Below, in pieces: positions 1 through 64,000 of a DNA stretch of 64,000 nucleotides. Position 1 is the first letter of the stretch. Each line of letters starts with the position of its first letter. The position numbers and the translations under genes were made by a program. Source of the DNA: Methanomassiliicoccaceae archaeon (GTDB lineage Archaea; Thermoplasmatota; Thermoplasmata; Methanomassiliicoccales; Methanomassiliicoccaceae); NCBI GenBank assembly GCA_963728405.1, contig CAVSJV010000007.1:305817-369816 (forward strand). Reading direction: 5' to 3'. The notes beneath the pieces were generated by a model. The model was not told the DNA's origin. It ran no database searches and saw only the letters and a list, made by a program, of their open reading frames with translations.

Positions 1-434
1 GGGCCAGGGTCATCGAACTGGTCCACGCGGCCGAACTAATGGTTCAGCTGTCTCAGGACCCCGAGATCACCAGCAAGGACATCAAGAACCCCGTTGGCGA
101 GCCTGGCGAGGGTATCGGATGCCTCGAGGCGCCCCGTGGCGTGCTCATCCACCACTATGTGGCGGACAAGAACGGCATAACTACTGATGTCAACCTCGTG
201 GTCGGCACCACCAACAACAACGCCCCCATCAACCTGTCCGTCAGGCAGGCTGCCAAGGCATTGATCAAGAACTGGCAGGTGTCTCCCGGTATCCTGAACG
301 AGGTCGAGATGGCCTACCGGGCCTACGATCCATGCAATTCCTGCGCCACCCATACCCTGCCCGGCCAGATGCCCCTCAGGGCCGTGATCAGGAACCCCGA
401 TGGCTCGGTGTTCAAGGAGATCAAGAACTTCTAA
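1..434 (+). CDS. mvhA: [NiFe] hydrogenase large subunit, C-terminal part (MvhA-like, group 3); 5' end outside window
   Basis: Frame open from window start (ARVIELVHAAE); EAPRGVLIHHY and L2 motif RAYDPCNSCATH followed by a cleavable C-terminal extension. Confidence 0.85.
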   Translation, partial: ARVIELVHAAELMVQLSQDPEITSKDIKNPVGEPGEGIGCLEAPRGVLIHHYVADKNGITTDVNLVVGTTNNNAPINLSVRQAAKALIKNWQVSPGILNEVEMAYRAYDPCNSCATHTLPGQMPLRAVIRNPDGSVFKEIKNF

Positions 435-436
435 AC

Positions 437-482
437 CTTTTCCGACGAAACCCTTTCCCTTTCACATTTTTCATCATCTTCT
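437..482 (+). terminator. Pyrimidine/T-rich archaeal terminator after the hydrogenase gene
   Basis: ccttttcc...ctttcccttt cacattttt directly after the stop codon. Confidence 0.5.
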
Positions 483-524
483 TATGCGAAATCATCAACT
501 ATTTTGTAGGCGGTTCCTGGGCTC

Positions 525-1140
525 ATGGCCAAGATCGATCTGAAGATAGGAGCTGGGAGACCTTTATGGTGCCCATGGGGACCCAGCAATGATCACCGTA
601 CCGCCCATGAACTATCTCATGGTCGACGGGGAGGGCGATCCTGGGAACAGCATCCCTTATCAGCAGGCGATCGAGGTCCTATACGGCCTTTCGTTCACGG
701 TCAAGTTCATGCTCAAGAAAGAGGACGGGACCGATTATGGGGTCCTTCCCCTCGAGGGCCTTTGGTGGGCCGATGACATGGACAGCTTCGTGCTCGACGC
801 TCGGGACAAGTGGAAATGGACATCCATGATCATGCAGCCGGAAATGGTCACCTCTGAGCATATGGGTCAGGCCATGTTCGAACTGAAACGCAAGAAGGAC
901 CCTCCCGCCCTGCCCAAGGTGAGATTTGAGCGATATGATGAAGGCCTCAGTGCCCAGGTCATGCATGTTGGCCCGTATGCGGAGGAGCGGCCGACGATCG
1001 AGCGCTTGCACGCTTTCATCGAGGAACAGGGATGCGAGCGGAGCGGCAAGCACCATGAGATCTATCTTAGTGATCCGCGCAAGGCTAAACCGGAGAAGCT
1101 CAGGACGATCCTGCGGCAGCCGATCAAGAGACTTGATTAG
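525..1140 (+). CDS. GyrI-like small-molecule-binding domain protein (one extra base near 546 splits off the N-terminus)
   Basis: MAKIDLK..ELGDLY joins the 589 ORF; motifs DGEGDP, PLEGLWW, HVGPYAEE, HHEIYLSDPR. Confidence 0.8.
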
Positions 1141-1143
1141 TCT

Positions 1144-1968
1144 TCAGTATACGTAGCTCCGAGGTTTAGGAAGGGTGCGGACCCGGGCGCGGCTCTTTAT
1201 CATCAACGCCCCAACAGTGCCTAGGTAGATGCCGTCAGGAAGATACACCTGCCCTTTCCGGATGTCCACCATCTCCTCGCCGAAGAGCGGTCCCAGAAGT
1301 TTCCCCCGCTCGACATTGACGGGGGAACCGCCCAGGGTGCGATTGAACGCCGGGACCATGATGATCTCCTCGGGAAGCTCGACATAACGCTTGTGGGCCC
1401 GCTCGTTGATCTTTAACCTCACCCAACAAGGCTCCTTGCTCACATTCCCCAGGGAGTCCTCCAAGGCGATGGTCGGGTGGTTGTGACCGATGACCAACGT
1501 GCGGCAGGCCATCACATCCGGGGACGGCCAAGTATGGCCATGGGCATAGCCTACGTCCCCGATGCGGAAACCGGTGGAAGGATGGACATTCACGCCTTCT
1601 GGCAGGAAGTCCTCTATGTTGGTGTCATGGTTCCCCCGGACAATATCCACTTCTGAATAATGGCGTTTCATTGCCTGGAAGAATCGGGGGATCTCGGCAT
1701 ACTCCTGTTGAGTGGAACCGGGCACCTTGTTCTTGATATCGCCCAAAAGGATCAGACGCTGGCGGCCAGCGCTCAGGGAAACGAGCTCTCGCTCCATGCG
1801 ATGGGTCTGCGACGGTACATGCACTCCTTTCGAGCGCATCTCCGACTCGATGCCGACGTGCAGGTCTCCCACACATACCGCGATATCGGGGCCCCTGATC
1901 TCGAGGGCCAGATGATCGGGTATCGGACTAACGCTATCGGACATTCCTTCCTCTACTAAGCGAGACAT
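1144..1968 (-). CDS. Calcineurin-like metallophosphoesterase (archaeal ICC-like)
   Basis: GDLHVG, LGD, RGNHD, HGH, GHNHP, PAFN motifs. Confidence 0.85.
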   Translation of the reverse strand: MSRLVEEGMSDSVSPIPDHLALEIRGPDIAVCVGDLHVGIESEMRSKGVHVPSQTHRMERELVSLSAGRQRLILLGDIKNKVPGSTQQEYAEIPRFFQAMKRHYSEVDIVRGNHDTNIEDFLPEGVNVHPSTGFRIGDVGYAHGHTWPSPDVMACRTLVIGHNHPTIALEDSLGNVSKEPCWVRLKINERAHKRYVELPEEIIMVPAFNRTLGGSPVNVERGKLLGPLFGEEMVDIRKGQVYLPDGIYLGTVGALMIKSRARVRTLPKPRSYVY

Positions 1969-1983
1969 GGGAAATACTTATCG

Positions 1984-2664
1984 CTAATGGCCAAGGGACA
2001 GGCGATCGGCGAGCATGCTCGGCAGTCCCGCCGCCCTCGTTCTGGACGCCACCTCCTCGATATCGTAGGCCACTCGACGGTTGGTGGTCTTCCTGGTCGC
2101 AGTATCGAAGATGGCGTAGCTGGCCTCCGGATCCCCATCTCTGGGCTGTCCGACCGAACCGGGGTTCACGATGGTGCCGGACGGATAGCGCTTGATGAAT
2201 GGGACGTGGGTGTGGCCCAGTACTAGCAGATCGCTCCTAGACATGCTTAGCAGGCCCTCCCGGCACTCATCTTCGTACAGGTAGTGATCGTCATCGAACG
2301 GCATCCCATGGTAGACGGCGATGCGAACCCCTCCGATCCTTAGGGCTAGGTGGCGCGGCAGCTCCCGCAAGTAAGCGAGGGACGCCGGGCTCAGCCGAGA
2401 GGCGGTCCAGGCGACAGCACTACTGGCCGCGGGGTTGAAGGACGACACATCGGCAGTAGTGACGGCCCGGTCATGGTTGCCTTGGATGGAGGTCACTCCC
2501 TTCTCGTGGAAAACGGCCACCGTCTCGTTCGGATATGGATAGTAGCCGACCACGTCACCCGCCGAGATGATGCGTTCGATACCTCGCCCACTCATATCCT
2601 CCAGCACCGCCGTTAATGCGATGAGATTGGCATGAACGTCGGAGATGAGGGCGAGCATCATCAC
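1984..2664 (-). CDS. YfcE/MJ0936-like metallophosphoesterase
   Basis: SDVHAN, GDVVGY, GNHD, GHTH, NPGSVGQPRDG motifs. Confidence 0.9.
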   Translation of the reverse strand: MMMLALISDVHANLIALTAVLEDMSGRGIERIISAGDVVGYYPYPNETVAVFHEKGVTSIQGNHDRAVTTADVSSFNPAASSAVAWTASRLSPASLAYLRELPRHLALRIGGVRIAVYHGMPFDDDHYLYEDECREGLLSMSRSDLLVLGHTHVPFIKRYPSGTIVNPGSVGQPRDGDPEASYAIFDTATRKTTNRRVAYDIEEVASRTRAAGLPSMLADRLSLGH

Positions 2665-2700
2665 CGACCGATTGCCTGGGTCAGTATAAAATTTTGGCCC

Positions 2701-4135
2701 TTACCGAACCTTCTTGAGGTTCCGTCTCAGGACCTCGGGAATATTATCGATGACGTCGGTGGCCATGAGGCTATAGCCTATCTTCTCGAACGCCAAGTCC
2801 CCGGCCGCCCCGTTGGTGAATGCGGAGATCCGCGCCGCGTTGTACGGGGAAACGTTCTTGGCCAGCAAGGCCGCTACTTCACCGGCCAGCACGTCACCGG
2901 TGCCGCCTACGCTCATGCCTGCGTTTCCGGTCTTATTCAACTTGGTCCAATGACCATCCGATATGACATCGATCTTCCCTTTTACCAGGAGGACCACTCC
3001 CAGGTTTTTGGCCGATTCGGTGACCATTGGGATTCCGGCTTCGTAGTCCTTGGGCAGCCTCTGGCCGGTAAGGACCTCATACTCCTTGGCATGGGGCGTT
3101 ATCACGCATTTCTTGTCTTTCAGCACCGTGATGTCCTTGGAGACGGCGGTGATGCCGTCGGCGTCGATCACCAGGGGCACCTCGCACGCCTTCACTATGG
3201 CCCGGACGGCGGCCTGGGTCTCCTCATCGGTACCGAGGCCGGGGCCGATGAGCATGGCGTCGGCCTGTTCCAGGAGCTTGGAGGTCGCGGGGACGTCCTT
3301 GAGATTCAATACATCATCGGAGAGCCGGTGGACGATAAGGTTCGGTGAATAGGAGGCGATGGGCGCGTAGGACAACCACGGCGTGGCGATCCTCACGAGA
3401 TCTACCCCCATACGGTAGGCGGCCAGGCCAGCCAAAGCAGGAGCCCCGGTGAATGGTCCACCTCCTACGATCAGCAGCCTTCCATTCTCACCTTTGTGAG
3501 TGTCCGTGCCCCTGATGGGGTAATATATGAACTCTCCAGGACCGACGAAGCGCTTTGCATCGGCCGGTACCCCGATGTCCTGTACCACGATCTTGCCGGA
3601 GTTGGCAGGGGTCATCCCTTCCTTCATTGAGCTGAACGTGACCGTAACGTTGGGTCTTGACTTGCACGTCGGTGCCCAATCCGGAGGGGACATCGATGGA
3701 GATGATGAAGGTGCCAGAATCGTTGATGCGATTGATCAGGGTGCGGTAGGGCTCCCGGACATCGGAGAAGGTGCCTGTCCCGAGCAGAGCGTCCACCACG
3801 ACATCGAATTTTGAAAAGTTCACGCCTACCGAGGAAGAGGATATGTGCTTCACTTTCTCGAACGCCCTCTTCGCTGCATCGGTGTGAATCTCTGCCGGAG
3901 GATTGGCCAGGAGGACCGTGACATCGTTGTGTCTCATCAGGTTTCTTGCGGCCACGAAGCCGTCGCCCGCGTTATTGCCCACGCCGCAGACCAGGGCGAT
4001 CCGTTTACCGGTTCCGACCTCGCTCATGATCGTCTCGGCCGTTGCCTCGCCGGCGTTCTCCATCAGCGCGTCTATGGGAACTCCCAGGTGCTCGGAGTTG
4101 ATGTCGAGCACCCGCACCTCCAGAAAGGGGAGCAT
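2701..4135 (-). CDS. nnr: Bifunctional NAD(P)HX epimerase/dehydratase; one frameshift near 3657
   Basis: YjeF_N part (LMENAG, CGVGNNAGDG, DALLGTG, DVPSG) continues in another frame into the dehydratase (HKGENG, IGPGLG, DADG, TPH, GGTGDVLAG). Confidence 0.9.
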
Positions 4136-4334
4136 AACTCGGAGTATAATGCACCGGGAGTTAAAATTTTGGCATAGAAGTGGCCGAACATGGTTGAGGT
4201 ACGCAGAGGTGACGCTCACACATGAGGGGTAAGCGATAACTCCCCCTATGCCTTTCATGTCTTCGATTCATCGGAATGGGGCTAGCATTTTATACTGGAA
4301 TATCATTCGAAACCCACGGATAAGTGAAGAGTAA

Positions 4335-4625
4335 TTGAGCGACCTCAAGAGAATTGTTTTAGACGTACTGAAACCCCATCACCCCTCGATCGTTGAGCTC
4401 TCCCAGCGCCTCAGTGTGCTGGATGGGGTATCGGGAGTAAACATCACCATCATAGAGGTGGACCAGGATACCGAGACGGTTAAGATCACCGTCGAGGGCA
4501 ACTCGATCATATATGATGATCTGGAAAATGCCATCATCGAGGCTGGCGCAGTCGTGCACTCCGTGGACAGCGTGTCCACTGGCAAGAGGCTGGTCGAAGA
4601 AGTGGAGACCTCTCAGGATCGCTGA
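4335..4625 (+). CDS. DUF211-family protein
   Basis: RIVLDVLKPH...GAVVHSVD archaeal signature. Confidence 0.8.
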   Translation: MSDLKRIVLDVLKPHHPSIVELSQRLSVLDGVSGVNITIIEVDQDTETVKITVEGNSIIYDDLENAIIEAGAVVHSVDSVSTGKRLVEEVETSQDR

Positions 4626-4973
4626 GCGTTCAGGGTCTTGGAGGCATGGCCTCATCTTTCTTCCCAAGGTGCCATGAAGTGATGTGCTCTCCATGGTCCG
4701 ATCTTTATATTTTAGAGTAGGTGGAGGGCATGGGGGGAAGGGAGGATTGAACAATTACCATCGCGATGTGCCCATCACTTCTTGATCGTAGGTTCCTAAT
4801 GCCGCCCCTGGCCTACCTAAGAGCATGGTATTGAAAGAAGGCCGCTTCCACCCCGCCGCATTAACATGTTCAGCTCGATGTCGCTGGTGAATAATGCCTG
4901 ATCCAGATATCGGCGCGATTGGTGCCTTCTGAACCAATGGGGTCCTGGTGGCCGAACGTCGATCGAATGGCCA

Positions 4974-5273
4974 CTACTGCTGGGTCCGCGGAACGGTCTT
5001 CAGCTTCTCGGCGACCTTCGGCAGCAATTGGGACTTGGCCATAGTGTTCTCGACGAGCAACAGCCCCTGCTTGCTCCACCACGCCGAAGGATAGCTCTTG
5101 CCCTCCTCGATCTTCCACTGGAGGCCAAGCTTGTCCACTGCTTTGGTCAGCATCGCCATTTGAGGTTCGGGGATGGCCATGCTCTTCTTCACTCTACGGC
5201 CTTGCGCCCTAGTACGAGCGATATCAAAATACTCCGGCCACAGCACCCATGCCTTGTCCGCGTCGAAGGCCAT
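4974..5273 (-). CDS. srp19: Signal recognition particle protein SRP19
   Basis: VLWPEYFD..TRAQGRRV, KSYPSAWW; downstream of rps8e. Confidence 0.9.
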   Translation of the reverse strand: MAFDADKAWVLWPEYFDIARTRAQGRRVKKSMAIPEPQMAMLTKAVDKLGLQWKIEEGKSYPSAWWSKQGLLLVENTMAKSQLLPKVAEKLKTVPRTQQ

Positions 5274-5311
5274 GGTCGGTCAATCCTGATCAAGGTATAA
5301 AGGGTTTGGTC

Positions 5312-5695
5312 TCACTCGGAGACGAGGACGGCGTTGATGGTCCCGTCCTGGCCTGGCCTCGAAGTGATCCGTGCCATCCCGAGCTCGGTCTGGATGGTAG
5401 CCCCGCGGTTCATGATGTTACGCTGAACATAGTTGGGGTTGGCCGGGTTGACCTTGACGGTGACGATCCTGACCCTCTTGATGTTGTTGGTCTTAGGGTC
5501 CACAACGTTGGCGTAGGCAGCGCTGAGCATCCTGACCTTAGAGTTGCCACCCATGGTACGATATTTTCTTAGGCTCTCCTCGCCCAGGTTGGTGAACATT
5601 GGTTCGCGCCCGATCTCGAAGCGCCGCTTCTTTCTGCTCTGGACCAGGCGGCCACCACTGGGCTTCCGCTTTGACTTGCCCTGCCATAATGCCAT
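5312..5695 (-). CDS. rps8e: 30S ribosomal protein S8e
   Basis: WQGKSKRKPSGG, NPAN.NYVQRNI, ITSRPGQDG. Confidence 0.97.
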   Translation of the reverse strand: MALWQGKSKRKPSGGRLVQSRKKRRFEIGREPMFTNLGEESLRKYRTMGGNSKVRMLSAAYANVVDPKTNNIKRVRIVTVKVNPANPNYVQRNIMNRGATIQTELGMARITSRPGQDGTINAVLVSE

Positions 5696-5752
5696 ACTAA
5701 TCCTCCTCCACTAAAATAAAGGAGATATAAAAGCTTTTGTTCTAACGCCAGG

Positions 5753-5966
5753 TCTGGTTGCTCGGTCAGGAGGCAGCTTTGTTAGACCGGGCTGCTAGAG
5801 CCAAGGGGATGAGATCATGAAGTGCCGTCCTTTGAGCTGCACGAACGATGTGGCCTTTGGCTATGCCTTCTGTTCTGACGGTAGGCCCCATCAAGGCAAT
5901 AAATGAAGTGGAAGGAGAGCCCGGGCCAGGGATGCGGGCGCGCCCTCCAACACGATCAAGCACAGA
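5753..5966 (+). ncRNA. Candidate multi-hairpin structured RNA, divergent from rps8e
   Basis: Closing stem plus four tandem hairpins, TATA-like gatataaaag upstream; no credible ORF (see findings). Confidence 0.3.
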
Positions 5967-6131
5967 GAGCTAAACGTCACATTTGTAACATTCAACGGGG
6001 TGGGGTTGAATCGCGATGGCCGAGAGCATCGACTCCGAACCGTTCCATATCAATCCAATGTGATCTCCGATTTTTTAATCCTTCGCCCAATAATATTATC
6101 AAAGGGACATTAGCCGAGGAGAGGCGAGTCA

Positions 6132-6368
6132 ATGTCCGAAGGCGGTCTGCTATTTCCGGTCATTTCCATCACCTCTGCGATAGTGTGCCTCTCCCTGGGC
6201 ATCTACGTCCTGATCAAGAACCCCTATCTGAAGAGTTCCAAGCTGTTCATCATCCTTGCGACCATAGCGACATTGACCAGTTTGGCCATCTTTCTCATGA
6301 TCATCGCTCCCGACTCCTTGGCCCTATCTAGGCGCCAGATGGCCTATGGCTGTTCAATTTTTACATAA
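6132..6368 (+). pseudogene. Truncated N-terminal 7TM sensor domain of histidine-kinase type
   Basis: Two TM helices with LGIYVL.KNP pattern; hydrophobic pattern stops abruptly near 6325. Confidence 0.5.
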
Positions 6369-6564
6369 TGGGAGACGGCCTTCCAATCTAGGTTGCAAGG
6401 AACAGCAATGGCCCATGGGATGCGGGGGTCGTCCTTTCGGCTCCCCTGACCCGTCTGACTACATTTATGCCCGGCCTAGGGTATCCGGCGGGGTGAGGAG
6501 AGTTGGAGAATGAGCTACTAGAGTGCACCTAGGCTGGACCCTAGAGTCACCCCGCCCAAAACCT

Positions 6565-8082
6565 ATGGGGACATTTATCCGAGCCGAGAAAACGGAGGGC
6601 AATGAAGCGGAACAGGTGGAGCAGCCGCCGTTGAAGCAGGAGCGATCGCATAGAGCCGCGACCCGAGGAAGCCCCGCACTACCACGTCCTTACGCCTCCG
6701 AGTGAGCGACGAGTTGACGTACGGACCACATTCGAGGAGCAAGAGACCATTGCTCGCGGGATCTCAGCCGGGCTTGCGTGATCTGCGGGCATTCTCCTTA
6801 CAATCATAATCCTCATGCCCGCCCTTGGTCTATCGAACGGCCCTGGGCTGGCAACGTCTTGGTTCGGCAATAGCAGCTCGAGTGAGAACGAAATCGTCGT
6901 CGATGTCGTGGACCTCTTGCTACCCGAAAGCGGCTATGAGGTCCAGGGGCAGAGCGTGGCCCGTACAACTGGGCCCCGGCATTAAAGGCGCTGAGAACCG
7001 CATTCATTGATTATCGCCAGCGGTTGAGAGCTTGCCTCTAAACATCACCACTGCAGACCACCAATATACGGCATCCCAACTTACTGATGGTAGGACATAC
7101 TCTTGGAGCGTCAGAGCAGTCATCGAGGGGCATTACGGCCCCTCCAGTGAGATTCGTTCATTCATAGTCAGGACCAGCCTCACCAACCGGAGATAATCTC
7201 TCCCGAGGAAAGGCAGTATCTTTGTCAATCAGACCCCGTGTCTGCAGTGGGGGTCGGTGAGCGGTGTAGACGATTACCGTGTGCAAGTCTCCGAGGGACC
7301 TTAATTTTACAAGGCTACTGGTCGACCTCACCATGTCATCGACGAGCTATCAACCGAATGTGATGATGCAAGAGAACACCACCTATCATTGGCGCGTGAT
7401 GGCACACCATGGGGATATCTGGAGCGAGTGGAGCGAGATACGATCGTTCTTCGAGGCGCCTTCAGTATTCCATTTCAGCCATTCCTGGACCTTCTTGAAT
7501 GATGGGTCCGATTGGATCGTCGATCTCAGTATCCCGGCCGAGGACTACTACGCCGCAAGAGCAGAGACCAGAGGCTGGGTTTTCAACTATCAGGTATATG
7601 CCAAGTACGTTGCCCCGTTCCGACCGATGAAGTGGTAAAGGAGCTGTCAGCCGCCCTCAAGACTATGGCCGTGAGCAAGGGCTATAGCCAGTACGAGACC
7701 GCGAACTTTGTTCTTTCCTTTGTCCAATCTATACGGTATTCTTTGGACAGTGATAGCGCCGGCCTTGATGATTATCCGAGGTATCCGGTCGAGACCCTGG
7801 TCGACTCAACAGGGGACTGTGAAGACAAAGCTGCCCTCTATGCTTCGATAATCGAATCCCCGTCGTTCGGCATGGATGCCATCCTCGTAGGCTTGACCGA
7901 TGGAGAGAAGGGGCACATGGCCTGTGGGCTTGTATGCCTCGCCCATTTGTCCCAGGCATGTTCTACTGGGCATGCATGTATCGCGGTAAGTCATACTACT
8001 ACTGTGAAACAACTGGACAATTTCCTATGATTGGGCTGCCTTATGAGTGCTCGTCCTGGAGCTATACAATAATACCTTGTTG
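6565..8082 (+). pseudogene. Fragmented membrane-anchored protein with FN3-like repeats and a transglutaminase-like domain
   Basis: YSWSVRA and YHWRVMA FN3-like strands; FVQSIRY..D, YPVETL...GDCEDKA, H..CG; many frameshifts; start approximate. Confidence 0.6.
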
Positions 8083-8912
8083 AACCACTTTCGGACCGGC
8101 CGCGGTAATGCTATTCTGGTGGAATGAAGCACCGGAGAAGCCACCACTGGGGACGCAAAGATAGCATGCTACACTCTGCCCTTATAAATGAAAACCTCAC
8201 CTACCCCGGAGGGGGGTTGGATATGGTCGAGTTTACGATCACGAGTATGTCAGGGGAAACGGTCGGTATAATTGATGTGACCAACAAGGGATTCTCATAC
8301 AGTATGGACGATAGCCTTGACGAGTTTCTTGGGCGCAGCTGAGGATTTGACGGAGCGCATATCGTCAGGACGCTTCGCAATGGGCGGCAATGGGTGGAGT
8401 TCAGCCCAGCGTTTATGACTACGTGATACATGTGGAGGTTCTGCTGAACCGGCACCTGGAGAGGAACGGATACAAGTTGAGCGAGAAGATGGGACCAGTA
8501 CTTTCGGCCCGCCCGCGTTAGTATTATCTCCATTCATGTCTCGGTGAAAACGCGGCGGCCAGTGTCTTATTCCTTCAAGCTCGATTTTCCGATCGAAACG
8601 CGGGACTCACTTTCACTGACCTCCCCCGGTAACGAACTGTCTATCAGGAGCATCTCTACCGTTCGGGGAGACCGTGAAATACTACTGGAATTGGAGGTCC
8701 AGGGGATCCTGGGAATGAAGTATGAGCGGCAGGCCGCCATGGTCCGACCGGAACTCCGGAGGGCCTGCACACCATTGATCGAGCGAACGGACTTCATCAT
8801 CGACTTCCGGGAATCTGGATATGAGACATTTGCCATCGAGCTCTGTAAGACCAGAATGCCGGAGTGCCGTGACTTTGACGGAGAATGCCAAAGCAAGAAT
8901 TGAGGCAGATCA

Positions 8913-9092
8913 ATGCTCGACCGATTGAGGGCGAGGGTGGAGAAGCTTCGCACGAAGGGTCTGGAGCCGATCGACGCTCTGATAGTGGCCAGCGTCGAGG
9001 TCGGCGACTGAGTCGAGCAGACCGCTAAACGATTGGGCATCACCAGGCAGGCGGTGCACGCCGCTCTCCGTCGTCGTCGAGATATTCTCTAA
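8913..9092 (+). pseudogene. Small HTH DNA-binding protein with in-frame TGA at 9009
   Basis: MLDRLRARVEKLRTKG...GD*VEQTAKRLGITRQAVHAALRR. Confidence 0.55.
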
Positions 9093-9386
9093 AGTAGTGT
9101 GATAGCATGGAATACGCATTATCCACTGGATCGTGATCGGCCCCTGAGTACCACGATTGCCAAGTTCCTGCTGCCCCTGGGTTCGAACGAGCCAAAGGAG
9201 ATGGCCGAGAAGCCCCAGCGGGACGGCTTCCGCCATATCGGGTCAGATATGAGTTTAAATAATCTTGTTAAAGAAATATGGCCATTTGGTCAGACAAGAT
9301 AGATAATGTGACCGTGTATGGGACGGATCTCAACGGTGCAGTTACGATAACGATGGGTGGGGCGAGCATCCTTCTTTTCTCACTTC

Positions 9387-10034
9387 TCAATCTTGTTCTA
9401 CCCTATCCAGTAGCTTTGCCTTTGCATATGTGCCGATCTCGATCAGCGCGGCGAAACCATCCTTGGCCGCTCCGGGGTTCAGGAACAGCGTGCCGTCCTT
9501 CTCCACCAGTCCCCTGGCCTCGTGGATGTGGCCGGAGAGGACCGCCTTGGGGGAAAACTCCCTTACCAGCTCCAGTATGGAATCGCTACCGACATGCAAG
9601 CCGGTGCTGATGGTGTCGTTGATCCCCCTGGCCGGTGCGTGGAGCACCAGGATCGCGCTCGGCTCCATCAGTGGGCGGAGGGCGGCCATGATATCGTCCT
9701 CTTCCATCTCGTACGGCGTCTCGAAGATGGTGGGATTCGATCCTCCCAGGCCGATGAAGGTGTTCTTGTCGATGACGACCTTCCGCTTATGCAAAAGGGT
9801 CCCGTGCTGTTCGATCTCGCGGCACACCAGCTCGGGCGGGTCGCAGTTGCCAGGGATGGCATAGATCGGACGAACAAGCTTGGGAAGGAACTCACCGGCC
9901 CAGCTGGCCGGACCGAAATGCGTGATGTCTCCGAGGATAATGATCGCCTCGGCGTCGTTCTCCACAGCCAGCCGGTTGGCCCAGGCGGCCACCTTGTCCC
10001 GCCCGTGGATGTCTGATAAAACCAGGAATCTCAT
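9387..10034 (-). CDS. Icc-related metallophosphoesterase
   Basis: SDIHG, GDIT, PGNCD, HAP, GHIHE, NPG. Confidence 0.9.
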   Translation of the reverse strand: MRFLVLSDIHGRDKVAAWANRLAVENDAEAIIILGDITHFGPASWAGEFLPKLVRPIYAIPGNCDPPELVCREIEQHGTLLHKRKVVIDKNTFIGLGGSNPTIFETPYEMEEDDIMAALRPLMEPSAILVLHAPARGINDTISTGLHVGSDSILELVREFSPKAVLSGHIHEARGLVEKDGTLFLNPGAAKDGFAALIEIGTYAKAKLLDRVEQD

Positions 10035-10076
10035 GCCGATCGTTCCAACATATTCGCGTTCATTGATTATGCTTTC

Positions 10077-11000
10077 TCACAGTCCCAACATGCCGAGGCC
10101 GATGCTCTGGTATGCTAGCGCATAGGCGAACAGGTAGCCCAGGATGGCACCGGTGTTCAGGAAGGGCAGCCCGGCCTGAGGTTTTCCCCGCATCACGAAC
10201 CGCACCAGCAGGAGATAGCCGGCTAGGCCACCGACCAACGCCCCCAGTGCCGCCCACAGGTTGGCGGTTAGCAGGAACGATGGGGTGCTCGGCAGGAAGA
10301 TCGATGCCGATACTACCAGCAGGCCAGGGATGACCGTGTCCCCTAGACCCATGAAGAACGCTTCCCGTTCCTCGTTCTCCTTGGGAAGGATGCTGCCTCT
10401 CTTCTCGAGCCGGTCCATTGAGAACCCCTTCTCCCGGGGAATGACGAACAGCACTGGCAGGCGCAACGGGGCGACCCCCTCGGCCAGGGCGATCATGTGC
10501 TTGGTCTTGTAAACCGAGATGGCGTCGTAAATGGCCATGATGATGAGCAGGATAATGACGGGGAGGATGCCCAGGGACATGCCCAGGATGGTCGTCACTC
10601 CAACTGCGATGATGAGGCCGATGCCGTCGATGACGTACCATTCTCCGCTCTTGGCCAGGAGGATAATGAGCCCGGCGGCGAGTCCCAGGGAGGCGAGCAG
10701 GGCGATGTATCCCTCCGGGTCGACCAGCAGGAATATGGGCAGGAATACGTACAGCATGGTGATGAAGATACTGGCGAAAAAGATGGCCTGGATGATGCGC
10801 TTACGGCCATACTTGATGAGGATGAGCATGATGGCGGTCATGACCAGCACCAGGAAGATGTAAATGAACGGGTTCACCGGGTCATTGGGATCGGGGAACG
10901 CCTGGAACTGGGGCAGGAACAGCGGGGCCAGCAATATGGCGCCCACCTGGACGAACACGTAAATCGAGGCCATGGCTAAAAGCGGAAGGCGCTTGCGCAT
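10077..11000 (-). CDS. Presenilin/SPP-family intramembrane aspartyl protease
   Basis: YDAISVYKTKHM, MGLGD, PQAGLPFLN; multiple TM helices. Confidence 0.92.
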   Translation of the reverse strand: MRKRLPLLAMASIYVFVQVGAILLAPLFLPQFQAFPDPNDPVNPFIYIFLVLVMTAIMLILIKYGRKRIIQAIFFASIFITMLYVFLPIFLLVDPEGYIALLASLGLAAGLIILLAKSGEWYVIDGIGLIIAVGVTTILGMSLGILPVIILLIIMAIYDAISVYKTKHMIALAEGVAPLRLPVLFVIPREKGFSMDRLEKRGSILPKENEEREAFFMGLGDTVIPGLLVVSASIFLPSTPSFLLTANLWAALGALVGGLAGYLLLVRFVMRGKPQAGLPFLNTGAILGYLFAYALAYQSIGLGMLGL

Positions 11001-11089
11001 CGCGAGAACAATGTAATAATTGGTTAATAACCGTATCTTAGATGCATAAGGGACAATTGTTATCTAGTGGTCCGGCCTAGAAAAAGAAC

Positions 11090-11611
11090 GTGAACACGGG
11101 GTTAACAACTAGTCAATCCAACTATCCTGCCCGGCTGGAGAAGGCCAAGGATCTGGCGGATATCTTCGAGATCGTCAAGGACGCAGTGCACGCTCAGCTC
11201 GGTCTGTCCCGAGGGGGCCTTATGCTGGGAATCGCTGAGCTCGGCGGGGACCCCCAGTCCTGGATCGGCGGGTTCTATCCGGTCGCTACCAACATCATCG
11301 TCATGAACAAGGGGCCGATGAACCGTATCAGGGCCGAGCAGCCCGAGCTGTATAAGCCGTACTGCTTTCACATCCTCCTGCACGAGTATGTCCACACCGT
11401 CGGTTACATGGACGAGGCGCTGACCCGGCAGCGTTCGCTGGAAATCAGCGAGAAGCTGTTCGGAAAGGACCATCTGGCCACCCGGATGGCCGCGGACATC
11501 GGTCAGTTCTTTCCCTACCTGACATATGAGCTGCCGATCAAACCGCCAGAGGACCTGAACATGGAGCTGGTCAAGGGCTTTGACCGTTCCTGCGCCAGCT
11601 ATATCTTCTGA
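11090..11611 (+). CDS. Hypothetical zincin-like protein
   Basis: HExxH motif (LLHEYVH); host-like codon usage. Confidence 0.65.
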   Translation: MNTGLTTSQSNYPARLEKAKDLADIFEIVKDAVHAQLGLSRGGLMLGIAELGGDPQSWIGGFYPVATNIIVMNKGPMNRIRAEQPELYKPYCFHILLHEYVHTVGYMDEALTRQRSLEISEKLFGKDHLATRMAADIGQFFPYLTYELPIKPPEDLNMELVKGFDRSCASYIF

Positions 11612-11628
11612 ATTGCTTCCTTGACTCG

Positions 11629-11669
11629 GGCCGGGGGTGCGCTCGCACCCCCGGCCGCCTTGTTTTTTT
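11629..11669 (+). terminator. Hairpin plus U-tract terminator
   Basis: GGCCGGGGGTGC-GCTC-GCACCCCCGGCC, a perfect 12-bp stem followed by TTGTTTTTTT. Confidence 0.75.
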
Positions 11670-11773
11670 GCTCACAGCAATAGCAGCAGCGTCCAGTCCG
11701 GCCGATAGATGGCAGTTCTGCCGCTAGGCTGAGGAAAATGGGAAGGGCCAGTGGCCCATAAAAGGAATGGGTT

Positions 11774-12406
11774 TCAGCTCAGCTGGGCGTCCGGAGCAGG
11801 AACCGAGAAGGCCACATTGCCGGAGATCTTTTGGATCTTGACCTTCAGGCGGGTGCCCTTCGATGCGCCGGGCACATAGATGATGTACTTGTCGAGCTTG
11901 GCCACGCCGTCGCCCTTACGGCCGACGTCCTCGACCATGACCTCATACACGCCGCCTTCTTTGATGCCCTCTTTCTCCGTTACCTTGGTGAACTTGCGCA
12001 CGTTGACCGGGCGGTGGGCTCCACAGGCTTCGCATTCCAGGACCAGGATGCGTCCTTCCTTGTTGATCTTAGTATCGGGTCTTCCGCACTCCGAACATAG
12101 TACGAAGGTCTCGGTGTAGTTCAAGATCCGGTCGGCGATCTGGGCTGGGGTGAGCTTGGCCTTAAGGATGAGCCTCTGTCCTTCGATGAAACCGGGTGTC
12201 CCCAGTTCCCGCAGCAGGTACTGCAGCAGGTGGTCCGGCTCCCGGCGCAAAGCATCGATTATCTGACCGAAGTTACGGACCGTGGTCACCTTCCCTTCCA
12301 GGAAGATGTCCGCCTCGGGTACCTTGAACCTCTCGTGCTTTTCGATGGTCTCGGGCAGACTGATTTTGGCCCGCTCTAGTAAGGATAAGTAATCGTCATC
12401 AGGCAT
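11774..12406 (-). CDS. eif2b: Translation initiation factor aIF2 beta with C-terminal TRAM domain
   Basis: CSECGRPDT and CEACGA Zn ribbon; GRKGDGVAK TRAM motif. Confidence 0.93.
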   Translation of the reverse strand: MPDDDYLSLLERAKISLPETIEKHERFKVPEADIFLEGKVTTVRNFGQIIDALRREPDHLLQYLLRELGTPGFIEGQRLILKAKLTPAQIADRILNYTETFVLCSECGRPDTKINKEGRILVLECEACGAHRPVNVRKFTKVTEKEGIKEGGVYEVMVEDVGRKGDGVAKLDKYIIYVPGASKGTRLKVKIQKISGNVAFSVPAPDAQLS

Positions 12407-12449
12407 GATATCATCCTCTCAAGCGGCTCCGCTAATATAAACCTAGCTG

Positions 12450-12926
12450 TCAGCTGGAAAGCGCCTTGAACATTCGAACCGTTCTGACCAGATCGCCGTT
12501 GGGATTGACATCCTCCGATTCGGAAGATCGGAGGTAACCCAGGTGGAGATACCACTCGATGTTGCGGGGCTGCGAGGACCGTACCTTTAACCAGATAACA
12601 TCCTGTCCCGTCCGCTGGGCCTCATCCTCCAGCCACCTGACCATGGCGGTCCCGACACCTCGCCCCTGCTCCTTGCCACGGACGGCCAACCGGTGGAAGT
12701 AGAGGCCGTTCTTGATCAGATAGCGAACTGAACCGATCGCTTCTCCGTCCTGAAAGCACAGGGTAGCGCTCTCTCCGCTCTCCATCTTCTCTCTGATCGA
12801 ACCTGCGGTCTCGCTCAGCGCAGAGGTTGGGGGAACATCACACTGGTACTTTTCGAAAGCATCGATCATGATGGCGTGGACCATCCCAGCCTCGTCCACC
12901 ATTGCCCGCCTTATGAGTAGCGACAT
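12450..12926 (-). CDS. GNAT-family N-acetyltransferase
   Basis: RLAV...QGRGVG acetyl-CoA motif; likely start MSLLIRRA. Confidence 0.8.
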   Translation of the reverse strand: MSLLIRRAMVDEAGMVHAIMIDAFEKYQCDVPPTSALSETAGSIREKMESGESATLCFQDGEAIGSVRYLIKNGLYFHRLAVRGKEQGRGVGTAMVRWLEDEAQRTGQDVIWLKVRSSQPRNIEWYLHLGYLRSSESEDVNPNGDLVRTVRMFKALSS

Positions 12927-12954
12927 TTCACCTCGAAAGGAAATGGAAGAGGGT

Positions 12955-14601
12955 TCAGAGGTCGTGCTTGTTGGCCTGCCTCTGCTTGTATTCCAGCGCC
13001 GCTTTGACCAGTCCAACGTGCAGGGGAGACGGCTTGCGAGGCCGTGACTTGAATTCTGGGTGGAACTGCGAGGCCACAAAATAGGGATGTCCCCTCAGCT
13101 CGCCGATCTCCATCTTGATGCCGTCCTCCGATTTACCGGTAAAGATCCATCCGCAACCTTCCAGCTGCTCGATGAACTCTGGATTGACTTCAAAACGGTG
13201 GCGATGGCGTTCCATTATCTCCGAAGCGCCATAGAGCTCCTTGGCCATCGAGCCGTCCTTGATCAGGACCTTCTGCGCTCCCAGACGCATGGAGCCGCCC
13301 TTGCTGGTCACGCCCTTTTGCTCCGGCAACAGATCTACCACTGGATACTTAGTCTGGGGATCCAGCTCGGTGGTATGTGCGCCCTCCAAGCCGAGAACAT
13401 CCCTGGCGATCTCGATAGTGGCGATCTGGAAGCCTAGACAGACTCCCAGGAAAGGTATGTTCTTCTCCCGGGCGTGCTTGGCGGTCATGATCTTACCGTC
13501 GATGCCCCTGCTTCCGAACCCGCCGGGTATAAGGATGGCATCCACGCAGGCCAGCTCCTTGTTGACGCCGTCCTGCTCTACCTTCTCTGAGTCAAAGAAG
13601 CGGCACTCGACCTTGGTCCCCAGCTCGGCGCCGGCATGATGGAACGCTTCCAGATGTGAAAGATAAGAATCGGCTAGGTGAGTGTACTTGCCTACGATGG
13701 CGATGCGGACGGTGTTGGCCGGGTACAGTATTCGGTCCAGATACTCCCTCCACTGGCTGAGGTCCTTGGTCTGCGTATCGATCCCCAGTCGTTTCAGGAT
13801 GTAGTCGGTGAGGCCCTGTTCTTCGAGGATGATCGGTACCTCGTAGATCGATTTGGCATCGGGGGCGGAGACGACCGCTTCCAGCGGCACGTCGCAGAAC
13901 AGCGATATCTTGCGCTTGATGGAATACTCCAAGGTCTCGCAAGCCCTTGCCACGATCACATCCGGCTGGATACCGATGGCCCGCAGCTCCTTAACGGAGT
14001 GCTGGGTCGGCTTGGTCTTCTGCTCGCCGACAGTTCCCAGCATGGGGACCAATGTCGTGTGAACGAAGATGCAGTTCTGGCCGCGCCCCATCTCAGTGTT
14101 CATCTGGCGGACCGCCTCCAGGAAGGGCATGGACTCGATGTCGCCGACAGTCCCGCCAAGCTCAACGATGCATACGTCGCATTCGGACCGCTCGGCCACG
14201 GTCATAATGCGATGCTTGATCTCATTGGTTATGTGGGGGATGATCTGCACGGTCTTGCCGAGATACTCGCCCACCCTCTCCTTATCGATGACCGCGCGGT
14301 ACACCTTGCCCGTGGTGATGTTATGATCGCTGCTGAGGCTTATGTCTAGGAATCTTTCATAGTTGCCGAGGTCCAGATCGACCTCGCCGCCATCGTCCAG
14401 TACGAACACCTCGCCGTGCTCGAACGGGTTCATGGTTCCAGCGTCAATGTTGAGGTATGGATCGATCTTGATAGCGGTGACCTTGAGACCACGTGATTTC
14501 AGAAGGCGGCCGATCGAGGATGCTGTGATCCCCTTTCCTAAGCCAGAAATGACCCCACCAGTGACGAAAATATATTTCATCGTCTCCATGGGATTCGACA
14601 A
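12955..14601 (-). CDS. pyrG: CTP synthase
   Basis: [46 protein letters not shown]. Confidence 0.98.
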
Positions 14602-14825
14602 TAAGCCTGTTAGGTATTTAGCGTTTCCTGAGGTAATCGAAAAGAGACTCTGGATATATAAATTTCCAAAATGTTATTCAAAATAGCTTAAGCTGATTAA
14701 TAGAAAAATGAAAGAAATGACAGTGACGTTCGATGCAATTTGTTTTGGTGCTTAAAATCCTACCTGGAATTGGGCAGGAAGAGGCAACGATTGCCTTTCC
14801 TTGCTTCTACTTTGTTAATTACGTT

Positions 14826-16285
14826 AGGAGGTGATCCATCTGCAGGTTCCCCTACAGATACCTTGTGACGACTTAACCTACCTTGTCTAATCTAAGGTTC
14901 GTCCCCAATGAGAGACATCTTCACCAAAACAAACTCGGTTGGTTTGACGGGCAGTGTGTGCAAGAGACAGTGACATATTCACCGTTCGCTGATAACAAAC
15001 GATTACTACGGATTCCAGTGTCACGAGGCTGGGTTGCAAACCTCGATCTGGACTGAGATGGACTTTAAGGGATTGGCTTCACCTTTCGGTGTTGCATCCC
15101 ATTGTATCCCCATTGACGCGCGCGTGTTGCCCAGGGGATTCGGGCTGTACTCACCTAACGTAGCCCGCACTTTCATCCTGTTACCAAGGCAATCTGCATA
15201 TATGTGCGCCCACTCCGGAGAAGACTAGTAAATAATACATGAGGGTCTTGCCTGTTACCTGATTTAACAGGTCACCTCACGGCACAGGCTGACGTCGGCC
15301 ATGCAACTCCTCTCAGCGTGTCAGGTAAGCCCTTCAGACTGACCTTCATTCTGCTGTCGCTCCTGGTGAGGTTCACGGTGTAGAATCTAATTGAACCGCA
15401 CGCGTCACCCGTTGTAGTGTCTCCCCGCCAATTCCTTTAAGTTTCGGCCTTGCGACTATACTTCCCAGGTAGCACACTCTTCGGCTTCCCTTCAGCACGA
15501 AACCTCTCGAGGAGGTACTGATGTTTAGTGTGCAGTGTTTACTGCTAGGACTACAGGGGTATCTAATCCCTTTTGCGCCCCTAGCCTTCATCCCTCACTG
15601 TCAGAACTGTTCTCGTAAGATGCCTTCGCTATTGTTAGTCCGTCCAGGATTAACACATTTTACCGCTACTCCAGAACGTACTTCTTACGTCTCCCAGTCT
15701 CTAGCTCCGCAGTACTTCCTGCCCGCCCGACACTTGAGACATGCCAGATTTCACAAGAGACTTAGAAGACAAGCTACGGATGTTTTAGACCCAATAAAAA
15801 TGGCTGCGACTTGGACCGCGGGTATTACCGCGGCGGCTGGCACTCGTCTTACCCAGTCCTTATTCGCCAATTTTTTAGACTTGGCAAAAGCTTCACAAAG
15901 TGCAAGCACTCTGGCTCAATACTGTCACGCTTTCGCGCATTGCGAAGTATTCCCAACTGCTGCACCCCGTAGGGCTGGGAATAGTGTCTCAGATTCCCTC
16001 TCAGGGCCTCTCCGCTAAGAGCCCTTACGGATCACGGGCTGGTGGGCCATTACCCCGCCAACAACCTAATCCGCCGCAGCCCCATCCTTAGGCACGAGTT
16101 TGAGAGATAAATCATTCCAGGTTAGATTCTATCAGGTATTATCCTCAGTTTCCCGAGGTTATCCCTGACCTAAGGGTAGGTTAGCTACGTGTTACTGAGC
16201 AGTTCGCCGAGACCTTACCGTCTCTCGACTCGCATGTCTTAATCGTATTCCAATAGCGGTGGCCGCCGGCAGGATCAACCGGAAT
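14826..16285 (-). rRNA. rrs: 16S rRNA (archaeal), not linked to 23S
   Basis: 5' ATTCCGGTTGATCCTGCCGG, CAGCCGCCGCGGTAATAC, AAACTTAAAGGAATTGGCGG, 3' GGATCACCTCCT. Confidence 0.99.
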
Positions 16286-16589
16286 CCATTCCTTAAGCAA
16301 CAGAAGTTGCCGTCAGGACACACTTATAGGTTGGCAGGATTCTAAGTTTCACCAGCGTAACCACGCTGTGATATTATTCCTATTTCTTGCATTAATTGGG
16401 TTACATTGCATCGAACTGTCAGAACCAAGAGAGCACGCGTAGATGATTACGCGGAGATCTTAGTTCTCCATGTCATTATCCGAAGCTTTTGATACGATCG
16501 CATCATAGCCGGCCTTTCGACCGTCGCTCTGGACCGTCCCATTGCTTCAGTTGCTGTCTAACGCAGCTTTCCCTCAAATACAGATGTTG

Positions 16590-16816
16590 TATATAAGCAT
16601 TTGTATGCTCGGGTTCTGCGTCATGCACAGATGTGTATGTTATTCTTCCACATCCGGGCCCTTCCACCTAAAACCGAAGTCATATATAAGGGTTTTCATA
16701 CTTGATGAAAGCCCTTTTGACCCCGATTACAGTGTATGGGAGATATGTGTTCTTAGTGATTCCATATCTCACAGCTAATTCACACTTAAAACGCTATCAT
16801 ATATAAACTTTACTGT
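16590..16816 (-). promoter_or_regulatory. Three tandem BRE/TATA promoters upstream of 16S
   Basis: Minus-strand aaatgCTTATATA (16590-97), aaaaccCTTATATA (16683-90), gtaaagTTTATATA (16800-07). Confidence 0.65.
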
Positions 16817-17117
16817 AGTCCTGCGGCGCCTGTAGATTCTTAGACCGCAGATAAGAGGCACTGCATTGTTTTCCGGCCCGGTTACGCCGGCTTGAGCAGT
16901 TACAGAGTTATCGATCATATTGCGCTTAAACCTTTGAGATATCTGAAGAGATATGCCTTTCCTACGGCCGAGATTATATCATAATATATAGTTGCGGAGG
17001 GGAACCGATTCATTGTATAATGGGGATCGTTCGATGAATGGCGGCCCCTACTATCTATGGCCTCAGAAAGTAGCCACAAAAAAGTTTAAAAGGGGCGTAT
17101 CATTGTGTGCCATCAAA

Positions 17118-17204
17118 GCGGAGGTGGCCCAGCTCGGTAAGGCGCAGGATTGCTAATCCTGTGACCTCACGGTCTCGGGGGTTCAAATCCCCCCCTTCGC
17201 GCCA
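17118..17204 (+). tRNA. tRNA-Ser(GCT), CCA encoded; integration target
   Basis: Cloverleaf; CAGGA-TTGCTAA-TCCTG anticodon arm; long variable arm; G73. Confidence 0.97.
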
Positions 17205-18237
17205 CTATACATATCCACTCACCTCGAATCTGGATTCAATTTTGCGGTTTTTTAGCATCTGGGTAGCTCATTTTGCCATGAGAGAGCTGCTGAGCTTCCC
17301 TGTTAGCGACCTCTTGCTGCTTGCGGCAGTACATACGTTTCTGTGGTCTTCGTCGTCGCGTAGCCCACATGACCGAAACGGAATTCAGGCCCATATTCTG
17401 ATCTATGTTCATCTGCCCGAAAGTCCTCCGGCAATCCGTAGGTCGAACTTGATGCTTGTTTCGCTCTCGACGAGCCGTTTTAGCTTCTCTATGCCATCGG
17501 TCGAGAAGTGGCCGCCCTCCTGGTCCATCGTGGCTGGAAAGGGGGCCTGGTTCATCGGACATTTCTTCTCGATGTGTTTCTTCCTCGCTCGGAGATGTCT
17601 GGTTAATAGTTCGTGGGCCTGTTGGTCTGATGGCGACCATCCTGGGCTCCCCATAGCTACCCTCGCCCTTAAACGTGCTCGACATAGATGACCCAATCCT
17701 GGGTATCCAGGTCGCCCACATTACTGAGGCGCAGACTCCTTAAACCGCAGGCTTAGAACATGGGGCTAGGACCAGGTTATCGAATATGCTTTTATCCTAG
17801 TCCAGTCCGTTCCCTCTACAGTCTTGGCCTCCGCAATGATTCGGTGGAAAATTCCCCTGCCTTCATCGGTGGCAACATTCCAGGTGCTCTTCTTCGGCCT
17901 TGCTTCGGGGATATCTTACCTTGCACTGCTGGACCGCTCGTATTTCCGACGAACTGAAGCACGACTATCCAGACACTGTAATGTTGTGGCTGATGGCCGT
18001 TCCTTTCAGACCCTCTGGCTTTTGTTGAGAGCCGATATATTGCAGAATATCCTCGGCGGATATCTTCTGCGGGTCGTAGGAAGAAATTTTGCCATTGCCG
18101 TACAGCGCGTTCTCAAATCCTTTTCCATCCGTCGGTATCTCCTTCGAACCTCTACCATCGTGGATTCGGCGTACACAGTTCCCGATCACAGCGAGGTATT
18201 TCTTCGCCTTCTGGGTCAAGAAGGGATATCGGACCAT
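17205..18237 (-). pseudogene. Tyrosine recombinase/integrase, heavily frameshifted
   Basis: Pieces MVRYPF, SYDPQKISAEDI, KGEGSYGEPRMV, CRRTFGQ, ATTKTTE; colinear with the tRNA-Ala integrase. Confidence 0.8.
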
Positions 18238-19239
18238 ATCCGCGCTCCTCCTTTCCCTGCCAGCCCCGCTATTGACCACGGAAGGTTCCTTGCCGCAAGG
18301 CTGACGCCGGGCATTTGAACACTCGGAGCCAGGAATGAACGTCCTCGGTAATGAGCAGCCTGTTTCCGCGTTCGTTGAGCCTAGAATATCCTCTAAATTA
18401 TGTACATCGGTATCATTGACACTTACCACTATCGTCCGGACTCCTAACCACCGGGATCACGAGCACCATTTTCTCAGAATATAATTATGCCTTTCAGACG
18501 CAGGGCAATCTTTCTTGTGGTGGTAGACTTGATTAGTGGTAGTGTTACGCCGGAGATTAGCTCAACACGGTGAGTTGTTTATCTAGAGATAGTTGGGGGT
18601 GGTATGTAATTCGTTTGTTGGGTTGTGATGGTGCTTCTCAGGCTAGGTCCAGGCCGGATTTTTGGTTGTACGGAGAATCCGACTCGGACACTTAAAAACC
18701 TGGACATGATTATCAATTGTTTGCGAAATTGGCGGTCGGCAACGGTGGGCTCACTTAGTTTTCCGATAATTGGGCAAGCCAATCTCCCAAACGATGTACA
18801 TCGCCAATAATGCTAAGAACAATTACCAGATAGGAACCCAACCAAGAGTCCAGAGGCCGCATCATCCAGCTGGGGCTCGAAGTCAGATTATCAGTACAAC
18901 CATTATCGAGGTAGTAGCCATGACCTCAATTATGTACGATTTTAGCTTGGTCGAGTCACCTTCGGTCTGTTCCTTGGTCAGTGTTACCTTTGTGTTTGCG
19001 ATAGGCATCAATGGTCAATCTGCTAGGAAAACTAACCATCTTCCCGGACCCATAGATGAATGCAAACAGGGATGCGGCGATGATGCTCTCTGAATGATTG
19101 CCGTTTCCGCAATAAGCGTACTCATGAGGCTTGGTGTTTTATCGCAAGGAGCGAAATAGGGGTTTGCTAACATGGGTTGTTAAAAAAAAAGGTCGATATT
19201 GACCCCCCGAATATTTGGGTCTGAGTTAGGACCGTTCTT

Positions 19240-19661
19240 TATGGAATCCATGTCACCTGAGCAATCCCAAAGGAAGTCGATTCCTTGAGCACTTGTCCAT
19301 TCATCGAGACGATTTGTACTGTAATCCAACTCATTGACCCAATACTGGAGATGGCATTCAGCCACCACAGGGTTGCTCGTTGAGGACCTCGTGAATACTA
19401 CACAGTCTTTTCGCCGCTGCCGATCCACGTGTTCATGCCCCCCTGGTCGCCGTAAACTCCTGACCAGCTACCCGTGCATTTGACCACAATCTTCACCTGT
19501 TTGCTATTCGCTGCGCTCGCCAGCGATATAACAAGGATAGCAACAACGAGAATGGCAATAAGGCCGATGACAATCTTGTTCGAGTCTGCTTCTTTGAGAG
19601 AACCTTTCTTCTGAGGATATGGTGACTCTCGATTTTGAGGCCGTAGTGGTTGGTTCTCCAA
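19240..19661 (-). pseudogene. Small membrane-anchored hypothetical protein, frameshifted; 3' end approximate
   Basis: One TM helix followed by KIVVKCTGSWSGVYG. Confidence 0.45.
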
Positions 19662-20010
19662 TTATATCCTCGGTATCCGAAATATATCTGACGGTATAAA
19701 GATACCGAACCGATTTTCTCAACTAACAATCTCAAGTCGCTGGCACCTCTGACCGTTTGAGCCCTGTGGGTGGCCCTACGCCCGATGTTAGTGGAATATT
19801 CATCAAGGCGTAGGAAGTCCTCGTCGTTTATCCAAACGAGCCCGCCGACCTCGCCGCTGCACTGGCAGGCCATCCCGTGTCTTACGGCCCTTGGGGGCCC
19901 GTGGGGCTGCATCACATGGAAAGAGCATACTTTGACCCAGGATGGAAAGTCAGGATAAGTGATACGCTAAGACCGGTCTAAGGGCCGAGCGACCTCAAGC
20001 GTTCAAAGCT

Positions 20011-20794
20011 CTACTTCCCCATCAGGTATGCTCTCATTCGTTCGTAGAATGCAATGGAGGGCACCTCTATAACCGCCCCATCAACGGGGTCCATGATAAT
20101 CTCGAACTCCGACGATATGGTCACCAGATCGCTATCGGTGTTCAATTTCTCGCTGGGCATGCGAAGACATGAGGCTGGAGAGTCCTGTCCACCTGGTTCT
20201 TAAGAGCCATGCCAATATCCTTATTGCTACGAAATGGCCGGGGGTAGGGCAAAGATTGAATTACGGCCCCCCGGGTTGCGTACCGGGGTCGGTTTGTTCG
20301 CACTCAGATATGGCATCCTTCAGCTCCTTTAGTCGTCCAGCATCGAGGTCAAAAGGCGGGTCCTGCCAATCTATGCTGCCATCTGACTCTTTTGGATTCA
20401 CTAGGTCGATCAAATTCTTGACCTGCTCCTGCTGAACCGGGTTAATCGCCTCAGGGGCGATATCAGAAAGAAATGGCAACTGAGCCCTGGTGCCGATAAT
20501 GCTCATGTCCTCGTTGACGCCGTTATTGGCCAGACTGACTTAGGGCATCGCCAGGTAGATGCCCTTCTTCCCGTCCGCAGACGATAAGGGAGCCGGATGC
20601 GGGGATTGCTAACGATATTGGCTATGACTTTCTTCGATGCCCAGGTTGGCGGAGCGCAGATGGCCCACCATACCGTAGCGTTCAGGCGAAAGAACAAACC
20701 TGCCCCTACCCACAACAGCTATGGCCACAGGCGATTTCATAGAACCGAGGACATAAGACCCCGGAACGGGCGGCCAAGGGGATTGAAGCATCAT
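20011..20794 (-). CDS. Stand-alone MtrA-like corrinoid protein with MtrB-like C-terminal segment; several indels
   Basis: Joined frames read WPPVPGSY..SPVAI..ANLGIEKVIANIVSNPRIR.LIVCGREEGHLPG..NGV..IIG...LPF; tail LVTISSEFEIIMDPVDG. Confidence 0.8.
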
Positions 20795-20863
20795 GGATAA
20801 ACTTCGGATGGTAATCGTTCTACATGCCAATAAATCCACAGTGAATGGGCGGGTTTCTTCAGA

Positions 20864-21228
20864 TTACTCCTTCTTCTCCATCTCGACTTTATCGCCTCAA
20901 ACCCTTCCTCTACATTTGAGAATATGGTTGAAGCCATGGCGAATCTTGCAGTGAGAACTGCCTCACCGATCTCCCTGTTCGTCAATCCCATGTGTTTGCC
21001 TACCTTGATGAAATACTCGCTGCATTGCTTGTTCTGCAGAGCCGCCGCCACAGAGATCATTATGAGCTGTTTGTATTTTGGTGGGATTTCAGGCAAGCTC
21101 ATAACGAATTTTCCTTCTTGCGCTTGGCGCTCGATCCATTCCGGCATTACTTTTGAGGTGAGGATCAGAGGATTGCATACCTCTCCGCTGTTCTTTCCCA
21201 TCTCTCTCAAAATCTTATCAGCGTCCAT
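20864..21228 (-). CDS. Carboxymuconolactone decarboxylase/AhpD-like protein
   Basis: IPPKYKQLIMISVAAAL...C...G.T.REIGEAV; probable true stop at 20864 after restoring one base (..EMEKKE*). Confidence 0.75.
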
Positions 21229-21465
21229 GAGAGATCAATGAGATCAAGATGCTAAAGTAAGCTAGCATGATGGCTAACTGCCATCACTGCTCTTTCTTCT
21301 TTCAGATCTTATTAATGAATAAGCATCAACCTATCCATCTGGATTCGAAGTAGATAGGTGCCACAAAGGAATTAGGAGAGAATCGAATATTCCACAAACC
21401 ATAGTAAGGAATAATGACATATGACATTGTTCCCCTTAACTATCAAACAGCCCCAATGGTGAACC

Positions 21466-22040
21466 ATGAGGATAGGCATACTAGGCTGCGATGCACTTCG
21501 GAACGAGATCGAGGTCATCACTGCGGGCGACCCAGAGGTCTGCCGTGAATATCTGGAGTTCGGGCTCCATTTACATGCGGACAATTTAAAGCAGATCATC
21601 TTGGAAAAATCGGAATCGTTGCCTTGTCCAGGTCGATGTGTTTTTCCTTGGCTATGGTCACTGCCGCGCTTAAGGCCTTCCGGAACAATTCAAGGTTCCG
21701 GTGGTGATGATGGAGCGTGGACTGCATCGCCGCCCTGCTGACGACCGAGAGGTACCACGCTGAGAAGCATAATGGTGGGATCACATGGTTCTATCCAGCC
21801 GGCTGGGCAAAATATGGGGTGCCAGGCATCATTTAACTATTCGAACTGGACCGTATCGGCTCCGAGGACTATCCTCCTGAATACTTCCTCAAGATGATGT
21901 TCGACGGCTTTTCCAGGTGCCTGTTCATCGACAACGGCGTGGACTGTGCCGAGCAGTGCCGGAAGAACCTGCAAGCAGTTCGCCGGGATCCTTGGGCTTA
22001 GGCGTGAGCGAACGAGCGGGTCAATCACACCTAATTCAAG
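21466..22040 (+). CDS. DUF1638-family protein, multiply frameshifted; 3' end approximate
   Basis: GILGC..L..E, LEFGLH, LGYGHC, DCIAALL, TWFYPAGW, MFDGFSRCLFID. Confidence 0.7.
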
Positions 22041-22354
22041 ACGCTTGGCTCAATACTTAAGCTAGAGCAAAGGGCGCTCGAACATGTGGACAGAGCAGAA
22101 ATTTTAGGGCGCGACTAAAGAGGTTTGTTGCAGTACGCACAGGTATCACGGTATTGTGGGTTGCCTCGCTTACAGGGGCACTGCTTCTGCTGATCTGACC
22201 GAATAAGAAGGGGTGTCCACACTCCGAGCACCTCGCAGCTGCCTCATCGCTCTTGGCATGACATGCGGTGCACTCCTTCAAGTTCTATCCCCTCTTCCAG
22301 CATAATGAACCTTCTGAGTCTCCAATAAGAGAGTAATTTCCCTTATGCCATTAG

Positions 22355-22970
22355 TTACACACTCGGGGTCGTGGACAGAGCTGGCTGCTCAGCCCTCAAT
22401 CTGAAGAACGCTATCGCCAGCAGTATCATTGCCACCCACAGCAGAATTAAGCCTATGAGTATTATCGTTAGTATTGCTCCAATCAGGAGAATCAGTCCGC
22501 TTGTAGCAAACATGGCGATACCAGTTCTCTGAGCAAGCGTTCTTAACGATTTTCTTATAAAATACGCGGCCAAGACGGTTAGTGCAAACAGAATGACCAA
22601 GGCTCCGATCATTGCCGCGAAGTAAGGCGCCAATGCATCATAGTTCAGGTTATTCCAGTCTATTCCCTGCCAAGCAGCCGGGTCAGACCAACTAGACATC
22701 GAGAGACCGATCTGCGTTAGCGCACCAGCAGCGGCGATACCGATTATAACGGCGGCGATCACAACACCCACGACAAATATAATGACGCCGTTTAGCACGT
22801 TTTTTGAAGATACTTCGATCTTTGTAGTAATCTGCCAAGCCATGGAAGGCAACCAACAATAGCACCAGGCCAACTAATCCCAGAACATTACCGGATGAAC
22901 CGCCAATCGGGCTAAAGACCATAAAGAGGGCCCCAATTAATCCGAATATTTTGCTTGTCTCAAGGGACAC
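22355..22970 (-). CDS. DUF996-family membrane protein; one frameshift near 22800
   Basis: KIFGLIGALF, LADYYKDRSIF, TGIAMFATSG, ILLAIAFF. Confidence 0.75.
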
Positions 22971-23164
22971 AAAGAGCCTCCTTACTGGCTTTCATTGTCG
23001 ATTATTAGGTAACCTGTTCTTTTAAAAATATTTCGCTGGCCAAGCCGAACTTCATATTGTCAGCGTGTCCAATCGACTGGCATCTGGGTAGCCCCGAAGC
23101 ACATGGTCAGGGGCGAATGGTTCGTGGGAACGGCGGGCCCGGTCAATGTCGCCTATATACCATG

Positions 23165-23324
23165 TAGATATTGTATTGAATTGCATCCATCGTTAGAGAA
23201 GGGCGCTGGTCGATCGCACCAAGACAGGGATCGATGCAAGGGACGAATCGATCCGCCCCAGGGGGCTCCGGCATGAACGATGCCGACCTAAGAATCCCAT
23301 GAACCTCATTCATGGGGGTGTCTA
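23165..23324 (+). mobile_element. Probable degraded IS200/IS605 right end (omega-RNA-like remnant)
   Basis: AAGAATCCCATGAA-cctca-TTCATGGGGGTGTC hairpin resembling IS605-family right ends, preceded by two more hairpins. Confidence 0.5.
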
Positions 23325-23552
23325 GAAGTTAACCGAAGCACTGACATTTTTGCATCCGACTCGCATCTTATGATCCACCGGTCGCCCCATCGCTCCTTCG
23401 GATGCGAGTCCAGAGATCACAAATGTGATGGGGAATGATTATGTGATATCAACCGGAAGTCCACACAACGAGGCTTTAAAGTTATAGAAATGATGAGGCG
23501 ACGAGAGGCAATGAAAGAACGGTAAGCCGCTCCCCCGCAAGCCGGTCAGCCC

Positions 23553-24062
23553 GTGGCCCCGGCAGGTCCAGCACCCATGGGAGGCCCGCAACGCTATACG
23601 ATGCGGGAGCAGATGTTCTCTATTGGAGACGATTTCTTCATCCAGAATGGAGCAGGTCAGAGGGTTTTCCGGATCGATGGGAAAGCCCTTCGGATACGCA
23701 ACACTCTTAAGTTCGATGACGTGCAAGGGCGGGAGCTGGCTGCGAACCAGGAAAGGAAGGCGGCCATCAAGGACACTATGACAATGGAGCGAAACGGTCA
23801 GCCTTATGCCGTGATCAAGAAAGCCATGATAACTCCCGTACGGGAGAGGTCCACCCTCAGCATGCCTGGAGGGGATATCGAGATCAAGGACAATATTGCG
23901 GACCACGAATATACCTTCGAGCGGAACGGACGCGTTGTGGCCGAGGTCGGTAAGCGTTGGCTCCGGATGAGGGATACTTACACCATTGATGTCCATCTCG
24001 GAGAAGATGATATCGTGATTCTGGCCGCGGCGGTCGCCATCGACAACATGGAGCATTCTTGA
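23553..24062 (+). CDS. LURP-one/Tubby-C-like protein
   Basis: FSIGDDFFI, IDGKALRIR, VAEVGKRW, RDTY. Confidence 0.85.
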   Translation: MAPAGPAPMGGPQRYTMREQMFSIGDDFFIQNGAGQRVFRIDGKALRIRNTLKFDDVQGRELAANQERKAAIKDTMTMERNGQPYAVIKKAMITPVRERSTLSMPGGDIEIKDNIADHEYTFERNGRVVAEVGKRWLRMRDTYTIDVHLGEDDIVILAAAVAIDNMEHS

Positions 24063-24408
24063 GCCCCCTAGATCTCGCAGGGCGGTGCCCCATCTCATTA
24101 GGTCGGGTCGCAATACTGATCGGGATATTGTGACTTTGATCGATACTGCCATGGTGACCCGCCCCCTTCAATAATTCTAGAATATATTCATCGGGACAGG
24201 AAACCCTCAAACGCTCCCCGATCGTAGGCATTAACGATGTTGAGTTAGAGTGCCCTCCAGATCAAAGCTCCGAAACCGCAGGCTCCCCGTGCTGGCCTGT
24301 AGCTATATATATGTGGCGGCTGGAAACACAATAACATGATGCGTGAGGGCTGGATGCGCCCCGAATCTGTGGAAGGGGCTTTGAAGGGGCTGGAAACGGG
24401 TTGCTAAG

Positions 24409-25458
24409 ATGAAAGCGATCACCGTTGAACCAAAGAAACCAGGGACCGCTCGACTGGAAGACATCCCCGAACCGGATCCGCGGAACGGCTCAGTGCTTGT
24501 GGAAGCCGTCGCCGTCGGAGTATGTGGGACCGATGTCGAGATCGTTGAGGGAAAATACGGCTGGGCACCTCCGGGGAAAACTAGGCTCGTGTTGGGGCAC
24601 GAATCGCTCGGCCGCGTGATCGATCCCGGGCCGGCAGCAGGGCTTAAAAAAGGGGATTTTGTGGTGGGAATCGTCCGGCGTCCCGATCCGATTCCCTGCT
24701 CGAACTGTGCGGTGGGGGAGTGGGACATGTGCCGCAACGGTCAGTACACCGAACGGGGCATAAAGCAGATCGACGGTTTCATGTCCGAGCGGTGGAGGAT
24801 CGAACCCGAGTACGCGATGAAAGTGGATCCGACACTGGGGATCCTCGGGGTGTTGCTTGAGCCGGCGACAGTGGTCGCTAAAGCGTGGGAGATGTTGAAG
24901 GCAGTAGGTCAGCGCTCATTCTGGGAGCCGCGGAATGTGCTCGTGACCGGCGCAGGGCCCATTGGCCTTCTCGCGGCCTTCGGCGGTGTGCTGAACGGAT
25001 TGGATGTTCATGTTCTGGATCGCGTCGCGTCGGGTCCCAAGCCCGATCTGGTGAAGGATCTCGGTGCTACTTATCACTCGACGACCGTTTCGAACTTAGG
25101 CTTCGAACCGGACATTATCATCGAGTGCACCGGTGTGGGGCAGGTCATCGCCGAATCCATTCACAAGGTGGCAGCTGGCGGCATCGTCTGCCTCACGGGT
25201 GTCGGTGCGGGTGGCCCGGCCCCTGCGGCAACCACGGCGGACACCGCAGCAGCGGCGGTGCTCAAAAATAACGTCATAATTGGAAGTGTGAATGCCAACA
25301 AGAGGCACTGGTACAAGGCAAGCGTGGCCCTGACCCACGCGGATCCAAGGTGGCTGGGGCGCCTAATAACTCGTCGAGAAAAACCGGAGAATTTCAAACG
25401 GGCCCTGGAGCGTGAACCCAATGATATCAAGGTCATCATTCAATTCTCTGACATTTGA
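24409..25458 (+). CDS. Zn-dependent glucose 1-dehydrogenase family (MDR)
   Basis: GVCGTD, LGHESLG, CxxC..WDMC, TERGI, GAGPIG, GSVNA. Confidence 0.85.
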   Translation: MKAITVEPKKPGTARLEDIPEPDPRNGSVLVEAVAVGVCGTDVEIVEGKYGWAPPGKTRLVLGHESLGRVIDPGPAAGLKKGDFVVGIVRRPDPIPCSNCAVGEWDMCRNGQYTERGIKQIDGFMSERWRIEPEYAMKVDPTLGILGVLLEPATVVAKAWEMLKAVGQRSFWEPRNVLVTGAGPIGLLAAFGGVLNGLDVHVLDRVASGPKPDLVKDLGATYHSTTVSNLGFEPDIIIECTGVGQVIAESIHKVAAGGIVCLTGVGAGGPAPAATTADTAAAAVLKNNVIIGSVNANKRHWYKASVALTHADPRWLGRLITRREKPENFKRALEREPNDIKVIIQFSDI

Positions 25459-27230
25459 TCAAAGAAATTCGCAAACACAAATGGGGGGATAACATCACGA
25501 AGACCATCATCGTAGGTGGAGTGGCGGGCGGGGCGTCGTGCGCGGCGCGCCTGCGCAGGTTGGATGAAAAGGCCGAGATCCTCATGGTGGAGCGCGGGCC
25601 ATATGTCTCGTACGCGAACTGCGGACTGCCCTATCACATAGGCGGCGTTATCGAAAAAGAATCAAGCCTCCTGGTAGCCGATGAGCGGACTTTCCGCGAG
25701 CAGTTCGCGATTGATGTACGCACCAATTGTGAGGCCGTTGCGATCTCGCCGCAAGAGAAGACCGTGCAACTGCGTGATGTGAAGACCGGTGAGGAAACCA
25801 CTCATTCTTACGATAAGTTGGTGCTGTCGCCCGGGGCGGGTTCGGTCCACCCGCCGTTGCCTGGGATAGACCTGCCTGGCATCTTTCACGTGAGGACGGT
25901 TCCGGACACCAAAAAGATCATTGAGTGGACCGAACGGGGCACCGAATTTCTTTCCGGTATGGAACATTATTCGGGATTCCAGGTCGTAAGGCCAAAGATC
26001 CGGGCGGTGATCGTCGGTGGAGGGTTCATCGGCCTGGAGACGGCTGAGAACCTGGTCCATCGAGGCTTCGAAGTAACCATCTTGGAAATGCTCGATCAGG
26101 TCCTGGTCTCGATAGATCGGGAAAATGCACGGGTGGTTGAGGCCTTCCTGAGGAGGCATGGTGTCCGTCTGGCGCTCGGCGATGCGGTGGCCGGGTTCAA
26201 ACAGGCTGCTAATGGCGCCATCGAAGTGGAGACTAAATCGGGAAAGACCTATCCGGCCGACGTGGTGATCCTCGCCCTCGGGGTGCGCCCTGATACCACC
26301 CTGGCTAAAAAGGCCGGATTGGCGATCGGCGAACGTGGGGGGATCCGGGTGGATGAACACATGTGCACGAGCGATCCGGACATCTTCGCCGTCGGCGACG
26401 CGGTCGAGGTGAAGGATTTCGTCACCGGCCAATGGAGCTTGATCCCGCTGGCGGGCCCCGCCAACCGGCAGGGCCGCATCGCCGCCGATGTCATCGCCGG
26501 GCGCGACTCCCGGTTCCGCGGCACCCAGGGCACCTCTATTATCGGCATGTTCGGCGCGGCAGTCGCCTGGACTGGCATCAGCGAGAAGATGCTGAAGCAG
26601 CTCGACGATACCGATTACGAGAAGGTCTACCTCTACCCGAATTCACACGCAGGGTATTATCCGGGGGCCATGCCGATCGCGATGAAGGTCATTTTCCGAA
26701 AATCCGACGGGCGTCTCCTGGGGGCGCAGGCGCTTGGCCAAGATAACGTGGATAAGCGGATAAGCGTTCTCGCGGCAATGATGCAATTGGGCGCAACGAT
26801 TTACGATCTTGAGGAAGCTGAACTATGCTATGCTCCCCAGTTCGGAAGCGCAAAAGATCCGGTGAACTTTGCCGGAATGGTCGCGGCCGATGTGCTCAGG
26901 GGCGATATGCCGCTCAGCCATTGGGATTCCGCCAAGGGCGAATTCCTTTTGGATGTACGCGAACCGGTAGAACTCGCCGTGGAGGGTCTGCCAGAAGCGC
27001 TTAATATTCCTTTGAGTCAGCTTCGTACGCGCCTCGACGAGCTTCCTCTTGATCGAGAGATACATGTCTATTGCCGCTCTGGCCAGCGTGCCTACTATGC
27101 GACGCGGGTCTTATTGCAGAACGGGTACGATGTCAAAAACATCTCGGGAGGGATGCTGTCGCTTGAGCACAATTATCTGCTAGATCCCGAAACGGCAGGG
27201 GCCTGGAAGCTCTCGAGGGAAAGACCATGA
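25455..27230 (+). CDS. CoA-disulfide reductase with C-terminal rhodanese domain
   Basis: GGVAGGA, SYANCGLPY, GGGFIG, YAPQF, LDVR, YCRSGQR. Confidence 0.9.
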   Translation: MIKEIRKHKWGDNITKTIIVGGVAGGASCAARLRRLDEKAEILMVERGPYVSYANCGLPYHIGGVIEKESSLLVADERTFREQFAIDVRTNCEAVAISPQEKTVQLRDVKTGEETTHSYDKLVLSPGAGSVHPPLPGIDLPGIFHVRTVPDTKKIIEWTERGTEFLSGMEHYSGFQVVRPKIRAVIVGGGFIGLETAENLVHRGFEVTILEMLDQVLVSIDRENARVVEAFLRRHGVRLALGDAVAGFKQAANGAIEVETKSGKTYPADVVILALGVRPDTTLAKKAGLAIGERGGIRVDEHMCTSDPDIFAVGDAVEVKDFVTGQWSLIPLAGPANRQGRIAADVIAGRDSRFRGTQGTSIIGMFGAAVAWTGISEKMLKQLDDTDYEKVYLYPNSHAGYYPGAMPIAMKVIFRKSDGRLLGAQALGQDNVDKRISVLAAMMQLGATIYDLEEAELCYAPQFGSAKDPVNFAGMVAADVLRGDMPLSHWDSAKGEFLLDVREPVELAVEGLPEALNIPLSQLRTRLDELPLDREIHVYCRSGQRAYYATRVLLQNGYDVKNISGGMLSLEHNYLLDPETAGAWKLSRERP

Positions 27231-27904
27231 CTGGAAAGGTCTTGACCCTGTCCTATCCCTTGAATCGGAGAACGCCGCTTTATCCGGGCACCGCTCCGGT
27301 CACGATAGAGACGGAGAGCTTCGCGGAGAAGGGCAGGGTGGCGATCACCTCGCAGATCACGATAAATAGCCATTCCGGGACCCACATCGACCTGCCCGCT
27401 CACTTTCTTCCAGATGGCCTCAAGGCAGACAAGCTCTTGGAACGGGAGATGGTGCTTGAGCCTGCCTATTTCCTCTCGCTTCCAAAAGATGAAGATCAGG
27501 AGGTCGGACCCGAGGGACTTGAGGGCATCGAGGAAATGGACGATGCCGAGGCCCTTCTCATCCGGACCGGGTTCGGCAAGTTCAGGGATGGGGCGAGAGA
27601 TACTTACATCGACAGGCATCCGTGGGTATCTCCCGAGCTTCCAAAGTTCCTCAGGAATTCGATGCCCCGTCTCCGGCTGTTCGGCATCGATGTTCTCTCC
27701 CTCGCCGTTCCACAAAGACCAGCAGAAGGCAGGGATGTCCACCTGGGTTTCCTCAGCAACGAACCGCCAACGATCATTATGGAGGACGTCGACCTTTCCG
27801 ACGAGTCGTTGTTAATGGGTAAGTGGAGGCTGCGCCTCTATCCGTGGATCCTCGACGAGATCGAGGGGTTGCCGGTGACGGTCCTGGCCGAGAGAATAGA
27901 ATGA
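27227..27904 (+). CDS. Cyclase/kynurenine formamidase family protein
   Basis: HSGTHIDLPAHF motif; LIRTG; GID. Confidence 0.85.
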   Translation: MTGKVLTLSYPLNRRTPLYPGTAPVTIETESFAEKGRVAITSQITINSHSGTHIDLPAHFLPDGLKADKLLEREMVLEPAYFLSLPKDEDQEVGPEGLEGIEEMDDAEALLIRTGFGKFRDGARDTYIDRHPWVSPELPKFLRNSMPRLRLFGIDVLSLAVPQRPAEGRDVHLGFLSNEPPTIIMEDVDLSDESLLMGKWRLRLYPWILDEIEGLPVTVLAERIE

Positions 27905-28645
27905 TGCTCGCGGCCAAAGCAATGGTGGCCACCACTGCGCCAGCTAGGGTCAGGATGACGATGGTCGGGCTCGAACCTTGGTTGACGGCGATGCCGACGA
28001 ACGCCCAGACGATTGCCAGCCCGTAGGCCACATCTCTTCTTGCGACCGCAACAAGGATCACGATGACGAGGGCGATCAGGATAATAAGGACGGCCCAGGT
28101 CTCCGAGCTTATGCCGAACCCGTCCCAATTCAGCGACACCAATGTGCTCGCCACGTTCGCAATAGAAGCGATGGTTATCCAGCCAAGGTAAACACTAAAA
28201 GGTAGATGGACGGCCAATCTCTCCCCCCAATCTGCCTTTGCTTTTCCAATGTCCAGGCGAGCATAGATCAGGATCAGCGTGGCCAGGAGCAGGAACATGA
28301 TGATGACGGACACGCTGAGGTATTCGTACTGCCAAGCGAAGAGCCACAGTATGTTCAGAGCGCCGCTCAGCACGAACAGCCAGCCGATCCGCCCCTGGAA
28401 CGGCTTCGTACGTTCGTAGGGTAAAGCCTGAAAGATCACGAACGCTCCCAGAAGGACATAGATCGCGCCCCAGATGGCGAACGCGTATCCTGCGGGCGTG
28501 ATGAGCGTTGTGTTCGCATGGGTATCTCTGCGGTGACCTTTCCCCCTATGAGGGCAGTACTACCTGCCAACCCATTAACGATCGCCGTCAGAACGAAGGC
28601 TAAGATATTGGCCCAGTTCAGCAAGCTAGCTTTCTTAGCCACCAT
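27777..28645 (-). CDS. TspO/tryptophan-rich sensory-like membrane protein, copy 1; frameshifted
   Basis: VNGLA, TPAGYAFAIWG, LNILWLFAWQY, PFSVYLGWITIA. Confidence 0.7.
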
Positions 28646-28741
28646 CTAGGTCCCCCGAACATATTTCGGCTCACGATATATAAAAAAATCATTAGTGTTG
28701 ATATGGGCCATGCAGGGCATTTACGGTCGCATGATGGCGAT

Positions 28742-28798
28742 CAGAATTGCCAATCCCGTGACCTCACGGTCTCGGGGGTTCAAATCCCCCCTTCGCGC
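28742..28798 (+). repeat. Direct repeat of the tRNA-Ser 3' half (att site)
   Basis: gtgacctcacggtctcgggggttcaaatcccccc-ttcgcgc matches 17161-17202 apart from one C in a homopolymer; anticodon arm degenerate. Confidence 0.92.
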
Positions 28799-28806
28799 TT
28801 TCATTT

Positions 28807-29060
28807 TCATCCAGTCACCTCGTTATCTGGCTTAATGACTGTGCTTTTCACATCTGGATAGCTCATTTTGCCCCTCCATAGTGCGTGAGCATCCCTTATC
28901 GCGACATCTTGTCGCATGCGGCCATAGCACATTTCCGTGGTCTTGGTCGTGGCGTGCCCCATCAATCGCGAGACCTTGCTCAGTTCTAAACCCTGATCGA
29001 TTTTCATTTGTGCGAAGGTTCTACACCATTTTCGGGGCATTCGATAATAATCTGTCTCAC
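28807..29060 (-). pseudogene. C-terminal remnant of a second integrase (island 2)
   Basis: CRTFAQMKIDQG..VSRLMGHATTKTTE.CY..GKMSYPD, clearly homologous to the 17.2 kb integrase. Confidence 0.8.
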
Positions 29061-29257
29061 ATCGGGACCAGAGCGAGGTGACGTGCAGCTTTGATGCCCC
29101 GCTCTCTGAGAACGCTTTGTGAACGCCCCACCTAGGTGTGAGCATGGTGGCTTGGATGGGGAGGAAACTGTTCTTTCGTCAGCCTTGTGATAGTTACGCC
29201 GCTTAATCGATCAGATATGGTCAAATAGGGCGACCTTGGTTTTTTCCCAGGGATTAC

Positions 29258-30968
29258 ATGGCCGATACAAAATGGACTCGTTTAAGGATATTGTCCATTG
29301 CTGTCGTCGCCATCCTCGTGATTGCTTCGTTCGGCATACTTTTAGCAGTAACTCCGAACGAGACGGTGAAGGCCCAGAGCACCAGCGTGCCCCCTGAGGT
29401 CTCCCAATATGCGAAGGACTGGCCGATGATGAACAAGGACTACAACAACACTCGGGCAACAAATGACTCAACGATAAATTCCGGCAATGTCAACTCTCTT
29501 GGAGTGGCATGGTCCTTCAATCTCTCTGCTGGCTTCGGCGCTTTCGGCGCTGCGACCAGCAACCCACTGATCCTCGGCAACATGGTGTTGCTTCAGGACG
29601 GGAAGGGAAATGTATACAACCTCGATCTGCAGACGGGCAATGTTAATTGGGTAAAGTACTACAACTCCTCGGCGATCGAGGGACCCAACGGGCCTGCTGT
29701 CGGTTATGGTAAAGTGTTCATTGCCAAGGACATTCACAACATCACCGCTCTCAACCTCAGCAATGGGGAAGAGATGTGGACGACCAACCTGTACGTGACC
29801 AGCACCACTGGCATAGACATCCAGCCCTACGTATATGATGGTAAGGTATACGTGGCCAGCGTCCCCGGGACCGGAGACGTCTTCTATGCACCAGGCGGCA
29901 TTGGCCTTATTTATGCCCTAGACCAGAACTCTGGCCAGGTCATATGGAACTTCACCACGGTCCAGAACAACGACCTGTGGGGTCATCCGGACGTCAATAG
30001 TGGTGGAGGCAGTTGGTATCCGCCGGCAATAGACACACAGACTGGACAGATGTACTGGTCATTAGCCAACCCCGCACCGTTCGCGGGAGCTCCTGGCTGG
30101 CCAAGCGGATCGAGCTTCAACCAGTCTGCCCTGTACTCAGATAGCCTGGTATCTCTGGACCACAACACTGGTGAGATGAAGTGGTACAATCAGCTGCTGG
30201 CCCATGATATATGGGACCACGATCTGCAACTGTCGCCCATACTGGCCACCGCTAATATCAGCAACACCCAGCAAGACATCGTGATAACTGGCGGTAAGAT
30301 GGGTAATGTGTACGCGGTCAACCGCGATACCGGTAACCTGCTGTGGACCGTGCCTGTCGGCACGCATGAGAACGACCTCCTAGACCCCCTAGCGGGCCCG
30401 ACATGGGTCCTTCCGGCCGCCTTTGGAGGAATCGAGACGCCCATGGCCTATGCCAATGGCATCGCTTACGCCGCGGTGGTCAACAAGGGCATGGAGTACA
30501 CACCGACCGGCCTAAACACGACCGGGGTCTTTGACTTCAGCAACTCGACCGGAGAGCTAGTGGCGATAGACGTGAACTTCGGGCACATCCTCTGGAACTG
30601 TGACCTTACCCTCGCCTAACTTCGGGGGAGCGACCGTGGTCAACGACGTGGTATTCACCGCGACCTACGATGGCACGATCTACGGTTTCAACGCCACCAC
30701 CGGTAAGCAGCTGTTCCAGTACAAGGCTTCGGCAGGCATAAACGCCTGGCCCGCTGTCGCTGGAGATACAATCATCTGGCCCGCAGGCAATGGGCTCAAT
30801 GCCAGCCTGGTAGCCCTGCGGGTGGGAGGCGGTAACACGACCGTTTCCCCGAGCAGCACTGGCACCACGGGCAACACCACGGGCAACACCACAGGCGCCT
30901 CGGTGCTTCAAGTGGCAGTCCAGCCGGTAACGTCACGGGAACTGATGTCGACAGCCGATCGGAGATGA
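29258..30968 (+). CDS. Membrane-anchored PQQ-type beta-propeller protein; frameshift near 30600
   Basis: N-terminal TM, DWPM, repeated ALD..TG...W blades, GGGSW, HDIWDHD; GNTT repeats in the tail. Confidence 0.8.
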
Positions 30969-31193
30969 GAAATCTTTTCCTTCTTTTTTTATTTTTTAAA
31001 TGCCTAATCGATCTATTTCGTGTAACAGGGGGTCATTGCCAAGTTCTATGAATCAAACGGCCCCACTAAACCTTTACGACCGCATCCCGACCCCATACGC
31101 GAAGAAAATAAAAAACGGTCGGACCGGGGGTTTTTCGAGACTTCTGGGTGATTGGTTTATACATTGGTGATTCTCGTGGAATATTCACCGAGC

Positions 31194-32766
31194 ATGGACG
31201 CGAGAATAGACCCCGCCGTTAAGGTCGGCAATGGGCCCGATCAAAAGATCGATCGAGATGCAGAGGTCGGGCGCTCAAGGACCTCGGGGAAGGTAGGGAT
31301 CGGTTATCCGACCGTGGTCCTTCTGACCGTCACCGTCGCCGTCCTGCTCATCAACTACGTTGAGACCATGGTCATTCCCGGAGTTCCAGAGATCCAAAAG
31401 GAATTAGCAGCCAGCTCTACTGTGGCCTCCTGGATCACCTCAGCGTTCCTGATAGTAGGGGCGGCCGTAGCGCCCTTGTTCGGACGGCTCGGCGATATCT
31501 ATGGGAAGAAGAGGATGCTCCTCATCGTCCTGCTCTTTTATGTGGTCGGCGTCGGTCTGGCCGGTTTTGCCCCCACGATGTTGATCTGTTGGTCTCTAGG
31601 GCGATACAAGGGGTGGGTTTTGCGGTCCTGCCGCTCGGCATCGCCATGGTCGCCGACTGCTTCCCCAAAGAGAAAGTAGCCACCGCCCAAGGTATCATCA
31701 GCGGCACAGTGGCCATAGGGGCTGCCGCTGGGCTGGTGATCGGCTCCTACATAGTCGAGGACCTTGGGTGGCAATGGGGCGTTCCATACGGCACTGGTCC
31801 TAAGCATTTTCCTGCTATTGGTAACGGCAAAGGTCCTACGGCCAGATGTACCGGGCAAACGGCAGAAGATGGATTATCTAGGCACCCTGATCTTGATGAG
31901 TGGGGTCACCCTGATACTCATCTACCTCACCGAAGGGCCGTCCTTGGGATGACATCACTGGAAAACCTCGCCTTCCTGGTCCCTGGCCTGATACTGTCCA
32001 TCTACTTCTTCAGGTTCGAGAGCCGAAGAGCGAGCCCCTTGATACGACTGGACCTCCTCCGTATCCGGAACATGCTCAGGTGGCCAACTTGGTCGGTATC
32101 GTGGCGGGTCTCGCCATGTTCCTACTGTTCTTTGCGGTGGTCTATTACGCCCAGCAGCCAAAGCCGTTCGGGTTGGGGCTCGACATCATATCGACGGGCT
32201 TGGCGCTGGCCCCGGCTACCTTGGCCATGCTGATCATGGGTCCCCTTCTGGGCAGATATGTTACTCGCTGGGGGCCCCAACCGATCCTGGTCCTTGGCTC
32301 CATCTTCCTGGCATTGGGATTCTGGCTTTTGATCGTGAATCGGTCCACCACTTTGGACCTGACCATTGATATTGTGATCTCTTTCGTCGGCATCGTGGCC
32401 ATGATCATTCCGATCGTCAACATGATCTCTGTATCCCTGCCCTCTGACAGTATGGCGGTCGGTTTAGGTATCAACAGCATGCTTAGGAGTCTGGGTGGGG
32501 CGGTCGGCCCTGTTCTGGCGACGACAATAATGGCATCCTACCTGGTGCCATTGGTATTGCTGGTTGGAAACCAACCGGTGGTGGTGGGAGAGTTCCCGTC
32601 GTCAATGGCGTTCGATCTGATCTTTACCTCGGGGGTCGTCCTGGCAGCGATCGTCGGTGTTCTGAGCTTAACGATTCACAATTACACCTTCACGCCGGGG
32701 GCCATGGACCGAACCGGTGAGCGGGGCAAGAAGGAGACCATCGCCGACCCATCGACCAAACCCTGA
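31194..32766 (+). CDS. MFS drug-efflux-type transporter, several frameshifts
   Basis: GRLGDIYGKKR motif A, RAIQGVG, RSLGGAVG. Confidence 0.8.
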
Positions 32767-33057
32767 TCACTTACTGACCGATCGAAAATTGGGACCATGG
32801 GCCGCATGAGGGCGAGAGTAGCTCCGTGCCTATTTTTCCCGACCTCTATCATCATCGGACTTATCATTGACGGGGATACCCGCCGTCTATGATACCTGCT
32901 TTTACAAAGGCTATGAGGTCTGCATAAGAACATTGGACCGGGTCCCGCTGAAAAGATGCCGATGAGCATGTTCAAGCGATCCAGTGGACCTTTGGGGCAA
33001 GACGGCCCCGGTCGTTGGGAAAATCGTTATCCGGGATGAATAGGCTCTACAAAGATG

Positions 33058-33590
33058 TCAGATGGGGCCCCTGCCCATATGCCTCGGTCGAACGTAGAGG
33101 AAGACCATCACTAAGGAGATCACGACCACTGCCGCGCAGACGAGCATGAGCATAGCAATGGTCTGGTTCGAACCTTGGTTGACACTGATCCCTACGAACG
33201 CCCAGATGATTGCCAGCCCGTAGGCCACATATCTTCTTGTGACCGCCACGAGGATCGCGATGACGAGGGCGACCATGATGATCAGAACGGCCCAGGTCTC
33301 CGGACCTATGTCGAAGCCATCCCAGTTCAGGGACACCAGTGTGGCCGACACATCAGCGATAGTGGCGATAGCTACCCAGCTGAGGTAGACGCTGAACGGC
33401 AGGTGGACGGCCAATCTCTCCGCGAGTTTCGCCTTGGACCGCCCGATGTCCAGTCGGAGGTAGATCCGGATCGGAGATATCAGATGCAGGAAGATCAGGA
33501 CGACCGACGCGGCGAGGTACTCGTAGTGCCAGGCGAAGATCCACATGATGTTGAACCCACTGCTAAGGATGAACAACCATCCGATCCGTC
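33058..33590 (-). pseudogene. TspO-like membrane protein, copy 2; lacks the N-terminus
   Basis: High DNA similarity to 27900-28390. Confidence 0.7.
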
Positions 33591-34106
33591 ACCGCCTACT
33601 CCTTGGATCCCTTGTGCAGGGTGAGCGTCAGAATCCTGGCATTCTTGGGGTCCCCAATCCCCCATCACATCACGGAAGTGCTGTCGGCTCTTGTGCCGCT
33701 ACTTGTCCGCGTAGTAAGGACACATGCGGTCATAGCGGTGACCGCATCCGAGGATGAGCTCGACCGGTCTGCTGCTGGTCGCACGCTTCAGGCAGATGCT
33801 CTTGACGTTGATGCACCACCACTAACATCGAGGACCCATTCTCAGCGAACATGCCGTGGGACTCCCGGGGTTAGTTCACCCACCTTTTTACGGGAACAAG
33901 TGAAGTACGGCTGGCCGTGCAATCGAATAGAGATAGACGTTGCCTACCGCGTTCGGTTACCTTGAGCAGCTCCCCCGCTAACCTTTTAAAAAAGAAAGAG
34001 GAAGGGGTTTATGCTTGAAACCTATGATCGGATCAAGAAAATAAATGTCGGGATTGGCCGTGGCACTGGGGCCCCCTATGGTCTGATAAGGAATTTGGTC
34101 GGATGC

Positions 34107-35456
34107 TCACACCGTCATGATGTATCGCTCTAGCTCCCAGGGAGTGACCTGGCGCTTGTATTCTGACCACTCTCTGCTCTTGATACATATGTAGTTGTGG
34201 AAGATGTGCTCACCGAGTGTTTCTCTCATGAGCTCGCTGCTCGCGATATGGTCTAGGGCCTCTCCAAGGTTCTCTGGTAGATTCTCTATCCCGAGGGACC
34301 TCCGCTCCTCGCCGGTCATCGAAAAGGTGTCCTTCTCGACTGGCTCCATCGGATGGAGGTTCTTCACTATTCCGTCGAGGCCTGCGGCGAGCATTACGGC
34401 GAACTGGAGATAGGGATTGCCGGCCGGGTCGGGGTTTCGGTGTTCCAGCCTCGTCCCCTTGCCCCTCATGCCGGGGACCCTTATGAGGGCACTGCGATTA
34501 CGGCACGCCCAGCTTATGTAACAGGGGGCCTCGTAGCCAGGCATGAGGCGCTTGTAGGAATTGATGTGGGATGTTAGGATGCCGCAGGTCTCCTTGGCGT
34601 GAGTGAGCAGCCCACCAACGTATTTGAGGGCAGCATCGCTAAGGCCATATTCTCCATCGGGATCATCGAAGGCGTTCTCGCCGTTCTTCGTGGCCAGGGA
34701 CTGGTGCACATGCATGGCGTTGCCGTTCTCATCCTGAAAGGGCTTGGGCATGAAGGTGGCATGCAGTCCGTTCAACTTGGATATGGTCCTGACCCCGAAC
34801 TTCATGGTCATGACCCGATCGGCCAGAGTGAGGGCGTCCCCGTACCTCAGTTTGATCTCTTGCTGCCCTGGAGCCACCTCATGATGGGATGCCTCGATTC
34901 GAAAGCCCATCTGGTTGAAGTAGGTCACGAGTTCTTTCCTCACCCTCTCTCCCTGGTCCAAGGGCATGAGGTCGAAGTACCTCCCCTTGTCACAGGCTCT
35001 GGGGATGCCGTTAGTGGTCTCTCCTGGCTTCAGTAGGAAGAACTCCATCTCCGGGCCCACGTTGAAGGTGAACCCCAGCTCCATGGCCCTGTCCATCACT
35101 CGTTCCAGGATCAGGCGGGGGTCTCCTTGGAATCGTTTTCCGCTATGGTCGTAGATCTTGCACAACAGGCGGGCGGTCTTAAGGTCCGTTCCACAGGTCC
35201 AAGGGTAGATCTGAAGGGAGTCCAGGATGGGGGTCCCCTTCAGATCGGACTCTTCCACCGTGGCATAACCAAGGATGGAGGAACCGTCGATGGGTACCCC
35301 TTCATCGATGGCCTCATCCAAGCTTTCGGTCGGAATGGAAACGCTCTTCACCGTTCCCAAAATGTCCGAGAACTGCATCTCCACGAACTTTACATTCTCC
35401 TTCTTTACCAGTTCCAAAACCGTCTCCTTGGTGGAGGCATTCTCTGTCGATGCCAT
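34107..35456 (-). CDS. glnA: Glutamine synthetase type I
   Basis: DGSSI, GPEMEFF, HHEVAPGQQE, ATFMPKP, NSYKRL.PGYEAP, NRSALIR. Confidence 0.93.
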   Translation of the reverse strand: MASTENASTKETVLELVKKENVKFVEMQFSDILGTVKSVSIPTESLDEAIDEGVPIDGSSILGYATVEESDLKGTPILDSLQIYPWTCGTDLKTARLLCKIYDHSGKRFQGDPRLILERVMDRAMELGFTFNVGPEMEFFLLKPGETTNGIPRACDKGRYFDLMPLDQGERVRKELVTYFNQMGFRIEASHHEVAPGQQEIKLRYGDALTLADRVMTMKFGVRTISKLNGLHATFMPKPFQDENGNAMHVHQSLATKNGENAFDDPDGEYGLSDAALKYVGGLLTHAKETCGILTSHINSYKRLMPGYEAPCYISWACRNRSALIRVPGMRGKGTRLEHRNPDPAGNPYLQFAVMLAAGLDGIVKNLHPMEPVEKDTFSMTGEERRSLGIENLPENLGEALDHIASSELMRETLGEHIFHNYICIKSREWSEYKRQVTPWELERYIMTV

Positions 35457-36054
35457 CGAGCCGTGAGAAGGGTTGACATGTAAAGTAATTTTTCAGAAAC
35501 AGTTATAATGGATGAGGGGAGGGGCAAGAGCAACGAGCGGCTACCATCTGGTCCGAAAGCACGAGCGGCGTCTTTGACCTACATAGTAACGTTCAATGGA
35601 AAATGAGTGAGGATCAGCTCCAGGCGGCGAAGGGGATGCGGGTCAGGTGCCCGAACCCCTGGTGGAAGATGGGGTCAAGAGAACGGTCGGGTCGAGCACC
35701 GGTCCGACGGCAGCCCTACAGAACGCCGTCCTTGAGGATCGGGGGAGATCAGGGACCTGTTCAGATGGAAGTATGCGCGCTCGAATCGTCATCAAAGTAA
35801 AGGGCACGGTCTTGAGCATCGAATGACCTGGCTCGCGTGAGGAAATGCCCCCATCGCCACCAGTATGCGGTGTGCCCATCGGGTAGGGGCGCTGATGGGG
35901 TCAAGCGCCGGAACGGCACAAACCGCGTATTCGTACTACGATAGCTACCCCCTCACCAATACTGGACCTCACATCATCGATCCCCGGATCCATCGCGAAC
36001 TGTGGCCCACTTGTCGAATATGCTTTAATAATCAACCGGCCAATCTTTATTATC

Positions 36055-36567
36055 ATGGACCCGATCGATTTCGACACTGGCATAAGTCTCACATCCCCTT
36101 TGCCGTACGCTCTCGTCACCTCCATCGACGGGGAGGGCCGACCTAACGCGATGGGAGTGGCCTGGCTCACCAGGGTTTCCTTCTCTCCGTTCTTGATGAT
36201 GGCGTCTATCGGGAAGAACCGGTATTCCCATAGTGGTATCGCCCAGAACAAGGAGTTCGTCATATGTTACCCGGCAGCCGACCAGGAGAAGGGCGCACTT
36301 TTTTGTGGAACGCACTCCGGAAGGGACGGAGACAAGCTATCTCGGTCCGGCCTAACGGTCGCACCCTCGACCAAGGTAAGGCCGCCCACGATCCAGGATT
36401 GCACCGTGGCCCTAGAATGCAAGGTCGTCAGCGCCTATGATGCCGGAGACCATACGTTATTCATCGGCGAGGTTGTCGCCGTCACCGGCAGCCCACTTAG
36501 GCCCAAGCACCTGTTCGTGACCACCGGCAGTAAGATGGTGGCGATGGATAGTAAGGGCAACCTCTGA
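36055..36567 (+). CDS. Flavin reductase/flavoredoxin-like protein
   Basis: PNAM, CGTHSGRD.DK, LECKV, GDHTLFIGEV. Confidence 0.9.
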   Translation: MDPIDFDTGISLTSPLPYALVTSIDGEGRPNAMGVAWLTRVSFSPFLMMASIGKNRYSHSGIAQNKEFVICYPAADQEKGALFCGTHSGRDGDKLSRSGLTVAPSTKVRPPTIQDCTVALECKVVSAYDAGDHTLFIGEVVAVTGSPLRPKHLFVTTGSKMVAMDSKGNL

Positions 36568-36719
36568 TCGGTCCTCGGCCGACAGGAATATCAAGGGGGA
36601 GCTGAAATGACAATTATGGAGGGACGGCCTCTATTGCTGTTCCGTACGCTTGAGAAAGCGCACGTTGTCGTGCCGCCCCTCTCCATACATAATTATGTTC
36701 GGGATTCTCATTCTTCATC

Positions 36720-37472
36720 ATGAGGCGCGAGCACATCGGTGAGGAGTTCCAACGAGCGACCAAGCATGGTCGGGCCACGCTCGAAGGCAGGGCTCTCGAC
36801 TGGGCCTCCAAGCCTCCAATTTATAAGAGCTATCCGGACTCTGAGAGGATGCAATTGCCCCTCCCCTCTCGCAGTGCCCTCCCCCTTGACGAGGCAATAA
36901 GAAAAAGGAAGAGCGTGAGGACCTTCTCGGACCAACCCATGATCCTGGATGAGCTGTCCTATGTCCTATGGGCATCCACGGGAATAAGGGACTCGCGAGG
37001 CGGGCAGGATTTTCGCACCACTCCTTCGGCCGGAGCCCTATATCCGATCGAGACATACATCATTGCGAATTCTGTACAAGGGATCGATGCCGGCCTCTAC
37101 CATTACGATATCAAGGGCCATGCATTGGAATTGCTTTGGAGCGGCGAGCTGGGCAAAGGGATCGCTCATGCTGCGCTCGAGCAGGACATGTGCGCCCACG
37201 CCCCCATCGTGCTGATCTGGACCGCCATCTTCGAACGTTCCCGATGGAAGTACGGGCAACGAGCTTATCGCTACGTCTATCTGGATGCGGGTCATGTGGC
37301 CGCGAATCTTGCCCTGTCGGCGGTGGCCATGGGCATGGGCTCCTGTCAGATTGCGGCGACATTCGACGATGAGGTCAACGAGCTTTTGGGCATTGATGGG
37401 GTCGAGGAAAGTGTCCTTTACCTGTCCGTGGTCGGCCACCCCGCTCTGCCTGGCCCCCCGTCATTCTTTTAA
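36720..37472 (+). CDS. SagB/ThcOx-like nitroreductase
   Basis: RKSVR, RTTPSAGALYP, KYGQRAYRY..LDAGH. Confidence 0.9.
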   Translation: MRREHIGEEFQRATKHGRATLEGRALDWASKPPIYKSYPDSERMQLPLPSRSALPLDEAIRKRKSVRTFSDQPMILDELSYVLWASTGIRDSRGGQDFRTTPSAGALYPIETYIIANSVQGIDAGLYHYDIKGHALELLWSGELGKGIAHAALEQDMCAHAPIVLIWTAIFERSRWKYGQRAYRYVYLDAGHVAANLALSAVAMGMGSCQIAATFDDEVNELLGIDGVEESVLYLSVVGHPALPGPPSFF

Positions 37473-38082
37473 TGGGCCAGACTCCCAGGTATAAGCGAAC
37501 CTATGGGGTCGAAGAAGGCAACGCCCGGGGTCCCGGAGAACAAGGGGGACGATCTGCCAGACGCCATAGGGCCTCCCGGGTCGGGTCCGGAGAGGCCGGA
37601 CTTGATCGAGCCTCCGTCGAAAGGAAAAAAGTCCTGGGTCCAAAGGGGATCAAGTGAGCTGATCACAGCTCGATCGGGCGATACGAGCGGAAAGTGTCTC
37701 CCGACATTTGTTGAAACCGAAGGACGGATCAGGGTGAGGGCTAGCAAGGCGGCGTCGGCGGAGCTATCGAGCCGACGATCACTGAGCAGTGGGAGGGTCA
37801 GCTCGATCCGAGGGGCCGCCCCATGAGGCCCGTTGCCATCCCACGCACTGGCAACGGAACGCCCCCATCGGGGAAGGTCGCGGACAACATACGATCCCTT
37901 CTGGTCGGGCGCTTATTTTTGTGACCGCCCATTTGGCAACTCTGAAATGGATCACAGGGAGGCCCGCCCACCAGCGATGCCAAGCTAGAAATAGAATCGG
38001 ATTATTCCTCAACTAAGCGGCCTTGGGCTCGAACTACGCTGGAACTGGTTCCAGCGGAGCCTCGTGGTCTTGGACCGAACAT

Positions 38083-38155
38083 AGCCCCGTAGTGTAGTGG
38101 TCAATCATGCCGGCCTTTGGAGCCAGCGACGGCAGTTCGAATCTGCCCGGGGCTA
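38083..38155 (+). tRNA. tRNA-Gln(TTG)
   Basis: A1-U72 acceptor AGCCCCG/CGGGGCT, loop CTTTGGA, TTCGAAT. Confidence 0.93.
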
Positions 38156-38485
38156 CTTCCTATTCTTCTAGGATCGCCATTATTGCACTCTCAGGGTCCT
38201 CGTTTAGCGCTCTATGCAACTCCTTGATATCGAAAGGTCCGGGGGGGAGAGCATCCTGTCATGCGCCCGACCGACGACGGCCTGAGGCATCTTGAGGGGG
38301 TGGGCACCTGCGCGGTCGCCTGCACGTCCCACGGATCCCGGGGTCCACCGGGCCACCTCAATGGGCCCCAAGGTCCGACCATGGGGCTCCACCGAACGGT
38401 TCAGGTCCAAGACGGACACGGCCATGTGGTCAGTGCGACGGAACACGAGATCGCTGCTCGGTCAACGGCCCCATGATGGCGAGCG

Positions 38486-39004
38486 TCACCATCGTTCCGA
38501 ATGGACCAATTCTTCGATCTTGACCCGGGGCGGTTGGCGCCCCTCCTTTTTGGGCTTTCCAATGGGCAGTATGGCCACCGGCCGGGCATGGTCCGGGAGA
38601 CCTAAGGCCTCGGACACTCGCCATTCATCGAACGTCCCCACCCAGCATGACCCGTACCCCTGTGCCGCTATGTACAGTAGGATGTTCTCGATCGAGGCCG
38701 CCACATCCTGGAGGCAGAACAGGTCCCGCCCTCTTGGTCCGTACTCGATGATCCGGTCCAGGTTGGCGCAGCAGACGATGACCACCGGGGCTTCAGCGAT
38801 GTACATCTGGTCGTGAGCGGCGACGGCCAGCCCTTTCTTGGTACCCTCATTTCTGATCACTACAAAGTCCCTGGCCTGCAGGTTCCCTGCCGACGGCGCC
38901 AGATTCGCCATCAGCAATGCCTCGTTCACGATCTCGTCCGGCACCGGTTCGTCGGTGAAGCCTCTGACGCTCCTCCGCATCTTGAAACACTCGTTCAGGT
39001 CCAA
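38486..39004 (-). CDS. Nitroreductase family protein
   Basis: RRSVR, APSAGNLQ, GYGSCWVG. Confidence 0.9.
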   Translation of the reverse strand: MDLNECFKMRRSVRGFTDEPVPDEIVNEALLMANLAPSAGNLQARDFVVIRNEGTKKGLAVAAHDQMYIAEAPVVIVCCANLDRIIEYGPRGRDLFCLQDVAASIENILLYIAAQGYGSCWVGTFDEWRVSEALGLPDHARPVAILPIGKPKKEGRQPPRVKIEELVHSERW

Positions 39005-39110
39005 TTGTCCTTCGCTCCCGGTAATAATCGGGACCAGCGGTATTTATCTTTCTCTGCGATTAGAATAAATGTTCAGTAACCTTTTTCAGGTCCCCGTCCA
39101 TCACCCGGTC

Positions 39111-39338
39111 GTGAGCGTGGAGTGCACCATCGAGCTAGAGTATGGCCAAGAGGATGAGGCTATGGCGGTCTTGAACGCCATATCTCCAGACAACGCCCCA
39201 TACGCCGAGGCCACCCTGCACGGGAGCAAGATCATCATCCGTTCCCTCTCCCATACCTGCCCGCAGATGCTGCACACCATGGAGGACCTCCTGGCCTGCC
39301 TGCGGGTGGCGGAGGAGACCGTCCAGGCATCGAAGTGA
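39111..39338 (+). CDS. KEOPS subunit Pcc1-like protein
   Basis: ~75 aa; AISPDN...TMEDLLACLRVAE. Confidence 0.65.
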   Translation: MSVECTIELEYGQEDEAMAVLNAISPDNAPYAEATLHGSKIIIRSLSHTCPQMLHTMEDLLACLRVAEETVQASK

Positions 39339-41291
39339 TCAGAGCTTGATCCCTTCTCGGACCTTGACTGCGATACCAGTGCGGAAGGCGAACATCTCTT
39401 CCCTCGTCAGCAGAGCACGGCCGAGGGCAACCAGATCATCATTTTTGTCCACGATCATGACCTCATCCATCGGACGAACCTCCGGATCACATTCCTGAAC
39501 AAAGGCGCAGAAGACGTTCTTCCCTTCTCGGTTGAACGGGATGGCATCATCCTTCACCACCACTCTAAGCTTGGGCGAGGGAAACCCTCTCTTGAGCCGG
39601 ACCGCGCCTGGAGGACGTAAGGTGAAGAAGCCGTCGTTCGCCCTCATCGATAGTATGTGCTCCTTGTCGACCAGGACATTGCGTATCTTTCCGGTGGTCT
39701 CCGATTTCTTGATCTCGATCTTACCGGCGAGCAGAATGTCGGCCGCTCCCTTGCCGAACTGGTAGTCCGATACCGCCCTGACCCTGGCGATGTCCATGTC
39801 GAAGGATGAGGGTTTCTGGCACATCATGGCCAGGACGTCTATCGTTGCTTGCCCGTCCCAGGCCACTCCCAGCGCGTAAGTATGCTCATGGGACAAGTGC
39901 TCCATCTGCTCGCGGATCCGCTCCTTGGTCTCCAGATCGGGGGGAGAGGGGAACAGGGACTGCGCCACCGGATACATCTCGTCGAGCTCGATGGGCACTG
40001 GCCCGATGGGGGAAGCCACGAAGAAGTGGGCATCGCACGATCCGAGGACATCAGCGATCTGCTGTTGATAGTGTCTTCCATAGGGCTTGCCGCCCTCCTC
40101 GAACGCCACCATGACCTCGGTCGAGGGGTACTGGTACCGTTCAAAGAACCTTTTCTCGTAGCGAAGGAATGCCGGCCGGCCTAGGGTCTCCGGACCAGTG
40201 TACAATATGCAGTTGTCCCGGCTGATCGGTTCGAACTTCTCCAGGTACTCCTGGTGCTTGCCCAGGCGCCTCAGGGCGCTCAGGAGGGCGGGATGGGCGC
40301 GGCAACGCCTCTCCACAAGCTCCCAGAGGTCCCCCTCAAGGATCGCCCGCTTGATCCTCTGGATCTCCTCTAGGGAGGCCCATAGATTGTGGCGGGCGAT
40401 GAGCGCGGTCCGTTCCGCCGGCTTCATGGCGGTGATCTCCTGGTAGGTGTGGGACTGGCAGGCGGGGCAGTGGCAGTGGATATCCTTCATGTCCGAGAGG
40501 CTGGCCGTCCCCTCGGGGAACATGAAGCGGTCGTCCCGGGCGAACTTGGCGTAGGATGCGGAGTCGAACATGTCGCAGCCCAGAAGGGTGGCCAGGGCGA
40601 ACACCATGGGGTGCCCGGCGCCGAACAGATGGACCGGTCGGCTGGGGTCCAGCCCCTTCTTCGAAGCTACGATCACATCGACGAGGTCGGCGAACCGATA
40701 TTGTTCCATGAGCGGGACCACGCCACCGATAGGGTGGACGTCCACGTCGATCAGGGCAAGGCGGCGGGCACAGTCCTCTCTCAGGTCCTCGAAGATCGAT
40801 CCCTGTACCACCCCGGCCAGCAGCATCTTGCCCTTGAGGGTGGCCGCTTCCACGGTGCGGTCCATGGTCACATCGACGGCGCGCATAGTCTTTTCCTTGG
40901 TCCAATCCGGCTCGGTGAATATGTCCAGTACGGTGCCTATGTCGGCGCCAATCTCCCGCTGGAAGTTGATGATGTCCTCGTTCCTGAGCTCGACCTCGCC
41001 GTACATATGCGACTGGAACGTCCCAGAATCGGTCATTATGACCCCTGGGAAGTCCAACATGGCGTGGAGCCCCTCGCTCTTGGCCCGGGGATTAAGCTTG
41101 GGATCGTTCTTGATGATGTAGGAGTTGGTGATGAGGGCCCGGAAGCCGAACACGTCGTACAGTTCCCGGGGAGGGACGGTGACCAGCCGGGGATTGACCA
41201 CCGGCAGAAGGGCGGGCGTTTCCAGCGGACCGTGGGCGGTATCCAGCTTTCCGATCCTGGCCAGGCCGTCCCGCCTGATGAGCTCGAACAT
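39339..41291 (-). CDS. tgtA: Archaeosine tRNA-guanine(15) transglycosylase with PUA domain
   Basis: ETPALLPV, MTDSGTFQ, PVHLFGAGHP, FDSA, CHCPAC, C-terminal PUA. Confidence 0.95.
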   Translation of the reverse strand: MFELIRRDGLARIGKLDTAHGPLETPALLPVVNPRLVTVPPRELYDVFGFRALITNSYIIKNDPKLNPRAKSEGLHAMLDFPGVIMTDSGTFQSHMYGEVELRNEDIINFQREIGADIGTVLDIFTEPDWTKEKTMRAVDVTMDRTVEAATLKGKMLLAGVVQGSIFEDLREDCARRLALIDVDVHPIGGVVPLMEQYRFADLVDVIVASKKGLDPSRPVHLFGAGHPMVFALATLLGCDMFDSASYAKFARDDRFMFPEGTASLSDMKDIHCHCPACQSHTYQEITAMKPAERTALIARHNLWASLEEIQRIKRAILEGDLWELVERRCRAHPALLSALRRLGKHQEYLEKFEPISRDNCILYTGPETLGRPAFLRYEKRFFERYQYPSTEVMVAFEEGGKPYGRHYQQQIADVLGSCDAHFFVASPIGPVPIELDEMYPVAQSLFPSPPDLETKERIREQMEHLSHEHTYALGVAWDGQATIDVLAMMCQKPSSFDMDIARVRAVSDYQFGKGAADILLAGKIEIKKSETTGKIRNVLVDKEHILSMRANDGFFTLRPPGAVRLKRGFPSPKLRVVVKDDAIPFNREGKNVFCAFVQECDPEVRPMDEVMIVDKNDDLVALGRALLTREEMFAFRTGIAVKVREGIKL

Positions 41292-41362
41292 GGTTCATGG
41301 GATGGCAGGGAAATAGATAAGGCTTTACCGGGGCCGGGATCCTGGATTCGTACTGCGCATCA

Positions 41363-41550
41363 GTGGCCCTTCACCGCCCTAATCTCCCATCGGCAAGGCG
41401 CTGCGATCATTGGGACCTGACCGGCCGCCGAGGCGCTCCGCATAAGGCGGGCCATCGCCCCAAATAGCGTGGCGAACAACGGGTCAGTGGTCGGGTTGAC
41501 CCCAATGATCTCTGCGATCTCCGATGGTTCGGGAGCTTCACCAGGGCCAC
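41363..41550 (-). ncRNA. Candidate ~190-nt structured RNA with terminal K-turn
   Basis: Four nested perfect helices plus tandem-GA K-turn geometry (see findings); strand inferred. Confidence 0.5.
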
Positions 41551-41621
41551 GTGCTTCCCCATGGGGTCCGCCATCTTTTAATCCTATAAATGTCGTCCCT
41601 TCACCAATCTCTGGTATGTTT

Positions 41622-41975
41622 ATGGAATACAAGATGGTCATAGTGGTCCGGTCCGACCTCAAGATATCAGCAGGCAAGATGGCCGCGCAGGTCGCGCACG
41701 CCGCGGTGAATTGTGCCTTTGCCGCCAAGAAGAGGACCCCCGACTGGTTCGATCGGTGGTACGCCGAGGGTCAGCGTAAGGTCGTGGTGAAGGTGCCGAC
41801 CCTGGATGATCTGTATGAGGTCAAGAGCAACGCCGAGGCTCTCAAGTTGGTCACTTCGCTCATCACCGACGCGGGCATGACCGAGATCCCCCCGAACACC
41901 GTGACCTGTCTGGGCATCGGCCCGGGGCCGAGCGATGTTCTGGACAAGGTGACCGGGCACCTCAAGCTGGTATGA
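41622..41975 (+). CDS. pth2: Peptidyl-tRNA hydrolase Pth2
   Basis: KMVIVVRSDL, GKMAAQVAHA, DAGMTE, GIGP. Confidence 0.95.
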   Translation: MEYKMVIVVRSDLKISAGKMAAQVAHAAVNCAFAAKKRTPDWFDRWYAEGQRKVVVKVPTLDDLYEVKSNAEALKLVTSLITDAGMTEIPPNTVTCLGIGPGPSDVLDKVTGHLKLV

Positions 41976-42550
41976 GCTTGAAGCATCAGATCAGGGTGCT
42001 GGGTATCGATGATTCCCCCTTCACTTTCCAGACCAAGAAGGCCCTGATCGTGGGCGTGGTGGCGCGTTTGCCCATGTACATCGAGGGGATCATGCGCACC
42101 GAGATCGCCGTGGATGGCAGTGATGCCAACGAAGCCATCATCTCCATGCTCGGCCGCTCCCGATACCGTGAGCAGGTCCGCCTGATCATGTTCGATGGAG
42201 TGACCGTGGGAGGTTTCAATGTCATCGACATCGACCGCATTCACGAGGGGACAGGCATACCGTGCGCCACCGTCACTCGGGAGATGCCCGACTTTGACCG
42301 CATGGAGGGGGCGCTGCGTAGCCACTTCCCCGATTGGCAGGCCCGCCTCGCGGTCATCAAGAAAAAACCACTGTTCAATGTCGGCCCAAGACGCCGCTCG
42401 CTTTATGCAACGCTATCGGGGATAGACGCGGAGACTTTCGAAACGATCCTGGCCGAGTGCACCGTCCAGGGGCGCCTCCCCGAGCCGTTGCGGATAGCTC
42501 ACCTGATCTCCAGCGCCATGGTCCTGGGCGAATCCCACGGTCGGGCCTAG
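41972..42550 (+). CDS. DUF99 / endonuclease V-like protein
   Basis: RVLGIDD, VDGSDA, DGVTVGGFN, PEPLRIAH. Confidence 0.85.
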   Translation: MSLKHQIRVLGIDDSPFTFQTKKALIVGVVARLPMYIEGIMRTEIAVDGSDANEAIISMLGRSRYREQVRLIMFDGVTVGGFNVIDIDRIHEGTGIPCATVTREMPDFDRMEGALRSHFPDWQARLAVIKKKPLFNVGPRRRSLYATLSGIDAETFETILAECTVQGRLPEPLRIAHLISSAMVLGESHGRA

Positions 42551-43215
42551 GCTTCCTGGTCCAGACCTTGCTTCAAGGCAGTGCAGAGATCGGAGCTTAC
42601 GGGGTCACCGCATTCCATCATGACCTCACTGCTGTCGCCAGCCTGCTTGGTGATAGTGATGGACACCTTGCTCTTGGGCAAGTTGATCGATGTCCTCTTG
42701 CCGGAATGGACGATATTGTAGTCCTCCTGGCGAGAAGCACAGACGGTCTTGATATCTGAGGTTAGGTCCTCCGGTCCCTGGTGGTAGAACCTGATGTCCG
42801 TCCGTTCGTTGCGGTCCTTGTTCCTGGAGTTGTAGGCCATGACTGCGATGAGCAGAAGGGCAAGCAGGGCAAGCACCGCGAATGTAAGGGGCTGTTCCGG
42901 ATCTAGGCCTTTACTGCTCGAGATCACTGCGACCCCGAAGACCGAGGCTGCCGAGATATAGATCGTGCCGATAAGACCGGTCACCAGCCTCTGCGGCATG
43001 GTGTTCTTGGCCCAGCATTGATAATGTAGCCGCAGGGCCCGGTAGGCCGGATAGACCGTCAGGCCGGTCAAGCCAAGCGTCACTACGAACAGCGGCGTGA
43101 ACAGGCCGTCGTATAATATGTATGAATATAGCATAACGGCCAGAAGTATCGGTACGATCAATGCCAGAAACGTACTCGATGGCCTTCTGGGCCCTATCCA
43201 GCTGGCGAGCTGCAT
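42547..43215 (-). CDS. Hypothetical membrane protein (4 TM plus soluble domain)
   Basis: Four hydrophobic helices; clean ORF. Confidence 0.65.
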   Translation of the reverse strand: MQLASWIGPRRPSSTFLALIVPILLAVMLYSYILYDGLFTPLFVVTLGLTGLTVYPAYRALRLHYQCWAKNTMPQRLVTGLIGTIYISAASVFGVAVISSSKGLDPEQPLTFAVLALLALLLIAVMAYNSRNKDRNERTDIRFYHQGPEDLTSDIKTVCASRQEDYNIVHSGKRTSINLPKSKVSITITKQAGDSSEVMMECGDPVSSDLCTALKQGLDQEA

Positions 43216-44346
43216 CCCCTTCGTCGCCCATCATCCCATCCGGGAAGGGCATTCTGTTGGCCAGATAAATGGGTTTCTACAATAATCGCACGGAACGTTT
43301 CGTACGGGACCTATCCGATAGTGGTTTACACTATTATTGGTAGTATCATATGCACGCCATAGTAGCATACTCTTTATTGAATTCCGCGGGAATTCACAAG
43401 AACCACGGAGGCGTCACCACGAACGAAGCATGTTCCCACGGGTGCGAGGACGGATCGAACTTCTGCCCGATATGCGGGGCAAAGATGAGGGGGCACCGTT
43501 GGACATTCCTGATCAGGCCGCTATCTCCGACGAAGCTTCTGCTCCGCCGGTAGAATGCGAGCACTTGTGGCCCCCCCGCGGCGTTCGAAGGGAAAGGAAG
43601 GGGGATTGGTGGTGGCCTGACCACCACGGCGGTACTGGCCATGGCGATTATCGCTATGATCGCATCCAGTGGCGTATCTTACACGGGCAGCAATCGGGCC
43701 ACCACGTTGTCCTCGACCCTTGAGGACCATGTGATCAGGGCCGTCTCGGTGAGATGGATGTCCGAGAGCTTCGGAGGGGAGGACTTCACATTTGGGTGAC
43801 CGTGATCAACATGTGTAATGTCACCGGGGCGGCTACCATCTACCTCCTGATCTATGGCAATGATACTGAATTTGCCGATCTAACGGCCTCGGTAGTCCTA
43901 GACCCCGGCGTGGTGATGATCCATCCCTTCACCGTTTCTCTCTTCGAGCTGATCGAAGACAATCAACCCCGGTCGGCCACGGTGCTTGCCTGGATGGGTT
44001 GAATGTTCACTCGCTCGCTCCCCCCCCCGAACGTCCGTGCAGGGGGCATGCTTCTTTCATTTTCATAACGGTCGGCGCCAGATATATTTCCATTTTTTCG
44101 TCCGATATTAATTTTATATCATTTATGATATACAATAAAGAAGCAAAGCCGTCGTACCTAGCTCAGGTTCGCTCGGAAGAATAAAATAGCAACGGAGTTC
44201 ATCGAGGCCAGCAGTAAAATTGGCCAACCGAATGGTTTTAATACGGGTGTTCATTAAGAGTTAGCTGAACGGTCTCTGAAAAACCCTTAACTCTTAAATA
44301 TAACTATCATAATAAGGAGCCCGCTTCTGACAAAGAAGGTGAAACA

Positions 44347-44775
44347 TTGGCTAGAGGTCTTTACACGGCTAGGAAGCTCAAGAGCGACCGTCAAAAATTC
44401 AGATGGTCCGACAGCACATATAAGCGGAGAATGTTGAAGCTCCGGGAGAAGTCCGACCCCCTAGAGGGTGCGGCTCAGGCCCGTGGCATCGTACTGGAAA
44501 AGGTAGGTATCGAGGCCAAGCAACCCAACTCCGGCATCAGAAAGTGCGTCAAGGTCCAACTAATCAAGAATGGACGCCAGATCACCGCATTCGCGGTCGG
44601 AGACGGCGCCATCAACTTCATCGACGAGCACGACGAGGTCCTTGTTGAGGGCATCGGCGGTAGGATGGGAAGGTCATACGGTGACATTCCTGGTGTTCGT
44701 TACAAGGTGGTCCAGATCAACAACGTTTCTCTCAACGAGCTCGTTAGGGGCCGCAAGGAGAAGCCGGTGAGGTGA
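44347..44775 (+). CDS. rps12: 30S ribosomal protein S12 (uS12), TTG start
   Basis: [22 protein letters not shown]. Confidence 0.98.
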
Positions 44776-45368
44776 ACACAGTGGAAGGAGATATTCAGAT
44801 TTCGAGCGGTGTGCTGCTCTTCGGCAAGTACGAAATGACTGGAATTGGCATCAGAGACGGCGGCCTAGCCAAATACATAGACCTCACCCCCGTCGCCATC
44901 CCTCACACGGGTGGAAAGCACGCCAACCGGTCCTTCGGGAAGTCCAAGGTCAGCATCGTAGAGCGCCTGGTCAACAATCTCATGAGGACCGAGGTCTACA
45001 CCGGAAAGAAGGCCAAGTCCATGGGATTGGTCAAGGATGCTTTCCAGATCATTGCTACCAAGACCAAGAAGAACCCGGTCCAGGTACTGGTCGAGGCATT
45101 GGAGAACGCCGCCCCCCGTGAGGAGATCACCCGGTTGCAGTTCGGTGGAATTTCCGTCCCTAAGGCCGTGGATGTAGGTCCGTCCAGGAGATTGGACATC
45201 GCCTTGAGGAACATCGCAAAGGGCACCGTTAATGCATCTTTCAAGAACAAGAAACCGGTCGAGGAATGCCTCGCCGATGAGCTCATCCTCGCCGCCAAGG
45301 GCGACATGAATTCGTTCTCCGTAGCTAAAAAAGAGGAGCTGGAGCGCGTAGCTTCGTCGGCCCGTTAA
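44772..45368 (+). CDS. rps7: 30S ribosomal protein S7
   Basis: [23 protein letters not shown]. Confidence 0.97.
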
Positions 45369-45395
45369 ACATGGTCATGATCAAGGTGATTGAAT

Positions 45396-47594
45396 ATGGG
45401 ACGTAAGGAAGACAACATAGCACGGGCCCAAGCGATCTCGAAGAACCCTGAATTCATCAGGAACATCGGGACCGCAGCCCACATCGACCACGGCAAGACC
45501 ACTTTGAGCGATAACCTCATCGCTGGCGCCGGCATGATGTCTGAGGACCTCGCCGGAAAGCAGCTCATGCTTGATTTCGACGAGCAGGAGCAGGCCCGTG
45601 GTATCACCATCAACGCCGCAAACGCTTCGATGGTGCACAAGTACGGTGGTAAGGAATACCTTATCAACCTCATCGATACCCCTGGTCACGTCGACTTCGG
45701 TGGCGACGTCACTAGGGCAATGAGGGCGCTCGATGGCTGCATCATCCTGGTCTGCGCCGTGGAAGGCATCATGCCTCAGACCGAAACAGTCATCCGGCAG
45801 GCCCTGAAGGAGCGTGTTCGCCCCGTTCTGTTCATCAACAAGGTCGACCGGCTTATCAACGAGCTCAAGGTCACTCCTCAGGAGATGCAGCAGAGGTTCA
45901 CTACCATCATCACCGAGGTCAACCGCCGTATCGCTACCCAGCTGCCCGAACCGCTGAACAAGGAATGGCAGGTCCGGCCTGAGAACGGAAGCGTCGCCTT
46001 CGGCAGTGCATTCCACAACTGGGCCGTTAACGTTCCGTTCATGAAGCGGACCGGGGTCACCTTCAAGGAAGTATACGAATACTGCAAGAACAATGAGCAG
46101 AAGATCTTGGCCAAGAAGTCCCCGGTGCATGAGGTCCTGCTCAATATGGCCATCGAGCATGTCCCCAACCCGCTGGATGCCCAGAAGATCCGTATTCCGG
46201 TCATCTGGAAGGGCGACAAGGAGTCCGAGGTCGGCAAGTCCATGCTGAACTGCGACGCATCTGGCCCGGTCGCACTGATGGTCACCAAGATCATCGTCGA
46301 CCCCCATGCTGGTGAAGTTGCCGTAGGCAGATTGTTCTCCGGAACGGTCACCAGGGGAATGGAGCTTTGGGTGTCGGGCATGCCTAACGTCCAGAAGACT
46401 CAGATCATCGCACTGAGCGTTGGAGCTGACCGTATTCCGATCGACCATATGGAGGCCGGGAACATCGTAGCCGTAGCCGGGCTGAAGGACGCTATGGCCG
46501 GTTCGACCGTTTCTTCTGACAAGGCTATGGAATCGTTCGAGAAGATCACTCACTATTCTGAGCCGGTCGTTACTGTCGCCATCGAGGCGAAGCACATGAA
46601 GGACCTGCCCAAGTTGGTCGAGGTCCTGAGGACCGTGGCCAAGGCCGATCCATCCATCCAGGTCGACATCAACAATGAGACTGGCGAACACCTGCTGTCC
46701 GGCATGGGCGAGCTGCACCTGGAGATCACCACCTATAGGATCGTAAACGACCACAAGGTGGAGATCAAGTCCTCCCCGCCCATCGTGGTGTACAGGGAGC
46801 ATGTCAAGAACAAGAGCCCAGCCTTCGAGGGCAAGTCTCCCAACAAGCACAACCGTTTCTTCGTTGAGGTCTCTCCGCTCGAACAGCCTATACTCGACGC
46901 CATCAAGTCTGGCGAGCTGTCGGTCGAGGGAAAGATCAAGGACGCTAAGGAACTGGCAAGGAAGCTCCAGGACCTAGGCATGGACCGCGAGGAGGCCAGA
47001 GGGGTTGTCATGTTCAAGGACAACAATGTATTCATCGACGGCACCAAGGGTATCCAGTACCTCAACGAGACCATCGAACTGTGCAAGCAGGGATTCGAAG
47101 AGGCCATGAACCTAGGCCCGCTGGCCCAGGAGAAGGTAATGGGCCTCAAGATCAAGCTGGTCGACGCCAAGCTTCACGAGGACTCCATCCACAGGGGCCC
47201 CGCGCAAGTCATTCCCTCGTTCAGGTCCGCTGTCTACGGCGCCATGTGCCTGGGCAACAGGATACTGATGGAGCCTCTAACCAAGATATTCATCAACTGT
47301 CCCGAGTCCGTAATGGGCGACGCTCTGCGCGAACTGCAGCAGAGGCGGGCAGTGATAGAGGATATCCGGCAGGAAGGCGAAGCTACGATCATAGCCGCCA
47401 AAGCACCGGTGGCAGAAATGTTCGGGTTCGCTTCTGCGATCCGCGGTGCCACTCAGGGCCGGGCCCTGTGGTCCACCGAAAACTCCGGGTTCGTTCCAGT
47501 TCCGACCGAAATTCAGACCAAGGTCGTGGAGCAGATCAGGACTAGGAAGGGACTGAAGCCAGAGCCGTACGACGCTGCGTACTATTCGGGTTGA
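45396..47594 (+). CDS. fusA: Elongation factor aEF-2
   Basis: AHIDHGKTT, RGITI, DTPGH, NKVD; diphthamide loop LHEDSIHRGPAQ. Confidence 0.98.
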   Translation: MGRKEDNIARAQAISKNPEFIRNIGTAAHIDHGKTTLSDNLIAGAGMMSEDLAGKQLMLDFDEQEQARGITINAANASMVHKYGGKEYLINLIDTPGHVDFGGDVTRAMRALDGCIILVCAVEGIMPQTETVIRQALKERVRPVLFINKVDRLINELKVTPQEMQQRFTTIITEVNRRIATQLPEPLNKEWQVRPENGSVAFGSAFHNWAVNVPFMKRTGVTFKEVYEYCKNNEQKILAKKSPVHEVLLNMAIEHVPNPLDAQKIRIPVIWKGDKESEVGKSMLNCDASGPVALMVTKIIVDPHAGEVAVGRLFSGTVTRGMELWVSGMPNVQKTQIIALSVGADRIPIDHMEAGNIVAVAGLKDAMAGSTVSSDKAMESFEKITHYSEPVVTVAIEAKHMKDLPKLVEVLRTVAKADPSIQVDINNETGEHLLSGMGELHLEITTYRIVNDHKVEIKSSPPIVVYREHVKNKSPAFEGKSPNKHNRFFVEVSPLEQPILDAIKSGELSVEGKIKDAKELARKLQDLGMDREEARGVVMFKDNNVFIDGTKGIQYLNETIELCKQGFEEAMNLGPLAQEKVMGLKIKLVDAKLHEDSIHRGPAQVIPSFRSAVYGAMCLGNRILMEPLTKIFINCPESVMGDALRELQQRRAVIEDIRQEGEATIIAAKAPVAEMFGFASAIRGATQGRALWSTENSGFVPVPTEIQTKVVEQIRTRKGLKPEPYDAAYYSG

Positions 47595-47676
47595 AGAGTG
47601 AATAACCGTTAAATACGAAAAACGGTATGGAGTAAAAAGTAGAACTAAAGTATATATAAATGTAGGAGGCAGAAAA

Positions 47677-48954
47677 ATGGCAGAAAAACCACACTTGAAT
47701 CTGGTCTTTATCGGTCACGTTGACCACGGCAAGTCCACCTCCGTAGGCAGGATGCTTGCCGACACTGGTAACGTAGATGCGTACCTAATCGAGAAGTACA
47801 AGAAGCAGGCTGAGGAGAAGGGAAAAGCAACCTTCGAGTTCGCCTGGGTCATGGACTCTCTGAAGGAAGAGAGGGAGAGGGGAGTAACCATCGATGTTGC
47901 CCACAAGCGGTTCAACACCGACAAGTACTACTTCACCGTCATTGACGCTCCCGGTCACCGTGACTTCGTCAAGAACATGATCACTGGTACCTCCCAAGCC
48001 GATGCCGCCGTTCTGGTCGTATCCGCTATCGAGGGGCCCCAGGCCCAGACCAAGGAGCACATCTTCCTGGCTAGGACCCTAGGTGTAAAGCAGGTTATCG
48101 TCGGTCTGAACAAGATGGACGCTACCAAGCCCGCCTGGTCCGAGCAGAGGTACAATGAGGTCAAGGCCGAGGTCAGCAAGATCCTGAAGTCCATCGGCTA
48201 CAAGCCCGACGATGTCCCCTTCGTTCCGTACTCCGCTTACAAGGGCGACAACGCGACCAAGGTATCCACCAACATGCCGTGGTACAAGGGTCCGACATTG
48301 CTCGACGCCCTGAACAATCTGAAGGAGCCCGCGAAGGCCACTAACCTGCCGCTCAGGGTACCCATCCAGGATGTCTATACTATCACTGGTATCGGAACTG
48401 TCCCAGTAGGGCGTGTCGAGTGCGGTGTCCTAAAGCCGGATATGAAGGTCATGTTCGAGCCCGCCCACGTCGTCGGTGAGGTCAAGAGCGTTGAGATGCA
48501 CCATGAACAGATGCCCGCCGCCTATCCTGGCGACAACGTCGGTTTCAACGTCCGTGGTATCGCCAAGAACGATGTGAAGAGGGGAGATGTAGCCGGTCCG
48601 ATCGATCATCCCCCATGTGTGGCCAAGTCCTTCGTCGCTCAGATCATGGTCCTGAACCACCCCTCGGTCATCACCGTCGGATACACCCCGGTGTTCCACA
48701 TCCACACCGCTCAGGTTGCCTGTACCTTCCTGGAGCTCCAGAAGAAGCTGGACCCCGCCACCGGCGCAACCAAGGAAGAGAACCCTCAGTTCTTGAAGAC
48801 CGGCGATGCCGCCATCGTCAAAATCCAGCCATCCAGACCAATGGTCATCGAGAAGGCCAAGGAGTTCCCCCAGTTGGGCAGGTTCGCGATCCGTGATATG
48901 GGCCAGACCGTCGCGGCCGGTATCTGTCTCGATGTCGAGAAGAGGGAGCAGTAA
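47677..48954 (+). CDS. tuf: Elongation factor aEF-1 alpha
   Basis: [32 protein letters not shown]. Confidence 0.98.
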
Positions 48955-48989
48955 ACCACTTTCATCCCAAACTTTTTGGGGACTTACAT

Positions 48990-49301
48990 ATGGCACAGAG
49001 AGCAAGGATTTCGCTAAGCGGCACTGACCCAAAGAAGGTCGACAGCGTCTGCGGACAGATAAAGTCGATCTCCCAGAGGACCGGCGTCGCCATCCGCGGA
49101 CCCATCCCCCTGCCCACCAAGCGATTGGTGGTCCCGGTCAGGAAGAGCCCCGACGGAGAAGGCTCGGAGACATGGGACCGATGGGAGATGCGCATCCACA
49201 AGCGTCTGATCGATCTAGACGCTGACGAGCGCGCCCTCCGGCAGCTCATGAGGATCCAGGTCCCTGACGGCGTCAACATCGAGATCGTCCTCAGGTCCTA
49301 A
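48990..49301 (+). CDS. rps10: 30S ribosomal protein S10
   Basis: [23 protein letters not shown]. Confidence 0.98.
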
Positions 49302-49530
49302 GCGGGAAACGACTTATACAAACCATTTCTAGTTAATCCATTTTTTAGCTGTTTTGCCTGAACTGTGAACAATCCTATTTTGTGCTCGGGCAACAACGGT
49401 CCGCTCAATGCCCTGACACGAGGGACGGAGGGAGATCGACTCCTCCTCGGTTCCCGAGAACTCCTCTCGAGCTCATGCATTGTAGCGTGTTAATCCGAGA
49501 TTCAAAAAAGAATATGGCGGGAAGGCGTTT

Positions 49531-49758
49531 CTAGAGTTTAGCGATGCGGTCAGCGAGCTGTTTGGCCTTGTCCTTGCCGATAAGCAGGCCGGCCGAGGTA
49601 TTCACCCATTTGGCCAGATCTGGCAATTGTGACCTTTCCAGGTTGTCGAAGTCCAGGCCGCCCATGTGGGCCCTGGTCTGCCTCTCAAGGAAGGCCTTGG
49701 ACGATGGCCCTATGTATTCGGTGGTCATCTTGAGCACAGTGTCCGAATAGGTCGACAT
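49531..49758 (-). CDS. Small helical hypothetical protein
   Basis: 75 aa; YIGPSSKAFLERQ; starts 4 nt after the HAMP gene. Confidence 0.7.
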   Translation of the reverse strand: MSTYSDTVLKMTTEYIGPSSKAFLERQTRAHMGGLDFDNLERSQLPDLAKWVNTSAGLLIGKDKAKQLADRIAKL

Positions 49759-49762
49759 GGGC

Positions 49763-50614
49763 TCACTTCTGTTCCTTATCGGCCGCCTCGGCCTCTTTCA
49801 GCGCTGCTTCGTCCTCCTGGCGCATCAGCATTTCGAACTTCAGGCTGGCGATCATGCGGGAGAATGAATCTCCCAGCTCTCCGATCTCATCCTTGCGCTT
49901 CATGTTGACCTCGGCGGTCATGTCGCCCTTGCTGATCTTCTCCGCGGCTTGGTTCAGCTTCTTGATGTCCCTGATAATAGTAAGGGAGAGGAGGCCCACG
50001 ATGACCGCGGCAAATAGCACCCCGACGGCCATGATGATGTAGATAGTGTTGCCGATGAAGTTCTGACGATCGATCACTGCGTCTGCGTTCATGTCGACAC
50101 CGAGGACGCCCACGGTGTTACCGGAACCATCTTTTATTGGCGCATATCCTGATAGAAAGCTTCCCCAGCTATCTGAATAGATCTGGTCAGAGACCGTCGG
50201 TTCGACCTGAGCGCCTACGATCTTATCAAGGTCCGGGGATGTGTACGATTCAGCGATCTCCGCGGGGCGGTCATCAGCATCGTCGGCGATGAATGTCAGA
50301 GCTGTTCCGTTGACCGCGAAGATGTAGCAGTTCGTAACCATGCTGCTCATGTTCCTCATCAACCGAAGCTGGGAGATGAGCTCCTGGTATTGGGTGGTGT
50401 TCTCATCACCAGGCTGAATGTTCATTATCGTAGTGGCATCGATCTCAGAAGCCATCGTTCCAGATATTTCCTTCAGAGTGTCCTGGGTCGAATCTAAGAG
50501 GGCCTTCTTGGTCTCCCCATAAGTATAGAGGAATGACATCCCGGAGATCGCGATGACCAGCACTACAAAGCTCACTACGAGTTTGGTGTTCAGACTATTA
50601 TAGATCTTGACCAT
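49763..50614 (-). CDS. Membrane sensor: TM-Cache-like-TM-HAMP with no output domain
   Basis: WGSFLSGYAPIKD..G..VGVLGVD; HAMP ISKGD..DEIGELGDSF; short charged tail. Confidence 0.85.
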   Translation of the reverse strand: MVKIYNSLNTKLVVSFVVLVIAISGMSFLYTYGETKKALLDSTQDTLKEISGTMASEIDATTIMNIQPGDENTTQYQELISQLRLMRNMSSMVTNCYIFAVNGTALTFIADDADDRPAEIAESYTSPDLDKIVGAQVEPTVSDQIYSDSWGSFLSGYAPIKDGSGNTVGVLGVDMNADAVIDRQNFIGNTIYIIMAVGVLFAAVIVGLLSLTIIRDIKKLNQAAEKISKGDMTAEVNMKRKDEIGELGDSFSRMIASLKFEMLMRQEDEAALKEAEAADKEQK

Positions 50615-50764
50615 TCACGCTCACCATAATCAGACAACGATTTGAATTTAATATGAATTATAAAAGAATCCCCTCCCATTATCAAAATAGGAATGGAGAA
50701 CGTTGCTGGCCGGTGATTATACGACACCCTTTTTAAGCTGAAGTATCATCTCAGCGGCGAGAAG

Positions 50765-52413
50765 ATGAGGAGCGATCAGATTAAAAAAGGGCTCGACAAG
50801 GCGCCTAGTAGGAGCCTGCTCCGGGCATCGGGGGTCAGCGCTGAGGATATGCCCAAGCCGTTCATCGGTATAGCGAACTCCTGGAACGATGTGATTCCCG
50901 GTCACGTCCACTTGAACCAATTAGTGGAAGAGGTCAAGCGGGGGATAACCGAAGCGGGTGGAGTGCCGTTCGTCTTCGGCGTTCCTGGGGTCTGCGATGG
51001 GATCGCCATGGGCCACTCCGGCATGCGCTTCTCCCTACCTTCACGGGAAACGATCGCCGATTGCGTCGAGCTCATGGACAACGCCCATATGTTCGACGGC
51101 TGGGTCGGGGTCACCAATTGCGATAAGATCACCCCAGGTATGCTCATGGCCGCCGGTCGCCTGGACATTCCGGCGCTCATCCTGACCGGCGGGCCGATGG
51201 AGGGTGGCCACATGGACGGCAAGAGCGTGGACCTCCAGAGCGTTTTCGAGGCCCTGGGCGAATATGCCGCTGGCAAGATCTCTGAGGACGACATGTTCTC
51301 AAGGTGGAGAGCTGCGCCTGCCCGGGAGAGGGTTCCTGCTCCGGCCTGTTCACCGCCAACACCATGTCCTGCCTCACCGAGGCCATGGGCATGAGCCTGG
51401 TGGGCTGCGGTACGTCCCTTGCCGTTGGCCGCAAGAAGAAAGAGATCGCCCGAGCGACCGGCCGGCGCATCGTGGAGCTGGTCGGTCATCAAGTAACTCC
51501 GAGACGTCAAGTGACCAAGGGCTCCTTCGTCAATGCCATCAAAGTGGACATGGCCATCGGAGGATCGACCAACACAGCGTTGCACATCCCGGCCATAGCC
51601 TACGAGTTCGGCATCAAGGTGGACCTGTCGACCTTCGATGAGGTATCCAGGGAGATCAATCATATCACCTCCATTCGCCCCTCCGGCCCCTATCAGATGG
51701 CCGACCTGGAGCGGGCTGGCGGGGTGCCAGCCATTCTCAAGCGCCTTAAGGACAAGCTCTCCGATGAGAGCACCGCGTCCGGGAAGACCATCTACGAGAT
51801 CATCGAAGAGGCCCAAATATTGGACGCGGAGGTCATCAGGCCGCTGGACAACCCTTTCCATAAGCAGGGCGGGATCGCCGTGCTGTACGGGAACCTGGCG
51901 CCGGAAGGATCGGTCATTAAGCAGGCCGCGGTTTCCCCCAAGATGATGAAGTTCACGGGAGTGGCCAAGGTCTTCAACTCTGAGGGAGAGGCCATGGAGG
52001 CCATCACTCGCAAGAGCATCGTCAAAGGGGATGTCGTGGTCATCCGCTACGAAGGCCCCAAGGGCGGGCCAGGGATGCCCGAGATGCTCTCTCCCACCAG
52101 CCTGATCTCAGGAATGGGCCTCTCCGATGACGTCGCCCTTATCACCGATGGCCGGTTCTCCGGCGCTACCAGAGGGCCGTGCGTCGGCCATGTATCTCCG
52201 GAAGCGTATGCCAAAGGGCCGATCGCTGCAGTGAGGGACGGGGACAGTATCACCATCGACATCCCTGCCCGCAAGCTCCAGCTCGAGATATCCGACGCCG
52301 AGATGAGCAGGCGCCTTTCCGAGGTCCAGATCGTGGACCGGCCGGTCTCCGGCATCCTGGCCAAGTACCGGAAGCTGGTCACCAGTGCGGCCCAGGGCGC
52401 CGTGGCGAAGTGA
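50765..52413 (+). CDS. ilvD: Dihydroxy-acid dehydratase; frameshift near 51297
   Basis: [41 protein letters not shown]. Confidence 0.93.
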
Positions 52414-52555
52414 ACATGGATCACGGCCTCTCTGTTCGTTCCCTGGAACGAGGTCGCCCCTTCGGGGCGGTCCCCCTTCCCTTTTTTTAAAAAATCGATG
52501 GGCCGAGCTGAAAACGATTTATCTCCTCGACACCGTAGCATGGTAGAGGTGCTGG

Positions 52556-53098
52556 ATGAACCCGTATGGAGTTTTAACGCCCCCGGTCAACGGGAATGAT
52601 CACACTCGCGGCCGAGTAGATGCTCCGGTCGCTATGGTGCAATATGGCGACTTCGAATGCCCCTACAGCGGCAAGGCCTTCCTGACGGTCAAGAGGCTTC
52701 AGGAATCAATGTCGAATGACTTCATGTTCGTCTACCGGCACTTCCCGATCCTTCCGAAGCATAAGCACGCTCAGCAGGCCGCTGAGGCCTCGGAAGCCGC
52801 GGCCGCCCAGGGTGGGTTCTGGGAGTACCATGATGTTCTATATCAGCATCAGGAGGAACTGGCCGAGGCGGATCTGGTCAGGTATGCCCGTGACCTAGGT
52901 CTTGACACTGATCTGTTCAAGCGGCAGCTGGCCGGGAGGGTGTTCGAAGCGAGGGTGAGAGAGGACCAGCGGGGCGGTGAGGAGAGCGGGGTGTATGGCA
53001 CCCCGACCTTCTTCATCAATGGCACCATCTACGAGGGCTACTACGAGTACCGTGAGCTTTACGAGGCTTTGATCAAGGGGATCAGAGCGAAGAAATGA
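52556..53098 (+). CDS. DsbA/BdbD-like thioredoxin-fold protein (CxxS)
   Basis: YGDFECPYS, YRHFP, GTPTFFING. Confidence 0.85.
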   Translation: MNPYGVLTPPVNGNDHTRGRVDAPVAMVQYGDFECPYSGKAFLTVKRLQESMSNDFMFVYRHFPILPKHKHAQQAAEASEAAAAQGGFWEYHDVLYQHQEELAEADLVRYARDLGLDTDLFKRQLAGRVFEARVREDQRGGEESGVYGTPTFFINGTIYEGYYEYRELYEALIKGIRAKK

Positions 53099-53151
53099 TG
53101 CTGGACCGCACAATAATCTATTTATCTGACGGGGCGTTACGAGTCAGCAAA

Positions 53152-53225
53152 GGGCCGATAGATCAGCTCGGAAGATCGCGTGATTTGCAATCACGAGGCC
53201 TCGGGTTCAAATCCCGATCGGTCCA
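53152..53225 (+). tRNA. tRNA-Ala(TGC); integration target
   Basis: Cloverleaf with G3:U70; CGTGA-TTTGCAA-TCACG. Confidence 0.95.
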
Positions 53226-53228
53226 CTC

Positions 53229-54243
53229 CTAACTATATCCAGTGTTATCAAATTCTTTTTCAATAACGGGGGTCTGTGCATTATGTACCGGCCGGTCCTT
53301 CCATGCGTTCTTGAGCCGCTTGCCCGCCACGCCCTCCTCCATGCGATAATAGGAGCGTTGGGTCGTAGCAAGGTTCCTATGCCTCAGTTGTGCCGACATC
53401 GCCGGTAATAGGCTCATGTCCCCGTTCACCGTCATCGATGTGAGGGTGGAACGGAAATCCTTGAGCTTGAAGTCCACACCCGACGCCTTCTCCACCTCGG
53501 TCTTGATTTCATTGAAGGCGTTGGGTGAGTAAAATTCGCCGTCCTTGCGGTTTAAGTTCGGGAATAGGGCGGCGGTCTTGCTCTTTCCATTTTCGCTAAG
53601 GTATTCTTTCCTTTCTTCCACATACCGTTGGAGCTATCGGCAACATGTCCGGTCGGATGATGTCCACCCACTCTGGGGACGCCCAGGAACCCTCGCCCTT
53701 GGGGTGGCGGACGAAGAACCGCTCCTTCACTAGGTCCAGGTCCTCTATTTGGGCAAGACGGACCTCTTTTGGCCTAGTGGCGGTGGCGAAGCACAGGGCG
53801 ATCATCCCCCTGGCCACGGACCCATGCCATTCGGGCATTGTCCGCAGGGTAGTGAAGATGGTTTCCAGGTCCTCGTCGTCGATGACCCGGATAGGCTTCT
53901 TGTTGGGCTTGGGGAAGCGGATGCCATCGGCCTTCATCTCTAACAGTACATGGTTCTTCCACACCTTGAGGAAGTTGCCCAGGTACTGAAAATATTTAGC
54001 CTGGCCGGTAGGGTCTAGCCCCTGGCGTTTCATCCACGCCCAGAATTCCTGGATGTCCCTCCGTCGTAGCTGTCGGGGGTCAGTGGACACTATCCTACCT
54101 TCGGCCTTCAGGCCTTCGAAGATGCCCGCTAGCATGCGGAGCTTGCGTTCCTCCTCGATGTATGTGGAATCGGCCACCGTTCCAAATCTCCTTTTCAGGT
54201 AGGGTTTAATGGCGGCGGTGAAGGGGAAGCGACCGAGCTTCAT
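53229..54243 (-). CDS. Tyrosine integrase; one frameshift near 53635
   Basis: ATATRPKE (R), HPKG (K), KDFR, LRH, RSYY (Y). Confidence 0.88.
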
Positions 54244-54325
54244 CCTCTCCACCTCGTCGGCGTTGAGGCTCTTTTTGTTACCAGAAGAGCACCCATTACG
54301 ACGATGGCCGCCGGGGGTCATCTAG

Positions 54326-57236
54326 CTATCCCCTTGTTTCCTCTAAATCGGCCTTGGATTCACGGTCGCCCGCTAGATCATCCGCCGTTCCAGTCGAAAC
54401 GGCCGTCGGAGCTTTTACCAGGGAGGCCTTGGGGTCGAGGAGCTTTTCTCTCAATCCATCAATAACCATGGTCGCCTTCCCGTCGGGAAGTTGGGATAGC
54501 GTAGCGGAGAGGGCTGCTAGTTCCCTATCCAGTATCTGCTTACCTTCCTCAGAATCCATCCCAACCAGGAGTTGGGACGCGGTTAGGACATCGAGCGGCG
54601 GCCCAGTGCGGTACCATAGGTGGCGGTCGTCCTCACTCCGTCGCCAGGTAGCCATATCCCGTTGCGAGAGTTGACCGAGATAGTTCAGGACGGTCTTGTC
54701 GGAGCAATGGCGGCCGGTTCGTTCATTGTACAACCGCGTGACCTCTTCGAGCTCGAGTCCCTCGCCAACATGGCCCGTGTCCTCCGACAGGACACCGTAA
54801 AGGTCGATATGGCGACGCGGTAGGCCGGTGGTCTTGTTCCCCGAGGCCCAGGCCCACAGCCCGGCCGCCTCGATGTTATCGGCGTAGGTGGCGAAGATGA
54901 TCTTACTCCCGTCCGGTAAGGGGACGATGAAGCGGCCGTAACGGTTGGCGAAAGCGACGGCGGCGACTATTTTGTGAAACATTGGCAGGGTGTTACGCGC
55001 CTTCGAATCGTCAGAGCTTATGCGGATGTGTCGAACGAACATATTGCAGACGGTGAAGTTCCGCTCGGACAGGATGAGCTCGAGCAACCGGCGCGCTTGT
55101 GGTATTCTCGAAGTGCCCTTCTTGAACAGCCCGATGGTGACCTCCGCACATTGAAAGTCAAGAATCTTGGCGGTCTGCCCAAGGGACTCGTCCGGGTTGA
55201 TTATCAGTGGCCGGTTGGTCAATTGTCGTTCGGTGTCTTCGATGACCTCGGCGGAGGTGGACCAGATAACCGGAACGCCCTCCAGCTTCTGTTCCTTGGA
55301 CCGCTTGCGATCGTCCAGGGTCCAGTGCATCGCCCCGGTCGAACCGTTCGATTGCAGCTGTTTCAGCATGTTCTTTGTGCCGTCATCCTGATCGGCCAGC
55401 TCGTCCAGGAACATGATCTTGCCGTCCAGGAACCGGCTATTGTCGAGCTTCTCGGCCATACCGTATAGGGCTTTGGCGCTCATGCTCGCCAGGTCAAAGA
55501 ACAGGTCCGGGAAGAGCTTGGAGCCAATGGACCGCATGGCGTAGGACTTGCCGCTCTGCGAGTCGCCCACGGCCAGGATGTGGTTCTGACCGCCCTTTAG
55601 GCCGGTGGACAACGCGGAGAAGATGAGTATCCTCCTCACCTCGGCTCACCAGCGAGGAACTCGTCGATGGCCTCGTCAACGACGGCCATCCACCGACCGT
55701 CGCGTAGGAGCTCGAGCTCCTCCCCTTCCGGCGGTTTCATCGGCACGGGCCTGGCCTCCGCATTGGCGGCGCGAAAAGGGGCAATCGGGGGCGCAATACC
55801 GTTGTAAGAAAGTCTCATCCCGGTGGTGCCGAACATAGTTGCACGCCTGGACCGCCAACTCCGGGTTCGTTTCGCCGTTGTACACGCTTCGCAGGGTCGC
55901 CCGATTCTCGTGCCCCTGTCCCTCGGTGCTGTTCTCACAGTGGTCGGAGAACTGAATCCATGAGGGCTTCGGCCTGTTCTAAGGGCATCTTAACCTCCCG
56001 CATGAGCGTCGCCAGGCGTAGCGCATCCTCGTGCCGCATTCCCTCTGCCCCACCGGTCTCCACCATACCGGCAATACACCCTACCGAAACTGGAGAGGTA
56101 CCGCTGATGGCGGCGGGTATCGACCTATTTACCTTCTTATCCAGGTCCTCTCCCATTTGCTCGAAAATCTCATCTTGGAACGCGGTCCAATGATTGAGCT
56201 TCGGCTGATAGATAGGTATGATGAGCCTCTGCCCTGTCGGGTCAAGAGTTTTAGTCCGGCCGTTGTCCCGTATGCACCCGGCCATGCGTATCAATGCGCC
56301 CTTGCCGTTGGCGCTCCACCCCACAGGGGCGGGGTCCATTCCTTCCTTACCCGAGGACAGGACTGGTAGTTCACCCTCCTCCACCATCCGGTTGAAGAAG
56401 TAAAGGCGGATGAACCTCCACAGGTCGTATGGCCCCTTTGGGTGCAACGCGTTGTAGCGCTCAATCTTCTCGGCGATGCGTTCGGGCACCGTCACCTCCG
56501 GGTCGAGGAAGAAGTGCAGATGGTGGCCCTTTCCGCCGGTCGGTAGGTCGTAGTAGGTCCACCCCCACCCGTCGAGGACGGCCTTGGCATGGTCCAGATG
56601 CGTCCTCAGGGTCGCTGCGTCCCTGATGTCGAAGTCAAGGATAACCTCGTTGCTCAGGATGGTGCGGGCAGCGTAGGGGCCGGATGCGATGACCTCGAAT
56701 TCCTCTGTGGTCATGGACTTGAGCGGACCGAAGGGGCGGCGCCCCACTCCTGGCGGTAACCATTTCATCAGTGGAGCGAGGTCGACCCGACGGTCCTCGG
56801 ACATATCGACACCGGGAAGGACCAGGGTCGCTAGTATGGGCCGTTTGGTCATTAGGCCCAAGGTCCACAACCAAGGCTCTTGGCGTTCCCGGATCGGGTC
56901 AAGGTGATTGGGCTTCTGTCCTCCTTCAAGTGGAGGGAGCCGCCCGGTGCGGCGTAGTTCATCGCCCAACTTTTCTACTTGACGGCCCGCCTCTTTGAGG
57001 ACGGCGCGGTCCTCCGAACTGCGCGGTGGGCGGTTTAAGAGGTCCCGGTGCGCCACCACCTCCGGCTCCGTCTGCCCAGGGCGGAGGATGGTGAGAATCG
57101 AGCGACCGTGGTAATCGAGGTGGGCGGTGATACGAAGGACCCGGGCAGGAGAGCTCGAGCTCGCCTTCGGGGTGGGTCGCTCCCTCGGCTCTATTTGCGA
57201 ATCTGGCTTTCGCTCATCATCATAGTCTTCGAGCAA
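54326..57236 (-). CDS. Probable fused AEP primase / PriCT-like / AAA+ helicase replication protein (~970 aa, three indels)
   Basis: LDFD and TGGKGHHLH (AEP); EGMRHED and Cys cluster; Walker A GDSQSGKS, Walker B FLDE, C-terminal wHTH. Confidence 0.72.
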
Positions 57237-57258
57237 ATGAAAACCTCCTTATCGCTAT

Positions 57259-57746
57259 TTACGGAAGGCCCTTCTCCATCTTCCTGACCAGAGCTAGGAT
57301 GTCCTCCTCGGTCGCTTCATCGCCCAGGAAGGGTATGCGGTTCTTCTCGTTATCAGCCCGGGACTTGATTACCTTCTCAGCGGTGTCTGGACCATAGTAG
57401 GTGGGGAACCGTTCGGGAAGGTGAATCATCTTGACCATCTCCAGCGCCACCCGCCACCGGTTGGGGTTGGTCGGGTCGTTGATGATGTTGCGGATGGCCG
57501 CGACCGCCTCGGGAACGAGCATGCGTAAGAGCTCGAGGCCGTTGTCCCACAGTTCCGTCCTGCGCCGGTTAAGCTCGGCGATGAACGCGGGGTGGTTGTT
57601 CCTCCACCTCGTCACCGTCTCGCGAGTGACCCGACCTTCTCGGCCACCTCCCGGTCGGTCAGCCCCAACATGATGTGGTCGATGGCGTTCTGTTGTTCGA
57701 CGGTCAGGACGAAAAGCGGTGATTTTTGGTGATCTTCGGCGTTCAC
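57259..57746 (-). CDS. HTH protein resembling small-terminase-like (phBC6A51-type) proteins; frameshift near 57630
   Basis: LTVEQQNAI..GLTDREVAEKVG/VTRETVTRWR.NHPAFIAEL..EAVAAI. Confidence 0.6.
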
Positions 57747-57978
57747 TTCCTGGCCCCCTCTTGACCATCGCACGGGTCTTGCCGTTTTCACCGTTCGCCG
57801 GAGCAACATATCCGCATTCATCGATGGGGTATGTGCAGGCCCTCATAGCATGTTCAACTAGGTGTTCGATGAACCTGGTTCTCGGGACCAGACCCCGCCT
57901 CGCATCGACGGCCCTGAGAAGCTCATCGGGCAAGGTGCATCCAAATGTTTGGCGTCGATTTCCAGCCATATCTGTCAT
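57747..57978 (-). CDS. Ribbon-helix-helix (CopG-like) protein; 3' end uncertain
   Basis: FGCTLPDELLRAVDARRGLVPRTRFIEHLV. Confidence 0.6.
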
Positions 57979-58029
57979 TCCCGTATCAGGCTCGGTGGTT
58001 TTATTACCGTAAGATACATTAGCGTACTT

Positions 58030-58749
58030 ATGGAACTAGCACTGGAAGAACAGGGCCAGCGAGCTACAAGGTTTCGAATCCGCGTAATGGGGCAGTTCCA
58101 TCAAAGTCACTATTACAAGTACAAGCTCCGTGGGGAGGAGACTAGGAACCGTAGCAACAGGGTGCTCTCGGCCCTCATCGACCGTGCCCTCGGTAACTCC
58201 CCGAAAGTCCGGCGTTGTGACCTCTGTGAAGTGTTCGTTTATGAAGGAGCGTCACGCCGCGACAAGAAACCAGGGATGTTTAAGGACAGACAGCTTCAGA
58301 TTATTCTGGAAGGGCTGGTCGAGGCGGGTGTAATCGATTGTGAACGGCCCATCTCACCATCGAAGCGGATTAAGGACAAGACCAAGCGAGATTCCTATTA
58401 TTTCGTAAAGGGGTGCCCATGCGGTGGGTCTGGCGTATGGACCATCGGGTGGCGCACACGGCCGGACTCCATCCTGAGCAACCCATTTCTCTTCGTTAAC
58501 ATGGACATGGAGAGGCTGGAAGAGGCAGGCATCATCGATAAGGCCATGAGGGCATGGTTATTCGCCTTCCTCCTACTAAGCTATTCGGAGTGGACTGGCG
58601 GCAACAAGGAATGGGAAGAAATCCCCGAGCTAACGCCCGAGGAATACGAGGCCGTCGAGCGGTTCGCTTTGCGGCTACCGGAGGAGTTGAGTGACCTCGG
58701 GGCCAGGATTCTGAAACGGGTGGATCAAGAGAGAGCGGGGTTGGAGTAA
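58030..58749 (+). CDS. Divergent putative winged-helix regulator
   Basis: LQIILEGLVEAGVID...YYFV wHTH-like pattern; divergent from the RHH gene. Confidence 0.5.
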   Translation: MELALEEQGQRATRFRIRVMGQFHQSHYYKYKLRGEETRNRSNRVLSALIDRALGNSPKVRRCDLCEVFVYEGASRRDKKPGMFKDRQLQIILEGLVEAGVIDCERPISPSKRIKDKTKRDSYYFVKGCPCGGSGVWTIGWRTRPDSILSNPFLFVNMDMERLEEAGIIDKAMRAWLFAFLLLSYSEWTGGNKEWEEIPELTPEEYEAVERFALRLPEELSDLGARILKRVDQERAGLE

Positions 58750-58756
58750 TCGATCA

Positions 58757-59527
58757 TCAGGGCCATCTAGCAGCGTATTCTGCCGCTAAACGGTTTAGCA
58801 AGGCCTCGTATTCGGCATCAACATCGATGCCCAGGTTGTTCGGCCTGGGGAGATATGGCGCGCCCACATTGTCTATGAAGACCGGCACGAGGATGATGGC
58901 ATCGTACCCAATGTTCACAACATCCCCCGCGCTCCTTGTCGGTAGACCCCTGAACTTGTTTACGGTCTTCACAGGTTCCCGGGGCCGATTGGGGCTGATC
59001 GCGTAGCGGAACTCATCCCATAATGTAGCATCCCCTGTCGATAAACGGGGGAGAATTCGGGTCTCAAAATCAAACCTTTCTGCTACCTTCTTGACACCAT
59101 CGGGGATGTTCAGCACCCTATCGGCGACGCCGATTAGCACCGTGGCCCCGCAGATGGCCTCGCGGTGGGCACCCTGAATGGCCTGGACGGTCTCGTGAAG
59201 GTCATCGTATCGGGCGTCCCGGTTACGGTGGGCGGTTATCACCGACTTGTTCTCGATACAGATGCGCGCCCGCGACACATCCGGCTTCCCCGTGGCGTCG
59301 GGTTCGCCAATGAGGAGGTCTATCTCCCGTTGCCTTCCTCCCGGTGCGGGCACATTGAGCCAATGCCTAACCCGTCCCGCATCGACATCGGCCTTAAGTC
59401 GGGGACACCGCGCCTGGAGGTCCCGGAAAATACCTTCGCTTACGGTGTTCGAGTGTGTATCCAGACGGTGATTATGATAGCCCGCTCTCCGAATGCCCTC
59501 AATCGCTTCATCGAAAGGTGTTGTCAT
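58757..59527 (-). CDS. Putative PD-(D/E)XK restriction endonuclease
   Basis: IDLLIG...CIENKS; directly downstream of the methyltransferase. Confidence 0.6.
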   Translation of the reverse strand: MTTPFDEAIEGIRRAGYHNHRLDTHSNTVSEGIFRDLQARCPRLKADVDAGRVRHWLNVPAPGGRQREIDLLIGEPDATGKPDVSRARICIENKSVITAHRNRDARYDDLHETVQAIQGAHREAICGATVLIGVADRVLNIPDGVKKVAERFDFETRILPRLSTGDATLWDEFRYAISPNRPREPVKTVNKFRGLPTRSAGDVVNIGYDAIILVPVFIDNVGAPYLPRPNNLGIDVDAEYEALLNRLAAEYAARWP

Positions 59528-59574
59528 CCCCGGCCCAGGTCGGGATTCAGGTGCTCAAGTAAAAGGATTCGCAT

Positions 59575-60957
59575 TCATAGATAATTCTTGAGAACGCTCT
59601 TACCCTTCGGACGAACAGCCACCCAATCGGGCGATAGGTCCGAAGGCACAGGAAGCCGCTTAAGTACTTGGCTCTGGATGCGGAGGAAACCGTTCGCCGC
59701 CCGCTGGCAGTTCGCCACGAGCCATTCCCGCGCGATCGGGCCGTTGAGGTAGCGCGTCAACGCCTCCATCTGACTCGGTCCTTGGGGATGATGTAATAGA
59801 CGGTGTGGCGCGGTATTAGCTCGCCTTTGGCGTCGATGACGAAGGCCGGGGCCTCGCCTATGTCTTTGCACAGGATCTTGGGTTGGAGGAGATCGAGCAT
59901 CGGGGGGTTCTCATGGAACGCGTACCAGGGTTTCCGTCGGGCACAGGTGCGGGCCTTTAGACGATCGTGGTTTTCGGGCAACCGAAGGTACGCCCCCAAG
60001 GCACCAAGCGCGGTCTCCTTCATTAGGCCCCCGTCTTTGCCGTACGGTACGAGCATGGAGTCCTTGACGGTCATGGTCCCGTGGCGGGAGTCAATCTGCC
60101 TCCCCGCGATGGTGGGGTAGGCGAACGGGATTAGGCCGGGGGATAGCTCGGAGGTCCTCTGCACATAGATGGAATCGGCCCCGGTGGCGACCCCACAACT
60201 GATACGGACACAGATGTCCTCCAGCGTGGCGGTCAACTCCCCTTCGAGCTGACCGTTGATGATCGGGAGCCACGAGCGCCCGTCAGTGGGTAAATCCACG
60301 ATTTTCTCGGTGCCATCGCGCTGAACGACCCGGGTGCGGTGCTCGTTCTTTCCGTTGGTGACGGTGGTGATGGTCGGGTACGCCACCAGGGCGCCGAAGG
60401 TCTCCTCCGCGACCATGCGAAGCTCCTCTGTATTCATGGCGGTCAGGAGCATCCGGAGTGGGGCGGCGGTATCGACATAGATGAACTTCTCTGGGGTGAT
60501 GAACACCAATCTGCCCCCCTTCTAGGTGGGTCAGGGCTTCCTCGAAGAACAGGAGGTAAAGGTCAAAACGCATCTTGGCGGTGCGGTACTTGGTCCGATA
60601 GGCAGTCTTCTCTTCCTCGGACAATTGGGTAATGGGAACATAGGGCGGGTTCCCGATAATGTAGTCGTAACGCTCGTTATCGGCTCGTAAGAAATCGCGT
60701 TGAACGATTTTCACGCTCGGTCGGTCGGCGTATAGCCGAGATGCGACCTCGATGCGCTGGGGGTCCGAGTCCACCCCCACGATCCGCGGAACGGCGGTAT
60801 TGTGCTTTTCGCACCACCGTATGATGCCCCCGATGAAAACCCCCTCCCCGCAACCAGGGTCCAGGACGGTGCTACCTAGTCGGGGTGCGCCTCCAGCGAA
60901 AAGCGCATCGACCATTTGGTCAACGGTCTTTTGTGGAGTGGGGAAAAATCCTTTCAC
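59575..60957 (-). CDS. N6-adenine DNA methyltransferase (gamma class, TaqI/Eco57I-like); two homopolymer frameshifts
   Basis: PTP, VLDPGCGEG, IIGNPPY, DLYLLF, FITPEKF, TaqI_C-like PKIL.KDI. Confidence 0.88.
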
Positions 60958-62079
60958 GGTAACACCAGAGGGGCAACGGCCAGCGTTCTCTCTTTGTCCC
61001 TGGACGCCGACCTCGAGCTCCCCATCATCGAGGCCATAGATTAGCGTTTCTAAGGGGTTACCGAAAAGCTGAACGGTAGAACGCTCGCAGAGGGTCGTCT
61101 GCCTATCGACCGGACTCAATAACTCCCACTTTCCCATTTGCTTCCCAATCATCAAGAGGGTTGATTTTTTGCAGGGAAATATATGGCCAGGTGTTTCTTG
61201 TATGCTACAAATGCATCCATCCCAAAATCCCGACTAAGGTGAGGTGAAACGCCTCTCTCCGCATAAATCCAACACCGGGTGGAGTGATTGTTCACCAATC
61301 TGGTAAATAATCGTCAAATCGATAGTATTATCGTTATATATTCCAACCATATACAATCGTGACTAAACGCCCTTAATGGCTAACAAATACAAAATCGAAA
61401 TTGCTGGCCTAGCCATCTGGATACAGACTGGTAATAAATCACACTAATTTGGTAAGTATTCACTAGGTATTGTTACCAGGTCCAGTTCAAAAAGGCCTTT
61501 AAACCCCAGCCTGGATAATGGGGTTGAGGAGCGGGTGTTTCACCTTGGCGGGTCTATTGCCCCGCTCCAAACAGGAGAAGAAAGCTAAGATCGCACCGGT
61601 AAATCCGACACAATCAGGGCTACCCTCCTCGATTGCCTGTATTCGAATAACAATACTTAATAACTTTCGAAAAAGGCGTCGTGGGGCCGGAAAAACACTT
61701 TGGACAAGGGCCAAGCGTCTATCTGCTGACGCAGAATCATCAGACTGTCTAAAAACTGTGCTGAAGGTTCTCAAGGTTCTTTGGTGGACATATAGCATCC
61801 TGAAGGAGCTGATTTAGGTTCCAAACCCTTTTTATTTTTTATACCAACATCGGACAGCATCGCGCGGTTGGTTTTGTCCCCCCTCGGGATTTTGAAGTTA
61901 GTGTCAATGGATGAGCGACCGGAATACCGATCTGCCGAACTGGATGAAAAGGTGGAAAGGTTCGGCAATGTCAGAAAACGCGCAGAAGGGCCGTTGTTTA
62001 ATTGAAGTTTGACATTACTGGCTAGGCTGAGTTCATCCCGCTTGCATCGCGGACTTAGCAGTTGCACGACCGCTCGCCG

Positions 62080-62462
62080 AGGAATATGTCTTTGAGCATC
62101 GTCGTCATCCTATCCATTGCCTAGAGGTTCATCGGCTTGACGAGGTAGCAAACCACGCCCTCTCCTTGACCTTTTCATAATCGTCTGGAGACCTCGAGCC
62201 GGTCAGGATGATGATCGGCGTTTCGCCAAGGATACTTCTTTCTTTAGAATCTCCAGCAATCGGTGGCCATTGAACCTAGGCAGGTTGAGGTCCAGGAGGA
62301 TGAAATCCACTGCTTTGTTCGTTCGAGGTATTGGAGGGCCTTCTCACCATCGCGTAACCAAGTGAGCGTGTGCTCGATTCCAGTGTTCTTCAGCATCTCC
62401 TGGGTCAGCTCGGCGTCGCTCTTGCTGTCCTCAATGAGAAGTATGTGGAGAGGCTCACCCAT
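62080..62462 (-). pseudogene. Single-domain response regulator, frameshifted; 3' end approximate
   Basis: ILLIEDS, DGEKAL, LDLNLP, PIIILTGS, YLVKP. Confidence 0.75.
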
Positions 62463-63648
62463 CTAAATTCTTCCCCCCCCCGGACCGTGGGATGGTGAAG
62501 TAAAAGGTGCTTCCTTTCCTTCCTCGCTCTCGAACCATATCCGCCCGCCGTGCCGCTCGACGATCTTCCTAGATGTAGCGAGGCCGATGCCGGTGCCGGG
62601 TACTGTTCCTGCGTGTGCAACCGTTGGAACATCTTGAACAGGTTCCCGCGGTACTTGGGGTCGATGCCGATGCCGTTATCCTGGACGGCGATGATCCATT
62701 CGTTAACACCCTTCTGCGCGAACACCACGATCTTTGGCGGCTCAGGCCCTCGGAACCTAATGGCGTTGTTCAGCAAATTTTGCAGCAATAGGGTCATCTG
62801 CGCCTCGTTCGCCATGACCGTCGGCAGCGGTTCGATGATGACCTGTGCTTTTGCTTCGTTTATCGCTACATCCAGTTCGTCCCTTACCTTTTCGGTAACA
62901 ACGGTCAAGTCAACTTCTTTAAGCTCATTTTGGCGGGCATCTATGTGAGCGTATTGTAAAAGGTCGTTGATGAGCTGTCGCATCCGCTCCGAACCTGACA
63001 CCGCCGTGTTCATGTACTCTTTGGCCTGAGGGCTTAGTTCGTCGCCAATTTCTTGTTCAGCAACTGAAGGTACATCGTGACCTTTCGCAGCGGCTCTTGC
63101 AGGTCGTGCGATGCCACATAAGCGAACTGCTCCAGCTCGGTGTTGGAACGGCGCAGCTCCTCCCTTATGCGATTCTGCTCCTCGATCAGTCTCTTTCGTT
63201 CGATGGCGTACCGGAGGGCCCGGTCGATGGCATCGGCGCTGGTCCTGTCCTTCACCAAGTAGTCCTGGGCGCCGTGCTTGATCGCATCCACGGCGGTATC
63301 GATGGCCTCGTCGGTGGTCAGGACGACGACCGGTAACTCGCGGGAGGCCTTCTCGATGAGAGCGAGGATGTCGTTCGGTGATGTATCACGCAACAGCAAA
63401 TCTACCGCCACAACCCCGATGTCCTCTTCTTCGATGGCCTCCACGGCTTCGCTCATCGAGGTCACCTTCCTAATGGTGTAACTCAGATTAGGGAACGAGC
63501 GGTACCGGTTGGCGCTAATCAGCTGGTCGAAAAGGGCCGCGTCCTGGGGGTCGTCCTCGATGAGCAGGATTTTGACTTCTTCAACCACGATTGAATATTC
63601 TCTTTGGAGTATATCAGTCCTCGGTGCCCCTCGGGGCGAGATGGCCAT
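62460..63648 (-). CDS. Receiver-histidine kinase hybrid, frameshifted
   Basis: [46 protein letters not shown]. Confidence 0.85.
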
Positions 63649-63986
63649 CTCTACCCCCGGCTCGAAACTTCATATTTCGCCATGCGGCCGAGGGTCGGGT
63701 GGGCGGTGAGAGCGCATCATAACCATCTTGCAGACGCCGCCGTCTCAACTTGCCAATAGAAAAAGTGTGGCGGGCCCCCTAGGGTCGTCCGGTTCGGGTT
63801 TGTTGGTTCTTGTATCGACTCCCTGGTAAACGGTTCCTAGAGCTTACGGGGATTTAGACTTGAGCCAGACGGTTTTCGAGGGTAGTCATCCCCCTCTTTC
63901 ATCATAATAAAAGAAAATGAAAGGGTTTGGCAATGACCCAGAAGCACGAAGGGCCGTTATTGAATTAGAACTTGGTACTACTGGAT

Positions 63987-64000
63987 GGCCTCGGGTTCAA
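63987..64000 (+). repeat. Start of the tRNA-Ala 3' direct repeat (att), cut by window end
   Basis: 14-nt exact match to 53197-53210. Confidence 0.7.

Follow-up and report, generated by a model that had tools for sequence, protein, structure and literature searches.

The window, the whole 64,000-nucleotide stretch of contig C7 that was analysed, carries on its minus strand (20011-20794) a broken gene copy whose intact form codes for a soluble MtrA-like corrinoid protein of the 'GREE-GH' type, as assigned by alignment to a paralogue and by the Pfam MtrA model. As assembled, this copy is a pseudogene and contains no open gene. The explanation that we consider probable is that it is a duplicated gene, decayed or unreadable as assembled, whose original encodes a soluble MtrA-type methyl carrier, in a family whose MtrB-like tail would peg the carrier onto an MtrH dimer.

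An intact paralogue is encoded on the same contig, 186 kb from the window copy (gene at C7:139987-140754, 255 aa). Window positions 20008-20851 match it at C7:139929-140757 with 86.39% nucleotide identity over 845 nt (blastn). This paralogue and family members elsewhere are intact homologues such as the sequence-only reading had suggested looking for. That reading had also joined the minus-strand frames into a hidden working gene for a protein of about 255 aa without a transmembrane anchor. The joined frames are present, with the tail motif at 20065-20127, and both the length and the missing anchor are true of the intact paralogue; the window copy itself, however, is broken about ten times as assembled and is not a hidden working gene. 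Compared with the paralogue its coding region has 10 insertions and no deletions (net +16 nt): single nucleotides near 20634, 20592, 20541, 20443, 20244, 20182 and 20167, two nucleotides near 20430, three near 20413 and four near 20260, the last of which generates a TAA. Read through, the stretch scores 38.7 bits against Pfam MtrA (E 1.2e-9) and contains one TAG and one TAA. Scored singly, the three ORF pieces reach 20.7, 11.2 and 16.1 bits, each below the cut-off of 25 bits.

The pieces of the window copy are spread over three frames, and it is because of the insertions that the N-terminal part, the histidine-bearing piece and the tail are found in different ones. The N-terminal part of the cobamide domain (MMLQSPWPP...NLGIE) spans 20635-20794 on the minus strand; it lies in ORF 20609-20839, which accounts for the 20.7 bits at profile positions 5-58, and its bounds were taken from the paralogue alignment. 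The piece with LIVCGREEGHLPGDAL and the cobalt-ligand histidine is located in the third frame between two 1-nt insertions (20542-20591, minus strand), according to the sequence and the indel alignment. The remainder of the cobamide domain follows at 20261-20540 on the minus strand, as placed by the paralogue alignment and by ORF 20261-20506 (16.1 bits). Owing to a compensated +1/+2 shift, other residues stand here in place of the conserved RFRxQ stretch, which includes the invariant R118 and Q122, and the piece terminates at the TAA (20261-20263) from the 4-nt insertion. The tail ORF (20011-20160, minus strand) codes for 49 aa beginning MPSEKL, a three-strand segment followed by a C-terminal helix, and over 51 aa it shares 94.1% identity with the intact paralogue (residues 205-255). 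Inside it, at 20065-20127 on the same strand, lies the motif LVTISSEFEIIMDPVDGAVIE, which resembles the MtrB N-terminus when the tail family is compared with 87 MtrB sequences in hhalign. The blastn match and the alignment also show that about 57 nt upstream (20795-20851, minus strand) were duplicated along with the gene.

The sequence-only reading had placed the gene on an island, and this is borne out: the locus is an island-like, low-GC, gene-poor stretch with a decayed integrated element beside a tRNA-Ser. The GC content is 0.47-0.53 versus about 0.57, and the ORF cover in the 5-kb bins at 320k and 325k of C7 is 0.48 and 0.44 versus a genome median of 0.93. The tRNA-Ser (GCT; 17118-17204, plus strand; ARAGORN) is the likely integration site. 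Close to it is a tyrosine integrase remnant in three frames (17239-17740, minus strand), for which blastx matched only residues 198-349 of a 372-aa paralogue that itself scores 40.3 bits against Pfam Phage_integrase. The upstream neighbour of the MtrA-like copy is an ORF of the carboxymuconolactone decarboxylase (CMD) family (20791-21228, minus strand; Pfam CMD 34.3 bits, E 2.4e-8), the end of which runs into the duplicated stretch. Further on lies a broken DUF1638 gene (21463-21962, plus strand): blastx against the genome's own 215-aa DUF1638 paralogue on contig C5 found paralogue residues 2-62 in frame 3 and residues 56-169 in frame 2. Pfam DUF1638 matches the C5 paralogue and, weakly, the window piece.

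Compared with the intact paralogue, the window copy has a dN/dS of 0.148, 19/13/58 differences at the three codon positions and no nonsense substitution; therefore it evolved as a working gene through most of its divergence. Together with indels that are all insertions, this selected-gene pattern would also be compatible with assembly consensus errors, in an island with poor coverage or strain variation; the gene would then be intact in the organism, which would have three working soluble MtrA paralogues. Such a pattern, with 58 of 90 differences at third positions, is indeed unusual given ten neutral indels, the adjoining genes are frameshifted too, a split PALP gene is also present in the stretch around the intact paralogue, and the islands of both copies are among the seven lowest 5-kb bins genome-wide by ORF cover. 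However, the remaining genome is clean, its median ORF cover indicating that the assembly is not generally noisy, and the insertions lie outside homopolymer runs. The integrase remnant is truncated, which goes beyond mere shifting, the invariant R and Q of RFRxQ are replaced through a compensated shift, and the intact paralogue is open despite its similar island. We regard consensus errors as somewhat unlikely. Programmed frame changes, by which a full-length protein would still be made from the window copy, were rejected on the indel alignment and are hardly credible: the pieces do sum to a full-length protein and nothing more, but about eight shifts of differing size and read-through of the TAA would be required, the intact paralogue has none of the shifts, and the sites show no slippery repeats.

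Judged by its sequences, the family is the soluble MtrA of Methanomassiliicoccales, a predicted cobamide carrier. In intact members the cobamide domain is followed, in place of the membrane helix, by a conserved extension: some 70 residues in which two helices flank a three-stranded beta segment. The two intact paralogues of this genome score 131 and 166 bits against Pfam MtrA (PF04208); their scores against the NCBIfam equivalog TIGR01111, 118.6 and 158.2 bits, are below its cut-off of 249.15. A Foldseek search with the whole model matched seven MtrA chains with target-normalised TM scores of 0.61-0.85 (5L8X and 5LAA at 0.81-0.84). Only the MtrA domain was matched in this search; the tail was without any match. 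The full-family profile run against PDB sequences yielded MtrA chains and two weak unrelated rows, and no MtrB chain at E<=10. The cobalt-ligand histidine is invariant across 53 aligned family sequences and corresponds in the alignment to His84 of 8q3v_A, an MtrA chain (M. marburgensis MtrA numbering). The window copy retains it in a separate frame, so that with the read-through score of the stretch the earlier assignment of an MtrA-type cobamide domain with a GH histidine is supported. No membrane anchor helix was found by hydropathy in the intact paralogues, whose Kyte-Doolittle maxima (19 residues) are 1.44 and 1.28, with a median of 1.28 over 54 family members, versus 2.89 for canonical MtrA.

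The tail is in frame in the intact homologues, and it is strongly conserved: the 53 aligned sequences share near-invariant M, L, R, P, S and E residues, followed by D, P, D and G. Comparing the tail family with 53 MtrB sequences, hhalign gave a probability of 70% (P 4e-5); with 87 MtrB sequences the probability rose to 90.2% (P 1.5e-6, 23 columns). None of 200 column shuffles reached the hhalign score in either test. The controls remained at 0.9% (MtrG-like) and 0.5% (MtrF-like), and the alignment was confined to the first 28 MtrB positions. This profile-profile match argues for a specific likeness, the beta segment of the tail having the sequence pattern of the MtrB N-terminus. In the AlphaFold model the tail forms three short strands; residues 1-23 of MtrB are described as a three-stranded sheet (PMC12774963). 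The extension has no hydrophobic helix, and thus the stalk helix and membrane helix of MtrB are absent from it.

Other searches mostly miss the tail, and in this respect the earlier claim that it matches the MtrB N-terminus is only partly upheld. A genome-wide scan with Pfam MtrB (PF05440) came back empty at E<=10, also for the intact paralogues. An HMM of the MtrB N-terminus run over the 22,557 ORFs of the genome was not enriched for tails: the window tail ORF ranked 12th (E 8.6), and the intact paralogues were outside the top 12. In the opposite direction, a tail HMM run over 3372 ORFs of the retrieved loci matched, outside the family, only three MtrB N-termini. The tail profile run over 1.84 billion representative sequences gave 18 matches at E<=0.001, none of them MtrB; 15 are family members or fragments, and the remaining three, which are long or repetitive, include one whose sequence was retrieved and consists of unrelated repeats. 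None of these 18 matches could be established as a tail on its own or in a different fusion. The short ones resemble contig-edge fragments, and one begins with an adaptor-like MCIRDR.

The sequence-only reading had further proposed that the tail recruits a stand-alone MtrH. Modelling of the tail with two MtrH copies, using the tail of the other paralogue and not of the window copy's type, gave ipSAE values of 0.89, 0.89 and 0.90, compared with 0.15 for the best of three controls. For the ipSAE mark, the reference rates (58 of 80 solved complexes and 2 of 110 mismatched pairs attain it) are only a rough guide here, where custom alignments were used. The runs share at least 98% of their contacts, and partner pLDDT is at least 83. 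The modelled tail occupies the MtrH dimer interface, with contacts to both copies at residues 1-6, 161-170, 210-218 and 295-296; these are regions of MtrH to which the published MtrB site also maps. In the solved cryo-EM structure of the M. mazei Mtr complex MtrB binds at the MtrH dimer interface, and the interface involves Asp5 and Arg211 of MtrH and Glu9 of MtrB (PMC12774963). MtrB Glu9 aligns with the conserved Glu of the tail. The complex score may be driven by likeness to the solved Mtr structures.

The gene content fits the recruitment proposal in part. The genome (93.75% complete) has McrA and a single MtrH, on contig C17; MtrB and MtrE were not found in it. The paralogue on C17, an MtrA with the C-terminal extension, is encoded next to this MtrH, whereas the window copy has no MtrH beside it. 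In other genomes MtrH lies directly downstream on the same strand in 15 of 20 tail-bearing loci, the other five having no same-strand MtrH next door. For the 'GREE-GH' type, to which the window copy belongs, five of six other loci have no same-strand MtrH directly after the gene. An MtaA-like gene is located next door in this genome and in one of the 20 loci elsewhere; because it occurs only in these two places, it was rejected as a conserved partner and general feature. Hydantoinase/MutL-type ORFs were observed near the genes in two loci. Two Methanocella loci that were full-length tblastn matches encode canonical MtrA beside MtrB, without the tail, and were rejected as members.

The likeness between tail and MtrB could also be convergent or coincidental, since the match spans just about 23 columns. 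The extension would then serve to cap the B12 domain of the same protein or to hold another partner, such as the MtaA-like methyltransferase or an ATP-dependent reductive activase. The HMM searches, weak or blank both ways, would agree with this, as would the compact monomer model (pTM 0.86, pLDDT 88.7), in which the tail could be packing against its own domain. The five tail-bearing loci without an adjoining same-strand MtrH, the hydantoinase/MutL-type ORFs, and a segment that is C-terminal here and N-terminal in MtrB point the same way. Against it stand the specificity of the profile-profile match, with both controls below 1% and no shuffle reaching the score, and the MtrB N-termini as the sole outside matches of the tail HMM. 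The modelled interface moreover coincides with the MtrB site on MtrH (PMC12774963), and MtrH directly follows the gene in three quarters of the tail-bearing loci (15/20). We consider convergence unlikely. A bolder interpretation of the likeness is that the extension is a true evolutionary remnant of MtrB, its MtrH-anchoring arm, which was retained and grafted onto MtrA when the sodium-pumping membrane portion of Mtr disappeared in the ancestor; this would have yielded a self-tethered, membrane-free MtrA-MtrH2 methyltransferase. We put it forward tentatively, with confidence well short of that in the pegging role. A simple fusion of neighbours fails as an explanation, since mtrB is upstream of mtrA in the loci retrieved and the tail is C-terminal in MtrA.

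If the tail is an MtrB-type peg, the system might work as follows. The protein, by prediction a soluble methyl carrier of the MtrA type with a corrinoid (vitamin B12), is typical of Methanomassiliicoccales, an order not known to have the membrane Mtr complex. Just as the MtrB N-terminus pegs the MtrH dimer to the stalk in the membrane complex, the extension would peg the B12 carrier straight onto the dimer interface of a soluble MtrH, with one tail per dimer. MtrH could then charge or discharge the cobalt, exchanging the methyl group with methyl-tetrahydrofolate (or methyl-H4MPT), and a second methyltransferase would move it to or from coenzyme M; the MtaA-like gene next door is a candidate for this in the present genome. 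Binding, stoichiometry and the direction of methyl flow are what we infer; the broken state, the paralogy, the domain content, the tail conservation, the profile-profile match and the gene adjacency were observed directly.

On its own the window locus is of little importance: the spare copy has decayed, and the mobile element that holds it is dead. Of wider interest is the family: for Methanomassiliicoccales, soluble MtrAH is proposed to connect the folate C1 pathway with methyl-coenzyme M, either in the disproportionation of methanol or in acetate use (PMC6147122). An MtrB-type peg would explain what holds a carrier that has no membrane stalk to its methyltransferase, would offer a simple construct for the biochemistry and structure of the MtrA-MtrH half-reaction, and would bear on whether the order lost a complete Mtr complex. 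Should the extension be an MtrB remnant, it would be a molecular fossil of the order's descent from an ancestor with the complete complex, and the protein a minimal soluble model of that half-reaction.

The methyl-transfer route had been thought possibly undescribed, but soluble mtrAH genes of Methanomassiliicoccales were published in 2018 from the 'MALP' genome, with an MtrA that has an 'unusual C-terminal extension' (Speth and Orphan, 2018; PMC6147122). A methyl-tetrahydrofolate:CoM methyltransferase was proposed there for soluble MtrAH, and in its available text no function is given to the extension; novelty appears to be limited to the MtrB-like reading of the extension. Like the MALP genes, which in a methyl-reducing methanogen comprise MtrA and a divergent MtrH without mtrB-G (PMC6147122), the C17 paralogue adjoins MtrH, whereas the window copy is broken and has no adjoining MtrH. 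With the MtrB arm (PMC12774963) the tail shares the pattern V-x-I-x-(P/S)-E-(Y/F)-x-L-x-x-D-P-x-x-G and three short strands. It also shares, in our model, a site at the MtrH dimerisation interface that takes in the N-terminal end of MtrH and an Arg around 210/211 (PMC12774963; AlphaFold MtrB-MtrH interface in PMC10998594). MtrB, however, is a protein in its own right, about 100 aa long, with an N-terminal arm and a membrane helix, whereas the tail forms the C-terminus of an MtrA and has no membrane helix. Canonical MtrA (PF04208; 5L8X, 5LAA, 8Q3V, 9QTQ-9QTS) has the same cobamide-binding fold and histidine ligand; the present family differs from it in lacking the C-terminal anchor helix and the mtrEDCBAFGH operon and in carrying some 8 inserted residues around position 140. 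Short soluble MtrA-like proteins of other archaea (about 190 aa, seven loci) have no tail and no match to the tail HMM, which makes the tail a special feature of the Methanomassiliicoccales family; they are followed directly by MtrH, as in most tail-bearing loci. MtxA, from the mtxXAH genes of methanogens, is likewise an MtrA homologue without a membrane anchor and is encoded with an MtrH homologue.

The joined minus-strand reading proposed by the sequence-only reading can be traced from position 20794 to 20011 of the window, but no single open frame carries it. The longest ORF pieces are 76, 70, 81, 53 and 49 aa long. Scanned one by one against Pfam, three pieces matched MtrA with 20.7, 11.2 and 16.1 bits, under the 25-bit cut-off, and the ORF containing the tail, a conserved C-terminal extension likened to the N-terminal arm of MtrB, gave no Pfam match on its own. 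Translation through the stops yielded a Pfam MtrA match of 38.7 bits (E 1.2e-9, profile positions 5-137) that crosses one TAG and one TAA. The observation is real; in the assembly, however, the gene is broken. Elsewhere in the genome two MtrA-like genes are open, C17:14841-15254 (155.8 bits) and C7:139996-140388 (125.8 bits). In a blastn search of window 15000-25000 against the genome, window 20008-20851 aligned with C7:139929-140757 at 86.39% over 845 nt; the duplicated extent comprises the gene and approximately 57 nt upstream, no further. This C7 paralogue, here called the twin, is an open 255-aa gene (fetched locus L002, 1492-2259).

Pairwise alignment with the coding region of the twin revealed ten insertions and no deletions in the window copy, a net gain of 16 nt. 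Single nucleotides are inserted near 20634, 20592, 20541 and 20443, two near 20430, three near 20413, four near 20260, which make a TAA, and single ones again near 20244, 20182 and 20167. The CGREEGHLP piece lies in a separate frame of its own, and a compensated +1/+2 pair replaces the RFRxQ stretch, including an R and a Q that never vary in the family. Projected on the intact frame, 32 of 255 residues differ from the twin. Since dN/dS is 0.148 (dS 0.41, dN 0.06) and the differences are distributed 19/13/58 over the three codon positions, selection has acted on the window copy over most of its history. No nonsense substitution distinguishes it from the twin, and ten insertions without a deletion or a nonsense substitution are odd for natural decay. 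Consensus errors of the assembly would also fit the insertions, none of which is located in a homopolymer run. We regard a real pseudogene as roughly twice as probable as an assembly artefact.

Across the genome at large the reading frames are clean: the share of a 5-kb bin occupied by ORFs of at least 120 aa has a median of 0.93. The bins of the window copy (C7 320k and 325k, 0.48 and 0.44) and of the twin (C7 135k, 0.33) belong to the seven bins with the lowest share genome-wide. GC content is 0.47-0.53 at window 14-24 kb compared to about 0.57-0.59 on either side, and 0.37-0.47 around the twin. A tRNA-Ser(GCT) gene is located at 17118-17204, and directly beside it, reaching up to 17740, lies the remnant of a tyrosine integrase in three frames, which corresponds to part (residues 198-349) of a 372-aa paralogue of the Phage_integrase family on contig C13. 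The stretch also contains a CMD-family ORF (20791-21228) and a DUF1638 remnant in two frames (21463-21962, plus strand), of which contig C5 encodes an intact 215-aa paralogue (L168 1551-2198, minus strand). The GC-low and ORF-poor region at about 14-24 kb looks like a decayed integrated element, and the proposal that the gene is carried on an island is therefore fair. The island of the twin also contains broken genes; a PALP-family gene nearby is split between two frames, as ORFs of 148 and 168 aa (L167 8565-9532, corresponding to C7:141564-142531, minus strand).

The interest of the locus comes from the MtrA family and not from the broken window copy. With the twin as query, 370 proteins were found at E<=0.001 among 684 candidates. 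Among the matches listed, the first 61 clusters span most of the query; 53 of these went into the alignment, which omitted the eight shorter ones (P0010-P0016 and P0056). The assignment to MtrA is solid: in addition to the read-through match, the cobamide domain matched MtrA chains of the PDB (E 6.5e-50 to 6.4e-37), a Foldseek search with the family model returned 5L8X, 5LAA and 9QTR with TM scores of 0.81-0.85 (normalised to the target), and the invariant histidine of the family falls on His84 of the 8q3v chain in the alignment, a residue named HisA84 in the accessible text of the structure paper (PMC10998594). The protein lacks a membrane helix, the hydropathy maxima being 1.44 and 1.28 compared to 2.89 in a canonical MtrA. 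The tail following the MtrA domain is strongly conserved in the 53-sequence alignment (QMLRMPSExLST...VSxEFxVILDPVDGxV..VPSVEFAxRLxxYLRG). The AlphaFold model (pLDDT 88.7, pTM 0.86) places helices at 189-204 and 242-252 and strands at 219-222, 227-230 and 235-238 in it. Two types can be told apart. The GREEFGH type includes the C17 paralogue, which is encoded between an MtaA-like URO-D gene and MtrH; the GREE-GH type is one residue shorter and includes the window copy and the twin. A distant family member (P0257, 255 aa) has CGGEILGH and the tail ISPEFTVFLNPVLG, which resembles the MtrB PE(F/Y) pattern more closely than do the tails of Methanomassiliicoccales.

The N-terminal MtrB pattern given in the sequence-only reading proved correct when checked on MtrB proteins from methanogen loci, taken as the ORF upstream of mtrA. 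Comparing a 52-residue tail alignment with 53 MtrB sequences from Methanobacteriales and Methanothrix, hhalign gave a probability of 70% (P 4e-5, 20 columns); with 87 sequences, additionally covering Methanomicrobiales, Methanocellales and ANME/Methanosarcinales, it was 90.2% (P 1.5e-6, 23 columns). In neither test did any of 200 column shuffles of the MtrB alignment attain the real score (maximum 25.1 vs 28.5 in the first, 22.5 vs 34.5 in the second). The adjoining stalk subunits, used as negative controls, remained at 0.9% (MtrG-like cluster) and 0.5% (MtrF-like cluster). When the whole protein was the query, the top match to MtrB was the same tail segment (63.5%). Run over the fetched loci (3372 ORFs), the tail HMM matched 23 family ORFs; its only matches beyond the family were the N-termini of three MtrB proteins (L133, L137 and L152; E 1e-3 to 9e-3), from a total of 39 MtrB ORFs in the set. 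Other searches speak against the likeness to MtrB. Pfam MtrB had no match in the genome at E<=10, and an HMM of the MtrB N-terminus, run over its 22,557 ORFs, ranked the window tail ORF 12th (E 8.6), with the intact paralogues outside the top 12. No MtrB chain appeared in the PDB sequence search with the family, and none of the 18 tail-profile matches in 1.84 billion representatives is an MtrB. The likeness is that of a short motif, significant profile-to-profile and borderline or invisible sequence-to-profile.

The genome assembly spans 2.73 Mb in 18 contigs, is 93.75% complete and encodes McrA and one copy of MtrH; MtrE was not found in it. The closest homologues are from Methanomassiliicoccales MAGs. 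We analysed 20 tail-bearing loci from other genomes (L087-L105 and L111). MtrH lies directly downstream on the same strand in 15 of them, two (L101 and L111) have a short divergent MtrH on the opposite strand (266-267 aa, 82.7 and 84.8 bits), and in three (L098, L102 and L104) MtrH is absent within 4 kb. It is the GREE-GH type that lacks an MtrH directly after it, with the exception of L095 (2909-7668, a Methanomassiliicoccaceae MAG), where a GREE-GH copy stands in tandem before a GREEFGH-like copy followed by MtrH. A serine hydroxymethyltransferase gene comes soon after this MtrH, which may point to a connection with folate-type C1 metabolism. A TehB-like SAM methyltransferase is encoded near the GREE-GH type in L098 (2541-3965), L101 (4771-7326) and L111 (4777-6794), and DUF169 in L098 and L101; the gene set of these three loci is distinct from the MtrA-MtrH pair. 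Apart from this genome, only L105 has the MtaA-like neighbour. On C17, the cluster of MtaA-like, MtrA-like and MtrH genes is followed some 3 kb downstream by another URO-D/MtaA-like gene (L169 10406-11467, minus strand). Hydantoinase/oxoprolinase-type ORFs (Hydant_A_N, Hydantoinase_A and a weak MutL match) are located near MtrA-like and MtrH genes in two genomes (L169 7286-9664, minus strand; L101 7773-8315), and could be candidates for an ATP-dependent reductive activase of the corrinoid protein.

The suggestion of an undescribed route does not stand as such: the accessible text of Speth and Orphan (2018) already reports a Methanomassiliicoccales genome that has mtrAH but no mtrB-G (PMC6147122), and that of Zinke et al. 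reports mtrAH in many related MAGs (bioRxiv 10.1101/2020.03.09.984617). A published link between the MtrA extension and MtrB was not found in the open-access main texts searched. The MtrB-like docking is the valuable part of the claim; it is backed by independent computations and unproven.

For M. marburgensis, the accessible text describes the MtrB arm as disordered and its binding to MtrH as predicted (PMC10998594). In the cryo-EM structure from M. mazei, MtrB residues 1-23 build a three-stranded sheet, by which the MtrH dimer is held at the dimerisation interface, with salt bridges between Arg5 (MtrB) and Asp5 (MtrH) and between Glu9 (MtrB) and Arg211 (MtrH); Methanomassiliicoccales and fusions are not mentioned there (PMC12774963). 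We modelled two copies of the MtrH of this genome together with the MtrA-like protein encoded next to it on C17 (residues 185-256), using our own alignments. The ipSAE values were 0.89, 0.89 and 0.90, compared to 0.15 for the best of three controls; 58 of 80 solved complexes attained the ipSAE mark, as did 2 of 110 mismatched pairs, counts that are only roughly valid here. Contact agreement between the runs was at least 98% and partner pLDDT at least 83. In the model, tail residues 208, 211-225, 227, 229, 231-238 and 246 contact both MtrH copies, at MtrH positions 1-6, 161-170, 210-218 and 295-296. Part of its likeness to the published MtrB binding mode may come from the predictor's memory of solved Mtr structures, and the model supports binding of the tail to MtrH, short of showing it. 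MtrH Arg210 is nearly invariant, and the conserved tail Glu224 aligns with the MtrB glutamate of the PE(Y/F) motif. Together with the model contacts, the prediction thus reproduces, for the tail on the MtrH dimer, the published binding mode of the MtrB arm on MtrH from M. mazei.
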